This document shows positions 1 to 64,000 of a DNA stretch of 64,000 nt, one piece after another. Below the pieces are notes generated by a model. The model had not been told where the DNA came from, made no database searches, and worked only from the letters and a program-made list of their open reading frames with translations. This stretch comes from a bacterium (GTDB taxonomy: Bacteria > UBA8248). The DNA lies in contig OZ241996.1 of assembly GCA_965204535.1 (NCBI GenBank), forward strand, positions 992,001 through 1,056,000, in the 5' to 3' direction. Numbering within the stretch: the first letter of the stretch is position 1; each line of letters begins with the position of its first letter. A program made the translations under genes and the position numbers.

Positions 1-371
1 TGATGGAACTGACTTCCGGCCGGGGCGTCGAGGTCGTGGTTGAGAATATAGGTTGTGAGAACTTGCCGTCGGATCTCAAGCTCAACGCCGTCAACGGCCG
101 GATCGTCATCGTCGGAACGGGGACGGGAAAAGGCCCGGAGGTGACAATCCCCCTGCCTGCGGCCATGGGCCGGGACGCCCGGATTCTGGCGCTTTCTTCG
201 GGCAATCTGAATCCTCTCGTCCCGGGCATATTGAGGCGTCTGGCTCCCTTGCTGGAAAGCGGCGCCATCAAGCCTCATATCGGGCGAGAACTGCCCCTGG
301 AGCAGGCGAATGAATCGCACGAGGTTCTACTGAGCGGAAAATTCCTGGGCAAAATCAATTTGGCGCCCTAG
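1..371 (+). CDS. Zinc-binding/NADPH:quinone oxidoreductase (MDR family), C-terminal part; 5' end outside window
   Basis: GVEVVVENIG...GRIVIVG...LEQANESHEVLLSGKFLGKINL is the typical MDR C-terminus. Confidence 0.8.
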   Translation, partial: MELTSGRGVEVVVENIGCENLPSDLKLNAVNGRIVIVGTGTGKGPEVTIPLPAAMGRDARILALSSGNLNPLVPGILRRLAPLLESGAIKPHIGRELPLEQANESHEVLLSGKFLGKINLAP

Positions 372-407
372 AGAGGAATCCCCGCATTTTGAGGAGGTGG
401 ATGAGAG

Positions 408-1097
408 ATGCTCCGGCTGGGTGATCATGAAATCGATCTGTGTCTGTTCGACGCCTACGGCACGCTGTTCGACGTAACCGCGGCGGCGGCGGAAAAACAA
501 TCGGAGCTTGGCGATCAGTGGCAGGCGCTCTCCTCGCTCTGGCGGACCAAGCAGATTGAATACACGTGGCTGAGAAGCCTGATGGGCAATCACGCGGATT
601 TCTGGCAGGTAACCGGCGATGCGCTCGATTTCGCCATGGATACGCTGGGGATGAGTGATCCACGCCTTCGCGAAGAACTGATGATGCTCTACAAACGATT
701 GAGTGCGTATCCCGAGGTGAAGGGCGTGCTCGCGAAGTTAAAGGATAATGGGGTGCGGGCCGCGATTCTCTCCAACGGCTCGCCCGAAATGCTTGACAGC
801 GCAGTGAAAAACGCCGGAATCGAGGAATATCTCGAAGACGTTCTATCCGTGGAGAGTGCCGGGATATTCAAGGTGCACCCGTCGGTCTATCAACTGGCGG
901 TGGACCGGCTAGGCGTTCCCGCCGAAAGAATCTGCTTTTTCTCATCAAACGGCTGGGATGTCGCGGGTGCCTCTCATTTCGGATACCGCGTCGTCTGGGT
1001 CAATCGTTTCGGGCAGAAAAAAGAGCGCGTCCCGCATGAAATCGACGCGGAAATCACCTCACTCGATGAGCTAGAGAGGGTGCTGGTTCTTAAGTGA
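408..1097 (+). CDS. Haloacid dehalogenase type II
   Basis: FDAYGTLFD motif I, WRTKQIEYTW, ILSNG, SSNGWD; GAGGAGG RBS. Confidence 0.9.
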   Translation: MLRLGDHEIDLCLFDAYGTLFDVTAAAAEKQSELGDQWQALSSLWRTKQIEYTWLRSLMGNHADFWQVTGDALDFAMDTLGMSDPRLREELMMLYKRLSAYPEVKGVLAKLKDNGVRAAILSNGSPEMLDSAVKNAGIEEYLEDVLSVESAGIFKVHPSVYQLAVDRLGVPAERICFFSSNGWDVAGASHFGYRVVWVNRFGQKKERVPHEIDAEITSLDELERVLVLK

Positions 1098-1110
1098 GGC
1101 TCTTTGAGGT

Positions 1111-1695
1111 TTACGATGCGTTCAGGGCCTTTCTGAGAGTCTGGATTCTCCCCGCATGGTCCGAATGGTTCACCGGCGGGAGTTTCTCCGTGTTCGTCAC
1201 CGGCAATACGATGAAATGAGGACCCGCCTCGGTGAGTATCCGGGGCAGGGCGTCATGAAACACGTCGAGAGCATCAATGCGCTCCACCTTGCCTTTTCCC
1301 GTCGCGCCGCCGCCCTCGAAGCCCGAGGCGCGCGCCAGTTCGACGAAATCGGCCCGCGGGGGGAGTTCCTGCCCGCCCACCATCTCGTAGCTCCTGTTCT
1401 CGAGCAGGAATACGACCAGGTTTTCGGGCGCATACCTGGCCAGCGTCACCAGCGAGCCCAAGCTCATCAGTATCCCCCCGTCGCCTTTCCAGACGATGGT
1501 TTTTCGCTCGGGCCGGGCGATGGCGAGGCCTAAGCCGAAATCGGCGGCGTGCCCCATGCCGAAGGCCAGAAAATCGAAATCAAGGTCGCTTTCCGAGACC
1601 AGCGGCCACTGCAGGGTGGCCGTCATGGTCATCACCACGATCTCGTTTGTTCTTCGCTCCGCCACCGCCCGGAACAGTTCCATGCGCTCTATCAA
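1111..1695 (-). CDS. TPP-dependent decarboxylase beta subunit (sulfopyruvate/phosphonopyruvate decarboxylase-like)
   Basis: GMGHA..GLGLA and GDGGILM...N TPP-binding motif; follows alpha subunit. Confidence 0.75.
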   Translation of the reverse strand: MIERMELFRAVAERRTNEIVVMTMTATLQWPLVSESDLDFDFLAFGMGHAADFGLGLAIARPERKTIVWKGDGGILMSLGSLVTLARYAPENLVVFLLENRSYEMVGGQELPPRADFVELARASGFEGGGATGKGKVERIDALDVFHDALPRILTEAGPHFIVLPVTNTEKLPPVNHSDHAGRIQTLRKALNAS

Positions 1696-1708
1696 GGTGA
1701 TCCGCCTC

Positions 1709-2218
1709 TTAGGGTTTGAACCCGTAGCCGGTGATGACGGCCGCCGGGTACGAAGTTTCCGCCGCCGTCTGGTCCATCAGTTCGAGCGTTTCCAGGTCAT
1801 CGTCCGACATCATGCGCCAGGTCGGGATTCTCCAGGCCTGAAGCAGCGGTTCCGTAAAGGTATAGGCCGAATCGATCGGCAACTTTCCGGCCACCGCCCC
1901 ACCGTATCCCCGCCAGCCGACCATCATGCGCAAGGGCACCCTGGGTCCTGCGCCGCAGCCTCTCAGGGAGTCTCCCGCCTCCATCAGCCCCGTGTTCTGA
2001 ATCACGAGCAACGGCTTGAGGCCGCCCGTCCAGAGCCCGGCCGCGATGGCGATGGATTCTCCCTCCCGGCAGGGGGTGATCAGGTCGATTTCCGGGTCGC
2101 TTTCCAGCGCATCGTATAGAAGACGGCTCTCGCTGTCCGGGATCATGAGAGCATGCGTAAAGCCGAGTTCATGAAGTTTCCGGACCGTTTTACTTGCGCT
2201 TGCGCCGTTCTCGCTCAA
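1709..2218 (-). CDS. TPP-dependent decarboxylase alpha subunit (ComD-like)
   Basis: IPDS, REGESIAIAAG, IQNTGL motifs; probable TTG start at 2218 after GAGAGG RBS (ORF track starts at 2269). Confidence 0.75.
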   Translation of the reverse strand: MSENGASASKTVRKLHELGFTHALMIPDSESRLLYDALESDPEIDLITPCREGESIAIAAGLWTGGLKPLLVIQNTGLMEAGDSLRGCGAGPRVPLRMMVGWRGYGGAVAGKLPIDSAYTFTEPLLQAWRIPTWRMMSDDDLETLELMDQTAAETSYPAAVITGYGFKP

Positions 2219-2424
2219 GTATTTTCCTCTCGAATTAGAATTGCATATTATTATCTGTCGAGGGGCCATCTTCTGCGCCGCATAACGCTCAAGTCAAGAG
2301 TTCCCGGCGAAATAATCCTGGAATCGCAGAGGACGGGAATATGATAACCTGCCCGAAGTGATATGCTCGGATTCGTTCAATCGGAATGAGATTTTCCCTG
2401 TATGGTGCGGAGAGAAAGTAAGCC

Positions 2425-3450
2425 ATGTCGAAGCGAAGACCCGTAATCGCGATGACCATGGGAGACCCGGCGGGGGTGGGGCCCGAGGTTTGCCTGAAAG
2501 CCGTCCTGGATGCGAGCGTTCGGAAAAAATGCGCCCCCCTCATCGTGGGCGATATGGCCGTGCTCAGGAAACACGCCCGGCGGATGAAGATTCCGGCGCG
2601 TCTGGAACGGGTAGCTGATGAGGCGAAACTGGCGCAACACCAAAGCTCGGCTGCCACGCCCGTGATTGATCTCAAAAACGTCGCGCCCGAGCACCGCGTT
2701 TACGGCGAAGTCCTCCCCGAGTTGGGCAGAGCGGCGGGCGGGTATATCAAAAAGGCCGTATCGATGGCGTGCACAGGCTTCGTGGACGCCGTAGCGACCG
2801 CGCCGATCAACAAGGAATCCCTGCAAGCCGGAGGGTACGACTACCCCGGTCACACCGAGATGCTCGCCGACCTGTGCGGCGGAGGGCGGCCCGTCATGAT
2901 GCTCGCGCACCGCAAGATACGCATCGCGCACCTGTCCACCCATTGTTCTCTGAGAGTCGCGCTCCGCCGCGTCAAGAGAAAGCGAATCGTGTACGTGGCG
3001 CGCGTTCTGGACGACGCCCTGCGCCTGCTCGATCGAAAAACGCCCAGAATCGGCGTCGCGGGTCTCAATCCTCATGCGGGCGAGGGCGGCTTGTTCGGGA
3101 GAGAGGAGGTGGAGGAAATCGCGCCCGCGGTCGCGGATTTAAGGGAGATGGGCGTCGACGCGCACGGCCCCGAGCCGCCGGACACGATTTTCGGCAAGCT
3201 GCGCGGCGGCTACTACAGCGGCGTGGTGGCGATGTATCACGATCAGGGCCACATTCCGGGCAAGCTGATGTGCTTTCGCTTCGACTCCCAGGGGCAGGCG
3301 AGCGTGCGCGGCGTCAACGTGACGCTGGGCCTGCCCATCGTCAGGACCTCGGTCGAGCACGGGACGGGCTACCCCATCGCCGGGCGCGGGCTCGCCGACC
3401 CCTCCAGTATGGTTGATGCACTTATCCTCGCGGCGCGGATGGTTGGGTAA
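2425..3450 (+). CDS. pdxA: 4-hydroxythreonine-4-phosphate dehydrogenase (PdxA/PdxA2)
   Basis: TMGDPAGVGPE, TAPINKE, GHTE, GLNPHAGE, MYHDQG, NVTLGLP. Confidence 0.92.
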   Translation: MSKRRPVIAMTMGDPAGVGPEVCLKAVLDASVRKKCAPLIVGDMAVLRKHARRMKIPARLERVADEAKLAQHQSSAATPVIDLKNVAPEHRVYGEVLPELGRAAGGYIKKAVSMACTGFVDAVATAPINKESLQAGGYDYPGHTEMLADLCGGGRPVMMLAHRKIRIAHLSTHCSLRVALRRVKRKRIVYVARVLDDALRLLDRKTPRIGVAGLNPHAGEGGLFGREEVEEIAPAVADLREMGVDAHGPEPPDTIFGKLRGGYYSGVVAMYHDQGHIPGKLMCFRFDSQGQASVRGVNVTLGLPIVRTSVEHGTGYPIAGRGLADPSSMVDALILAARMVG

Positions 3451-3576
3451 AGGTGAGGGTATTATTCATACCTCTGACGGGATTCTGATGCCCTAATCTA
3501 TTAAACGCGAATTGCAGTCTGCCTCTACGTTACGTAAACAAAAAACAACCTCAAAGACAACAATATTGTTGACAAC

Positions 3577-3864
3577 GGGGTTGTTGAATAAGTCCTGATT
3601 GCGTGAGTCGGAGCATGGAGCCAGGGAGGGAGGCTATAGGGATAAGTCGCTATCAATCCTCGTGCGATGCGTTTTTTTCGTCATTCCGGCGAAAGCCGGA
3701 ATCCATTAGTTTTGCCTTTGTTTTTTATTCTCAGTTTGATTCGCGACAATGACGATGTGATGAAAAACCGAAATAATATCATTCTGCCTGAAATTGGATT
3801 CCGGCTTTCGCCGGAATGACGTCGGTGGTCAATTCCAATCAAGGAGGAATTTTTCAGCAATCCC
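3577..3864. mobile_element. MITE-like element with degenerate IS1182-type ends, enclosing a GTCATTCCGGC hairpin repeat
   Basis: Left end GGGGTTGTTGAA, right end TTCAGCAATCCC; flanks ACAAC/ACAAT; internal 27-bp inverted repeats 3679-3705 and 3795-3821. Confidence 0.6.
3679..3821. repeat. Palindromic repeat family B (CGTCATTCCGGCGAAAGCCGGAATCCA ... inverse)
   Basis: Perfect 27-bp inverted pair; related copy at 38945-39115. Confidence 0.85.
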
Positions 3865-3922
3865 ACAATTTAATTGATTGTAGAGCGCAACTCACGGCCC
3901 GTCCCTGCAAAATCTCTCGCCC

Positions 3923-4678
3923 TCACGACCGACAAATCGTAAGCAGGTGTACCGCTTCGGCGCCCGCTTTTTTGAGTTCGCGGGCGCAGGCCGAGGCGGT
4001 CGAGCCGGTCGTGACGACGTCGTCTACGAGGATGCAGGTGGCCGCCTCGATTTTCGGACTCGCCTTGTTTGCGCGAACCCGGAATACGCCGCGCATGTTC
4101 CGGCGCCGCTCCCGTGCGGAGAGGCCCGTCTGCGAGCGGGTCGCCTTCGCGCGTTCGAGTAAGTCCGCGTGGGGGATGCCCAGGCATTCCGCCGTCATGA
4201 GGGCGAGCAGCATTGCCTGATCGAAGCCTCTCGTCCTCCAGTGGGCGGGGTCGATGGGCACATGCGTTACCACCACGTTGCGCGCGTCTGCATCGATTCT
4301 GAATTCCTCCTTCGCGAGCCCGGCGAGATGCGGCGCGAACTCGCGCGCGAGCTTCGTGAATCCCTGGAACTTGAAGAGGTGGACGGAGTCTCGCAGCAGG
4401 CCCTCATAAGCGCCGATGGCACGGGCCATGTCGTAGTGATGCCCGTTTTCGAGGCAATCCGCGCACACGTGGGCCGGGGAATGGGTGAGGGTGGTCAGGG
4501 AGTGAAAAGGAGTTCCGCACCTGGGGCACCAGGGCGGTTCAAAGCGCTCGTAGGCTTCCGTGCAGGGCGTGCATATCGCATGGGGAACGCCGATTTCCAT
4601 GGGAGCCGAGCACAAGAGGCATTTCGGAGGGATGAGGAAGTCCGTCGCTGCGCCGATGAGTCTGCGGAGATAACCCAT
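3923..4678 (-). CDS. comF: ComF family protein (double zinc ribbon + phosphoribosyltransferase domain)
   Basis: CxxC pairs at N-terminus, RGFDQ, ILVDDVVTTGST. Confidence 0.88.
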   Translation of the reverse strand: MGYLRRLIGAATDFLIPPKCLLCSAPMEIGVPHAICTPCTEAYERFEPPWCPRCGTPFHSLTTLTHSPAHVCADCLENGHHYDMARAIGAYEGLLRDSVHLFKFQGFTKLAREFAPHLAGLAKEEFRIDADARNVVVTHVPIDPAHWRTRGFDQAMLLALMTAECLGIPHADLLERAKATRSQTGLSARERRRNMRGVFRVRANKASPKIEAATCILVDDVVTTGSTASACARELKKAGAEAVHLLTICRS

Positions 4679-4759
4679 GATCCCTGGAAAACACTCGCTT
4701 CGGGTCCTGGGTATGAAAAAATGCGGCCCCCTCGTACGGGCCGGTTGCAGCGAGAAACC

Positions 4760-5905
4760 TTAGGATTTTCTCTTGAGTTGCACCCTTTTGCTGCCTGTCC
4801 CCTCGCTCTGAGCCTCGCCCTTGCGGCGGTGGCGGATGAGTTCGGCGACGATGGCGACCCCGATCTCGCCCGGTGTGTCGGCGCCGATGTCGAGGCCGAT
4901 GGGCGCATGGACGCGCTCGATGAGTTCGCCTCTGGCGTAGCCCTTGTCCTGGAGGTGGCGATAGGTGAGCAGCACCTTGCTTTTCGAGCCAATCATCCCG
5001 ATGTAGCGCGCGTCTGTCTTCATGGCCCATTCGAGGACGACTTCGTCGTTCGAATGGCCTCTGGTGATGATGGCCAGATAGTCGGACTCGTCGACCGGGA
5101 TTTTCTCGAAAATCTCGGGGAATTCCCCCACAAAGAACGATTCCGCCATCGGGAAGCGCTCCTTGTTGGCGAACGAGGGCCGATCCTCGACGATCGAGAC
5201 CCGGAAGCCGGCGAGATAGGCCGCCTGCGCGACGCAGAACGACACGTGCCCTCCGCCGAAAATATAGACGAGCGGCTGGCCGGATATGGGTTCGACGAAA
5301 ATTTCGGTTGCGTCCGTGAGGGTCGAGCGCTTTTCTCCCGCGCGCGCGGCGTCCCTGTTGAACTGCATGAGGGTGGGACTGCCGTTTCGGATGATTTGCG
5401 TGCTCTCCGCCCAGATTTCCGTTGAATAGTCGGGAATCTCGCCCACGGCGCTGCCGTCGCGCCGGAAGAGCATCTTTCTGGCCTCCGGCGCCGGGACGTC
5501 GAGATCGCCCGGCTGAACAATGGTCGCCAGCGCAGCGCTGCCGCCCTGGTTTCTGATGCGGTTGATCTCGTCGAGCAACTCTTCCTGAAACGCCTGGAAG
5601 GGCTCCACGAGTATCTCCACCACGCCGCCGCAGATATGGCCGCTGTCTTCGGCTTCCTGCTGGGTGAGGTCGAACCGGAGCTTTTCTGGTTCGCCTGTCT
5701 CGAGGACGCTCATCGCGGTTTCCCACACCTCAGCTTCGAGGCAGCCGCCCCCGACGGTGCCCTCCGTACTGCCGTCCTCACGCACGAGCATCTTCGCGTC
5801 GCCGCTCATGGGCGCGGACCCCTTGCGGGCCACGACGGTGGCGAGCGCGCCGCTCTGGCCGTCTTCCTTGAGTTTCGCCATTTCCCTGAATACGTCCTTG
5901 CTCAT
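4760..5905 (-). CDS. xdhC: XdhC/CoxF family molybdenum cofactor chaperone
   Basis: GTVGGGCLE, ICGG, IFGGGHV, TRGHSND, YIGMIGS, APIGLDIGADTPGEI. Confidence 0.92.
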   Translation of the reverse strand: MSKDVFREMAKLKEDGQSGALATVVARKGSAPMSGDAKMLVREDGSTEGTVGGGCLEAEVWETAMSVLETGEPEKLRFDLTQQEAEDSGHICGGVVEILVEPFQAFQEELLDEINRIRNQGGSAALATIVQPGDLDVPAPEARKMLFRRDGSAVGEIPDYSTEIWAESTQIIRNGSPTLMQFNRDAARAGEKRSTLTDATEIFVEPISGQPLVYIFGGGHVSFCVAQAAYLAGFRVSIVEDRPSFANKERFPMAESFFVGEFPEIFEKIPVDESDYLAIITRGHSNDEVVLEWAMKTDARYIGMIGSKSKVLLTYRHLQDKGYARGELIERVHAPIGLDIGADTPGEIGVAIVAELIRHRRKGEAQSEGTGSKRVQLKRKS

Positions 5906-5936
5906 TCCTTGCTCCGCCTACGTGAAGTGATGATCG

Positions 5937-6764
5937 CTACGCATCCGGTGCGATCCGCATGAATACTTCACATTCGTTGTTCATACAAGACGTGAAGAGG
6001 ATGCCGTCCGCCGGACCATGAGGCTTTCCGGCCAGTTCCCATATAGTATAGGCCGTTTTTTCGAGTTTTTCCAGCGAAGTTTCCATATCCGCCTTGTTGA
6101 TGACGATCCACTTCCGCGCGCCCTCCCCGGCCTTGTGAAAAAGACCGAAAGGGTGTGCGCACAGCTTTCCTACGGCCTCGGCCGTTATCTCCTCGCCGAT
6201 CTGCAGGCTGCAAATGTGCGAAAGCGCCTCGGGACGAAAGACGTGTGTCTGATTCAAGGGCGCGCCCAGCGCGTCCAGCCCCACGACGCCCAGCACGGCG
6301 TCGAGATTTTCGGGCAGTACGGGCTCATCGGGACCCGGGGCCTTGATGGGCAGTCTTCTCGCGCCGTCCGCCTCGATGAGCGTGAGGGAATTGCCCAGCG
6401 TGAAGTGGGCAATTTCCGAAGGCATAAAACCGCTCAGCTTCATGCGTTGCTCGTTCTCCAGACCCGGAACCGGGGCTTTCCCCTCGCGGCGGCGTGCGAA
6501 CCACGAGACGCCGCATGCGTCCATGTAGGGGCGGAGGTTCTTTCCGAGCGTCGCGGCGTCGCCCAGGGCGAGCCCGAGCCCTTCCTCGGGCAGCGGCGCG
6601 AAAATCTTCGTTGTCGTCGTGAGAATCGCAGGTTTTCCGGATTGCGCATGAAACTGCCTGGCGATGGCCGTCAGCAGGCTCGTTTTTCCGCCTCCGCCAA
6701 CCGCCGCGACGCTCTGGCCAGGCCCGACCCCGAGGGAGCGAACGATGTCGTCTTCCGCTACCAA
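5937..6764 (-). CDS. yqeC: Selenium cofactor biosynthesis protein YqeC
   Basis: VGGGGKTSLL, TTTTKI, IEADGARRLPIKAP..EP; probable TTG start at 6764 after GGAGAG, overlapping the VWA stop. The 525-aa ORF-track call is over-extended. Confidence 0.85.
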   Translation of the reverse strand: MVAEDDIVRSLGVGPGQSVAAVGGGGKTSLLTAIARQFHAQSGKPAILTTTTKIFAPLPEEGLGLALGDAATLGKNLRPYMDACGVSWFARRREGKAPVPGLENEQRMKLSGFMPSEIAHFTLGNSLTLIEADGARRLPIKAPGPDEPVLPENLDAVLGVVGLDALGAPLNQTHVFRPEALSHICSLQIGEEITAEAVGKLCAHPFGLFHKAGEGARKWIVINKADMETSLEKLEKTAYTIWELAGKPHGPADGILFTSCMNNECEVFMRIAPDA

Positions 6765-8530
6765 GTGCGGCTCTCCATGCCGCCGAGCAGTTCGCGCCTG
6801 AGGATGTTCACGAGTTCGGTGGAAAGCTGGGAGAGGTCCTGCACCACGATGTGGTTGGGGTAGATCTGCTCGACGAATGGGTCCACCACGCCGACGCCGA
6901 TGACGCGGACGCCCAGCTTTTGCAGCCGGTTCACCGTGTTCACGAGGTGGGTCGCATCCCCGTTGGGCTGGCCGTCCGAGGTGATGATGATGATTTTCTC
7001 CTCCTCGGGCCGCTGGATGAGCCTGCGGTAGGCGAAGAGCAGGTGTTCTTCGTCCCAGTTGTTGAAGCGCGGATATATGTTGACGAGCCTGTTCTTGACC
7101 TGGGCGAATTGATCCTCGAAACCCTTGTAGACGCGGTGCTGCAGCGGCGAGTGCCGGATGTGGCGGAACTTGAACGCGGGGATGTGGCCCAGGGCCGCCG
7201 CCATGGCGGCTTCCGAACTCTCGGTGGAATAGCCGATGACCTCGAAGGGCACGTCGAGGCGGTCGAGCGCTTCGGCGAAGAATATGGTCGCCTCTCTGGC
7301 GGCCATGTATTTCGACTCGCGGTTCATGCTGCCGCTCTCGTCCACGAGCAGCGTGAAGCATACGTCGAGCTTCTCGGGCTCTTCTCTTCGGTGGAAGAGG
7401 TGGAATTTCCCCAGGCGCTGTTTCCACAATTTCGGGAGGTTCAGCTTGCCCGAGCGGTGCGAGCCGCTGTAGCGGGTGTAGGTTCTCTCCTGGATAATTT
7501 GCATGAGCTTCCACACCAGCACCTTGATGTGGCTGCCCGCATTGTCGATGACCGCCGCGTATTCCTCTGCCTTGCCCTCGGGCGGCAACACGATAGTGCG
7601 CTCATCAGGATGCTCGGCGGTGGGGTGGATTTCCTTCTTGTTCCCTTCGAGCTCGAACCAGGGGGCGGCCCAGTGCCCGAGCGCCGCGAGTTCCTCGGGA
7701 CTGAGTTCGACCTGCTCGCCCACGTCTTCCTCGTCGATTTCCTCGGCCGCTTCGGGGTGGAGCATCTCGAGCGCTTCGTCGTCGTCGCCCTCCAGGTTCT
7801 GGCTCTCGATCTTCTGCAGAATTTCTTCGGGGATTTCCGATAAATCCTGATCCTCGCTCATCCGGGAGAGTTGTTCTTCGGTGAGATAGCGCTGGATGGC
7901 GTCGTAAATCTCGTTGGCGCAATCGAAGGCGGTTTTGGGGTCATCGGCGGCGCAGGCGCGGTCAATCAGCGGGATGAGCCTGTGGAAAATCTGGACGACG
8001 GCGGAATCGAACCAGGCCGCCGGCAAGTCTCCGGGCCTGGAAGAAGGGACGCCGGGCGTCTGCCCGATCCCGGCGAGGTAGATTCCCCACTGAATCTGGA
8101 GAAACAAGGGGAGTTGTCCGCTCATCTGGTTGCGCTCGGCCGCCTCGATGGCCGGGAGGATGAAGGCCCTGAAATTCTTCTTGGTGCCGGGCAACGATTC
8201 CGCGAGGCGGTTTTCGCACCGCGCATCCTCGAGCGTGTGCCAGATGTGGAAAAGACCCGGCCTCTCGCGGTTGGCGAGCGCGGCGCGCCCCGCCCAGCGG
8301 AACGTGCCGTGGATCTTGTGGGCCACCTCGATGAGCGTCATGCCCTTTTGGAATCTCAAGACATGCTCGTCGTTGAGTCCGCCGCCCAGGCGCGCCAGGG
8401 TTTGTTCGGGGTCTTCGACGTGGATGGCGTCTTCGCCGTTCTTCGCCTTGGGGCCGAAGTTCAGGGCGAGGTCGTAATCGTGCGCGGTTACCTGCGCGAG
8501 CGCTTCGAGACGGGCGCGTCGGCGTTCCAT
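6758..8530 (-). CDS. VWA (MIDAS) domain protein, CobT/NorD/CbbO-like partner of MoxR ATPase
   Basis: LEDAR.E N-terminal motif, acidic linker, LLVDESGSM (DxSxS) and ITSDGQP. Confidence 0.85.
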   Translation of the reverse strand: MERRRARLEALAQVTAHDYDLALNFGPKAKNGEDAIHVEDPEQTLARLGGGLNDEHVLRFQKGMTLIEVAHKIHGTFRWAGRAALANRERPGLFHIWHTLEDARCENRLAESLPGTKKNFRAFILPAIEAAERNQMSGQLPLFLQIQWGIYLAGIGQTPGVPSSRPGDLPAAWFDSAVVQIFHRLIPLIDRACAADDPKTAFDCANEIYDAIQRYLTEEQLSRMSEDQDLSEIPEEILQKIESQNLEGDDDEALEMLHPEAAEEIDEEDVGEQVELSPEELAALGHWAAPWFELEGNKKEIHPTAEHPDERTIVLPPEGKAEEYAAVIDNAGSHIKVLVWKLMQIIQERTYTRYSGSHRSGKLNLPKLWKQRLGKFHLFHRREEPEKLDVCFTLLVDESGSMNRESKYMAAREATIFFAEALDRLDVPFEVIGYSTESSEAAMAAALGHIPAFKFRHIRHSPLQHRVYKGFEDQFAQVKNRLVNIYPRFNNWDEEHLLFAYRRLIQRPEEEKIIIITSDGQPNGDATHLVNTVNRLQKLGVRVIGVGVVDPFVEQIYPNHIVVQDLSQLSTELVNILRRELLGGMESRTW

Positions 8531-8544
8531 GCCTCATCTCCCGG

Positions 8545-9429
8545 CTAGAAGTGGTTGTCTACGATGTCCTCGAGCACTTTGGCGTCGAAAGAGTTGACCT
8601 TGCTGAAGATGGTCGAGACGGCGGCTTCCATGGGGTCGAACTGCGCCGCCATGCGCGCCCAGTCGATGAGGCGCCGGGTGCTGAACGTGCAGAACACCTT
8701 TTCGTTCTGCATGGCCTCGCGCACGTCGTGGCCCACGCGCACCATGCGCTTGATGAGCTCCTCATCGTTGTTCCCGCTCTGCTGCATGATGACCTCGACC
8801 TCCGCGTCGAAGGGCAGGTAGTCCATCTTCACGGTAACCGGGAAGCGGTCCAGAAGCGCCTCGTTCAGGGGCTTGGTGCCGCCGTATCTGCGGTCCTCGT
8901 GCGGGTTCATGCTGGCGAAAAGCCTGAAGTTCGGATGGGGTTTGACGATGCGGCCGTCGTATTCCGACAAGACGATCATCCGGTCGTCATCGAGCAGGCT
9001 GTGCAGGCAAAAGGCGATTTCGGGCAGGCACGCGTTGATCTCGTCGATGAGCAGCCAGTCGCCCGATTGCATGGCGTCGACCAGAATGCCGTTCACCCAG
9101 TAGGTGCCCTGTTCGTTGATCATCAGCTTGCCCACGAACTCGTCGACCGTTGTCATGCCGTTCAGGTTCACGCGCCGGAAGCCGTTGTTCGTCATGTGGG
9201 CGAGGTGGCGCACCGAGAGAGTCTTGCCGACGCCGGTCTCCCCGACGAGGAGAGCGGGGAGGTTCCTGCTTACCGCCCATGCGATGCGCTCGAGCGCGTC
9301 TCCCGCCGCCAGATAGAATTGCGCCGGGGGAACGAAGGAGTTCCCGTTGGTCTCGTTGATGGGGATTTCGCTGCGCCCGATCCGGTAGGTTCCGTTTTTC
9401 ACCGTTTCGGTCAAGATTTCGGTAGTCAA
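8545..9429 (-). CDS. MoxR-family AAA+ ATPase (CbbQ/NirQ/NorQ-like)
   Basis: Walker A GETGVGKT, Walker B LLIDEIN, ASMNP, ALLDRF, STRRL; TTG start overlaps yqeB stop (TTGA). Confidence 0.9.
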   Translation of the reverse strand: MTTEILTETVKNGTYRIGRSEIPINETNGNSFVPPAQFYLAAGDALERIAWAVSRNLPALLVGETGVGKTLSVRHLAHMTNNGFRRVNLNGMTTVDEFVGKLMINEQGTYWVNGILVDAMQSGDWLLIDEINACLPEIAFCLHSLLDDDRMIVLSEYDGRIVKPHPNFRLFASMNPHEDRRYGGTKPLNEALLDRFPVTVKMDYLPFDAEVEVIMQQSGNNDEELIKRMVRVGHDVREAMQNEKVFCTFSTRRLIDWARMAAQFDPMEAAVSTIFSKVNSFDAKVLEDIVDNHF

Positions 9430-10280
9430 TTCGCATACTCCATGGCAGAAACGCCGAACAGAAACATCATGATGGCCTCGAGCGCGCCGCCTCCGATGGC
9501 GCGCGATTTATCCGATATCGTATGGCAATGGGCGGGCTCGGCCCTCGGGTCGACGTCGCCCACCTTGAAGCCGACAGGCACCTCGATGCCGTCTCTCAGC
9601 AGCCCCCGTAAAACGCCGTCGATGGCGGAGGTCACTTCCGCGCCGTCCACGCGGGCGACGGCCTCTCCCGCCCGCACCATGTCGCCTATCCCGGCGATGG
9701 AGGTGAAGACGCCTGCTTTGGGCGCACGCAGCAGCCGTTCGGTGGTGTAGCCGCCGATGGGGCCCGGAACGCCCGTGTTGGGTTTCGCGCCGCCTTCCAG
9801 TATGACCCTTCCCAGATCGTGTCCCCGGGAGGTCTCGACCACGGCGTGGCAATCGACGCCCGCTGTGAAGCCCGGCCCGAGGCCGACGACGACCTCCGCG
9901 TTGTCGATGCGCGTGCCGAGGTTTCGCTTCGCCAGAATCGCATCGACCACGACGGCGGGCCGGAGGTGATCGATCACCTCGGCTTGAGGGTCCACCATTA
10001 CCGGAATCGAGCCCGCCTCCAGAATGGCGCGCGCGCTCTGTGCTTTCTCCATTGGTGTCTTGCCGTCCGCCCGGGCGGAGCTCACGCCCTCCACTCTCCA
10101 CTCATCCGCATACAGACACTCGGCGAACGAGACGGTGCGCCTCACCATCGTGGGGTTTTCGATTTCGGTGATCGCGACCGGAAAACCCGCGCGGTGCAAG
10201 CGGTGACACACGCCGGTGGCGAGGTCGCCGCCTCCTTTGACGAGTACGAGCGTCTCGGTAATGGACTTGCGGCTGCTCAT
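9426..10280 (-). CDS. yqeB: Selenium-dependent molybdenum cofactor biosynthesis protein YqeB
   Basis: VLVKGGGDLATGV..RL, VDAILAKRNLGT, ETSRGHDLG, KVGDVDPR, ISDKSRAIGGG; ATG at 10280. Confidence 0.9.
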   Translation of the reverse strand: MSSRKSITETLVLVKGGGDLATGVCHRLHRAGFPVAITEIENPTMVRRTVSFAECLYADEWRVEGVSSARADGKTPMEKAQSARAILEAGSIPVMVDPQAEVIDHLRPAVVVDAILAKRNLGTRIDNAEVVVGLGPGFTAGVDCHAVVETSRGHDLGRVILEGGAKPNTGVPGPIGGYTTERLLRAPKAGVFTSIAGIGDMVRAGEAVARVDGAEVTSAIDGVLRGLLRDGIEVPVGFKVGDVDPRAEPAHCHTISDKSRAIGGGALEAIMMFLFGVSAMEYAN

Positions 10281-10285
10281 CGCAT

Positions 10286-10678
10286 CTAGTCTTCCACGAA
10301 GGCGATCGCGTCGATCTCGATGAGCCACTCGGGTTTCGCCAGGCCGCTCACGATCAGGAGCGTGCTCGCCGGGTACGGCTCGTTGAAGTAGGTTTGCCGT
10401 ACCTCCATACATCCCGGGACATTTGCAGAGTCGGTGATATAGACGGTCAGGCGGATGATGTCCGCCATCCCGGCGCCCGCCGCTTCGAGCGCGGCCTTGA
10501 TGTTCTCGTACACCTGCCGGGTCTGGCCTCTGATATCGTCTCCTCCGACGGTGTTCCCATCTACGTCGACCGCCACCTGACCCGCCAGCATGATGAGATG
10601 TCCGTTCGATACCTTCCAGCCCGTTGAATACGCGGCGACCGGTTTCACCTTATCGGAATTGATCTGTTGTTTCGCCAT
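10286..10678 (-). CDS. RidA/YjgF family protein
   Basis: AGQV, PASTL..V..L...WLIEIDAIA; ATG at 10678 after GGGAG. Confidence 0.88.
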   Translation of the reverse strand: MAKQQINSDKVKPVAAYSTGWKVSNGHLIMLAGQVAVDVDGNTVGGDDIRGQTRQVYENIKAALEAAGAGMADIIRLTVYITDSANVPGCMEVRQTYFNEPYPASTLLIVSGLAKPEWLIEIDAIAFVED

Positions 10679-10823
10679 TGGGTTCTCCCTCTCGCATCTC
10701 ATCAGAAAAGAATGGTCATCTTCCCCGGAAACGGAAATCTAGCACGGGGCCGAACACGAGGCAACGCGAACGGGGTTGTTGAAAAACCCCCCACCGGGGG
10801 AACCGCCTTTGCCTCCCTGAAAA

Positions 10824-11033
10824 GGGTTTGTTGAAAAACCCGGTTACGGCAGCGGGCTTCGCAGAAGGCCTGACATCCTCATCCTGAGTAGGCGCGTAAG
10901 CGCCGTATCGAAGGATGGGGGTGCATCTCTCCGGCGGGCGCGAACTTCACCCTTCGATACGCGGCTACGCCGCTACTCAGAGTGAGGCGAACGGCGGCAC
11001 TGCTCGGGGCGGAGGGGCTTTTTTAACAACCCT
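10824..11033. mobile_element. MITE with IS1182-type ends carrying repeat family C, inserted in a CCCTGAnAAGGG palindrome
   Basis: Ends GGGTTTGTTGAAAAACCC / TTTTTAACAACCCT; flanks GAAAA/GAGAA; a further left-end copy GGGGTTGTTGAAAAACCCC at 10772. Confidence 0.6.
10877..10987. repeat. Palindromic repeat family C (CCTCATCCTGAGTA..TCGAAGG / CCTTCGATAC..TACTCAG.GTGAGG)
   Basis: Inverted halves; second copy at 39131-39260. Confidence 0.8.
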
Positions 11034-11297
11034 GAGAAGGGGGGACAGGGGGGGTGCCTTTCAAGGCGAGGGGAGCGAGTGAAGCATGATTCACTCCGAA
11101 CTCCACAACCCCCCTCGTCGAACCCCCACCCCCCTTGTCAGGGGGCTTTTTTAGTGGCCCCGAGAGGGTGCGATTTTTCGTGAAATTGGATTTTTCGTGT
11201 GATAGATTCTGACTGAAAATCATGACTGGAATCACCAAACCGCAGTGTGGCATGCGAATGAATTGCATGTTTCACCGAGCGGACGAGGAGAGGACCC

Positions 11298-11897
11298 GTG
11301 GGGAAAATGCCAAAGTACGAGATAAGCGAAGTTTTAGGGAAAATAATGTGGCGATTTTGGCGTCACGGCTATTCTGCGACATCGATCAGAGATCTCGAGG
11401 AAGCGACGGGTCTCTTTCGAGGCAGTTTATACCACGCATTCGGCGATAAGCGTGAGATGTTCGTCCAGGCGCTCCACCATTACGACCAGCTCTATCGCAA
11501 AGCTCCCATCGAGGAACTCGAAAAGCATCCCTCGCCGCGCGAGGCGGTGCTGGCCGTTTTCGAAACCGCCGCCTCCGTCGCGGTGGAGGATGGTTTGCAA
11601 AACGGCTGTCTCGAAGTCAACGCCGCCCTGGAGCTTGGGGCGCACGACGAGGGGGTGGCTTCTTTCATTGCCGACGCTTTCGCCGGCATGTCGAAGTTCT
11701 TTTTCGCTTCTATCGAGCGGGGGCAGGCGCATGGGGAGATTTGCCCCGAAGTTGCTCCGGAGCAAACGGCGAAATCTCTACTCGGTCTGTTCCTCGGTCT
11801 GAGGGTGCTGTCGTGCGTTTCTCCCGACCGGAGCTTTCTGGAATCCGTCGTCGAACAGGCGAAAGCCCTCTTGCCGCCGCCTACCCCTGCTTCGTAG
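11298..11897 (+). CDS. TetR/AcrR family transcriptional regulator
   Basis: FWRHGYSATSIRDL..ATGL.RGSLYHAFGDK HTH; NGCL.VN. Confidence 0.9.
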   Translation: MGKMPKYEISEVLGKIMWRFWRHGYSATSIRDLEEATGLFRGSLYHAFGDKREMFVQALHHYDQLYRKAPIEELEKHPSPREAVLAVFETAASVAVEDGLQNGCLEVNAALELGAHDEGVASFIADAFAGMSKFFFASIERGQAHGEICPEVAPEQTAKSLLGLFLGLRVLSCVSPDRSFLESVVEQAKALLPPPTPAS

Positions 11898-11944
11898 GCT
11901 TCGGGACAAGAGCAGACATCGGTTTTGCGTATCCAAAACCTCCC

Positions 11945-13021
11945 TCAACCAATATCGATCTTCCGCGTCACGGAGCGCGTGGGGCCGAAGGTGGGCATGT
12001 AGCATGAATGCTTGCCGGCGCCGCCCGCCACGATGAGGAGCAAATCGTCCGGCTCGTCCAGAAGCGGGAGCTCGAAATCATCGTCGTCTTCGTGTTCGGC
12101 TATTTCCTCGCCCCAGGTCTGCATCCCCCACATGGCGCCGCGCTTTAGCTGGCGCACGGGCTTACGGGCGAGTTCGAAAATTCTCCCCTTCACGTCCGCT
12201 TTCGTGAGGCCGTCTCCCGCGATGGTCGCCGCGTGCTCGGGACCTAAGGCGAGAACCGGTTCTCCGCGCAGATAGAAGTTGTTGCACCCCATGATGGACA
12301 TCGTATCGGCGGCGGTGGCGAGAATCCCTTCCGCCGTGTGGCTTACGTGGTCGTTGATGTTGTGGGGTCCCTCGCAGCCCACGAGCGTCACCGCGCTCTC
12401 ATCGGGAGAAAGACCGCGCTCGACGTGCAGCGGCTCCCACGGGGAGGCCGACTCGTTCTCGGCGATGCAGAACGCGTATTTCGCGGGCGAGCCTTGCGTG
12501 GCGCGGTCCAGAACGCCCGGGCTCGCGCCGCCCACGTTCAGGAGCGTCAGGCGCATCGCGCGTCCAATCGTCGCGTTTGCCCGGTTGCCGGGGGCGAAGC
12601 ACCCGTACTCGGCGTTGAGACCGATTTCCTCGACGACGGGGCCGTTCACGATGATGAGGGGCGCCACCGGATGGGTCGTCGCCTGAATCGCATGGAGCGA
12701 GAATTCGGGTTCGAGCACCGCGCGGGCCGCCGCCGCCAGAACGGGCATGTATGCCGGAAGGCAACCGGCCATCACGGCGTTCACGGCGAGAACTTCCACC
12801 GTGATGACGCCCTGGCGAGGCGGCATAAGCCCGATTTCCGCATCGGGCGCGAGTCCTGCGCCCTCCACCATCCGGGCGACGCGCTCGGGCGTGGGGGGAA
12901 CGACGGGCAGGCCGTCGCCCCAGCCTCTCGCTTCGAGCAGGCGTGCCATCGCCTCGGGCGTGTCGCGCACCTTCACGCGCTCGCTCTCGAACATCAGATT
13001 TTCCTGAGAGTGGTCATTCAC
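11945..13021 (-). CDS. Conserved hypothetical protein, probable partner of the UGSC selenoprotein
   Basis: GWGDGLPVVPPT, AVNAVMAGC, GNRANATIGRA, AENE..SPW.PLHVERG, IVAGGAGKHS motifs; 12 bp after the UGSC gene. Confidence 0.75.
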   Translation of the reverse strand: MNDHSQENLMFESERVKVRDTPEAMARLLEARGWGDGLPVVPPTPERVARMVEGAGLAPDAEIGLMPPRQGVITVEVLAVNAVMAGCLPAYMPVLAAAARAVLEPEFSLHAIQATTHPVAPLIIVNGPVVEEIGLNAEYGCFAPGNRANATIGRAMRLTLLNVGGASPGVLDRATQGSPAKYAFCIAENESASPWEPLHVERGLSPDESAVTLVGCEGPHNINDHVSHTAEGILATAADTMSIMGCNNFYLRGEPVLALGPEHAATIAGDGLTKADVKGRIFELARKPVRQLKRGAMWGMQTWGEEIAEHEDDDDFELPLLDEPDDLLLIVAGGAGKHSCYMPTFGPTRSVTRKIDIG

Positions 13022-13033
13022 ATCGAAGCCCGC

Positions 13034-13642
13034 CTATGCGAAGAGCGCCTTGTGGCGCACGGTCTTGCGTGGCGGGACGTATTCGCGCTCGCGGTATTCT
13101 CGTCTGAGCGACTCCGCATCGCTCGTGAGGATGCGCCGAACCTCTTCCACCGCGCCGTCGCCCAAGGCGCGCGCTTGTTCGGGCGCGATGCCGCCGACCG
13201 GATGCGCCACGACGACTATGGGAAGGCCGGGCATCCCCAGCGCCGTTCTCTCGTTCGCGCCCAGGGCCGAGAATTCACTCGAGCAGAACGTGGCCGTCGG
13301 AACACCCGCTTTTTCCATCTCCACCGAGTCATGGATACTCCATGACGTGCAGCTCCCTCAGTCGCCCACCGCGCAGACGGCGACGTCCACCTGTTCGAGG
13401 AATTCCTCGAGGCGATCCTCAGGCAGGGTGGGGTTCGGCTTTCCCCAGCGGACGAAGCGCAGCGTCTCGTCCTCCTGGGCGAACAGCTCCTCGATCCGCT
13501 CGAGCAGGACGTCGGCGTTGGGCTTGTTGTTGTGGAAAAAGCCTATTTTAAGTCCCCCCAGGTCTTCGGGACGTTCCGCCAAGGGGTGGTCGCCCGCGCG
13601 GACGAAAGAGGTGGGTTGTAAGATTTCAATCGTCTGGCTCAT
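13034..13642 (-). CDS. UGSC-motif selenoprotein (202 aa, Sec at in-frame TGA 13360-13358)
   Basis: ORFs 13358-13642 and 13034-13324 are in frame. Reading through gives AVGD-U-GSCTSWSIHDSVEMEKAGVPT; SECIS-like hairpin follows the TGA. Confidence 0.88.
13328..13346 (-). promoter_or_regulatory. Bacterial SECIS-like hairpin
   Basis: GUCAUGGA-GUA-UCCAUGAC: perfect 8-bp stem starting 11 nt after the UGA, apical loop begins with G. Confidence 0.75.
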
Positions 13643-13670
13643 CTCGAATCTCCGTAATGGGGATGTTGGA

Positions 13671-14837
13671 CTACAAACTCAATAAATTCTGGGCGATGAC
13701 CATGCGCTGTATCTGGTTGGTCCCCTCGATAATCTGCAACTGCTTCGCGTCTCTCATGAACCGCTCGAGCGGATGGTCTTTCATGTAGCCCGCGCCGCCG
13801 AGCACCTGAACCCCGTCCACAGCGGCCTTCATGGCGGCGTCAGTAGCGTAGCATTTCGCGGCGCAGATGAAATGCACGTGTTCTTTCCGGTAGCGGCCAT
13901 TATCCACCATCGAGGCGGCGCGGTAAACGAGCATTCGGGCGGCTTCGGTTTCCATGAACATGTCGGCGAGCATGAACTGCACGGCCTGGTGCTGCGCGAT
14001 GGGCTTTCCGAAGGCCTCGCGCTCCTTGGCATAATTCGAGGCGTAATCGAGACACCCCTGCGCCAGACCCACGCCCCGCGCGCCGATGGCGGGCCGCGCC
14101 TGGTTGAAGCCGAGCATGGCCGTCTTGAAGCCGAGGCCGCGCTCGCCGATCATGTTCTCCAAGGGAACGCGCGAGTCTTCCAGGAACACCTCACAGGTCG
14201 GTATCCCCCGCATCCCCATCTTGCGTTCATGACGCCCCACGCGGAATGCGCCCCTGGGAACGATGAAGAACGATATGCCCTTCGCCCCCATCTCGGGTTC
14301 GGTTTTCGCCGCCACGGTGATGAAATCCGCGACGCTCGAACCCGTGCAGTAGCATTTCTGGCCGTTGATGACCCACGAATCGCCGTCCCGGACCGCCCTT
14401 GTCGATATGTTCGCGGCGTCAGAACCCGCGTGCGGCTCGGTGAGCGAGAAGGCGGGCCGCAAATCGCCTTTGGCGACGCCTCCGAGATAGGTTTTTTTCT
14501 GTTCCTCGCTTCCGCCGATGGCGACGGGCCGTGTGGCGAGCAGGTGGACGGAGAAGAAAAGAGGGGAGTTCGAGCAAAAGCGCGCCATCTGCTCGATGGC
14601 AACGCAGGTTTCGAGTATTCCGAGTCCCGCTCCACCATAGGCTTCGGGAACGTAGAGGCCGAGAAGATCGTGGGATTTTAAGAGCTGAAATATGTCTTCG
14701 GGGTATTCGTCGTTCTCGTCGACCGCAGCGGCGCATGGCGCGACGTGGCGTCGGCTCAGTTCATAAACCGTCTCGGCCAGCATCCGCTGGGCCGGTGTGA
14801 GTTCGAACGCGCCCCCGGTATCCACCTTACCCGTCAC
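13671..14837 (-). CDS. Acyl-CoA dehydrogenase
   Basis: FSLTEPHAGSDA, INGQK, KMGMRG, RDAKQLQIIEGTNQIQR. Confidence 0.93.
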   Translation of the reverse strand: MTGKVDTGGAFELTPAQRMLAETVYELSRRHVAPCAAAVDENDEYPEDIFQLLKSHDLLGLYVPEAYGGAGLGILETCVAIEQMARFCSNSPLFFSVHLLATRPVAIGGSEEQKKTYLGGVAKGDLRPAFSLTEPHAGSDAANISTRAVRDGDSWVINGQKCYCTGSSVADFITVAAKTEPEMGAKGISFFIVPRGAFRVGRHERKMGMRGIPTCEVFLEDSRVPLENMIGERGLGFKTAMLGFNQARPAIGARGVGLAQGCLDYASNYAKEREAFGKPIAQHQAVQFMLADMFMETEAARMLVYRAASMVDNGRYRKEHVHFICAAKCYATDAAMKAAVDGVQVLGGAGYMKDHPLERFMRDAKQLQIIEGTNQIQRMVIAQNLLSL

Positions 14838-14850
14838 CCCCGGATTGCCC

Positions 14851-16023
14851 CTAGAGGCCGAGCAGGTTCCGGGCGATGATCATCCGCTGAATCTGGCTCG
14901 TTCCCTCGACGATCTGGATTTGCTTGGCGTCGCGCATGAACCGCTCGAGCGGGTGGTCCTTCATGTAGCCCGCCCCGCCGAGGACCTGGATGCTGTCTAT
15001 CGCGCACTTCATCGCCATGTCGGCCGCGTAGGTCTTGGCCGTCGAGAAATACCTGGCGTTCTCCTTGCCTATCTGGCCGGCGTCCACCAGGGCCGCCGCG
15101 CGGTAGACGAGCAGCCGCGCCGCCTCGATGTCCATGAACATGTCGGCGAGCATGAACTGCACGGCCTGGTGTTGGGCGATGGGCTTGCCGAACGCCTCGC
15201 GCTCCTTGGCGTAGTTCGCCGCGTAGTCGAGACACCCCTGCGCGAGACCCACCGCGCGCGAGCCGATGGCGGGGCGCATCTGGTTGAAGCCCACCATCGC
15301 GGTCTTGAAGCCCCCGTTCAACTCGCCCACCTGGTTCTCGATCGGGATGGCCACGTTGTCGAGATTGAGCATGCAGGTGGCGACCCCCCGCATCCCCATC
15401 TTGCACTCGTGCTTGGCGATGCTGAAGCCCGGCGCGTCGGTGGGCACGATGTAGTAGGTGATGCCGCGCGTGCCCGCGTGGGGGTCGGTCTTGGCGGCCA
15501 CGGTGATGAAGTCCGCCTTGTCGGGCCCCGTGCAGAAGCACTTCGTGCCGTTGATGACCCACTCATCACCCTCCTTGACGGCGCGCGTGCGGATGTTGCC
15601 GGCGTCGGAACCCGCGTGGGGTTCGGTGAGCGCGTAGGAGCCCCTGAGTTCGCCCTTCGCGAGGCCGGTCATGTAGTGGTCTTTCTGCTCCTGCGTGCCG
15701 CTTAAGTCGATGACGCGGCTCGAGAGCATGTTGAGCACGATGAACAGCGGCGAATTCGAGCAGACGCGCGCGATCTCCTCGATGGCGACGCACCCGCCCA
15801 GAAAGCCCATGCCGCCGCCCCCGTATTCTTCGGGGAAGAAGATGCCGAGCAGGCCGTATTCCTTTTGCAGCTGGTAGATGTCCTCGGGGTATTCCTCGTT
15901 CTCGTCGATGTCGGCGGCCCGCGGAGCGATGTAGCGCTCCGAAAGTTCGCGGACCGTCTGGCGGAGCATCTTCTGGGTTTCGTCGAGGTCGAATTGCAGC
16001 GTGGTTTCCGTTTGCAGGCTCAT
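14851..16023 (-). CDS. Acyl-CoA dehydrogenase (paralog of the adjacent gene)
   Basis: YALTEPHAGSDA, INGTK, KMGMRG, RDAKQIQIVEGTSQIQR; ATG at 16023 after GGAG. Confidence 0.93.
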   Translation of the reverse strand: MSLQTETTLQFDLDETQKMLRQTVRELSERYIAPRAADIDENEEYPEDIYQLQKEYGLLGIFFPEEYGGGGMGFLGGCVAIEEIARVCSNSPLFIVLNMLSSRVIDLSGTQEQKDHYMTGLAKGELRGSYALTEPHAGSDAGNIRTRAVKEGDEWVINGTKCFCTGPDKADFITVAAKTDPHAGTRGITYYIVPTDAPGFSIAKHECKMGMRGVATCMLNLDNVAIPIENQVGELNGGFKTAMVGFNQMRPAIGSRAVGLAQGCLDYAANYAKEREAFGKPIAQHQAVQFMLADMFMDIEAARLLVYRAAALVDAGQIGKENARYFSTAKTYAADMAMKCAIDSIQVLGGAGYMKDHPLERFMRDAKQIQIVEGTSQIQRMIIARNLLGL

Positions 16024-16146
16024 TTCATGGCTCCAGCGGTTTGATTTTCGATGGGAATGCGATAGGCAAGTTGATGAAAACCTTATAAAATTTTCCAACC
16101 AATAAGTTATGAGGCAAAATTGAAACAATCACATTAAGTATATGCA

Positions 16147-16407
16147 CTAACGGTAGATGTCTTTTCGGTGCCCGATGTCGAGAATGGTGATTATAGAGCG
16201 GCCCTCAAGAGCATACAAAATCCGGTAATCCCCCGATCGTATCCTGTATACATCGCTCGAAATCCCGCGGACTCTCGTTCCTCCATGCGCTTCTGCGTCC
16301 GCCAATCTGTCAATCTTGTTCCTTATCTGTCGCTTCAGTTTTTTGGTCGGGAGTTTTTCAAGAGCATGTATCGCTCTATCCGTATACCGAATTTCGGACG
16401 GATTCAC
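16147..16407 (-). CDS. RelE/ParE family toxin
   Basis: YRIRSGDYRILY...ILDIGHRKDIYR; GTG start overlaps the antitoxin stop (TAGTG). Confidence 0.88.
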   Translation of the reverse strand: MNPSEIRYTDRAIHALEKLPTKKLKRQIRNKIDRLADAEAHGGTRVRGISSDVYRIRSGDYRILYALEGRSIITILDIGHRKDIYR

Positions 16408-16586
16408 TACTCGGTGATGCGATCAAGGGTCTCGGTTAATTCTTGTCCCGATACGAGTTTCTCACGCCCTTCTTCGATATCTCTCAGTATTTTCTCGGCC
16501 GTTTCGGCGTCGACGGTGTCTTCGAACTCTCCGGTTCCCTCGTGGTCCGCGACATCTTCAAGATTTTTCGCGACGTTCCGGCCCAT
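16407..16586 (-). CDS. Small acidic putative antitoxin
   Basis: 59 aa, acidic, coupled upstream of relE; AAGGAG RBS before ATG 16586. Confidence 0.7.
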   Translation of the reverse strand: MGRNVAKNLEDVADHEGTGEFEDTVDAETAEKILRDIEEGREKLVSGQELTETLDRITE

Positions 16587-16800
16587 CTCGTTTCTCCTTG
16601 TCCATGGGTATTCGCAATATAAATACATCGCTTTCGCTTTGTCAATTTTGCGTTGATTTGCACGGGAGGCATTTCATCCCTCTCGCAGCGATTGCGCCTC
16701 AACGCTTACGGGGGAATAATGTCCCGGATCCAATTTAGTTCGCTTAGGCGTTCGCCGAACCTCTCGACGTGCGCCCCGTTTCGATGGAGGAGTTTTGCGC

Positions 16801-17967
16801 ATGGACCTCGTCATACGCGGCGGATACGTCATAGACCCCTCACAGGGTCTGGAGGGGACGATGGACGTCGAAATCGCGCGCGGCCGCGTGCGGAGAGTCG
16901 CTCCCCACATCGAGCCGAAGGGCAGGCAGATCCTGAACGCGCGGGGGAAAATCGTCACGCCAGGCCTGGTCGACCTCCACTGCCATTTTTATGAGGGTTT
17001 TACGCACTACGGCGTGAATCTGGAGGCCGCCATGCTCTCGCGCGGGGTGACGACGGCGGTGGACACCGGCAGCGCGGGCGCGCAGACGTACCCGGGTTTT
17101 CAGGAATGGTTTTTGGAAAAAGCGCGCTTCACGGTGCGCGCGTACTTGAACATCTCGGAAGGCGGGCTCCTGATAGACGGCCTGGGCGAGAACATCGACA
17201 TGCGCGCGCTGCGTGTGGACAGGGCGGTGGATTGCTACCGGAAGCACCAAAAATACCTCATCGGCATGAAAGTGCGCTTAAGCAAGAACGTGGTGGAGCG
17301 AAGCGGCACGAAACCCCTGGACGCGGCGCTCGAGGCGGCGGAGTCTCTGAAAGTGCCCCTCATGGTGCACGTGGGCGACACGCCCTCTTCATTGCCGAGC
17401 ATCCTGAAGCGCCTCCGCCCAGGCGACGTGCTCACGCACGCGTTTCACGGCCGCAGCGAGAACATACTCGACAGGCGGGGCCGGGTGCGCCGCGCGGTGT
17501 GGGAGGCGCGGGATTCGGGCGTGCTGCTGGACGTGGCGCACGGGCGCTCGAGCTTCAGTTTCGAGATTATGGAGCGGGCCATGGCCCAGGGTCTGATGCC
17601 CGGAAACCTGAGCACCGACCTCCATACGCACTGCATCCACGGCCCGGTGTATGATTTTCCCAGTCTCATGAGCAAGTTTCTGGCCTTAGGACTCCCTCTC
17701 GCGGAAGTGGTGCGGCTCAGCACGCAGACGGCCGCCGAGTGGATCGGCCTCAAGGGGAAAGTGGGGACGCTCCAAAAGGGCGCGAGAGGCGACGTCGCCG
17801 TGTTCCGGATGAAGGAAGGCCGGTTCGTTTTCGAGGACAGCATGGGGGCGCGGCGCACGGGGAGGCGGATGCTCGAGGCGACGCACGTGGTCCTGGGAGG
17901 CAGGCTGCTCAGGCCGTCCGGGAAGGAGCGGCGTAGACTCACCGAGGTATCGGTAAAACAGAAATAA
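16801..17967 (+). CDS. Amidohydrolase/deacetylase family metallohydrolase (dihydroorotase-like)
   Basis: PGLVDLHCH, GVTTAVDTGSAG, GMKVR, MVHVG, LTHAFH, STDLH. Confidence 0.85.
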   Translation: MDLVIRGGYVIDPSQGLEGTMDVEIARGRVRRVAPHIEPKGRQILNARGKIVTPGLVDLHCHFYEGFTHYGVNLEAAMLSRGVTTAVDTGSAGAQTYPGFQEWFLEKARFTVRAYLNISEGGLLIDGLGENIDMRALRVDRAVDCYRKHQKYLIGMKVRLSKNVVERSGTKPLDAALEAAESLKVPLMVHVGDTPSSLPSILKRLRPGDVLTHAFHGRSENILDRRGRVRRAVWEARDSGVLLDVAHGRSSFSFEIMERAMAQGLMPGNLSTDLHTHCIHGPVYDFPSLMSKFLALGLPLAEVVRLSTQTAAEWIGLKGKVGTLQKGARGDVAVFRMKEGRFVFEDSMGARRTGRRMLEATHVVLGGRLLRPSGKERRRLTEVSVKQK

Positions 17968-18282
17968 TCTAAAATTCCGGCGCCGGGGGTTGACTCCCCG
18001 GCTTGGCAGGATTATTTTACGGCCTTGTTTTTCAGGGGAATAAAACTTTTTTTTGAAAATCCAGAGGCAAGCAGGATGCGGACGACGACAAGATATTGTG
18101 GCGGATATCGCTTTTTCGGCTTTATCCCCGTCCGTCCGCGCGCCGTGATGTAGCAAACAAAACGGCGGCGGGCGGACAGCCCGGCCGCCACGGACAATCG
18201 AGACACATTCGCCGTGGGAAGCCTCACGGCGATTTTTTTTAGGCTTGCGCTGAAAATTTCAAGAGGGAAAAGGAGATTTATC

Positions 18283-19302
18283 TTGATTATCGTGATGAAA
18301 CAAGGCGCGACGGATGAGGAAATCCAAAACGCCATCGGCAGGATCAACGAACTCGGCTACAAGGAGCACGTCATCAAAGGGGTGGAGCGTACGGTGATCG
18401 GGGCCATCGGGGATGAACGGGGGAAATACATGTTGGAATCACTTGTTTCGTTGAATGGAGTGGAAAGCGCGATGCCGATTCTCAAGCCCTTCAAACTGGC
18501 GAGCGCGGAGGGAAGGCCCGAGCGCAGCAAATTGCCGATGGGCGAGGGAGTGGAAATCGGCGGTGAGCAAATCATCATCGTCGGCGGGCCGTGCTCCGTG
18601 GAGAGCAGGGAGCAGATCATGGAATCCGCCGAAGTGGTAAAGAAGGGCGGCGGCCACGTCTTAAGGGGCGGCGCCTACAAGCCGCGCACCTCGCCGTACA
18701 GTTTCCAGGGCATGGCGGAAGAGGGCCTCGCACTCCTCGCCGAGGCGCGCGAAAAGACGGGACTTCCCATCCAGACGGAGGTCATGGACTCCGAAGACAT
18801 CGACGTGTGCTGCGAATATGCGGACGTGCTGCAAATCGGCGCGCGCAACGTGCAGAACTTCTCGTTGCTGAAAAAAGTCGGCAAGACGAACAAGACCATT
18901 TTCCTGAAGCGCGGCATGTCCACGACCATCGAAGAGTTCCTGATGTCGGCGGAATACATCATGAGCCAGGGGAACCCGAACGTCGTGCTGTGCGAGCGGG
19001 GGATACGCACCTTCGAGACGGCCACGCGCAACACGCTGGACATCAGCGCCGTGCCCGTGCTCAAGGAGCAGACGCATTTGCCGGTCGTGGTGGACCCGAG
19101 CCACGCGGCGGGCGCCTGGCGGTTCGTCGCGCCCCTGGCGAAGGCGGCCGTGGCCGTCGGGGCGGACGGCCTGATGCTGGAGATGCACCCCGAACCCGAG
19201 AGGGCGATGAGCGACGGACCGCAGTCGCTCAAACCCGAGAAGTTCGCCGCCCTCGTCGAGGAACTCAAGGTTTTCGCAGAGGCTGCCGGAAGAACGCTAT
19301 AG
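18283..19302 (+). CDS. aroF: 3-deoxy-7-phosphoheptulonate (DAHP) synthase, type I-beta with N-terminal regulatory domain
   Basis: [41 protein letters not shown]; TTG start after AGGAG. Confidence 0.93.
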
Positions 19303-19303
19303 C

Positions 19304-20173
19304 ATGTCCGTTCTTTTCGTGTTCGTGGACGGCTTGGGAATTGCCCCGCCTTCACCGGGAAATCCACTCTCCCGCGTGAGGGAACCTCCGCTGGGGCTTT
19401 TGTGTGGAAACGCGGCGCCGGGTTTCCGCCTCATCGAGGCGGACGCCTGCCTCGGCGTCGAGGGTATCCCCCAGAGCGCAACGGGCGGCACGGCCTTGTT
19501 CACGGGCGTGAACGCGCCCAAGGCGGTGGGCAGGCACGTCCAGGCCCTTCCGAATACGCAACTACGCCGCATCATCTGCCGAAACGGACTCTTGCGGCGC
19601 GCACGCGAGAGGGGCGCCGGCGTCGGGTTCGCCAACACGTATACGCCTCGTTTTTTCATGCGCCGCAGAAACCGCATCCGCTCGGTGACCACGGTGATGG
19701 CCGAGAGCGCGGGAATGCGGCTGAACCGCCTCGAGGATCTCATCGAGGGAAGGGCCGTTTATCGCGACTACACGAACAAGATAATCGTCGAGCAAGGCCA
19801 TGATGTCGCGACGTTGGACCCCGAGGAGGCGGGCGAACGCCTCGGAAAGCTGGCGCGAACCAAGGATTTACTGGTCTATGAGTTTTTCCAGACCGATCAC
19901 GTCGGACACCGCGGAACCACCGAGGAGGCAGTTGAGGTTCTGGCGAATTTGAACCGTTTCCTGCAGGCTGCGCTCCGGCACATCGACCCGGATAAAGATA
20001 CGTTCGTTCTGAGCAGCGACCACGGCAACGTGGAGGATATGGAAACCTCCGCGCACACCAGAAATCCCGTACCCGTATTGTTCTACGGGAAGGGTGCGGA
20101 CACCTTGCTGTCGGATGCCGTGAATCCGAGCATCTGCCATGTAACGCCCCTGATTCTCAGCATGATTTCGTAA
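19304..20173 (+). CDS. Alkaline-phosphatase superfamily metalloenzyme (phosphoglycerate mutase-like)
   Basis: FVDGLG, PQSATG, TDHVGH, SDHGNVED, HTRNPVP. Confidence 0.8.
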   Translation: MSVLFVFVDGLGIAPPSPGNPLSRVREPPLGLLCGNAAPGFRLIEADACLGVEGIPQSATGGTALFTGVNAPKAVGRHVQALPNTQLRRIICRNGLLRRARERGAGVGFANTYTPRFFMRRRNRIRSVTTVMAESAGMRLNRLEDLIEGRAVYRDYTNKIIVEQGHDVATLDPEEAGERLGKLARTKDLLVYEFFQTDHVGHRGTTEEAVEVLANLNRFLQAALRHIDPDKDTFVLSSDHGNVEDMETSAHTRNPVPVLFYGKGADTLLSDAVNPSICHVTPLILSMIS

Positions 20174-20323
20174 ATTTTTCTCAAAGATTGCCTGCTGCGC
20201 CACTCAAGGAGGGTGTCCGCCCCGAAAGAGGCGGCTCCCGCTTTTCAAACATTGACTTTCGACCCGGTTATGAAATAGACTCGATCCGCATAATTCGGGT
20301 CGTTTTTGTAATATTTTGGCGAA

Positions 20324-21562
20324 ATGGGGCGCAGGATGGAGAATCTCGACCCGACACTGATGGCGCGAATCCAAAAAGACGGCGTAGGGCCCTTCTTGCG
20401 ATCTGCGCGTGAGAAAAAAGGCGTACCTCTCCGCGCGATCTCCGAGCACACCCGAATCCGAACATACTATCTGGAAAGTATTGAAAACGGCGATTTCGAT
20501 AAATTGCCGACCGGACCGGTCGGTCTGGGCTTCGTTCGCGCTTTTGCGGATGCGGTGGAGGTGGACTGCCAGGCCGTCGCCGCGAGCTATAAGCGCGAAA
20601 CGGCGGGCGAGGTTCCATTGGAGGGATTTGGGCTGGAGACCGAGACCCGAACCTTCTACAGCCCCGCTTCCCGGGTGAATCGATTCTCATCCGTTGCCAC
20701 CTTTGCTTTCGTGTTGATTTTTCTGCTCGCCGGCGGGGGGCTCCTCTGGTTCATGAAAGGGAGGACGGAGCAGCTTGTTCCGGTTGAATCGATTGTCGGC
20801 AGAATCAAGACCGCTGTTGCGCCCGTGGCGGAGAAGATCCCCGGCCTCAATGAAAAAGCAAAGGATGAAAATGGAACGGGGAAAGAAACCGCCGTTATCG
20901 AGAAGGAGGCTTCCGAGCAGGAGCGCTCTCCCGTCGAGGCCGTGAACTTGAAGGAGCCTCCGGTTTCAGAGGAGGAAAAACCTTCTCCGGCTGTGGAGAA
21001 GCCTCCGGCTCAAGATGGTCTCCCGGTTCAGGAGAATTCTGTGGCTGAACAGACTCCTACCGATCGAGAAGACCCACCGGCCCGGGCGCAGGAAAGTCCC
21101 CCGGTTCAAGCGAGCGTCCAGCTTCAAGAGACTCCCCGGGTTCGTGATAACCCGCCGCCTCCGGAGAATCCGCCGGTTTCGGGAACCCCGCCGGTTCAGG
21201 CGAACCCTCCGGCCGAGAAGGAAGTCGCCCTCAACACGGCGCCGCAGGCTCAAGACACGCCCCAGGAGGAGCAGCCCTCGGCGGCTCCGGCGCCGGCGAC
21301 TCCCGGGGAGCCTCCCCTGACACTCAGGATTTTTGCGGCGGAAGACACGTGGCTTCGAATCGTGGTCGATGCGAAAAATACGGAAGAACTCCTTTTGCTG
21401 GCGGGCAACGAGAAAGATTGGAAGGCGTCGGAAAAATTCGCCCTTACGGTGGGCAACGTGGCGGGAACCCAGGTATCCTTGAACGGTGCGGAGGTCGCGT
21501 TGCCCCAAAATACTTCCAACGTGCTCAGGGATTTCGTCCTTACCAGGAATTCTTTGAATTAA
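20324..21562 (+). CDS. rodZ: RodZ-like cytoskeleton protein (HTH, TM helix, Pro-rich linker, C-terminal DUF4115-like domain)
   Basis: LRSAREKKG..L..IS..TRI...YLESIENG HTH; one TM helix; TWLRIVVD..VGNVAG C-domain. Confidence 0.8.
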   Translation: MGRRMENLDPTLMARIQKDGVGPFLRSAREKKGVPLRAISEHTRIRTYYLESIENGDFDKLPTGPVGLGFVRAFADAVEVDCQAVAASYKRETAGEVPLEGFGLETETRTFYSPASRVNRFSSVATFAFVLIFLLAGGGLLWFMKGRTEQLVPVESIVGRIKTAVAPVAEKIPGLNEKAKDENGTGKETAVIEKEASEQERSPVEAVNLKEPPVSEEEKPSPAVEKPPAQDGLPVQENSVAEQTPTDREDPPARAQESPPVQASVQLQETPRVRDNPPPPENPPVSGTPPVQANPPAEKEVALNTAPQAQDTPQEEQPSAAPAPATPGEPPLTLRIFAAEDTWLRIVVDAKNTEELLLLAGNEKDWKASEKFALTVGNVAGTQVSLNGAEVALPQNTSNVLRDFVLTRNSLN

Positions 21563-21653
21563 GGGTTTATCTGAAAGTTTACATGCCGTATGTGACGCTC
21601 CGACTCATTGCATCGCCTCATGCGCATCGAGCAGAGACCAGAAATTTCACATC

Positions 21654-24600
21654 ATGAATAAATCCTTTTTATCGCTTCGGGGTCTCGACGGGGTCAGGCG
21701 GGTTCACTTGCGCGGCGCGAACGATGCGTCGGTCGCCTGGTGGCTGGCCAGGATTGCGCGCGAACACCCCGGACCCGTCGTTTACGTCGAGGAGGAGCAG
21801 CGACGCCTCGAAGTGATCAAAGCGAACATGAAGCTGTTCCTCGGCGCCTCGGGGGAGCGGAATGCGCCGGTACTGGGTTTCCCGGCATGGGACGTGTATC
21901 CCTTCTCCCGGTTGTCTCCATCGAGTGAAATCGTCGGCGAGAGGATGTCCGCGCTGCGGTTTTTGCGCGACGGAGGACAAGGCGTCGTACTGACGAGCGT
22001 ATCGGCCATGGGGACGAGGGTGCCTCCGCCCGAGCGTTTGAGCGCCGCCGTGATTCACTTGCGCGAAGGGATGGAGATTGAGCGCGACCCGTTCATCGGC
22101 TCACTCGAATCGCTGATGTACCAAAGGCGGTCGGTGGTCGAATCCCCCGGAGAATATACCGTAAGGGGCGGTATTCTGGACTTTTTCTCCCCCCAGAACG
22201 CATACCCGACGCGTCTGGAGCTTCGCGGGGACGAAATCGATTCCCTGCGAAACTTCAATCCCCAGACGCAGCGAAATCTGAACACCCTGCAGAGTGCGGA
22301 CGTTTTTCCATCGAGAGAGATTGTTCTCTCGCCCGAGGAGGTGGAGAGGGGCCGCCGCGCCCTTTTGGAAGCCGATACGCCGGAAACGAGCGAACGGGTC
22401 GAGCGCCTTCTCGAATACCTGGATGCGGACGGCCATTTTTCGGGGGTGGAGGGTCTCGCGCCCATGTTCTTGTCCGACATGACGACCTTGTTCGACGTGG
22501 CGCCCGGGAGCGCGCTCTGGATTGTGAACGAAGCGGAAAACCTCGACGAAGCGATCGAGAAGCTGTGGGGCGAAGTGAACGAGGAGGCGCGTCTCGCGCC
22601 CGAGAGGGGTCTCGTTTCCTTCGTGCCCGAGCGTTTGTGGCTCGCGCCCGAGGAAATTCGCGAGGAACTCTCCATCTGGCCGCGTCTGGAGTTCCATTCG
22701 CTGGGGCTCGACGCCAAAGATGCCGAAGAGAGTTTCGGGGCCTTGCGCGCGGAAAACATCAACCCTTTCCGGGGGCGGGTGGAGGCGTTCGTCGGTCAAC
22801 TGCGTTCGTGGCGTCGGGGGGATGAAAGCGTCGTCATCGTGGCGGAGGAGAAGACCCTCGCGCTCAGGATACAGGCGCTTTTGCGCGAGCATGAGGTGGG
22901 CGTGGAAATTTTGCCCCGGGGCGCCTCGCTCATGGATGGGCGTCACGACGTCGTGCTGGCGGAGGGGAAACTCGGCGCCGGCTTCCGGCTGCCCGATGAG
23001 CGCAGGGTGTTCTTTCGCGCGCAGGACCTGCTCGTCGGCGCTTTGGGGCGGGATTCGCGCCGTCTCCCCCGGTCGAAGCCCGGCGAGGGGTTCAAGGATT
23101 TGAGCGAAAACGACCTCGTGGTGCACGTGGAGCACGGGGTCGGCCGCTACATGGGCACGCGCGTCATCGAGCACCGCGACGGGGAGAACGAATTTCTCAC
23201 CCTCCAGTATGCGGGGGGCGACAAGCTCTATGTCCCGATGGACGACGTCGAACGGATCCACAAATATCGCGGAGGGGGAGTGGCGCCGCCGCTCGACAGA
23301 TTGGGCGGGAACCGGTGGAACAAGACGAAGAACAACGTCAAGAAATCGCTCCAGGGGATCGCTCGCGATCTGGTGCGGCTGTATTCGGAGCGGAGCGCCG
23401 CCCGGGGGTATGCTTTTTCGGCGGAAGGCGCGTTCGATCATGAAATATCCGCCGGCTTCGGGTTCGAGGAGACGCCCGATCAGGAGCAGGCGATTCGCGC
23501 CGTGCTGGAGGATATGGAGCGCGCCCGACCGATGGATCGCCTCATCTGCGGGGACGTCGGCTACGGAAAGACGGAGGTGGCGCTCAGGGCTGCCGCCCGG
23601 GCGATTTCGGCGGGCAAGCAAGTCGCCGTCATCGTGCCGACGACGCTCCTGGCGCACCAGCATTGGGACACCTTTCGCACGCGCTTCGAATCGCTGCCGG
23701 CCCGCGTGGAGATGCTCTCGCGCTTCAGGAGCAGAAAAGAGCAGACTGAAGTTGTGGAGGGGCTCTCCGCCGGGCGGGTGGACATCGTCATCGGCACCCA
23801 CCGGATGTTGCAAAAAGACGTGTCGTTCCGCGATCTGGGGCTTTTGGTCATCGACGAAGAGCATCGTTTCGGCGTCTCCCACAAGGAGAAGCTCAAGAAA
23901 CTCCGCGTCAACGTGGACGTTCTCACGCTCACCGCCACGCCTATCCCCCGGACCCTGGAGATGGCGCTCTCGGGCACTCGCGATTTGAGCGTCATCGAGA
24001 CGCCTCCGCGCCACCGGGTCGCGCCGCGCACGTATATATCGCGTTTCAGCGAAAAACTCATCAAAGACGCCGTCACCAAGGAAATCGACCGGGGCGGGCA
24101 GGTGTTTTTCGTGCACAACCGGGTGCAGAGCCTCCCCGCCATGCAGCGGCTTCTGCGGAAACTCGCGCCCGACGCGCGCGTCCTGGTGGGTCACGGCCAG
24201 ATGAAAGAGAGAGAACTCGAAGACGTGATGGAGCAGTTCGTGACCCGGCGGGCCGACGTGCTGCTTTGCACCACGATCATCGAAAGCGGACTCGACATTC
24301 CCTCGGTCAACACCATCGTCATCAATCGCGCGGACACGTTCGGCATGGCGCAGCTGTACCAGTTGCGCGGCCGGGTGGGGCGCGACAGGTTCCAGGCGCA
24401 CGCCTACCTTCTGGTCTCGGGCGCAGGCTCCCTGACGAAGCAGGCCAGAGAACGCCTCCAGGCGCTCGAGGAGTTGAGCGAACTGGGGGCCGGCTTCAAG
24501 CTCGCCATGCGCGATCTGGAAATCCGCGGCGCAGGGCACTTGCTCGGGCATCGCCAGTCGGGGCAGATATCGGCCGTGGGGTTCGACATGTACTGCCGCC

Positions 24601-25106
24601 TCTTGGAAGAAGTCGTGCAGGAGGCCAAGGGCGAGACGGTCGAGCGCAGCGAACCCGATATCGCCGCGCCGGTGGCGGGCACGCTGCCTCCTTCCTGGAT
24701 TCCGGCCCAGGCCGAGCGCCTGGACGTATATCGCCGAATCGCATCGGCGCAGGCGCCGGCCGAGTTGAGGGAGTTGGGCGTGGAGCTCCAGGATAAATAC
24801 GGAGCAATGCCGGCGCGGGCCCTCCACCTTCTGCAACTCGGGGAACTCCGCTTGCGCGCCCGCCTTTGCGGCATCAAGTCTCTCCACGTCCGCGGCAAGG
24901 AGGCGCATCTGGAAATTTTCCCGGGCGACTATGAGTTGACGGCCGCCTTTCTCGACATGCCGGGAATGGTGTTTACCGACGCCCACGCTTTTCGCGCCGG
25001 CATCAGCGGGCGCTGGCCGGAGGATTTTGACTTTCTCGTTCAAGTGCTGGATGCTTTGGAAGTGTGCAAGGTACCGGAAGGCGAGTTGGCGGCGAAAGAG
25101 GCATGA
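21654..25106 (+). CDS. mfd: Transcription-repair coupling factor
   Basis: RGGILD, VHVEHGVGRY, CGDVGYGKTEVA, IDEEHRFGV, QLRGRVGR, DLEIRGAG. Confidence 0.97.
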   Translation: MNKSFLSLRGLDGVRRVHLRGANDASVAWWLARIAREHPGPVVYVEEEQRRLEVIKANMKLFLGASGERNAPVLGFPAWDVYPFSRLSPSSEIVGERMSALRFLRDGGQGVVLTSVSAMGTRVPPPERLSAAVIHLREGMEIERDPFIGSLESLMYQRRSVVESPGEYTVRGGILDFFSPQNAYPTRLELRGDEIDSLRNFNPQTQRNLNTLQSADVFPSREIVLSPEEVERGRRALLEADTPETSERVERLLEYLDADGHFSGVEGLAPMFLSDMTTLFDVAPGSALWIVNEAENLDEAIEKLWGEVNEEARLAPERGLVSFVPERLWLAPEEIREELSIWPRLEFHSLGLDAKDAEESFGALRAENINPFRGRVEAFVGQLRSWRRGDESVVIVAEEKTLALRIQALLREHEVGVEILPRGASLMDGRHDVVLAEGKLGAGFRLPDERRVFFRAQDLLVGALGRDSRRLPRSKPGEGFKDLSENDLVVHVEHGVGRYMGTRVIEHRDGENEFLTLQYAGGDKLYVPMDDVERIHKYRGGGVAPPLDRLGGNRWNKTKNNVKKSLQGIARDLVRLYSERSAARGYAFSAEGAFDHEISAGFGFEETPDQEQAIRAVLEDMERARPMDRLICGDVGYGKTEVALRAAARAISAGKQVAVIVPTTLLAHQHWDTFRTRFESLPARVEMLSRFRSRKEQTEVVEGLSAGRVDIVIGTHRMLQKDVSFRDLGLLVIDEEHRFGVSHKEKLKKLRVNVDVLTLTATPIPRTLEMALSGTRDLSVIETPPRHRVAPRTYISRFSEKLIKDAVTKEIDRGGQVFFVHNRVQSLPAMQRLLRKLAPDARVLVGHGQMKERELEDVMEQFVTRRADVLLCTTIIESGLDIPSVNTIVINRADTFGMAQLYQLRGRVGRDRFQAHAYLLVSGAGSLTKQARERLQALEELSELGAGFKLAMRDLEIRGAGHLLGHRQSGQISAVGFDMYCRLLEEVVQEAKGETVERSEPDIAAPVAGTLPPSWIPAQAERLDVYRRIASAQAPAELRELGVELQDKYGAMPARALHLLQLGELRLRARLCGIKSLHVRGKEAHLEIFPGDYELTAAFLDMPGMVFTDAHAFRAGISGRWPEDFDFLVQVLDALEVCKVPEGELAAKEA

Positions 25107-25116
25107 GGCTCTCATC

Positions 25117-26100
25117 ATGGGAAATGTGAGGCGTGCGCGGCGTCTGGTTCGAGGCGGCCTGACCCGGGGGGCGTGGATTTGCGGGGTGGCGCTGCTCGTC
25201 GCGGCGGGTTGTGATTCCGCGTTTCAGACGAAACATGAGAAAAAAGACGTCCTGCTCGCGCAGGTGAACGGCGAGCCGATTACCCGCGAGGACGTGCGCA
25301 CGCATTTCATGGTGGGCGGGCATCACGAAACGCCCCGCAAGGCCGAAAAATCCATACCCAGGGTCCTCCTGGATCAACTCGTGGAAAGGCGTCTCTTGCT
25401 CCAGCGTTTCCGGGAGACGGGCGAATATGTAAGCGAGGGGAAGGTGAGGCGTTTCGTCGAATTCATCCGCCGCCAGTACGGCGATCAGGATTTGAAGACC
25501 ATCATGAAAGAACAGGGGATCGACGAGGAGTTGTGGCTCAAGACGATGCGCGAGACGCTCGAGATTGAGCACCTGCTGGAAAGGGAAGTGTATTCGAAGT
25601 TGAAGGTCTCGGATTCGGAGATTGAAGATTATTACAACCGCAACAAGGGGAAATTCCGGGTTGGAAGACGCTGGCGGGTTCGCCAAATCGTCGTCTCTTC
25701 GACTAAAATAGCTTTGCGGTTGAGGAACCTTATCCTCGAGGGGAAATCGTTCGCGGCGCTTGCGCAGGAACATTCCATTGGTCCCTCGCGCGCCGTGGGC
25801 GGCGATTTGGGTTATTTCCAGCAAGGAGAATTGCCCGAAAACATCGAGAATGTGGTGGAATCGCTGGAGCTGGGCGAGGTGAGCCGGGTCGTCAAGAGTC
25901 CGGCGGGCTTCCACCTCCTGGAGGTATCGGAGCGGAGGTTGCCGTTCCAGAAACCATTGGCGTCCGTGAGGGGCGACATCAGAAAACGCTTGCTGGCCGA
26001 TAAGGGGCGAGCGAAACTCGAGGGCTGGCTCGGAGAACTCAAGCGAAATGCGAAGATCACATACTATCTGGAAAATCTTGAAAATGTCGTATCGGGCTAG
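25117..26100 (+). CDS. PpiC/parvulin-type peptidyl-prolyl isomerase, probable lipoprotein
   Basis: LVAAGC lipobox, AQVNGEPIT, FAALAQEHS..GGDLG, SPAGFHL. Confidence 0.85.
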   Translation: MGNVRRARRLVRGGLTRGAWICGVALLVAAGCDSAFQTKHEKKDVLLAQVNGEPITREDVRTHFMVGGHHETPRKAEKSIPRVLLDQLVERRLLLQRFRETGEYVSEGKVRRFVEFIRRQYGDQDLKTIMKEQGIDEELWLKTMRETLEIEHLLEREVYSKLKVSDSEIEDYYNRNKGKFRVGRRWRVRQIVVSSTKIALRLRNLILEGKSFAALAQEHSIGPSRAVGGDLGYFQQGELPENIENVVESLELGEVSRVVKSPAGFHLLEVSERRLPFQKPLASVRGDIRKRLLADKGRAKLEGWLGELKRNAKITYYLENLENVVSG

Positions 26101-27571
26101 ATGTTTTTGCGTTTTGGCGATTGCGTTTTGCGCCCTGGCGGGCGCGGCGGTTCCGGTGACCTCCGCCTCCGTGACGATCGAGAGAATCATCGCGAAGATT
26201 GACGATGACATCATCATGCTCTCGGAGCTTCAGGATTTCGTGAAGCCCAGAATCGAGAAGTTGCGGCAGAATTACAGGGGCGAACAATTGAACCGGCGGA
26301 TCCGCGAGCTCGAACTCGCGGCGCTCGACACCATGATCCAGAGCAAACTCATCGCGAAGCGCGCCTCTGGTCTCGAGTTGAACGTCAGCGAAAAGGAAAT
26401 CGAAAACGCAATTGCGGGCATACTTCGCGAGAACAAGACGACGACGGCCGGGTTGCGCGCTTTCCTGGAGTCGCAGGGAATGACGATGGAGCAATACCGC
26501 GACGAGCTTCGCAAGAAGTTGCTGGCGCGAAGAGTGGAGAACATGGAAGTCGGCGGGCGCGTCTCGGTGTTGGAGCAGGAAATCGCGGATTATTACGACG
26601 CGCATTCCGATGACTACCGCGAGGCCGAGAAGCGGACGGTGCGGCAGATTTTCTTTCCCGTAGACAAGGGCGCCTCCGCCTCTGAAATCGAGGCGCAGCG
26701 CAAAAAGGCGGACCTCGCTTATGCGGAAGCCGCGAAGCCGGGTGCTGATTTCGCCGAAGTGGCGGAGAAGCATTCAGAAGGCCCCGCCCGGAGCCGGGGC
26801 GGCTCGCTGGGTTCGGTGAAGAAAGGCGAGGTCTTTCCCGAACTCGAGCAACTCATTTTCTCGACGGCGAAGGGTGCGACGAGCAAGCCGACGAGAACGA
26901 GGGTGGGCTTTCACGTCATCCACGTCGATGACGTGGAGCCGGGGAAGGTGATTACCCTCGACAGGGTGTCCGGCAAAATCCGCAGCAAACTCTTCCAGGA
27001 GAAATTCACCAAGAGACGCCGCGAATGGATAACGGACCTCAAAAGAGCCGCTTTTCTCGAAATCAGCTACGACCCCGCTCCTTCCCCCGATGGCTTGTCT
27101 TCCGTGTTCCGGGATGTTCGCGAGCAGATCAGCTTCAGGCTGGTCGGCGTCAAGCTCAAACAAAGCGGCGGCAGGTTGTTCGGGCAGGACAGAATTTTGT
27201 GGGCCTACGGCGCGAACAGGGACAAGCCCCGCTGGAAGTCGGACAAGGTGAAGGTGGGCGAGGGCGCGAGTGTGGGGAAAGACGCCATCAACGCCCTGGA
27301 GGCGGGGCATCGGTTGTTCGTGAATCCCGACCCGTCGGCGAACGTCTATTTGTTCCGTTACGTGTATCTGCTGCCCGACTCCTACATCGGCAAAATCAGC
27401 TTTGCGGACATGCTCAAGGCGTTCTCGGAAGGGTCGAAGGGCGAAGGAGGAAAAGCCGGGTCGAGAACGATGTCCATCGAGACGGACAACAAGGCCGCGC
27501 GGCTCGAGTTCGAGGTGGAGGTTCAGAAGACGCGCAGCATCGTGGCGGATCCGAAAGAAATCACCCAATGA
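26084..27571 (+). CDS. surA: SurA-like chaperone/PPIase with C-terminal extension
   Basis: Signal peptide, IERIIAKIDDDII, FAEVAEKHSE..GGSLG, GFHVI. Confidence 0.8.
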   Translation: MSYRARCFCVLAIAFCALAGAAVPVTSASVTIERIIAKIDDDIIMLSELQDFVKPRIEKLRQNYRGEQLNRRIRELELAALDTMIQSKLIAKRASGLELNVSEKEIENAIAGILRENKTTTAGLRAFLESQGMTMEQYRDELRKKLLARRVENMEVGGRVSVLEQEIADYYDAHSDDYREAEKRTVRQIFFPVDKGASASEIEAQRKKADLAYAEAAKPGADFAEVAEKHSEGPARSRGGSLGSVKKGEVFPELEQLIFSTAKGATSKPTRTRVGFHVIHVDDVEPGKVITLDRVSGKIRSKLFQEKFTKRRREWITDLKRAAFLEISYDPAPSPDGLSSVFRDVREQISFRLVGVKLKQSGGRLFGQDRILWAYGANRDKPRWKSDKVKVGEGASVGKDAINALEAGHRLFVNPDPSANVYLFRYVYLLPDSYIGKISFADMLKAFSEGSKGEGGKAGSRTMSIETDNKAARLEFEVEVQKTRSIVADPKEITQ

Positions 27572-27580
27572 TGACGTAAG

Positions 27581-27895
27581 ATGCGCCTCGACCAGTTTTT
27601 GCGTTATAGCCGTCTGGTCAAGCGCCGTCCCCTGGCCAAGAGCCTGGCGGACGGGGGCGCAGTGGATATCGAGGGGAAAACGGCCAAAGCCTCCTCCCGG
27701 GTGGAAATCGGAGACGTGCTGCGCTTAAGACTCGAGAACAGGACCCTGCGGGTCCGCGTCCTGGGGGAGGCGAGGCGCAATCTGTCGAAAAAAGACGCCT
27801 CCGCCCTGTTCGAGATTCTGGAGGAATCCGCCCCTATCCCCGGTGAAACGGAGGAACGCTCGGGCGCGCCGCTCGATTTTTTGAAGCGCGGCTGA
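27581..27895 (+). CDS. S4 RNA-binding protein (Hsp15/RqcP-like)
   Basis: MRLDQFL..SRLVKRR..AK..A..G.V. Confidence 0.88.
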   Translation: MRLDQFLRYSRLVKRRPLAKSLADGGAVDIEGKTAKASSRVEIGDVLRLRLENRTLRVRVLGEARRNLSKKDASALFEILEESAPIPGETEERSGAPLDFLKRG

Positions 27896-27988
27896 ATTCC
27901 CTCTTGCTCTTTCGCAGAAAGACTGCTAGTTTTATCGAAATTTCCCGGTTGACCTTCGCCGGGCGGAAATGACATGGTGACATAGAAA

Positions 27989-28028
27989 TTCCCCTTTAAT
28001 GTCGTCCCGTGAGGCGGCGAAGGAGGAA
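27989..28028 (+). promoter_or_regulatory. PyrR-binding RNA element (pyr leader)
   Basis: CCUUUAA...GUCCCGUGAGGC...AAGG resembles the PyrR binding loop; directly upstream of pyrR. Confidence 0.8.
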
Positions 28029-28061
28029 ACCCGGATGCTTGCCATCTTCTCGCGCGTTCTC

Positions 28062-28096
28062 AAAACTCCATGCCCCTTGGGCATGGAGTTTTTTTT
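28062..28096 (+). terminator. Intrinsic attenuator terminator of the pyr leader
   Basis: AAAACTCCATGCCC-CTT-GGGCATGGAGTTTTTTTT. Confidence 0.85.
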
Positions 28097-28135
28097 GTGC
28101 TCCGCTCACGCGCCCGGACACCGGATTCGGGCCAG

Positions 28136-28660
28136 ATGATGCAACAACTCGACGCCGAGCAGCTGAGGCGCACCCTGAGGCGCCTTTCGCATGAGATTAT
28201 CGAGCGCACGGCCGATCTGTCGGATCTGGTGTTCATCGGCATCCGCACGAGGGGCGCGCCGCTCGCGGAAAGGCTGGCCCGGGAGCTTCAGTCTCTCGTG
28301 GGCGTGCATCCGCTCGTGGGCGCGCTCGACGTGACGCTCTACCGCGACGATCTGAATCAGGCCGCAGGCGCGAGGACCGGCCTCAAGAAGACGGACCTGC
28401 CCTTCTCCTGCGAGGGGAAAGACGTGGTTCTCGTCGACGATGTGCTCTACACGGGCCGCACGGCGCGCGCCGCCCTGGCCGCGCTCATGGGCTTCGGCCG
28501 GCCCCGCAGGGTGCGTCTTGCCATCCTGGTGGACAGGGGAGGACGCGAACTGCCTATCCGCGCCGATTTCGTGGGGAAGAACATCGAGGCGATCCATCCC
28601 GAGGAGGTGCGGGTGCATCTGGAGGAGACCGACGGCCAGGACGCCGTTTACAAACGATAA
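28136..28660 (+). CDS. pyrR: Pyrimidine regulator/uracil phosphoribosyltransferase PyrR
   Basis: [38 protein letters not shown]. Confidence 0.95.
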
Positions 28661-28697
28661 TCAAGCCCGCAAACCGGGGCGTTACAGGGGGGATGAT

Positions 28698-29709
<1,012 letters not shown>

Positions 29710-29726
<17 letters not shown>

Positions 29727-31032
29727 GGGAGGACGCCTCATCGACCCCGCAGGCGGCGTCGATGAGAAATGCGACATCCTGATCGAGGAGGGGAAGGTCG
29801 CGCACCGGAAAAAGAACATCCTGCCGCGCGGCGGGGATGAGATCATCGACGCCGAGGGGCTCGTCGTAGCACCCGGGTTCATCGACATGCACGTCCATTT
29901 CCGCGAGCCGGGGCAGGAGTACAAGGAAGACATCGAGAGCGGCACCCGCGCCGCCGCCGCGGGCGGCTTCACCGGCGTGGCCTGCATGGCGAACACCGAC
30001 CCGGTCAACGATACGAGTTCCATCACCGAACGCATCTTGAAGCGCGCGCGCGAGGTGGGCGCCTGCCGCGTGTTCCCGGTCGGCTCGGTTTCGGTGGGCC
30101 TCAAGGGCGAAGAACTGAGCGAGATGGCCGAGCAGATGGAGGCGGGCGCGGTGGCCTTCAGCGACGACGGCGTGCCCGTGAAGACGGCGGCGCTCATGCG
30201 CGCGGCCCTGGAATACGCCGGAATGCTCGGCGTGAGCGTGCTCGATCACGCGGAAGACCTCTCGCTCTCGGGGGGGAAGGTGATGAACGAGGGGGCCGTC
30301 TCCACCCTGCTCGGCCTGGCGGGAAACCCGGCGGCGAGCGAGGACATCTGCGTTTACCGCGACATCCGCTTGGCGGAGCTGACCGGCGGCAGGCTCCACA
30401 TCCTGCACATCTCCTCCGCGGGCGCGGTGGACTTGGTCCGCGCGGCGCGGGCGCGCGGGGTCCGCGTGACGGCCGAGGTGACGCCGCACCATTTCGCACT
30501 TACGGACGAGGTGATACAGGGCTTCGACTCAGCCGCCAAGATGGCGCCGCCGCTGCGCGATGAGGCGAACAGGGGGGCGCTGCTGGAGGGACTCAAGGAC
30601 GGCACGATATCCGCTATCGCATCGGATCACGCGCCGCACTACGAGGCGGAGACCCAAAGGGAGTTCGACGCCGTTCCGTTCGGGATCGTGGGGCTGGAGA
30701 CGGCCGTATCGCTCGCGCTGGACAGGCTCGTGGGCGGGGGGGTGCTCACGCTGCCCGAGATGATAGCGAAGTTCACGGCGGGGCCGAGCGAAGTGCTCGG
30801 CCTGCCCTACGGCACGCTGAAAGAGGGCGCTCCGGGGGACGTGACGATTCTCGACCCCGAACGCGAGATCACGGTCGACCCCGACGCCTTCGAGAGCAAC
30901 GGCAGGAACACGCCCTTCGCGGGCTGGAAGCTCAGGGGCTGCGCCGTGGCCACGGTCGTCGGGGGAGACGTGCGGATGAGCAGGCTTGCGGGTGAAACGG
31001 AAATCCGCGGGCAGGAGGCGCTCACCCCATGA
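29710..31032 (+). CDS. pyrC: Dihydroorotase
   Basis: [27 protein letters not shown]. Confidence 0.95.
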
Positions 31033-32120
31033 GAGGACGAAAAATCAAACCGGCGCTCCTGGCCCTGGAGGACGGCAGAGTCTTCCGGGGCGCGGGTTTC
31101 GGGGCGGACGCGGACGCGGAAGGCGAACTCGTCTTCAACACGGCGATGACGGGCTATCAGGAAGTGCTCACCGACCCCTCCTACCGCGGCCAGATGGTGG
31201 TGATGACGTACCCCCACATCGGGAACTACGGCGTCATCCCCGGCGATGAGGAATCCCGCCGCGCCTGGGTCGAGGCGTTCATCGTGAAGGAAGTCTGCAG
31301 GCGCCACAGCAATTTCCGGGCGAACGAGGACCTGGATTCCTATCTCAAAAGACAGGGGGTTCCCGGTATCGAGGGCGTCGACACCCGCGCGCTCACGCGC
31401 CACATCAGGGAGGCGGGCGCTCTGCGGGCGATACTCTCCTCAAAGGATCTGGACGAAGAGAACCTCATCGCGCGCGCCAAGGCGAGTCCGGGGCTGGACG
31501 GGCGCGACATGGTGCGCGACGTGACTTGCGAGGCCGCGCACGCCTGGGGCGAGCGCAAGGGCCGCCCGCTCTGCGTGGCCTATGACCTGGGGGCCAAGGA
31601 CAACATTTTCCGCGAACTGGGGGCGCGTTTCGATCTCGAAATCGTGCCGGCTTCGGAGACCGCGGAGAGCGTGCTGGCGAGAAAGCCCGCCGCCGTTTTC
31701 CTCTCGAACGGCCCCGGCGACCCGGCGGCGCTCGGCTACGTCGTCGAGAACGTGAAATCGATCATGGGCCGGGTGCCCGTCGTGGGCATCTGCCTGGGGC
31801 ACCAGATTCTGGCGCAGGCCCTGGGCGGGCGGACGTACAAGCTCAAGTTCGGCCACCACGGCGCGAACCACCCCGTGCAGGATTTGAGCACGAAAAAGGT
31901 GGACATCACTTCCCAGAACCACTCGTTCGCCGTCGACCCCGAGAGCCTGCCCGCAGGGGTGGCCGTTACGCATTCGTCTCTCAACGACAAGACTTGCGAG
32001 GGCCTCAGGTCCGAATCCCCCAAAGTGTTCAGCGTGCAGTACCACCCCGAGGCATGCCCCGGCCCGCACGACGCGGGCGCGCTGTTCGATGCGTTCTTCC
32101 GCTTCTGCGTGGGGGAGTGA
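31029..32120 (+). CDS. carA: Carbamoyl-phosphate synthase small subunit
   Basis: FNTAMTGYQE, SNGPGDP, GICLGHQ, QYHPEA. Confidence 0.96.
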   Translation: MRGRKIKPALLALEDGRVFRGAGFGADADAEGELVFNTAMTGYQEVLTDPSYRGQMVVMTYPHIGNYGVIPGDEESRRAWVEAFIVKEVCRRHSNFRANEDLDSYLKRQGVPGIEGVDTRALTRHIREAGALRAILSSKDLDEENLIARAKASPGLDGRDMVRDVTCEAAHAWGERKGRPLCVAYDLGAKDNIFRELGARFDLEIVPASETAESVLARKPAAVFLSNGPGDPAALGYVVENVKSIMGRVPVVGICLGHQILAQALGGRTYKLKFGHHGANHPVQDLSTKKVDITSQNHSFAVDPESLPAGVAVTHSSLNDKTCEGLRSESPKVFSVQYHPEACPGPHDAGALFDAFFRFCVGE

Positions 32121-32193
32121 GGGAGGTGCGCGCGGGGGATGCGAGTGAGGAACGAGTGTCCACGCCTTTTAAGTCGGCCAACCCCCCCTTGTC

Positions 32194-33706
32194 GGGGCTG
32201 TTGAAAAACCCCTGGTTTTGTGATCGTATGGATGTATTCCCCCTCGCCCGAGATGGGAGTTCCGGAGATGTTGGACCGCAAGAGGCGCGAGCAGATGGAC
32301 TTGTTCGTGGCCGGCCCGCTGGAGAAGTTGATTCCCGAAGATCACATATTGCGCCAGGTGGACCGCGTACTGGATTTGAGTTGGCTTCGCGAGGAAGTGG
32401 CGGCGTGCTATTGCGCGGACAACGGTCGACCGGGGATCGACCCGGAAGTGGTGATCCGGTTGATGCTGGCGGGCCTGCTGCTGGGCTACGCGGAGGACCG
32501 CCGCCTGCTGCGCGAGGCGCAGGCGCATCTGGCGGTCCGGTGGTTCATCGGGTACAGGCTGGACGAGGATTTGCCGGATCATTCGAGCCTGACGCGTATC
32601 CGTCAACGCTGGGGGGAGGAGCGGTTCAAGGAGATATTTCGGCGCACGGTTCAGTCTTGCGTGGAGGCGAAGGTGGCGAAGGGAGAAGTGGTTCACATGG
32701 ACGCGTCTTTGATACGTGCGGACGTGAGCTGGGAGAGTCTGGCGGAGCGCCACGCGGAGAAGGTGGTGCGGGAGAACGACTCGGAGGATGAGACGGGGAA
32801 GAAGGGCGGCGGCGGTTCGGGTCCGGTGAGCCGAACGGACCCCGACGCTCGCCTGGCGCGCAAGAGCGCTCGGGCGGGGTTCGAGCCGAGCTACAAGCAC
32901 CACGCGGTGGTGGACGACGAGCGTGGGGTGGTTCTCGACGTAGAGGTGACGGAGGGGACGTTGAACGAGCGGGAGATGATGGAGCCGCAGCTGGATGCGG
33001 TTTGCGAGCTCACGGGTCGCGCGCCCGCGGTGGTGACGGCGGATAGTGGTTATGCGTATTCGAAGGTGTACGGCGCATTGGAGCGTCGGGGGGTGGACGC
33101 GGTGATACCGGCGAAGAAGGAGCCTTCCCAGAGCCGTGTTCCGCTGCAACTGTTCCGCTACGACGAGCGTCACAAGGTGGTGAAGTGTCCAGGGGGCAAG
33201 ACGCTGCGCCCCCGGAAGGAGACGGAGCGGGGGCGCTGGTATGTATCGAGGACCCGCGATTGCGCGGGGTGCGCGCTCAAGGCCGATTGTCTGTCGGCGT
33301 CTCGCACGAGCAGGGCGGTTCTGATTCCGCACGAGTATCCGGCGCTGTTGCGCGCGCGCCGTCGCCACGCGCGCCGTGGGGAGGAGGAGGGTCGGCTGTG
33401 GCGGCGCCACATGGGTCGCTCGGAGGGCTATCACGGCGAGGCGAAGAGTCGGCACGGACTGGCGCGGGCGGTACGCCGGGGTCTTGCGAACGTGAAGATC
33501 CAGGCCTACCTGACGGCGACTGCGGTGAACCTCAAGCGGCTCGCCGCCGCTGTGGCCGCGGGTTTATTCGCTCTGTGGCGGGCTTGGGCCGCCCGGAAAC
33601 GCCGAATGAGCGCATATCGCGGCCTCACGCGCCGATTGGGCTTCCTCTCCCAGGCCGCGTGAGCCGCCATACATCCCGCTTCAAAACGGGGTTTTTCAAC
33701 AGCCCC
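32194..33706 (+). mobile_element. IS1182-family insertion sequence (1513 bp)
   Basis: Perfect 19-bp TIRs GGGGCTGTTGAAAAACCCC (32194-32212 and 33688-33706); 5-bp direct repeat TTGTC (32189-32193 and 33707-33711). Confidence 0.92.
32268..33662 (+). CDS. IS1182-family DDE transposase
   Basis: LIPEDH.LR, GRPGIDP, PDHSSL, TDPDA, ADSGY, C..C..K..C, E..HG..K; ATG after GGAG. Confidence 0.92.
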   Translation: MLDRKRREQMDLFVAGPLEKLIPEDHILRQVDRVLDLSWLREEVAACYCADNGRPGIDPEVVIRLMLAGLLLGYAEDRRLLREAQAHLAVRWFIGYRLDEDLPDHSSLTRIRQRWGEERFKEIFRRTVQSCVEAKVAKGEVVHMDASLIRADVSWESLAERHAEKVVRENDSEDETGKKGGGGSGPVSRTDPDARLARKSARAGFEPSYKHHAVVDDERGVVLDVEVTEGTLNEREMMEPQLDAVCELTGRAPAVVTADSGYAYSKVYGALERRGVDAVIPAKKEPSQSRVPLQLFRYDERHKVVKCPGGKTLRPRKETERGRWYVSRTRDCAGCALKADCLSASRTSRAVLIPHEYPALLRARRRHARRGEEEGRLWRRHMGRSEGYHGEAKSRHGLARAVRRGLANVKIQAYLTATAVNLKRLAAAVAAGLFALWRAWAARKRRMSAYRGLTRRLGFLSQAA

Positions 33707-33889
33707 TTGTCAGGGGGTATAAAAAGGCGATGCGCCCTCGCCGGGCTGGGGGGTTTTGTTTTTTCTTGCCCCCCTGACAAGGGGGGGTAGGGGGGGTTGC
33801 TCTTTTGACAAGGGGTTTTTCAACGGCCACTCCTCAGGAGGATAAAAGCGATGCTCTCGACGGGGGCATTATCAACAGCCCCCTCAAGG

Positions 33890-34179
33890 GGGTCTGTTGA
33901 AAACCCTGTTGTTCGTCACCTTTGGAGTTCTCCCTCCACCGGAGAATTTCAAATCAACTCCCCCCTTGAGGGGGTCGGGCTTCCCGAGGGGAAAGCCCGA
34001 CAGAGGCCGAGCGGTTTGTGCGAAGGCCGATGTGGTGGGGGGTAAAATGCGTTTTATCGCCATTCCGAATTATCCCCCCACCGAATCGCTTTCGGGCTTA
34101 CGCCCTCAGCTCTTCGACTCCCCCTCAAGGGGGGAGTGAAAGGCAGCGCGCTCCTTGTGTGGGCATTATCAACACCCCC
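33890..34179. mobile_element. MITE (290 bp) with IS1182-type ends carrying repeat family A
   Basis: Ends GGGTCTGTTGAAAA / TTATCAACACCCCC; exact 5-bp duplication CAAGG (33885-33889 and 34180-34184). Confidence 0.75.
33958..34140. repeat. Repeat family A (CTCCCCCCTTGAGGGG ... CCCCCTCAAGGGGGGAGTGAA)
   Basis: Core nearly identical to 58456-58623; divergent copy at 39311-39478. Confidence 0.9.
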
Positions 34180-34369
34180 CAAGGGGGGAGCGGGAAAACC
34201 CAGGCGGCGGAGCGTGGTTTCGGAGAAGAAATATGAATTGACCGGCGAAAAGGAGTCGTCAACCGAAGTATATCATTCCTGAAAATCGAGAGGCGCGGTG
34301 AGGCGATTTCATCAGCGGGAATTTGAAACGCCCTTTTTATTTTCCATTTTCAAGCGGGTGGCCTGATTC

Positions 34370-37621
<3,252 letters not shown>

Positions 37622-37696
37622 CGATTCCCATCTCTCAAGCCAGGGTGTAGAGTAGCGTTTTACCGATTCTGCTCTCACCTCGTGAGGCCCCGGCTC

Positions 37697-37972
37697 ATGC
37701 TGCGACTCATTTTTTATCTGGTTTTGTCCTGGCTGATATATTATCTTATTCGTAGTCTTATCAGCGGTATCACGGGTGCGGGACGGAAAACTCCCGAGGC
37801 CGAAGACGGCCTCGACGACGAGATGCTCAACTGCCCCGAGTGCGCGACGTTCTTCCCGTCGCGCATCGGGATTACGAAGCGCGCGGGCGGCGGCAGGCGT
37901 TCCTTCTGTTGCGTGGCGTGCGCGGAGAAGTTCGCCGAACGAGGCGGCCCGCCTGGGGCGGATGATGGATGA
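37697..37972 (+). CDS. Small membrane-anchored zinc-finger protein (TRASH/YHS-like)
   Basis: N-terminal TM helix, CPEC...FCCVAC. Confidence 0.7.
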   Translation: MLRLIFYLVLSWLIYYLIRSLISGITGAGRKTPEAEDGLDDEMLNCPECATFFPSRIGITKRAGGGRRSFCCVACAEKFAERGGPPGADDG

Positions 37973-38086
37973 AAGGGCGCCCAATCGGTTCGTTCGCGCC
38001 GAGGCGGGTCGGCGAGGACGGTCGCCTCGTGAGAACCCGGGCGCCGGATAAGCCCGAGCGGATGTCGCAAAGACGGGAGAACCACG

Positions 38087-38821
38087 ATGTCGAGTGGAGC
38101 AACAGACCCCGGCGCGCGGGGTGAAGACGGCGCCACGGCCTTGCACCGTGCGGTGATGGACGCCGGCGCCCCCGAAGTCGTAGGCGAACTGCTCGAGGCC
38201 GGGGCCGAGGTGAACGCGCGGGACAATAGAGGATGGACGCCCCTGCACTGGGCGGCATGCTTCGTCGATAATTCGGCGGTGCTGACCGCCTTGACGCGGG
38301 CCGGGGCCGACCCGAACGCGCCGGATGAGAGAGGGGCGACTCCCCTCCACACGGCGGTGGCGTTCAACGCGGCTCCTGTGATCGTGACGACTCTGCTGGA
38401 CGCCGGCGCCGACCCGAACGCGGAGGGCATATTCGGATGGACGGCCCTGCACGCGGCGGCGGCGTTCGGCGAAGCCTCGGACATCGTGGAGATCCTGGTA
38501 CGGGCGGGCGCCCAGGTGAACACGCCGGACAGAAAGGGCCTGGCGCCGCTGCACTGGGCGGGGATGCGCAGTTCGGCCCCCGCCATCGTGAAGGCCCTGC
38601 TCGCGGCGGGCGCCAACCCCGACGTGCGCGACAAGCGCGTGCGAACCCCCCTCCACTACGCGGCGGCGAAAGACGGTGTCATCCTATCGGTGGTCGAGGC
38701 CCTGCTCGACGCCGGCGCCGACCCCGGCGCGAAAGATTCCGAAGGCAAGACCCCCAAAGAGGGCGTGAAGCCCGATTCCCCGTTCAGAGGGACGGAGGCG
38801 TATATGCGGTTGGGGGGGTGA
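38087..38821 (+). CDS. Ankyrin-repeat protein (about 6 repeats)
   Basis: Repeated G.T(P/A)LH.A....V..LL.AGA(D/E)(P/V)N.RD. Confidence 0.93.
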   Translation: MSSGATDPGARGEDGATALHRAVMDAGAPEVVGELLEAGAEVNARDNRGWTPLHWAACFVDNSAVLTALTRAGADPNAPDERGATPLHTAVAFNAAPVIVTTLLDAGADPNAEGIFGWTALHAAAAFGEASDIVEILVRAGAQVNTPDRKGLAPLHWAGMRSSAPAIVKALLAAGANPDVRDKRVRTPLHYAAAKDGVILSVVEALLDAGADPGAKDSEGKTPKEGVKPDSPFRGTEAYMRLGG

Positions 38822-38904
38822 ATTCCGACTGATGAAGGAGGAATTCCTCCGACCGGTGAGGGTGGGTTTGCGGCTCCAATCCATGTAGAAAACTAGATGG
38901 TTTC

Positions 38905-38930
38905 GTAGGGGCGGACCCACGTGTCCGCCC
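38905..38930 (+). repeat. GTAG-type REP hairpin
   Basis: GTAG-GGGCGGAC-CCACGT-GTCCGCCC. Confidence 0.8.
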
Positions 38931-38944
38931 GGTTATTTTGTAGT

Positions 38945-39478
38945 CGTCATTCCGGCAATCAATGCCGACCGAGGAGCGAGGGATTGCCGGAATCCAGTGT
39001 TTTTGTTTTTCGCCTTATGCTTTTCCTGCTTCCTTTCCTGATCAATGAGGGAATGAAAAACCCCCGCGATATTCACTTTAATCGGTTCTGGATTCCGGCA
39101 TGCGCCGGAATGACGAACAAAACCACACCGCCTCATCCTGAGTAGCGGCGAAGCCGCGTATCGAAGGATGCCCTCTCGCCACGGCGCGAGTCCCTCGCCC
39201 TTCGATACAAACGCTCCTTGCTCAGTCACGTTTTACCTTCGGCGGCTACTCAGGGTGAGGAAAGAGGCGTCGGCGGTTTCCAGAGGACGCATACAGGGCT
39301 TTTTCAACAGCCCCTTGAGGGTCGGGCTTCCCGAGGAGAAAGCGAGACGAAGAGGCCGAGTCCACAGGACGAAGGCCGATTCGGTGGGGGGATATGCCAC
39401 AGAAAAAACTCCCCCCACCGATTCGGTTTCGGGTTTACACCCTCACCTCATCGACTCCCCCTCAAGGGGGGAGTGAAT
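38945..39478. repeat. Stacked repeat cluster: family B (38945-39115), family C (39131-39260), lone IS1182-type right end (about 39298-39314), family A (39311-39478)
   Basis: Direct similarity to copies at 3679, 10877, 33688 and 33958/58456. Confidence 0.8.
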
Positions 39479-39519
39479 TTCCCCTCTTCTTGGGTAGAAA
39501 TGACCTTCAATGGGGGAGT

Positions 39520-39942
39520 GGTTCCAACGAGGTCTTTCTGCAAGCCGTCAGGAGAAACATCGAGCGCTTCCCTGCGGATTTCATGTTTCAGCTTACGAAA
39601 CCCGAATACGACGACTTGAGATCACAAATTGTGATCTCAAGTTGGGGCGGCAGGCGTTACCCGCCTTATGCGTTCACCGAACAGGGGGTCGCCATGCTCT
39701 CCAGCGTTCTTCGCAGCGAGCGGGCGATTCGGGTAAACATCGAGATCATGCGCGCCTTCTTGGAGTTGCGGCGGATGCAGGCGAGCCATGCCGACCTCGC
39801 GCGCAAGCTCTCCGCTCTGGAGAAGAAATATGACAAGCAGTTCAATGTCGTTTTCGAAGCCATCCGGGGACTCATGGCCCCGCCCGAGCTGGAGAAAAAA
39901 GGCAGAATCGGGTTTTCCCCCTCAAGCGGCAAGCGAAAGTGA
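39520..39942 (+). pseudogene. ORF6N/KilA-N domain protein, 5'-truncated
   Basis: [40 protein letters not shown]; N-terminus replaced by repeat A. Confidence 0.75.
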
Positions 39943-40184
39943 AGCGGCCTACCCGGAAATCGCACTTGCTCAAGGGAGGTATCCGCCCCCTGGAACGGCA
40001 GGCGGCGGAGGACGAGACTCGCCTGCAGACCCTGCGCGAGGCCGCCGAAGTAGGGGTCGCCGACATCAAGGAGAGGCGGTTCCGAACTTTCGATACGAAG
40101 GAATCGCTTCGCAAGCATCTCTCACAACTGGCCGAGAACGCCGTCTCAGACCCACCCGCCGGGGGTAGGGCCGATCATGAATAG
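39939..40184 (+). pseudogene. ParD-type antitoxin remnant (internal deletion of the RHH region)
   Basis: PTR.. joined to GIRPLERQAAEDETRLQTLREAAEVGVADI...RF, resembling the CC2985-type ParD C-half. Confidence 0.6.
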
Positions 40185-40185
40185 C

Positions 40186-40211
40186 GGGCAGGCACAGGGG
40201 CCTGCCCCTAC
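40186..40211 (-). repeat. GTAG-type REP hairpin
   Basis: GTAG-GGGCAGGC-CCCTGT-GCCTGCCC on the minus strand. Confidence 0.8.
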
Positions 40212-40234
40212 GCAATCTCCTTCGTCTGTAAAAC

Positions 40235-40273
40235 GACGGGCCGCATGACGTGGAGATTGTGGACTACCATTGA
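40235..40273 (+). pseudogene. higB: HigB toxin 3' remnant
   Basis: Encodes DGPHDVEIVDYH-stop, the typical HigB C-terminus, immediately before higA. Confidence 0.7.
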
Positions 40274-40284
40274 GGAGCGCGGGA

Positions 40285-40590
40285 ATGAACGCGAAGAACA
40301 AAATGACGCCGGTGCATCCGGGCGAGATACTGCGCGAGGAACTCGATGCGCTGGAACTCTCGGCCAATGCGCTCTCGAAGGCGCTCGGCGTGCCCGTGAA
40401 CCGGGTCACGACGATACTGAACGGCCGGCGGGGCGTGAGCGCGGACACGGCGCTGCGCCTGGCGCGGTATTTCGGAACCACGCCCGAACTCTGGATGAAC
40501 CTGCAGAAGACCTGGGAGCTTCGCCGGGCCGAGGTCGTCCAGGGCCGCGAGATCGCCGAGCGGGTGAAGCCGCGCGAAACGGCGGCGTAG
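40285..40590 (+). CDS. higA: HigA antitoxin
   Basis: PVHPGEILREE, ADTALRLARYFGT.PELWMNLQ. Confidence 0.92.
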   Translation: MNAKNKMTPVHPGEILREELDALELSANALSKALGVPVNRVTTILNGRRGVSADTALRLARYFGTTPELWMNLQKTWELRRAEVVQGREIAERVKPRETAA

Positions 40591-40626
40591 GGAAGCGGCC
40601 GGGCACGGGCTCGTTCACGAACAGCT

Positions 40627-40652
40627 GGGCGGAGGCTTAGGTCCGCCCCTAC
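40627..40652 (-). repeat. GTAG-type REP hairpin
   Basis: GTAG-GGGCGGAC-CTAAGC-CTCCGCCC on the minus strand; degenerate further copy at 41348-41373. Confidence 0.75.
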
Positions 40653-40801
40653 GAAAGTTCATTTCCTGCCAGGCCGCTTGACAATGTTCGCAGAGAGCCG
40701 TCATTACGGCGGATGACGGCGAGCCATACGGAGCACGCGTGACATGAAACCTTTGCGCGTATACCCATTCTTGGTATGCTGACTGTGAAGGGGGTATCAT
40801 C

Positions 40802-41038
40802 ATGCCGCGCAATACGTCGGTTTCACTCGGGGATCATTTCGTGGGTTTCATCGAAGAGCGCGTTGCGTCGGGCCGCTACAACTCGGCGAGCGACGTGGTG
40901 CGCGCCGGGCTGCGTCTGCTCGAAGAGCACGAAGCCAGGGTGAATGCCCTGCGCGATGCGCTCATCGAAGGCGGGGCGTCCGGCCAGGCGACGCCTTTTG
41001 ATTTCGATGCTTTCATCGCCGGCAAGAAAACCCCCTGA
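40802..41038 (+). CDS. parD: ParD antitoxin (RHH)
   Basis: [12 protein letters not shown]...[20 protein letters not shown]. Confidence 0.92.
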
Positions 41039-41043
41039 GCGGG

Positions 41044-41253
41044 ATGGGAAGCTATACGGTATCACCGGCGGCGCGATCCGATCTGGAAAGCATTTGGGAT
41101 TATACCGTCTCGCATTGGGGCATGGCGCAAGCCGAGGACTACACCCGGAACATTCAGGCGGCGTGCGAAGCGCTGAGCGAAGGCAGGATGGTCAGTCGCT
41201 CGGCGGAAGATATACGCGCGGGATACCGTAAGGCTGCTGTCGGATCGCTGTAG
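41044..41253 (+). pseudogene. parE: ParE toxin, C-terminally truncated
   Basis: SPAARSDLESIWDYT..WG..QA..Y; stops at GYRKAAVGSL, before the usual H.IFY...VRILH C-terminus. Confidence 0.75.
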
Positions 41254-41980
41254 CTTCCACGAAAAGCTCCTGATTATCCTGACGATGTATGAACCCCACC
41301 CATGTGGCTCATGCGCGGAGGCGATGTCACGCAGATGGAAGCCGGGGCGGCGGGAAATTCTATTAGCCCCTACGCAAACTCTTCCCTGATCGGGCCGGTT
41401 TCTGTTCGGGAATTTATCACGATTCGTCGGCGTATCATCTTGGTTCGGCGGGTTTTTATCTTTTATCCCCAGGAAATTTTCACGTAAAGGCGAAAGCGCA
41501 TTTGCCCGCAATTGCCGTTCTTGCGTCCGGCGGGGGTTTGGTAGGGTGGCGGAGCGAATCGCTCCTTGCGCGAAAGCGCGGCGGGCGCGGCACTTTCATG
41601 AGGCTGAGACGATGACCAAGTCAATTTCATGCGAGCCATTCGCCCCGGCGCATCCGGGGAGGCGGGAGAATTTCGCGCGCCTTCCGGGCTTCGGCGGCTC
41701 CGAGAGGGCGATGGAGAGCAGGTCTAGCGCGCGGGCGTGCGTGAATCGGGAATTCCTGAAAAATCCCATAAATATCGATAAATTCACGGGGTTTTCCTGT
41801 AAATTTCTGACTATGCAAGTGATTGTAATAAAAAGGGTTATCATATGAATCTGAGCGTTCTGCACTCAGATATGGCGCAAAAAAAATTTCGCGCGCCGCA
41901 TTTGCCCGCAGATTCGATGAGTTGAACGCACCCCGGCGCATTTCCCCGCATATTCGCGCAGATTCTCATTCCCCGCCATA

Positions 41981-42008
41981 TTGACATTTGGACGCAGCCG
42001 CGTAATCT
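41981..42008 (+). promoter_or_regulatory. Putative sigma70 promoter of tal
   Basis: TTGACA-16 nt-TAATCT about 60 bp upstream of the start codon. Confidence 0.5.
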
Positions 42009-42065
42009 TCTCATATGCGGGGCGCGGCCCCGAGGGGGGAATGAACACGTCCGGCGGGAGAGAAC

Positions 42066-42716
42066 ATGAAGATATTCATCGATACGGCGAACCTGGAGGA
42101 GATCACCGAGGCGGCGTCCACGGGCATCCTGGACGGCGTGACGACGAACCCATCGCTCATCGCAAAGGAGGGCGCCGACCACCACACGAGGATCAAGGAG
42201 ATATGCGAGGTGGTCGACGGGCCGGTGAGTGCCGAGGTCATCGCCACGGAGTGGAAGGAGATGGTCGAAGAGGGCCGCGAGCTGGCGGCGATTCACGAGA
42301 ACGTCGTGGTGAAGGTTCCGGTGGGCGTCGAGGGGCTGCGCGCCGTCAAGGCCATGCGCGAGGAGAACATCAACACGAACGTCACCCTCATCTTCAGCCC
42401 CGCGCAGGCGATGCTGGCCGCCAAGGCGGGGGCGTCTTTCGTGAGCCCCTTCGTGGGCCGGCTGGACGACATCTCCAACCCGGGCATGCAGATTGTGAGC
42501 GATATCGTGCAGATTTTCGAGAACTACGATTACGCCACCGAAGTGCTGGTGGCCAGCGTGCGCACGCCGATTCACCTGCTCGAAGCCGCGAAGATGGGGG
42601 CGGACGTCGCGACGGTCCCCTTCGGGGTGATCGCGCAGTTGCTCAAGCATCCGTTGACGGATATCGGGTTGGAGAAATTTTTGGCGGATTGGCGCCGCGC
42701 CAATGAGATGCGCTGA
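42066..42716 (+). CDS. tal: Transaldolase / fructose-6-phosphate aldolase
   Basis: [31 protein letters not shown]. Confidence 0.93.
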
Positions 42717-42739
42717 TTCTACGGGAGGCCAGAAAAATC

Positions 42740-42970
42740 ATGCCGATGTATGAATTTCTTTGCGGAAGCTGTGAAATAGATTTCGAGACCATCGTTTCAT
42801 CCGCGCAAGCCGTAGATGGGGTCGAATGCCCTGAATGCGGCTCGAAGAAGGTTCACAAGAAACTTTCCTTGTTCGCCAAATCCACTTCGAGTGCTGCGGC
42901 GTCGGCGCCGATTGCCAGTGGATACTCGGCCGGCGGGGGCGGCTGCGGAGGCATGTGTTCGTGCCACTGA
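42740..42970 (+). CDS. FmdB-family zinc ribbon protein
   Basis: MPMYEFLCGSC...CPECGS; Cys-rich tail. Confidence 0.85.
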   Translation: MPMYEFLCGSCEIDFETIVSSAQAVDGVECPECGSKKVHKKLSLFAKSTSSAAASAPIASGYSAGGGGCGGMCSCH

Positions 42971-43050
42971 TCCCTCGGGGCTGAGCTTTACTCTCTCGCC
43001 GCCTGATTCGCGCTCTATCCTTGCAGGGAATTCCCAGGGGAGGGAACATC

Positions 43051-44301
43051 ATGTCCCAAGACGAGCGAATCAGCGTATTCGAAACCGCAAGCGCACAGTT
43101 TGACCGGGCAGCGGAAATCATCGGTTTGGATGATGATATGCGGTTTCTACTCAAAACACCTTTCCGTGAAGTGAGAGTCGAACTTCCCATCCGCAGGGAC
43201 GACGGCTCCCTGGGCGTTTGGGAGGGCTACCGCGTCCAGTTCAACGGCTCCCGGGGGCCTTTCAAGGGCGGAATCCGATACCACCACGAAGTGGACATGG
43301 ACGAGGTGCGCGGGCTTTCGGCCCTGATGGCCTGGAAGACGGCTTTGGTCGACATTCCCTTCGGCGGTGGAAAAGGCGGCATCACCGTCAACGTGAAAGA
43401 ACTCAGCGTGTATGAACTGGAGCGGCTGACCAGAAAATTCATCGCGCGCATCGGTCATATTCTGGGGCCATACCGCGATGTCCCCGCCCCTGACGTGAAC
43501 ACGAATGCGCAGGTGATGGCGTGGATTTTCGATGAATACAGCAGCCGGCACGGGTATGCGCCGGCTTGCGTCACCGGTAAACCCCTGGCCATGGGCGGTT
43601 CTCCGGGAAGGGAGGCCGCCACGGGGCGGGGCGCCGTGATGGTGTATGAAGAGATCGCCAAAAGAGAAGGCTGGGACCCCGCAGCAATGACGGCGGCGAT
43701 ACAAGGTTTCGGGAACGTCGGCTCTTTCGCCGCCAGGTTCATGAAGGAGCTTGGAGTAAAGGTGGTGGCGATTTCGGGCAGCAGGGGCGCTTATTTCAAT
43801 GGCGACGGCATCGACATCGAAGCTGCCGCGGCGCACCGAAGGGATGCAGGTACGCTCGAAGGTCTTCGGGGAGTCGAAGAGATCACCAATGAAGAACTAT
43901 TGGCGCTCGATGTGGACATCTTGATTCCGGCGGCTCTGGGCGGCGTTATTCATGCCCGCAACGCGGCAAACGTGAAAGCCCGGGTTATTCTCGAAGCGGC
44001 CAATGCCCCCGTAACCGAAGCGGGAGAGGACATTCTGGTCGATGGCGGGAACGTCATGCTGATCCCGGACGTGTTGGCGAGTTCCGGCGGCGTGACGGTC
44101 TCGTATTTTGAATGGGTTCAGAACATCCAGCAATTCGGCTGGGATGAAGAGCGGGTGGACGGCGAACTGGGCAAAATCATGTCGCGCGCCACAGCGGAAG
44201 TGTATGCGCTGGCCGAGGAGAAACAGGTGTCTTTGCGTACGGCGGCCTTCATTGTCGCCATTGAACGAATCGCGGAGGCCGAACGCCTTCGCGGTTTGTA
44301 G
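43051..44301 (+). CDS. gdhA: Glutamate dehydrogenase (Glu/Leu/Phe/Val family)
   Basis: KGGIRYH, PFGGGKGG, DVPAPDV, QGFGNVG, SYFEWVQN. Confidence 0.93.
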   Translation: MSQDERISVFETASAQFDRAAEIIGLDDDMRFLLKTPFREVRVELPIRRDDGSLGVWEGYRVQFNGSRGPFKGGIRYHHEVDMDEVRGLSALMAWKTALVDIPFGGGKGGITVNVKELSVYELERLTRKFIARIGHILGPYRDVPAPDVNTNAQVMAWIFDEYSSRHGYAPACVTGKPLAMGGSPGREAATGRGAVMVYEEIAKREGWDPAAMTAAIQGFGNVGSFAARFMKELGVKVVAISGSRGAYFNGDGIDIEAAAAHRRDAGTLEGLRGVEEITNEELLALDVDILIPAALGGVIHARNAANVKARVILEAANAPVTEAGEDILVDGGNVMLIPDVLASSGGVTVSYFEWVQNIQQFGWDEERVDGELGKIMSRATAEVYALAEEKQVSLRTAAFIVAIERIAEAERLRGL

Positions 44302-44312
44302 AGCCGGTCACG

Positions 44313-45242
44313 TTGGTGGAGCCTTCGTTGCCTGGATTCGTGATAGACGCCCAGGGCATCGAGAAATCCTTCGGAACCCTCAAAGCCGTCGATGGCGTCT
44401 CGTTGCAGGTGAAACCCGGAGAATGTTTCGGGATTCTGGGTCCGAACGGAGCCGGCAAAACCACGACAATCAAAATGCTGCATGGAGCCGTTGAGTCTGA
44501 TTCAGGTACTCTGAGGGTGTTGGGTAGGGATGTAGGCACCCAGGGTCGGCTCATTCGCGCGCAGATGGGCATCGTGTCGCAAGAAGACACCCTGGATCGT
44601 GATCTGACCGTATATGAAAACCTTTGGGTCTATGCCGGATTTTTCAGTATTTCGAAGAAGGCGTCATTATCGCGCATTGAGTATCTGCTCGATTTCATGC
44701 AGCTACGGGAGAAATGGGATTCACAAATCAAGACCCTCTCCGGCGGAATGAAGCGGCGCCTCCACATCGCGCGCGCCCTCATTCACGAGCCGAAATTCCT
44801 GATTCTGGACGAACCCACTACAGGCCTCGACCCGCAAGCGAGGCACCTTGTCTGGCAAAGGCTCCGGGAACTCAAGGTGCAGGGTCTGACCATCCTCCTC
44901 ACCACGCATTACATGGAGGAAGCGGCGCAGATGTGCGACCGCATCGGCATCATGGACGGGGGAAAATTTCTGCTCGAGGGGCCACCACAAAGCCTGGTTC
45001 ATGAAAAAGTGGGCGATGAAGTCTACGAATTGAAAGGCGGTGCTTCGGTAGAGTTTCTGGACTCGTTGCAGGGTCTTTCCGTCACCACTGAAATCGTTGC
45101 CGATATATTGTATCTGTACAGCCGCAATGGGATGGGAATCATGGAGCATTTGATTTCTTTCGGGCGGAAGGATTTTTTGAGAAGACCCGCCACCTTGGAG
45201 GATTTGTTTCTGAAACTCACGGGCAGGGAACTGCGGGATTGA
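44313..45242 (+). CDS. ABC exporter ATP-binding protein (NodI-like)
   Basis: GPNGAGKTT, LSGGMKRR, LDEPTTGLDPQARH. Confidence 0.9.
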   Translation: MVEPSLPGFVIDAQGIEKSFGTLKAVDGVSLQVKPGECFGILGPNGAGKTTTIKMLHGAVESDSGTLRVLGRDVGTQGRLIRAQMGIVSQEDTLDRDLTVYENLWVYAGFFSISKKASLSRIEYLLDFMQLREKWDSQIKTLSGGMKRRLHIARALIHEPKFLILDEPTTGLDPQARHLVWQRLRELKVQGLTILLTTHYMEEAAQMCDRIGIMDGGKFLLEGPPQSLVHEKVGDEVYELKGGASVEFLDSLQGLSVTTEIVADILYLYSRNGMGIMEHLISFGRKDFLRRPATLEDLFLKLTGRELRD

Positions 45243-46015
45243 TGCTTTTCCCCCAAGCCCCGAGCCATCGCGCCTTTCGCGTCTGGGTTCGTCATTTGGT
45301 GTACTACCGCTCTTTCTACTTGGCGGAATGGGCGGGGAATCTGGGTGAACACATCTTGTGGCTGGTGGCGTTTGGTTATGGACTCGGCCGGTTGGTGCCG
45401 AACTTGGACGGTATTTCATATGCGCAGTTCATTGGTCCCGGATTGATGGTTTCCGTCGCGATGTGGAATGCCACGTATGAGTCCACATACGGAGCTTATT
45501 CGAGGATGAGAATTCAAAATATCTATGAGTCCATGCTGATGGCTCCGCTTACGGTAGGCGATATCGTGCTGGGGGATCTTCTTTGGTGCGCCAGCCGGGC
45601 ACTGATTGGCTCGACATTGATGTTGATCGTTTTGAGTTTGTTCGGCCTGGTAGGCTCCTTGTGGGCGGTGGCGATTCTTCCGATTCTATTCATCGAAGCC
45701 GTGATGTTTGCGGCCTTGGGTCTGATTGCGACATCGTTGGCGCATAGTTTTTCGTTTTTCAACTTTTATTTCTCCGCTGTCGTTATGCCGATGTTTTTCT
45801 TCGCCGGCACATTGTTTCCCATCAAAGGTCTTCCGATTTGGGTGGAACGGTTGTCCGAAGCCCTCCCGCTTACGCATGCGGTGCGAATCTCGCGCGGCTT
45901 GTTTATTTATGGATATGTTGAGAATTTTATCTGGCATTTTTCGTTACTGCTTGGTTTTACGTTCTTGTTCTTGACAGTTGCCTGTGTTTTGGTGAGCAGA
46001 CGGATGGTGGAATAG
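45239..46015 (+). CDS. ABC-2 permease (NodJ-like)
   Basis: Multiple TM helices, ESTYGAYSRM, PLTHAV. Confidence 0.88.
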   Translation: MMLFPQAPSHRAFRVWVRHLVYYRSFYLAEWAGNLGEHILWLVAFGYGLGRLVPNLDGISYAQFIGPGLMVSVAMWNATYESTYGAYSRMRIQNIYESMLMAPLTVGDIVLGDLLWCASRALIGSTLMLIVLSLFGLVGSLWAVAILPILFIEAVMFAALGLIATSLAHSFSFFNFYFSAVVMPMFFFAGTLFPIKGLPIWVERLSEALPLTHAVRISRGLFIYGYVENFIWHFSLLLGFTFLFLTVACVLVSRRMVE

Positions 46016-46016
46016 C

Positions 46017-46958
46017 ATGGGGTCTGTAATTAAAGTCCTCAATTTTCCTGAACCTTTTTTGTTTCACGAGAGCTTGTTGCGTTTTCGTGTTTCCAAAGAG
46101 GAGTTCGTCAATTCCTACGCGGATGGGGTGTACCGCAGGGTTGTGGAAGACCCGAATGGTGATTTGGTTTTGTTGGAAGCTGAAAAAGCAGATGAAAGTC
46201 GGAGCGCGATTCGACTTCGAATGACCACACAGGGGCGGATGACGAAATCGGCACAAAATGCCGGTATAGACGCTATCAAGCATATATTGGCTTTTGATCT
46301 GGATTTGAGACCGTTTTATAGGATGACGAAAGACGATGTGAATTTGGCTCTGATCGCGAAAAAATTCAGGGGGCTCAAACCCATACGATACCTGAGCGTT
46401 TTCGAGGCTCTTGTTACGGCGATTACGGCGCAGCAGGTGAATTTAACGTTCGCCGGTGCCATACGTGGGCGGATGGTGAAACGATGGGGGAGAAAATTGC
46501 GTATCAATGGGCAGACCCATTACGCTTTTCCACGCCCGGAACGTTTGGTTAAAGCGCGAGTAGCCACCTTTCGCGTGATGCAATTCTCGGAACGAAAAGC
46601 CGAATATGTTATTGGTGTGGCGCGCGCCGCCCTGGAGGGTCAATTGAATGAGAGCGAACTGCGTATTCTCCCCGTAGACGAGGCGGTGGCCCGCTTGACC
46701 GATATACGGGGCGTGGGTCGCTGGACAGCCGAGCAAATGTTGTTTCGGGCGCTCGGCCGCGTAGAGGTATTTCCGGGTGGTGATTTAGGAGTCCAGAAGG
46801 TCGTGGCGCGTTACTGCTTGGGAGAAGAGCGTGTGGACGAGGAAACAGCGCGTAAACAAGCCGATAGGTGGCATCCCTGGGCTTCTCTAGCGACGACTTA
46901 TTTGTTCGCCGCATGGCGCGCGGGGTTAGCCCCGCAGGTGAAACAATCTGATTCTTGA
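46017..46958 (+). CDS. alkA: DNA-3-methyladenine glycosylase II
   Basis: FEALVTAITAQQV, HhH motif LTDIRGVGRWTA, FPGGDLG. Confidence 0.88.
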   Translation: MGSVIKVLNFPEPFLFHESLLRFRVSKEEFVNSYADGVYRRVVEDPNGDLVLLEAEKADESRSAIRLRMTTQGRMTKSAQNAGIDAIKHILAFDLDLRPFYRMTKDDVNLALIAKKFRGLKPIRYLSVFEALVTAITAQQVNLTFAGAIRGRMVKRWGRKLRINGQTHYAFPRPERLVKARVATFRVMQFSERKAEYVIGVARAALEGQLNESELRILPVDEAVARLTDIRGVGRWTAEQMLFRALGRVEVFPGGDLGVQKVVARYCLGEERVDEETARKQADRWHPWASLATTYLFAAWRAGLAPQVKQSDS

Positions 46959-46974
46959 GAGCCGATAACCATAT

Positions 46975-48117
46975 ATGAACAACACACGGGTTTCTATCGA
47001 AGAGCGTGAAAAACACTTGCTGGCGCCTTATGCCGCGCATAGCGCAGATAGCCTCGGACGAAAGCATCCGGAGCCTGAGCACGATATGAGGACGGCTTTT
47101 CAGCGTGATCGTGACCGGATTATCCATACGCAGGCGTTCAGAAGGCTTGAATACAAAACCCAAGTATTTGTGAATCATGAGGGGGATCATTACCGGACAC
47201 GCTTAACGCACACCATTGAAGTGAGCCAAATCGCTCGCTCCATCGCGCGGGCGCTTGGCTTGAATGAGGAACTCGCCGAGGCTGTTGCCCTCGCGCACGA
47301 TTTGGGCCACCCTCCGTTCGGTCATGCTGGCGAGAAAGTTTTAGATGAACTGATGAAAGAGCAAGGCGGGTTCGAACATAATTTGCAAGCCCTACGGATC
47401 GTCGAAGTTCTGGAGAAGCGTTACCCATCGTTCCCGGGTTTGAATCTGACATGGGAAACACGAGAGGGCATAATTAAATATCTTCATCGCCACGAAGGAC
47501 CGATGCCTGCGGGTCTGACGAATACAATCTCTCCCAGCCTTGAAGCTCAGGTAGTCGATGTGGCCGATGAGATTGCATATAACAATCATGATTTGGATGA
47601 TGGCCTTTCGTCCCGGCTGTTTGAACCGGAAGATTTGCAGGATACGCGCCTTTGGCGCGAACACTACGAAAGCTCAAAAAAATCGTTTCCAAATTCTTCC
47701 TGGCGGGAGAGTAAGCACGACACCATTCGCCGAATTATCAACTCACAGGTTCAGGATATCATCACCTGCTCATGTGAGCGCATTGAGACGCGTAGGCTCC
47801 GAGATATATCGGACGTGAGAGAAAATGGGCATGAAGCGGTTGTTTTCGGCGAGGAGATGAATGAGAAAAACATCGAACTCAAACGGTTTTTGATGACGCG
47901 GATGTATAAAAACGAACGTGTTATGCAATTAGAAAAAAGCGCTCGAAAGATACTGAATGGACTGTTTCATTTGTATGTCGCCGAACCAGAAAAAATTCCC
48001 GAACATGTTCGCAAACTCGAGGAAATGGATGGTCGACATCGAATGGTTTGTGATTATGTGGCCGGAATGACGGACCGCTACGCCTTGCAACAATATGAAC
48101 GATGGCTGGATGCCTGA
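46975..48117 (+). CDS. dgt: dGTP triphosphohydrolase
   Basis: FQRDRDRI.H..AFRRL..KTQV, RTRLTH, AHDLGHPPFGH, DYVAGMTD. Confidence 0.93.
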   Translation: MNNTRVSIEEREKHLLAPYAAHSADSLGRKHPEPEHDMRTAFQRDRDRIIHTQAFRRLEYKTQVFVNHEGDHYRTRLTHTIEVSQIARSIARALGLNEELAEAVALAHDLGHPPFGHAGEKVLDELMKEQGGFEHNLQALRIVEVLEKRYPSFPGLNLTWETREGIIKYLHRHEGPMPAGLTNTISPSLEAQVVDVADEIAYNNHDLDDGLSSRLFEPEDLQDTRLWREHYESSKKSFPNSSWRESKHDTIRRIINSQVQDIITCSCERIETRRLRDISDVRENGHEAVVFGEEMNEKNIELKRFLMTRMYKNERVMQLEKSARKILNGLFHLYVAEPEKIPEHVRKLEEMDGRHRMVCDYVAGMTDRYALQQYERWLDA

Positions 48118-48220
48118 TACTTGTTTTTTTCTTCTCTGCCGGGAAGGCGAGAAAAGAAGAAAAAATTTCGGGATGACGGTGATTCAGAAGCATCTCTGCA
48201 AGGTTATTGCATGCAAGGCA

Positions 48221-49630
48221 TTATTTGGTTTGAAGAGCGGCGAAAAGATTTGTTTCTTTTCTCTTCAAAAGGAGGAGTATAGAGCCCTCAAGGCGGGATT
48301 TATCAATAGCCGACTGAAATTCTTCTATCGTCCTGACAGGTTTGTGGTTTATCTCCTCGATTTTATCTCCGGGCCTGACCCCACTGAGTTCGGCAATGCC
48401 GCCTCTCAAAATCGATGAAACCACCAATTTATTCTCCTCATGAATTAACTCGAAACGCTGGGCAATGTGTGGGGTAAGCACTTCTACTTTCATTCCCATG
48501 GACGTATGGTTCGCCAGCTTTCGCGAATGGGGCGCTTCAGTCCGGCTTCCTATACGGATATGGACACTCTCAAGACGTTTTTCTCGAAAGTACTTCACCA
48601 ACACAAGGGAATTTGGCTTCGTGCGAGCCACTATGCGGGGAAGGCTTTGCCATGTGCTGACAGACTTGCCATCGAATTCAACGACGACGTCTCCTCTACG
48701 TAAGCCGGCACGATGGGCGGGGCCGCCGCGTGTAACTTGTGTGAGCTTGGCACCCTCGAGATGGGAAAGACCCAGGGTTTTCCCCTCTTGTCGGGGGACT
48801 TCGGATATGGCCGCACCCAGACGGCCTCGAACCGGATAACCTTTATGTTGCAGCGAATCGATAACGGCTTTGGCCTGGTTAATCGGAATGGCGAAACCGA
48901 TGCCTAAACTCCATGCGCGCGACTCGCTGGAAAATATAACTGTGTTGACACCGATTACGACGCCTTTCGTATTCGCGAGCGGCCCACCTGAGTTGCCGGG
49001 ATTGATCGATGCGTCGGTTTGGAGGAATTCATCAAAAGGACCTTCTTTCAAGTCCCGACCCTTGGCGCTGATTATTCCCACAGATACCGAATTCGCCAAG
49101 CCGAATGGGCTGCCAATCGCTATAACCCACTGCCCGACTTCTATTTTATCGGAATCTCCGAGAGATGCTTCCTGGAGTTTTTGAGTCGGTTTTATTTTTA
49201 GTAAGGCAAGATCAGTTTTATCGTCGACACCAAGTAAACGTGCCGAGAATTCCTCGCCTGCATGGAGTTTGACCATGATTTCTTGCGCATTCTTGATAAC
49301 GTGGTGGTTCGTTAAGATATGGCCTTCTTGTGAGACAATGATTCCCGATCCCACATTATAGTGGTTGTTAAAGGGCACATTTCCCTGATCAAATTTTGGA
49401 GGATTGTCTTTTTGACGGCCTCTACCGAAGAGGTTGAGTAACGGATTGCCCTCGATTCCTTTTGGTTTTACACGAATATGGACAACTGAAGGTTGTAACT
49501 TTTTGGCCGCATCGATGATGAGGCGACTACCAAATGGATGCGGCCCTGCCGATGCTGGTGAGGCGCAAAATAAGCAAAACAACAATAATATGGAGAGGTG
49601 GGTTAAAACATGTAGGCTGTGGCAGCGCAT
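48221..49630 (-). CDS. degP: Do/DegP (HtrA) serine protease with two PDZ domains
   Basis: TNHHV, DLALLK, INPGNSGGPL; signal peptide; start approximate. Confidence 0.9.
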   Translation of the reverse strand: MRCHSLHVLTHLSILLLFCLFCASPASAGPHPFGSRLIIDAAKKLQPSVVHIRVKPKGIEGNPLLNLFGRGRQKDNPPKFDQGNVPFNNHYNVGSGIIVSQEGHILTNHHVIKNAQEIMVKLHAGEEFSARLLGVDDKTDLALLKIKPTQKLQEASLGDSDKIEVGQWVIAIGSPFGLANSVSVGIISAKGRDLKEGPFDEFLQTDASINPGNSGGPLANTKGVVIGVNTVIFSSESRAWSLGIGFAIPINQAKAVIDSLQHKGYPVRGRLGAAISEVPRQEGKTLGLSHLEGAKLTQVTRGGPAHRAGLRRGDVVVEFDGKSVSTWQSLPRIVARTKPNSLVLVKYFREKRLESVHIRIGSRTEAPHSRKLANHTSMGMKVEVLTPHIAQRFELIHEENKLVVSSILRGGIAELSGVRPGDKIEEINHKPVRTIEEFQSAIDKSRLEGSILLLLKRKETNLFAALQTK

Positions 49631-49911
49631 AGTTAAGTGTACCCTAATCGTTGGGTGCGAATTACGCATAAATGACTGAAACACTGCACTTTGCATATGC
49701 TAACATTGTGTATATCCGGGGGCAAACAATTTGACCAAGGTTGGACAAATTTGATATAGCGTGTTCGCCTGATCACCTGTGAAAATAGTAGGTTTATCTA
49801 CTGCTGTTTTTTGGTAACCAGAAATCGAAAAACGGAAATAAAATTTTCAAGCAGGCTCACGCAATTTCGGCATTCGCGCCATTCGCCTTCCCAGAGAGAT
49901 TTCTTCCGGCC

Positions 49912-51714
49912 GTGAACATCGATCGAATCAGGAATTTTTCAATTATCGCTCATATAGACCACGGAAAATCCACCCTGGCGGATCGCGTTTTGGAAATGAC
50001 CGGGGCGCTTTCAAAGCGTGAAATGTCTTCTCAGGTTTTGGATTCCATGGACTTGGAGCAGGAGCGAGGCATCACGATCAAGGCGGCGACGGTGCGTATC
50101 TTCTACAGATCAGATAGGGGCGAAGAATATGTCTTTAACCTCATAGATACGCCCGGTCATGTGGATTTCAGTTATGAAGTTTCCAGGAGCCTTCAGGCCT
50201 GCGAGGGTGCTTTGTTGCTGGTCGACGCGACCCAAGGTATCCAGGCGCAAACGGTGGCGAATGCATACCTTGCTTTAGAGCAGGACTTAGCCATTATCCC
50301 AGTAATCAACAAAATCGATCTGCCAGCGGCGGATCCTGACCGCGTGATGAAGCAAATGGAGGACATCATCGGAATTGACCGGGGTGAATGCCTTCTGGTG
50401 AGCGCGAAACAAGGCGAAGGTGTGGATTCACTACTTGAAGCAATCGTTGAGCGAGTGCCGCCTCCAAGTGGAGAGATGCAAGGTTCTGTTCAAGGACTCG
50501 TGATAGATTCTTGGTATGATTCCTACCAAGGCGCCATTCCACTCTTCCGGATGTTCGAGGGGACAATTCGCGAGGGCGATATCGTACGGTTTATGTCTAC
50601 TGGCAAGGAATATCAAGTTCTGAGTTTGAGTACATTTACGCCTCACGAAGTAAAAATGAAAGAACTTGGGCCGGGCGAAGTGGGAATTTTGTCTGCTTCG
50701 ATACGCGAGGTGAGCGATACACGGGTAGGTGACACCATTACACTTGCCAAAAACCCTGCGTGTGAGGCTATCCAAGGCTTCCAGGAGCCGAAAGCGATGG
50801 TATATAGCGGTTTATATGCGGCGGACAGCGCCGAATATGAAGATTTAAGGACGGCGCTCGAAAAACTCAGACTGAACGATTCGGCCTTTACCTATGAACC
50901 CGAGACGTCGGTAGCTTTGGGATTTGGTTTCAGATGTGGATTTTTGGGTCTTCTTCACATGGAAATTATTCGCGAGAGGTTGGAGCGCGAATACGATCTG
51001 ACACTTATCATTACAGCCCCGACAGTGATTTTTCGCGTTCTGCTCAGTGACGCTACGGTGGAGGAAATTGATAGCCCAGCTAAGTTGCCCGAACTGCCAA
51101 GGATTGAATCGATCGAGGAGCCTTTCATTTTGGGCACTATTCTTGTGCCCTCGGAATATGTGGGCGCTGTGCTCAAATTGGCACAAGAAAAGCGGGGGAT
51201 GCAGCGCTCCATGGAATATATCGATACGACGACTGTGCAAATCGTCTACGAACTACCATTTAGTGAAATTCTCTTTGATTTTTACGACAAGTTAAAATCC
51301 GTTTCTCGAGGATACGCGAGTTTTGATTATGAGCACCTGGATTACCGTTCGGCGGAGGTGGTAAAGCTGGATGTCCTGCTCAACGGGCAGCCGATAGACC
51401 CCTTTTCGACGATCATTCACAAGGAGAAAGCTTACTATCATGGCCGAGCGCTGGTGCAAAAAATGAAAGAAATCATCCCGAGGCAAATGTTTGAGGTTAT
51501 CATACAGGCCGCGGTTGGGAACCGGGTGATTGCACGGGAGACGATTCGTGCGTTGAGAAAAGATGTGACTGCGAAATGCTATGGTGGTGATATCACGCGA
51601 AAACGAAAGTTGTTGGAAAAGCAGCGAGAAGGGAAGAAACGCATGAAGAATATCGGTACCGTAGAAGTGCCTCAAGAAGCATTTATGGCTGTTTTGGATG
51701 TGGGCAAGGAGTAA
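49912..51714 (+). CDS. lepA: Elongation factor 4
   Basis: [38 protein letters not shown]. Confidence 0.98.
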
Positions 51715-51716
51715 AC

Positions 51717-52445
51717 GTGTCGGATGCTGGTTTAACAACAGGCAAGAGCGCGAAACGTAAGCGTAAATCCAAATCAACTTTTCGCGAATATGCTGAAGCA
51801 ATAGTCATAGCTTTGTTGCTGGCTATGTTTGTGCGCACCTTTGTAGTGCAAGCATTCAAGATTCCCTCGGGTTCGATGGAAAATACTCTTCTTGTCGGAG
51901 ACCATATACTTGTCAATAAATTTATTTATTGGTTCCGTGGACCTAAGCGCGGGGACATTATTGTCTTCAGGTTTCCTAAGGATGAACGACGGGATTTTAT
52001 CAAGCGCGTTATTGCTTTGCCGGGTGAGGAGGTGATGGTTCGAGAGGAAAAAGTGTTTATCAACTGTGCCATACCGAACAACCCGGAAAAATGTGTGCCG
52101 CTGGATGAAAAATATGTGCGTTTTGAGCCAAATGGTACCGCTGTAGGTTTTGAGAGCAAATGGGGGCCACAAAAAGTTCCGCCTGGGCACTTATTCATGC
52201 TTGGAGATAATCGGAACAATAGCCAAGACAGCCGTTTTTGGGGGTTTTTGAAAATGGGTGAGCGCGTGAATCATATTCCTATCCGTTTTGCGGGTTATGC
52301 TTTTGGGTTGCCTTTTCCTTGTTCGTTATGGTCTGCGCCGTGTTGGGACGATAAGATCCGTGGTTCCGCATTCATGATTTACTGGTCCTGGAACGGAGAT
52401 TCGGGCTCACCGCGCTGGGGCAGGCTGGCGAACTTTATTAGCTGA
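51717..52445 (+). CDS. lepB: Signal peptidase I
   Basis: IPSGSME, FIKRVI, GDNRNNS.DSRFWG. Confidence 0.95.
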   Translation: MSDAGLTTGKSAKRKRKSKSTFREYAEAIVIALLLAMFVRTFVVQAFKIPSGSMENTLLVGDHILVNKFIYWFRGPKRGDIIVFRFPKDERRDFIKRVIALPGEEVMVREEKVFINCAIPNNPEKCVPLDEKYVRFEPNGTAVGFESKWGPQKVPPGHLFMLGDNRNNSQDSRFWGFLKMGERVNHIPIRFAGYAFGLPFPCSLWSAPCWDDKIRGSAFMIYWSWNGDSGSPRWGRLANFIS

Positions 52446-52501
52446 TTTTTGTTGAAGATACGTCTCTCCAGCCCAAAATGGTTCAAAGAATAAAAGTAGT
52501 C

Positions 52502-53395
52502 TCAACCCCCCATTGTTTCCCATGGAATGCATTGCGTGCCAGAGCCTATTGGACACCAAATCCGCATGTTGGAATCCGGGCCATACAATATCGTGGCGCG
52601 CGGCGCATAAAGAGATGCGAGGTGAGAAACACCGGAATCCCCTCCAAAATACGCGGAAGACATTGCAAGAAGAGCGCTTAAGACCTTAGGCGGGATATCA
52701 CTGAGAATGGGGATGGAGCTGCTCCATAGCCTTTGAAATTCCTCGCTGGCAATTGAATCCGCAGGCCCTTCAATCACGACGGGTCGCTGGCCTGTTTCAT
52801 CAGCATGCTTTCTTGTCATAGTGGTGAGAATCCGAGGGGGAATCCATTTACTCTTTCCTCCTCCACCTGGATGGATGACGAAGAAGCTAGAATGCTCTAA
52901 GTCATATTTATCTAATAACTTAACAGATAATGTGAAATTTTTTTGTGAGGGTCCTAGCTTTATCTTTCCAAGTTCAGGTGTGTCCAATGTTAGCCATGGG
53001 CGCATCATCCACTCACATATGGGAATTTCTTCCGAGTGGGGAGGAAAAGGTGGATGTATCCGGCAGTGCCACAACCCGTTTAAACTCAAGCGCTTGACGA
53101 GCTCTCCTGAAATGTCCGAAGTGTAGAAGATACACATATCATAGCGTTTGATAAGTCGACACAGAGCGTCGTTTTCTTGTGGTTGAGCATTATACAGGAG
53201 GTGAAAGGGGGGTGAGTCCCCGTCGAGAATTTCGTGAATCAGCCCCGAATCGAGTAGCGGGGCTGCATAATTGGGGTTCGCAGCCAGGGTAATATGAGCA
53301 TTTTCGTAATGATTACCTAACTGTTTGAATAATAAAGCCAATAGCAGTGTGTCCCCGAATGCTCCCATTCGGTAAATCAAGATTCTGGTTGCCAA
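52502..53395 (-). CDS. Glycosyltransferase family 9 (heptosyltransferase-like)
   Basis: RMGAFGD, IHPGGG..KW, GDSGVSHLA. Confidence 0.85.
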   Translation of the reverse strand: MATRILIYRMGAFGDTLLLALLFKQLGNHYENAHITLAANPNYAAPLLDSGLIHEILDGDSPPFHLLYNAQPQENDALCRLIKRYDMCIFYTSDISGELVKRLSLNGLWHCRIHPPFPPHSEEIPICEWMMRPWLTLDTPELGKIKLGPSQKNFTLSVKLLDKYDLEHSSFFVIHPGGGGKSKWIPPRILTTMTRKHADETGQRPVVIEGPADSIASEEFQRLWSSSIPILSDIPPKVLSALLAMSSAYFGGDSGVSHLASLYAPRATILYGPDSNMRIWCPIGSGTQCIPWETMGG

Positions 53396-53398
53396 CGT

Positions 53399-54232
53399 CT
53401 ACGCGCCACCCATGAGTGAATCCACGGCTCGGACAATTGTCGCGAATTCTTGAGCATCCAGAGTCTCGGCTCGTCGATCGGGGTCGATGTCTGCTCTTTC
53501 AAGGAGGTTTCGAAATGCCTCAGTTTTAGAAGAGGAAAATTCCTTGCCTTTTAACTCGCTGAGATTCAATGACTTGAGATTATTTAGGAGTGTTTTTCTG
53601 CGGTGAGCGAAACCCGCCTGGATGATCCGGAAATAGAGACCCTCATCTCCTACCTCTACTTGGGGCTTCCCTCTCGCCTCTAGACGAACGATCGCGGAGT
53701 CGACCTTTGGTGGTGGCCGAAAAGCGCCCGGGGGCACCACTTGGCATAGCCTCGCCTGATATCGATACCCGACCCAGAGAGTGAGTGAGCCATAATCCTT
53801 GACACCCGGCCCAGCACAAAGCCTCTCGCCCACTTCGCGCTGCACCATCAGAACCATAAGGGGAAAACGTTCAACTTTTTCAGTGAGTTGCGAGATTATC
53901 GCCGAAGCGACCTGGTAGGGCAGATTCGCCACCAATTTCACCTTTTTGGGGAGGGTGGTGTAGTCGATTTCTAATGCGTCGCCGTGAATCAGGTGAAATC
54001 CCTGATGCTCATCCTCCATCTTTTTGAGCGCAGGAATGAGCGTGTCGTCTATCTCTATGCCGTGGACGATGGCGCCGGCGGCGAGGAGGCGCCGCGTGAG
54101 AACGCCTTCGCCGACGCCGATTTCGAGCACGTCCTCACCCGGCGTTATATCCGCCAATTCAATGATTTGTGAGAGATACCTCTTCTCGTGCAGGAAGTGT
54201 TGGCCGAGTTTTTGTCTTGAGCGACGCGCCAT
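53399..54232 (-). CDS. rsmA: 16S rRNA adenine dimethyltransferase
   Basis: LGQHFL, LEIGVGEG.LT, VANLPY, PPPKVDS, RRKTL.N; ATG at 54232. Confidence 0.95.
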   Translation of the reverse strand: MARRSRQKLGQHFLHEKRYLSQIIELADITPGEDVLEIGVGEGVLTRRLLAAGAIVHGIEIDDTLIPALKKMEDEHQGFHLIHGDALEIDYTTLPKKVKLVANLPYQVASAIISQLTEKVERFPLMVLMVQREVGERLCAGPGVKDYGSLTLWVGYRYQARLCQVVPPGAFRPPPKVDSAIVRLEARGKPQVEVGDEGLYFRIIQAGFAHRRKTLLNNLKSLNLSELKGKEFSSSKTEAFRNLLERADIDPDRRAETLDAQEFATIVRAVDSLMGGA

Positions 54233-54683
54233 GGGAAACCGCTTGTCAGGGGCAGGATAACTGCTTGACTTTGAACGAGTTTTATGAGAGTGTCCCTGGT
54301 GGATCACCCCTCTCGTAATTTACCGGCAATTTATCGAAAAACACCGTGAATTTATCCAATTTTATCGAATTTTTCAGTATTTCCGACCGGCTTTTCAGCG
54401 CCTGAAAATCATCCGCACCCTATCAAAATCGCTCTCGATATTCCAGCCGGATTTCCAGACCCTCGGGAGATGAAAAATCTTCTCCCCCCGGCTGGCATCC
54501 GAGCGGGGGACGTGATAAGGAGGGGGCGGTAAAGTTTGCGCGAAGGCGCCATGAGGGTTTTGCCCCAGAAATTCTTTCGGGGATGACTGGCGTTTGTACT
54601 CTTGAACACAACCGTGATTCCGGCTTTTACCCATACACTCGGCGAACGTAATTTTCGCATGACGAACTGAAGGGGAGCATTGA

Positions 54684-55934
<1,251 letters not shown>

Positions 55935-55957
55935 CCAAAAGGAGGCGGGAGAGAATC

Positions 55958-56887
55958 ATGGCGAGGCCAAAAATCACCATTGTGGGCGCCGGGAACGTAG
56001 GCGCCACGACGGCCCACTGGGCGGCGGCCAGGGAACTGGGCGACATCGTCCTCATCGACATCATCGAGGGAGTGCCCCAGGGCAAGGCGCTTGATCTGTA
56101 TGAAGCGGCGCCCGTGGAGGGTTTCGATTGCCGCATCACGGGCACGAATGACTATGCGGATACGAAGGATTCGGACATCGTCGTCGTCACGGCGGGCGTC
56201 GCCCGCAAGCCGGGCATGAGCCGCGACGACCTCATCAGCATCAACGCCGGCATCGTCGGCTCCGTGACGGACGAGGTCGTAAAACAATCGCCCGATTGCA
56301 TCCTGATCATCGTCTCGAACCCGCTCGACGTCATGGTCACCAAGGCGCACATGCAGTGCGAGTTCCCGCGCGAGCGCATCATGGGGATGGCCGGCGTGCT
56401 CGACAGCGCGCGCTTCCGGACGTTCATATCCATGGAACTGGGCGTCTCGGTCGAGGACATCACGGCCACCGTGCTCGGCGGCCACGGAGACAGCATGGTC
56501 CCGCTGCCGAGGTACAGCACGGTCTCGGGCATTCCCATCACGGCGCTCATGGAGCCGGGTCGCATCGAGGCGCTGGTGCAGAGAACGCGCGACGGCGGGG
56601 CGGAAATCGTGAATTACCTCAAAACCGGCAGTGCGTTCTACGCGCCCGGGGCTTCCGTCGTGCAGATGGTGGAATCCATCCTCAAGGACAAGAAGCGGAT
56701 TCTTCCCTGCGCGGCCCTGCTGGATGGCGAATACGGCCAGGAGGGCATTTTCATGGGCGTTCCAGCCAAGCTCGGCGCGGGCGGAATGGAACAGGTCGTG
56801 GAACTCGATCTGACGCCTGAAGAAAAAACGGCGTTCGATAATTCCGCCGATCACGTGCGCGAGTTGATAAAGACCCTCGAAACCTGA
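55958..56887 (+). CDS. mdh: Malate dehydrogenase
   Basis: [30 protein letters not shown]; ATG 55958 after AGGAGG. Confidence 0.96.
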
Positions 56888-56927
56888 ACGCGTCGTTCAT
56901 AGACGACCGGCAACGGACAGGCGGGCC

Positions 56928-57770
56928 ATGCGAACGATAGACGCAAGCGAGGTGACGGCCAGGATTCGCGAGATGTCCATCGAGTCGAACTACCACGTCG
57001 ACCCCGCCTACGTACGCAAGGTCGAAGAGGCGAAGGCCGGTGAAACCTCGTCTTTGGGCCTCATGGTGCTCGATCAGATCACCGAGAATGCGGCCCTCGC
57101 ATCCGCAGAGCGCGTACCCTATTGCCAAGACACGGGCGTTTCCATCGTCTTCGTCGAGGTGGGCCAGGACGTCCGCATCGAGGGCGGGCTGCTGGAAGAC
57201 GCCATCAACGAAGGCATTCGCCGGGGCTATCGCGACGGCTATCTGCGCGGCTCGGTGGTAAACGATCCGCTCCGGCGCGTGAACACCAGGGACAATACGC
57301 CCGCTGTCATCCACTACCGCGTGGTCGAGGGCGATCGCCTCAAACTCTATTTCGCCGCCAAGGGAACGGGGGCGGAAAACATGAGCATTGCGCGCATGCT
57401 CAAACCCTCGGACGGCAGAGAGGGCGTCATCCGCACCATCGTCGATCACGTTTTCAATTCCGGGGGGAATCCCTGCCCGCCGGTTCTGTTGGGGGTCGGT
57501 CTGGGCGGCTCGATTGAAAAGGCGGCGCTACAGGCGAAATGGGCGCTTTTCCGTGAACTGGGCGCGCCCAACCCCGACCCGCTCGTGGCCGAACTCGAAG
57601 GGGATATTCTGGAAGCGGTGAACAAGACCGGCGTGGGGCCGATGGGCATGGGCGGAGACACCACCTGCATCGCCGTGCACGTCGAGACCTACGCCTGCCA
57701 CATCGGAGCGCTTCCGATCTGCGTGAACGTGGAGTGCCACGCGCACCGCCACGCCGAGGTGGTACTCTAG
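56928..57770 (+). CDS. Class I fumarate hydratase (or tartrate dehydratase), alpha subunit
   Basis: CQDTG, KG.G.EN, NPCPP, CHA.RH. Confidence 0.9.
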   Translation: MRTIDASEVTARIREMSIESNYHVDPAYVRKVEEAKAGETSSLGLMVLDQITENAALASAERVPYCQDTGVSIVFVEVGQDVRIEGGLLEDAINEGIRRGYRDGYLRGSVVNDPLRRVNTRDNTPAVIHYRVVEGDRLKLYFAAKGTGAENMSIARMLKPSDGREGVIRTIVDHVFNSGGNPCPPVLLGVGLGGSIEKAALQAKWALFRELGAPNPDPLVAELEGDILEAVNKTGVGPMGMGGDTTCIAVHVETYACHIGALPICVNVECHAHRHAEVVL

Positions 57771-57771
57771 G

Positions 57772-58317
57772 ATGCAGTCGATTAACCTCCCGCTCGATTC
57801 TGAGGTTGTGGAATCCCTCTCGATGGGGGATATGTGCGAGTTGAGCGGCGTCCTCTACACGGCGCGCGACGCGGCCCACAAGCGGATGCTGGAGGACGCG
57901 GCGCGCGGAGAGCCCCTGCCCATCGACGTGGCGGGCCAAGTGCTCTACTACGTGGGGCCGACGCCACCCAAGCCGGGCGCCGTCATCGGCTCGGCGGGAC
58001 CCACGACGAGCGGCCGCATGGACGCCTATACGCCCAGGATGCTGGAATTAGGCCTCACCGGAATGATAGGCAAGGGGGGCAGGAGCCCGGCGGTCGTGGA
58101 GGCCATCGCCGAACACCGCGCCGTCTACTTCGCCGCCATCGGCGGTACGGCCGCCCTGCTGGCGAAGCGGATCAAGGAGGTCGAACTCATCGCCTATGAG
58201 GATTTGGGGACCGAGGCGATTCGAAGACTCGTGGTCGAGAGGTTTCCGGTCGTGGTCGCGGTGGACAGCCGCGGGAAGGATATTTTCGCCGAAGGTTACA
58301 AGGCGTTTGCCAGATAA
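57772..58317 (+). CDS. Class I fumarate hydratase, beta subunit
   Basis: TARDAAHKR, GPTTSGRMD, IGKG, DLGTEA. Confidence 0.9.
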   Translation: MQSINLPLDSEVVESLSMGDMCELSGVLYTARDAAHKRMLEDAARGEPLPIDVAGQVLYYVGPTPPKPGAVIGSAGPTTSGRMDAYTPRMLELGLTGMIGKGGRSPAVVEAIAEHRAVYFAAIGGTAALLAKRIKEVELIAYEDLGTEAIRRLVVERFPVVVAVDSRGKDIFAEGYKAFAR

Positions 58318-58392
58318 AGTTCGCCCGGGCGTTTCGGTCTTGACGTTCTTGGCGCGATTTTCAGGGATTGATGTAATCACTTCCCCCTTTGG

Positions 58393-58662
58393 GGAGTTGT
58401 TGAAAACTCGTGATTTCATGATTCGGCATTTGTAGCCGATCGCGGAGGAAGAGAATTCACTCCCCCCTTGAGGGGGAGTCACAGAGGCCGAGCGGTTTGT
58501 GCGATGGCCGATGTGGTGGGGGGTAAAATGCGTTCTATCGGCATTCCGAATTATACCCCCCACCGAATCGCTTGCGGGCTTACGCCCTTAGCTCTTCGAC
58601 TCCCCCTCAAGGGGGGGAGTGAAAAGTAGCGCGCTCCGTGTGTGGGCTTTTTCAACATACCC
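58393..58662. mobile_element. MITE-like element with IS1182-type ends carrying repeat family A (58456-58623)
   Basis: Ends GGAGTTGTTGAAAA / TTTTTCAACATACCC; interior similar to 33958-34179; no clear target duplication. Confidence 0.65.
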
Positions 58663-58852
58663 CCCAAGAGGGGAATGAGAGAAACCTGAGCGGGAGAGAG
58701 TGGTTTTGCAAAAGGAGTTATAAATTTACCTGGTCGCAGCTTTATGAATTGACTTATAAAAGGGCTGTGTGAACCGAAGTATGATGACTTTCATTTGTGC
58801 TTGAAGGTTCAGCGTTGAAATGTATTCATCGCATTGATTCTGGAGGGGTTGG

Positions 58853-60013
58853 ATGAACATCCACGAGTATCAGGGCAAGGAGTTGCTCGCGAAATACGGC
58901 GTGGCCGTCCCGAGGGGCGGAGTCGCCGAGACGGCGGAAGAGGCCGAGCGCATCGCCAAGGAACTGGGCGGGACGGTGGTCGTCAAGGCGCAAATCCACG
59001 CGGGCGGACGAGGCAAGGGAGGCGGCGTCAAGCTGGCCGGGACGCCTGCGGAGGCGAAAGAGGCGGCCTCGCAGATTCTGGGGATGACGCTGGTGACGCA
59101 CCAGACGGGTCCGGAAGGCCGCCTCGTCAAGAAGGTATGGGTGGAGGAGGCGAGCGACATCGAGCGCGAGTTGTATCTCGGGGTCGTGCTCGACCGCGCT
59201 ACGGGCCGCCCCACCGTCATGGCGAGCACCGAGGGCGGGATGGACATCGAGGAGGTGGCCGCGAAAACGCCCGAAAAACTCCTGAAGGTTCCCATCGACC
59301 CGGCGCTCTCCGTCTGGCCTTCGACCGCGCGCCGCGTGGCCTACGGGCTGGATTTACCCACCGACCTCGTCCGCGAGGGGACGAAGTTCGTCACGAACCT
59401 CTACCGGTTCTACGACGAGATGGACGCCTCGCTGGTCGAGATCAATCCCCTGGTGCAGACGAAAGACGGTCGCATTCTGGCGCTCGACGCGAAGGTGAAC
59501 TTCGACGACAACGCGCTCTACCGCCACGAGGAGGTGGCCGGGATGCGCGATGAGGATGAAGAGGACCCGCTCGAAGTCGAGGCCTCCAAATTCAACCTCA
59601 ACTACATCAAGCTCGACGGCTCGGTGGCCTGCATGGTGAACGGCGCGGGCCTCGCCATGGCGACGATGGACATCATCAAGCTCGCGGGCGCAGCGCCGGC
59701 GAACTTCCTCGACGTGGGCGGCGGCGCGAGCAAGGAGATGGTGGAGAACGCCTTCCGCATCCTCATGGACGATACGGACGTGAAGGCCGTCTTCATCAAC
59801 ATATTCGGCGGCATCCTGCGCTGCGACATTCTGGCGGAGGGCGTCGTGGAGGCGGTCAAGACCGTGAACGTGAACGTCCCCATCATCATCCGCATGGAGG
59901 GGACGAACGTGGAGAAGGGCCGCGAGATTCTCGAAGGCTCGGGTCTCGATTTCACCGTGGGCAATGGCATGGCCGATTCCGCCGAAAAGGTGGTAGCGGC
60001 CCTTAACCGCTAG
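58853..60013 (+). CDS. sucC: Succinyl-CoA synthetase beta subunit
   Basis: [44 protein letters not shown]. Confidence 0.97.
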
Positions 60014-60024
60014 GGGGTCTGGTT

Positions 60025-60921
60025 TTGAGTATTCTGGTTGACAAGGAGACGCGCATCCTCGTGCAGGGCATAACCGGGCGCGAGGGAGGCTTTCACGCCG
60101 GGCAATGCCAAAAATACAGCCGCGAGTTCGCGGGCGGCGGCGGCGCGGTGGTGGCCGGCGTGACGCCCGGCAAGGGCGGGCAGGAGGCGGACAGTGTGCC
60201 CGTGTTCAACACGGTGGCCGATGCGGCCCGCGAGACAGGCGCGAACGCCTCGCTCATCTTCGTGCCGCCCCCGTTCGCGGCGGACGCCATCGTCGAGTCC
60301 GTAGACGCCGGGCTCCCCCTCGTGGTGTGCATCACCGAGGGCATCCCGGTGCGCGACATGGTGTACGTAAAGCGCCACATTGAGGATAGCGGCGCCGTGC
60401 TCATCGGCCCCAACTGCCCGGGCGTCATCACGCCCGGCGGCTGCAAGATGGGCATCATGCCGGGCCACATTCACAAGGAAGGCACCATCGGCGTCATCTC
60501 GAAAAGCGGCACGCTCACCTACGAGGTCGTCGCCCAGCTTACCGAGCAGGGCCTGGGCCAGACCACCTGCGTCGGCATCGGCGGTGACCCCATTATCGGC
60601 ACGATGTATATCGACCTCTTGCGCATGTTCGAGGACGACCCGAAGACCGAGGCCATCATCATGATCGGCGAGATCGGCGGCACCGCCGAGCAGGACGCGG
60701 CGCGCTGGGCGAAGGAGAACGTATCGAAGCCGCTCGTGGGCTTCATCGCGGGCCAGACGGCTCCTCCGGGCCGGCGGATGGGCCACGCGGGCGCGATTAT
60801 CTCGGGCGGCGAAGGCACCGCGGCCGAGAAGATGCGGGTCATGTCCGAATGCGGGATTCACGTCACCGAAAGCCCGGCCGAGATGGGCCTCACCATGGCC
60901 AAGGCGCTGGGCAAGGCATAA
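60025..60921 (+). CDS. sucD: Succinyl-CoA synthetase alpha subunit
   Basis: VQGITG, GPNCPG, MGHAGAI. Confidence 0.97.
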
Positions 60922-60948
60922 CGTCATACACGGGAAGGGAAAGGACAC

Positions 60949-61371
60949 ATGGAACGCACGTTCGCGATGATTAAACCCGACGCCACCGCGCGCGGCATTA
61001 GCGGCAGGATTCTCTCGCGCATCGAGGAGGAGGGTTTCGGGATTCTGGGCATGAGGCTCGTCCACATGTCGAAAGCGCAGGCCGAGGGTTTTTACGCCGT
61101 TCACAGGGAGCGCCCCTTCTTCGGCGATCTCACGACGTTCATGTCCTCGGGGCGCACGGTGGTGCTCGCCCTCGAGCGCGAGAACGCCATCAAGCACTGG
61201 CGTGACGTGATGGGCGCCACGAACCCCGCGGAGGCCGAGCCGGGGACGATTCGCGCGGAATTGGGCGAGAGCATCGAGCGCAACTCCACGCACGGCTCCG
61301 ACGCGCCCGATACCGCCGCCTTTGAGTTGGGCTACTGGTTCCCGGGTGTGGAACTGCCCGCATCGGAATAA
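60949..61371 (+). CDS. ndk: Nucleoside diphosphate kinase
   Basis: MERTF..IKPD, GATNP, N..HGSD. Confidence 0.97.
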
Positions 61372-61407
61372 GATTCTTGGACCAGAAACATCGGGAGATG
61401 TCATAAA

Positions 61408-62181
61408 ATGCGTTTGAAGGATAAAGTCGCTATTGTCACGGGGGCGGGGCAGGGAATCGGAAAAGTCATCGCGCTCACGTTCGCGCGCGAAGGTGCGAAG
61501 GTGGTACTCGCCGCGCGCTCGGTCGCAAACCTGGAGGCCACCGCCGCCGAGATGCCCGAGGGTGCCTCTCTCGTCGCGCCTACGGACTTGACGGACGAAG
61601 CAGCGATAAAGGCTCTCGTCGAGAGGACGCTCGCCGAGTACGGGACCATCGACATCCTCGTGAACAACTCCGGCGTCGCCGGCCCCACGAAGGCGTGCGA
61701 GGACGTGACGCGCGAGGATTGGGAGGAGTGCTTCGACGTGAACGTCACGGGCACGTTCCTGATGACGAAGCACGTCATCCCCACGATGAAGAAAAACAGA
61801 TACGGGCGCATCCTCAACATCAGTTCGATGAGCGGCAAGCGGCCCCTGCCGAACCGCACGCCCTATACGGCGTCCAAGATGGCGGTCATCGGCTTGACGC
61901 GCACCCTCGCGTTCGAACTCGGCGAATACGGCGTCACGGTGAACGCGGTGTGCCCGGGAGCCACATCGGGCCCCAGGATCGACAGCGTCATCGAGAACAT
62001 GGCGCAGAGCTTTGGCACCTCCTTCGAGGAGGCGAAGGCGACCTTCACTGCGCCGGCGGCCCTAAAAACGCTCGTCGATGCGGAGGATCACGCCGCCTTG
62101 TGCGTTTTCCTGGCTTCCGAGGAGGCCGCTCACATGACCGCCCAGGACATCAACGTGACGGGCGGGCTCATCTTTTACTAG
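61408..62181 (+). CDS. Short-chain dehydrogenase/reductase
   Basis: TGAGQGIG, NNSG, YTASK. Confidence 0.9.
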   Translation: MRLKDKVAIVTGAGQGIGKVIALTFAREGAKVVLAARSVANLEATAAEMPEGASLVAPTDLTDEAAIKALVERTLAEYGTIDILVNNSGVAGPTKACEDVTREDWEECFDVNVTGTFLMTKHVIPTMKKNRYGRILNISSMSGKRPLPNRTPYTASKMAVIGLTRTLAFELGEYGVTVNAVCPGATSGPRIDSVIENMAQSFGTSFEEAKATFTAPAALKTLVDAEDHAALCVFLASEEAAHMTAQDINVTGGLIFY

Positions 62182-62239
62182 CCCGCTCATCGCCTCGCAT
62201 TCGGGAGGCCCCGCGCGGAGGCGCGCGCCGGGAGAGCAC

Positions 62240-64000
<1,761 letters not shown>

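Follow-up and report, generated by a model that had tools for sequence, protein, structure and literature searches.

A UGSC-family selenoprotein and its Unknown_1 partner, a possible two-subunit selenoenzyme encoded next to acyl-CoA dehydrogenases

Introduction

UGSC proteins (PF24696, NF041046) rank as the fifth most abundant selenoprotein family, with 255 sequences, in the table of the GOS ocean survey (PMC2398784). Zhang and Gladyshev suggested a redox role for the family in 2008 and described it as having a likely thioredoxin fold, its function being unassigned; the "UGSC/Unknown_1" fusion and the Unknown_1 domain, whose range was called limited, were published at the same time (PMC2398784). 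UGSC is still given as uncharacterised in a 2026 review. GrdB, GrdF and GrdH (selenoprotein B of the glycine, sarcosine and betaine reductases) and PrdB (that of D-proline reductase) are built on a two-component design, in which the second component is a separate subunit, and depend on thiol/selenol-based re-reduction, both of which would be shared by the enzyme proposed below. Here we analyse a UGSC gene in a stretch of 64,000 nucleotides (the window; contig OZ241996.1, positions 992,001 to 1,056,000) of a UBA8248 bacterium; coordinates refer to the window.

Results

Four genes, all on the minus strand, follow each other at this locus: those of acyl-CoA dehydrogenase 1 (ACAD1, 14851..16023, 390 AAs, with the Pfam ACAD N, M and C domains), acyl-CoA dehydrogenase 2 (ACAD2, 13671..14837, 388 AAs, also matched by Pfam), the UGSC-family selenoprotein (13034..13642, 202 AAs), which we predict to be a catalytic subunit, and a protein of 358 AAs with a DGLP motif (the UGSC partner, or Unknown_1, 11945..13021), predicted to be a substrate-binding subunit. 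The gaps between them were recomputed as 13, 28 and 12 bp, in agreement with the original prediction. Translation of the partner may start at an alternative ATG (12994, with AGGA upstream), which would give 349 AAs in place of 358. A promoter/terminator scan found no consensus promoter or terminator that defines the operon; one strong promoter-like site (16645-16616) lies ahead of an upstream toxin-antitoxin pair. Sponge and coral metatranscriptomes contained assembled contigs of relatives only, about 90-93% alike; two of these reach from the end of ACAD2 across the UGA region and are uninformative on a single transcript, strand or level. Unrelated flanking genes show the same degree of synteny as the ACADs.

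The in-frame TGA claimed at 13360-13358 was confirmed, and its read-through as Sec results in a protein of 202 AAs with the sequence VCAVGD-U95-GSC98-TSWSIHD around the site. This protein carries the UGSC motif of the known family and exceeds both curated cut-offs over its full length (PF24696: E 2.4e-47, 161.7 bits, cut-off 25; NF041046: 138.2 bits, cut-off 125), which bears out the proposed UGSC identity; the two ORF halves match positions 1-92 and 106-171 of the 172 positions of the Pfam UGSC model. In homologs that span the site, the U95 column is occupied by Cys in 140 of 147 cases, while TGA is found in 8/8 UGSC paralogs of this genome and at the U95 column in 18/18 genus-mates, that is, in every match among the matches listed. 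The genome encodes selA, selB, selD and tRNA-Sec (selC); its selD gene itself has an in-frame TGA. At the 50 of 78 UGSC loci that were tested for a correlation between SelB and allele, SelB accompanies the TGA allele in 41 of 44 genomes and the Cys allele in 1 of 6 (Fisher p 1.5e-4).

A hairpin, GUCAUGGA-GUA-UCCAUGAC (13328..13346, minus strand), had also been predicted and was found again as the upper stem-loop of a bacterial SECIS, with a stem of 8 bp and a GUA loop. It begins 11 nt past the UGA, which is the spacing of the E. coli fdhF SECIS, and its loop opens with GU 19 nt after the UGA. The 3-nt loop starting with GU, the 8-bp stem, the 19-nt spacing and the free energy (-12.2 kcal/mol for a 31-nt segment) all lie within the bSECIS limits, namely a loop of 3-9 nt with G within its first two positions, a stem of 4-16 bp, a spacing of 16-37 nt and an MFE <= -7.5 (PMC13188914). 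The single hairpin exceeds shuffled sequences only mildly (z -2.1 for 31 nt and -1.4 for 61 nt); the proof of the SECIS comes from comparison between genes. Across 77 distinct UGSC genes with a TGA, a mean of 7.05 pairs of the 8-bp stem is kept, vs 4.78 +/- 0.16 in synonymous redraws of these genes, with 0/1000 redraws reaching 7.05; the loop starts with GU in 73 of the 77 vs 1 of 6 Cys-codon genes; and the stem shows a compensatory G-C/C-G pair (45 vs 28 genes) as well as codon bias. Decoding of the UGA at 13360-13358 as selenocysteine is almost certain. That the TGA is instead a genuine stop or stems from an error of sequencing, the gene being split or dead, is extremely improbable; an in-frame GTG at 13324 could open an ORF of 96 AAs, however, the conservation of the TGA column among the genus-mates, the selection on the SECIS and the tracking of SelB by TGA alleles all speak against it.

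The predicted model of the UGSC protein (pLDDT 92) has a parallel flavodoxin/Rossmann-like α/β fold. A fold search with this model returned flavodoxin-, Rossmann- and periplasmic-binding-like structures (best Z 10.8, rmsd 3.3, 130 aligned residues) and the thioredoxin fold was absent among the rows shown; as modelled, UGSC is flavodoxin-like, in contrast to the published description. PDB sequence searches, for which UGSC and the partner and the profiles of both served as queries, gave nothing significant. In the ESM Atlas, a natural Cys homolog of UGSC found no usable named match outside PF24696.

Sequence profiles show UGSC to be remotely homologous to the Sec domain of GrdB/PrdB, and U and C+3 align in register. 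HHalign, run with a mask on the Sec column, gave 93.3% over 91 columns, the E value of 2.7e-7 referring to a pairwise comparison of ~90 residues around Sec and being borderline if taken as library-wide; the controls stayed at <=7.6% (11 control families) and 0.2% (reversed profile), and, of the two subsets, six long GrdB sequences gave 94.2% and 28 short PrdB-like ones 81%. Both groups have the same strand-U-x-x-C-helix-E-x-x-G-x-P/A-T core in identical register (E+15, G+18). Unlike GrdB/PrdB, UGSC lacks the N-terminal GRDB domain: none of 113 UGSC proteins matched PF07355, and against TIGR01917 UGSC scored 16.4 bits (E 0.003), far under the cut-off of 602; nor did it exceed the cut-off of TIGR01918. 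No PrdB/GrdB-like gene was scored at the 78 UGSC loci. Elsewhere, this genome keeps a grdE-grdB pair and three prdB-like genes of its own.

The partner matched no Pfam or NCBIfam family but has at least 7999 homologs, and it matches the Unknown_1 alignment (Fig S1A of PMC2398784), conserved Cys included. It thus belongs to a family of thousands of proteins without a Pfam model or a clear solved fold. Only two of its Cys columns are conserved above 80%, Cys87 (117/122 diverse homologs) and Cys185 (99/122), compared with three Fe-S cysteines in class I fumarate hydratase. Fold searches found no clear solved match (best Z 5.2; none by Foldseek at E 0.001), which is no proof of a new fold. The best matches that extend over most of the partner, weak as they are, are class I fumarate hydratase alpha domains (Foldseek E 2e-3, TM 0.25-0.29; Z 4.4, rmsd 5.5 over 174 residues, which is sub-significant), and the ESM Atlas returned unnamed clusters only. 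Homology to the pyruvoyl proproteins GrdE/PrdA (PF09338), the counterparts in the GrdB/PrdB systems, was rejected: the partner profile reached 0.3% against the GrdE of this genome, with no Pfam match. Conserved antisense ORFs overlie the partner gene; we take them as shadows that arise because this gene is conserved and rich in GC.

Of 78 loci, 64 have the UGSC and partner genes within 400 bp of each other, with either gene first (42 and 22 loci), and 69 have them within 1.5 kb. The two proteins are fused in 24 of 159 UGSC relatives, in 11 further in-frame cases from eight loci and in one case in this genome. Judged by such fusions and adjacency only, UGSC and the 358-AA partner are likely to bind directly. 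Fusion to an intact thioredoxin reductase is seen in 33 of 56 partner relatives of 628-2000 AAs; CxxC is present in 33/33, and either domain can come first (31 and 2 cases). The partner is also fused to redoxins and, once, to AhpD/CMD. Unknown_1, published as limited in range, is therefore in our data a near-obligate companion of UGSC, very widespread and fused to thioredoxin reductase. The fusions between UGSC and partner, and those with thioredoxin reductase, support the predicted UGSC-partner enzyme, probably a reductase. TrxB is encoded nearby at only 2/78 UGSC loci; the present locus has none, and one is found elsewhere in the genome. With eight copies of UGSC and 15 of the partner, located next to diverse transporter and catabolic genes, the genome shows an expansion that fits substrate-specific paralogs.

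ACAD1 has the full architecture of the short-chain-type ACADs (closest solved structures, PDB codes: 3pfd and 7w0j) and keeps the Glu of their C-terminal "EG" motif (IVEGT vs IYEGT in 3pfd), from which the two ACADs differ by Val or Ile in place of the Tyr preceding this Glu; it exceeds no NCBIfam equivalog cut-off. ACAD2 is a tandem duplicate with 64% identity to ACAD1. It is missing at 6/6 orthologous loci of sister genera (three genera), where a single ACAD lies upstream of UGSC, and is internally deleted in 2/17 genus-mates. By gene content, ACAD2 is a genus-specific, dispensable duplicate, and ACAD1 is the ancestral neighbour of the cassette in this family.

The original prediction took the two ACADs as a functional handle on UGSC, a role that the single ACAD of the sister genera does not bear out. 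Nor did neighbourhood analysis show enrichment of ACADs at foreign UGSC loci, a candidate signal that we rejected (4/50 vs 2.2 expected, P 0.18, the expectation being a lower bound because at most 61 scored candidates were counted per genome); an ACAD directly adjoins the cassette at 1/68 foreign loci. ACAD1 is directly upstream of UGSC in four genera. The proposed CoA-thioester pathway fared better than the fixed ACAD pair: half of the UGSC cassettes of this genome (4/8) directly adjoin the gene of an acyl-CoA enzyme (ACAD, enoyl-CoA hydratase or CoA-transferase III), vs 4/165 control catabolic genes. CoA-transferase III occurs at 8/50 loci vs 2.3-4.3 expected, and the order partner-UGSC-CoA-transferase recurs in distant taxa (loci L011, L046, L053 and L090, 51-86% identity; L075 and L092). 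At 58/68 foreign loci none of the three families lies within 1.5 kb, the neighbours of the nearest foreign partner homologs are unrelated, and no ACAD fusion was seen among the 56 long partner relatives. From this gene context, CoA thioesters may be the substrates of some UGSC paralogs, including the present one, with the ACADs as a local add-on outside the core enzyme.

Discussion

We propose, giving it about an even chance, that UGSC and its partner form a two-subunit selenoenzyme, fed by NADPH, likely through TrxB, which cleaves a bond reductively in a small organic substrate in the manner of proline reductase, though with an unrelated substrate-binding subunit. The steps are modelled on the PrdB mechanism as given in PMC3091704 and PMC11229817, the latter of which produced PrdB by amber-Sec suppression. 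The partner would bind and orient the substrate, variable pocket residues setting the specificity of each paralog; the Sec95 selenolate would attack the substrate and expel the leaving group; Cys98 would free the reduced product with formation of a Se-S bond; and this bond would be re-reduced by TrxB/thioredoxin, possibly via Cys87 of the partner. Against the proposal count the lack of similarity between the partner and GrdE/PrdA (0.3%), the confinement of the GrdB/PrdB match to ~90 residues, the ESM Atlas result and the scarcity of TrxB genes at UGSC loci. That the substrate or product of this paralog is an acyl-CoA, then handled by ACAD1, is a tentative idea with somewhat more against it than for it; the operon thus offers one substrate hint for UGSC, acyl-CoA. 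The orphan UGSC family gains a near-obligate partner, a mechanistic relative (PrdB/GrdB) and a candidate reductant (thioredoxin reductase), which together define an assay.

An unlikely extension of this proposal is a large and so far undescribed class of Stickland-like selenoenzymes outside clostridia, in which a subunit of new fold would take the place of the pyruvoyl protein and NADPH/thioredoxin reductase would power turnover. In several subfamilies, among them the present one, activation of the alpha-carbon would fall to a CoA thioester in place of the pyruvoyl Schiff base. If so, Sec could remove amine, sulfonium or halide substituents from compounds of host origin, after which the ACAD would feed the carbon into beta-oxidation.

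The thioredoxin reductase fusions indicate a redox cycle without pointing specifically to C-X cleavage. A thiol-type reductase of heteroatom bonds (peroxides, sulfoxides, N-oxides, disulfides or persulfides), in which TrxB recycles the U-x-x-C centre and carbon-heteroatom bonds stay uncut, therefore keeps a minor but appreciable probability; it agrees with the redox role assumed in the UGSC literature since Zhang and Gladyshev, with the UxxC motif, with the partner fusions to TrxB, redoxin and AhpD/CMD, and with the peroxidase activity of GrdB named in the title of a reference in PMC3091704. The flavodoxin/Rossmann-like model, with the thioredoxin fold absent among the rows shown, argues against it, simple peroxidases require no obligate partner of 350 AAs, and the eight paralogs are located in catabolic and transport operons. 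It is improbable that the pair is instead a non-redox lyase or hydrolase whose Sec and Cys bind a metal or Fe-S centre or provide a covalent nucleophile; U95/C98 and Cys87/Cys185 of the partner might, for instance, hold a cluster like that of class I fumarate hydratase. The conservation of the two partner Cys residues and the fumarate hydratase matches would suit such an enzyme, but these matches are sub-significant, Cys185 varies, and a redox cycle is indicated by the thioredoxin reductase fusions.

Two further readings take the neighbouring genes as the guide. The strict one, in which the four genes constitute one dedicated pathway and the whole UGSC family acts on ACAD-linked acyl-CoA thioesters, draws on the 12-28 bp gaps, on ACAD1 directly upstream in four genera and on the acyl-CoA neighbours described above; the dispensability of ACAD2, the lack of ACAD fusions and the counts at foreign loci make it distinctly unlikely. 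Very improbable is a role of this paralog in selenium handling for the Se-dependent molybdenum hydroxylase maturation genes: the seven other cassettes of this genome lack such neighbours and no yqeB-like cluster recurs next to foreign loci, against which stand the same-strand genes downstream, yqeB (TIGR03309, above cut-off), AAA, VWA, yqeC and xdhC, and the position of yqeB in sister genera, directly after the partner at 5/6 loci and after ridA at the sixth.

Operon structure and identity of the UGSC gene

Two acyl-CoA dehydrogenase genes (ACAD1, 14851..16023; ACAD2, 13671..14837), the UGSC gene (13034..13642) and a gene for a 358-aa partner protein (11945..13021) follow one another on the minus strand, separated by 13, 28 and 12 bp, which verifies the tight same-strand unit of the original prediction. 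Reading the in-frame TGA (13360-13358, minus strand) as selenocysteine (Sec) joins a 94-aa ORF to the downstream frame, yielding a 202-aa product with a U95-G-S-C98 motif that scores above the curated cut-offs of both the Pfam UGSC family (PF24696) and NCBIfam NF041046. The hidden UGSC selenoprotein proposed at this split gene is real. A ParE toxin and a probable antitoxin (16147-16628, minus strand) are inserted just upstream of ACAD1 in some genus-mates only, together with an 11/12 sigma-70-like promoter (16645-16616). Right beyond the partner stop lies a convergent TetR-family regulator (11298-11897, plus strand), found in many, not all, genus-mates. Downstream, likewise on the minus strand, lie genes for maturation of the selenium-dependent molybdenum hydroxylase (yqeB, AAA, VWA, yqeC and xdhC; 4760-10412); the sister genera have yqeB immediately after the partner.

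UGA is almost certainly a selenocysteine codon

The genome carries tRNA-Sec, selA, selB and selD, the last itself with an in-frame TGA. Cys occupies the Sec column in 140 of the 147 homologs spanning it, a count drawn from protein databases, which favour Cys forms; TGA stands there in 8/8 UGSC paralogs of this genome and, in 18/18 genus-mates (3-9 copies per genome), in every match listed. By the four bSECIS criteria quoted in PMC13188914, the proposed hairpin is a bacterial SECIS, and its stem is conserved: 7.05 of 8 pairs are retained across 77 distinct TGA genes versus 4.78 +/- 0.16 in synonymous redraws, with one pair switching between G-C (45) and C-G (28). The loop starts with GU in 73/77 TGA genes versus 1/6 Cys genes, and its Ser is encoded by AGT in 54 cases and by AGC in none, whereas partner genes show the opposite preference (AGC 523, AGT 125). 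Among 50 testable genomes from the 78 loci retrieved by partner similarity, SelB was found in 41/44 with the TGA allele and in 1/6 with the Cys allele. The UGA of the UGSC gene is almost certainly a Sec codon.

The 358-aa protein is the fixed companion of UGSC

The partner matched no Pfam or NCBIfam family, has at least 7999 homologs and is present in 15 copies in this genome. At the 78 loci, which span many phyla, UGSC lies within 400 bp of the partner in 64 cases (42 upstream, 22 downstream) and within 1.5 kb in 69, and was not seen within the stretch fetched at 9. The two are fused in 24/159 UGSC relatives, in frame in another 11 partner genes at 8 loci, and once in the genome under study. 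The partner is thus the fixed companion of UGSC; as there are 15 partner and 8 UGSC copies, a single UGSC may serve several partners. Of 122 diverse homologs, 117 retain Cys87 of the partner; a number of His, Asp and Asn positions near this Cys differ between paralogs.

The UGSC family and the UGSC/Unknown_1 fusion are already published: the fusion alignment in the supplement text of PMC2398784 (Fig S1A) represents the partner family and contains the Cys equivalent to Cys87. A 69%-identical homolog is labelled Nitrospinota by its source, and relatives are present in sponge and coral metatranscriptomes.

Individual loci vary. At one in this genome (G000:C2:2311667-2321000), four partner genes in tandem are followed by a molybdopterin enzyme gene on the opposite strand and then by UGSC, which is accompanied by an ACAD and two enoyl-CoA hydratases. 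At another (G000:C2:1790728-1793418), a ComA-like gene precedes a naturally fused UGSC(U)-partner gene, after which come a further partner, an FAD oxidoreductase and an ABC transporter of the sugar type. ComA, with TauD, also adjoins the cassette at L068. Partner ORFs continue in frame into an acyl-CoA carboxyltransferase domain (L025:6004-8601) or, with an N-terminal AhpC/TSA domain, into a Lon-like AAA gene (L077:1273-5433), each a candidate fusion or missing stop. DUF6282 amidohydrolase-like genes recur at or inside the cassette in bacteria and one halophilic archaeon (L038, L040, L054, L085).

Acyl-CoA enzymes near the cassette

The 17 genus-mates retain the ACAD-UGSC-partner order but retain flanking genes with no relation to it (DAHP synthase, amidohydrolase, yqeB) equally well, and 2 of the 17 have an internal deletion in ACAD2. 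All 6 genomes of three sister genera have one ACAD only, 75-80% identical to ACAD1, which identifies the pair as a recent duplication. Beyond this family, 6/77 fetched stretches contain an ACAD; one was seen at 4/50 loci with genome counts versus 2.2 expected (P 0.18), and directly adjacent at 1/68 UGSC-bearing foreign loci. The two ACADs, originally proposed as part of a functional handle on an orphan selenoprotein, are therefore a local hint at a substrate and give no handle on the family.

A broader acyl-CoA signal exists around UGSC cassettes. In neighbour counts uncorrected for kinship, with some loci shortened by contig ends, a same-strand ACAD, enoyl-CoA hydratase or CoA-transferase III lies within 500 bp of 4/8 cassettes of this genome (3/7 when the locus described here is left out), the rates being about 1% for random positions and 4/165 for control catabolic genes; at foreign loci such enzymes, mainly CoA-transferase III, and with two subfamilies recurring, are found at 7/68 within 500 bp and 10/68 within 1.5 kb, CoA-transferase III being present at 8/50 loci versus 2.3-4.3 expected.

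Relationship to selenoprotein B and proposed mechanism

PMC2398784 and PMC13188914 regard UGSC as a protein whose function is unknown and which probably adopts a thioredoxin fold, whereas our structural model (pLDDT 92) gave flavodoxin- and Rossmann-like matches, none standing out. NCBIfam gave a weak match (E 0.003) to selenoprotein B of glycine reductase, which was followed up with a profile of 34 GrdB/PrdB-like genes (from this and 30 other loci), the Sec column being masked. The HHalign result was 93.3% over 91 columns (E 2.7e-7), and U, C+3, E+15 and G+18 fell into register; none of the 11 control families exceeded 7.6%, and the reversed profile reached 0.2%; the initial motif-filtered set (n=29) had given 87%. 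The families thus share a Sec core by remote homology, but PF07355 is absent from UGSC, and the UGSC partner has no relation to GrdE/PrdA, the selenoprotein B partners, which rules out membership of the selenoprotein B family.

Among 56 partner relatives of 628-2000 aa, thioredoxin reductase (TrxB) is fused in 33, in both domain orders and always with its CxxC, UGSC in 9 and a redoxin in 1. These fusions suggest TrxB as the reductant of the pair. In a search of mainly open-access literature, no statement was seen that connects UGSC with GrdB/PrdB, or the partner with thioredoxin reductase, and the accessible part of a bioRxiv paper that presents new selenoprotein families does not mention UGSC.

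The signals for recoding, the family identity, the pairing, the remote homology and the fusions are established. From them we predict a widespread enzyme of two subunits, for which a TrxB-fed reductase of selenoprotein B type is the likeliest reading, at about even chances. Pairing and fusions, including those with TrxB, thus favour the Sec-dependent enzyme of UGSC and partner originally proposed; its reductase activity is what we infer. According to PMC3091704 and PMC11229817, the Sec of proline reductase attacks the alpha-carbon of its substrate; the selenoether is then resolved by a Cys, which gives a Se-S bond that a partner re-reduces. By analogy, the partner would bind the substrate, Sec95 would attack it, expelling a leaving group, Cys98 would free the product, and TrxB/thioredoxin would recycle the Se-S bond. 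On chemical grounds, a CoA thioester could stabilise the alpha-carbanion, a role played in PrdA by the pyruvoyl Schiff base; this would account for the acyl-CoA neighbours of some paralogs.

Other activities have to be weighed against this TrxB-fed reductase. The pair could instead reduce a heteroatom (peroxide or sulfoxide), or act as a lyase, either Fe-S or covalent; among solved structures the partner model (pLDDT 92) has no clear relative, its match to class I fumarate hydratase being weak and non-significant. Further rivals are a strictly ACAD-linked pathway, set against the lack of ACAD enrichment at foreign loci, and delivery of selenium to the downstream yqeB-yqeC-xdhC genes. The remaining neighbours of the cassettes (192 + 48 ORFs scanned) are assorted transporters, hydrolases and oxidoreductases.

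Selenoprotein B-type genes also occur in this genome, as a true grdE-grdB pair with a U-G-T-G motif and as three prdB-like genes for selenoproteins that stand alone (L095-L099; G000:C2:70161-74289; 2666124; 2200145; 1607915), and PF07355 matches were also found in 34/50 other tested genomes.
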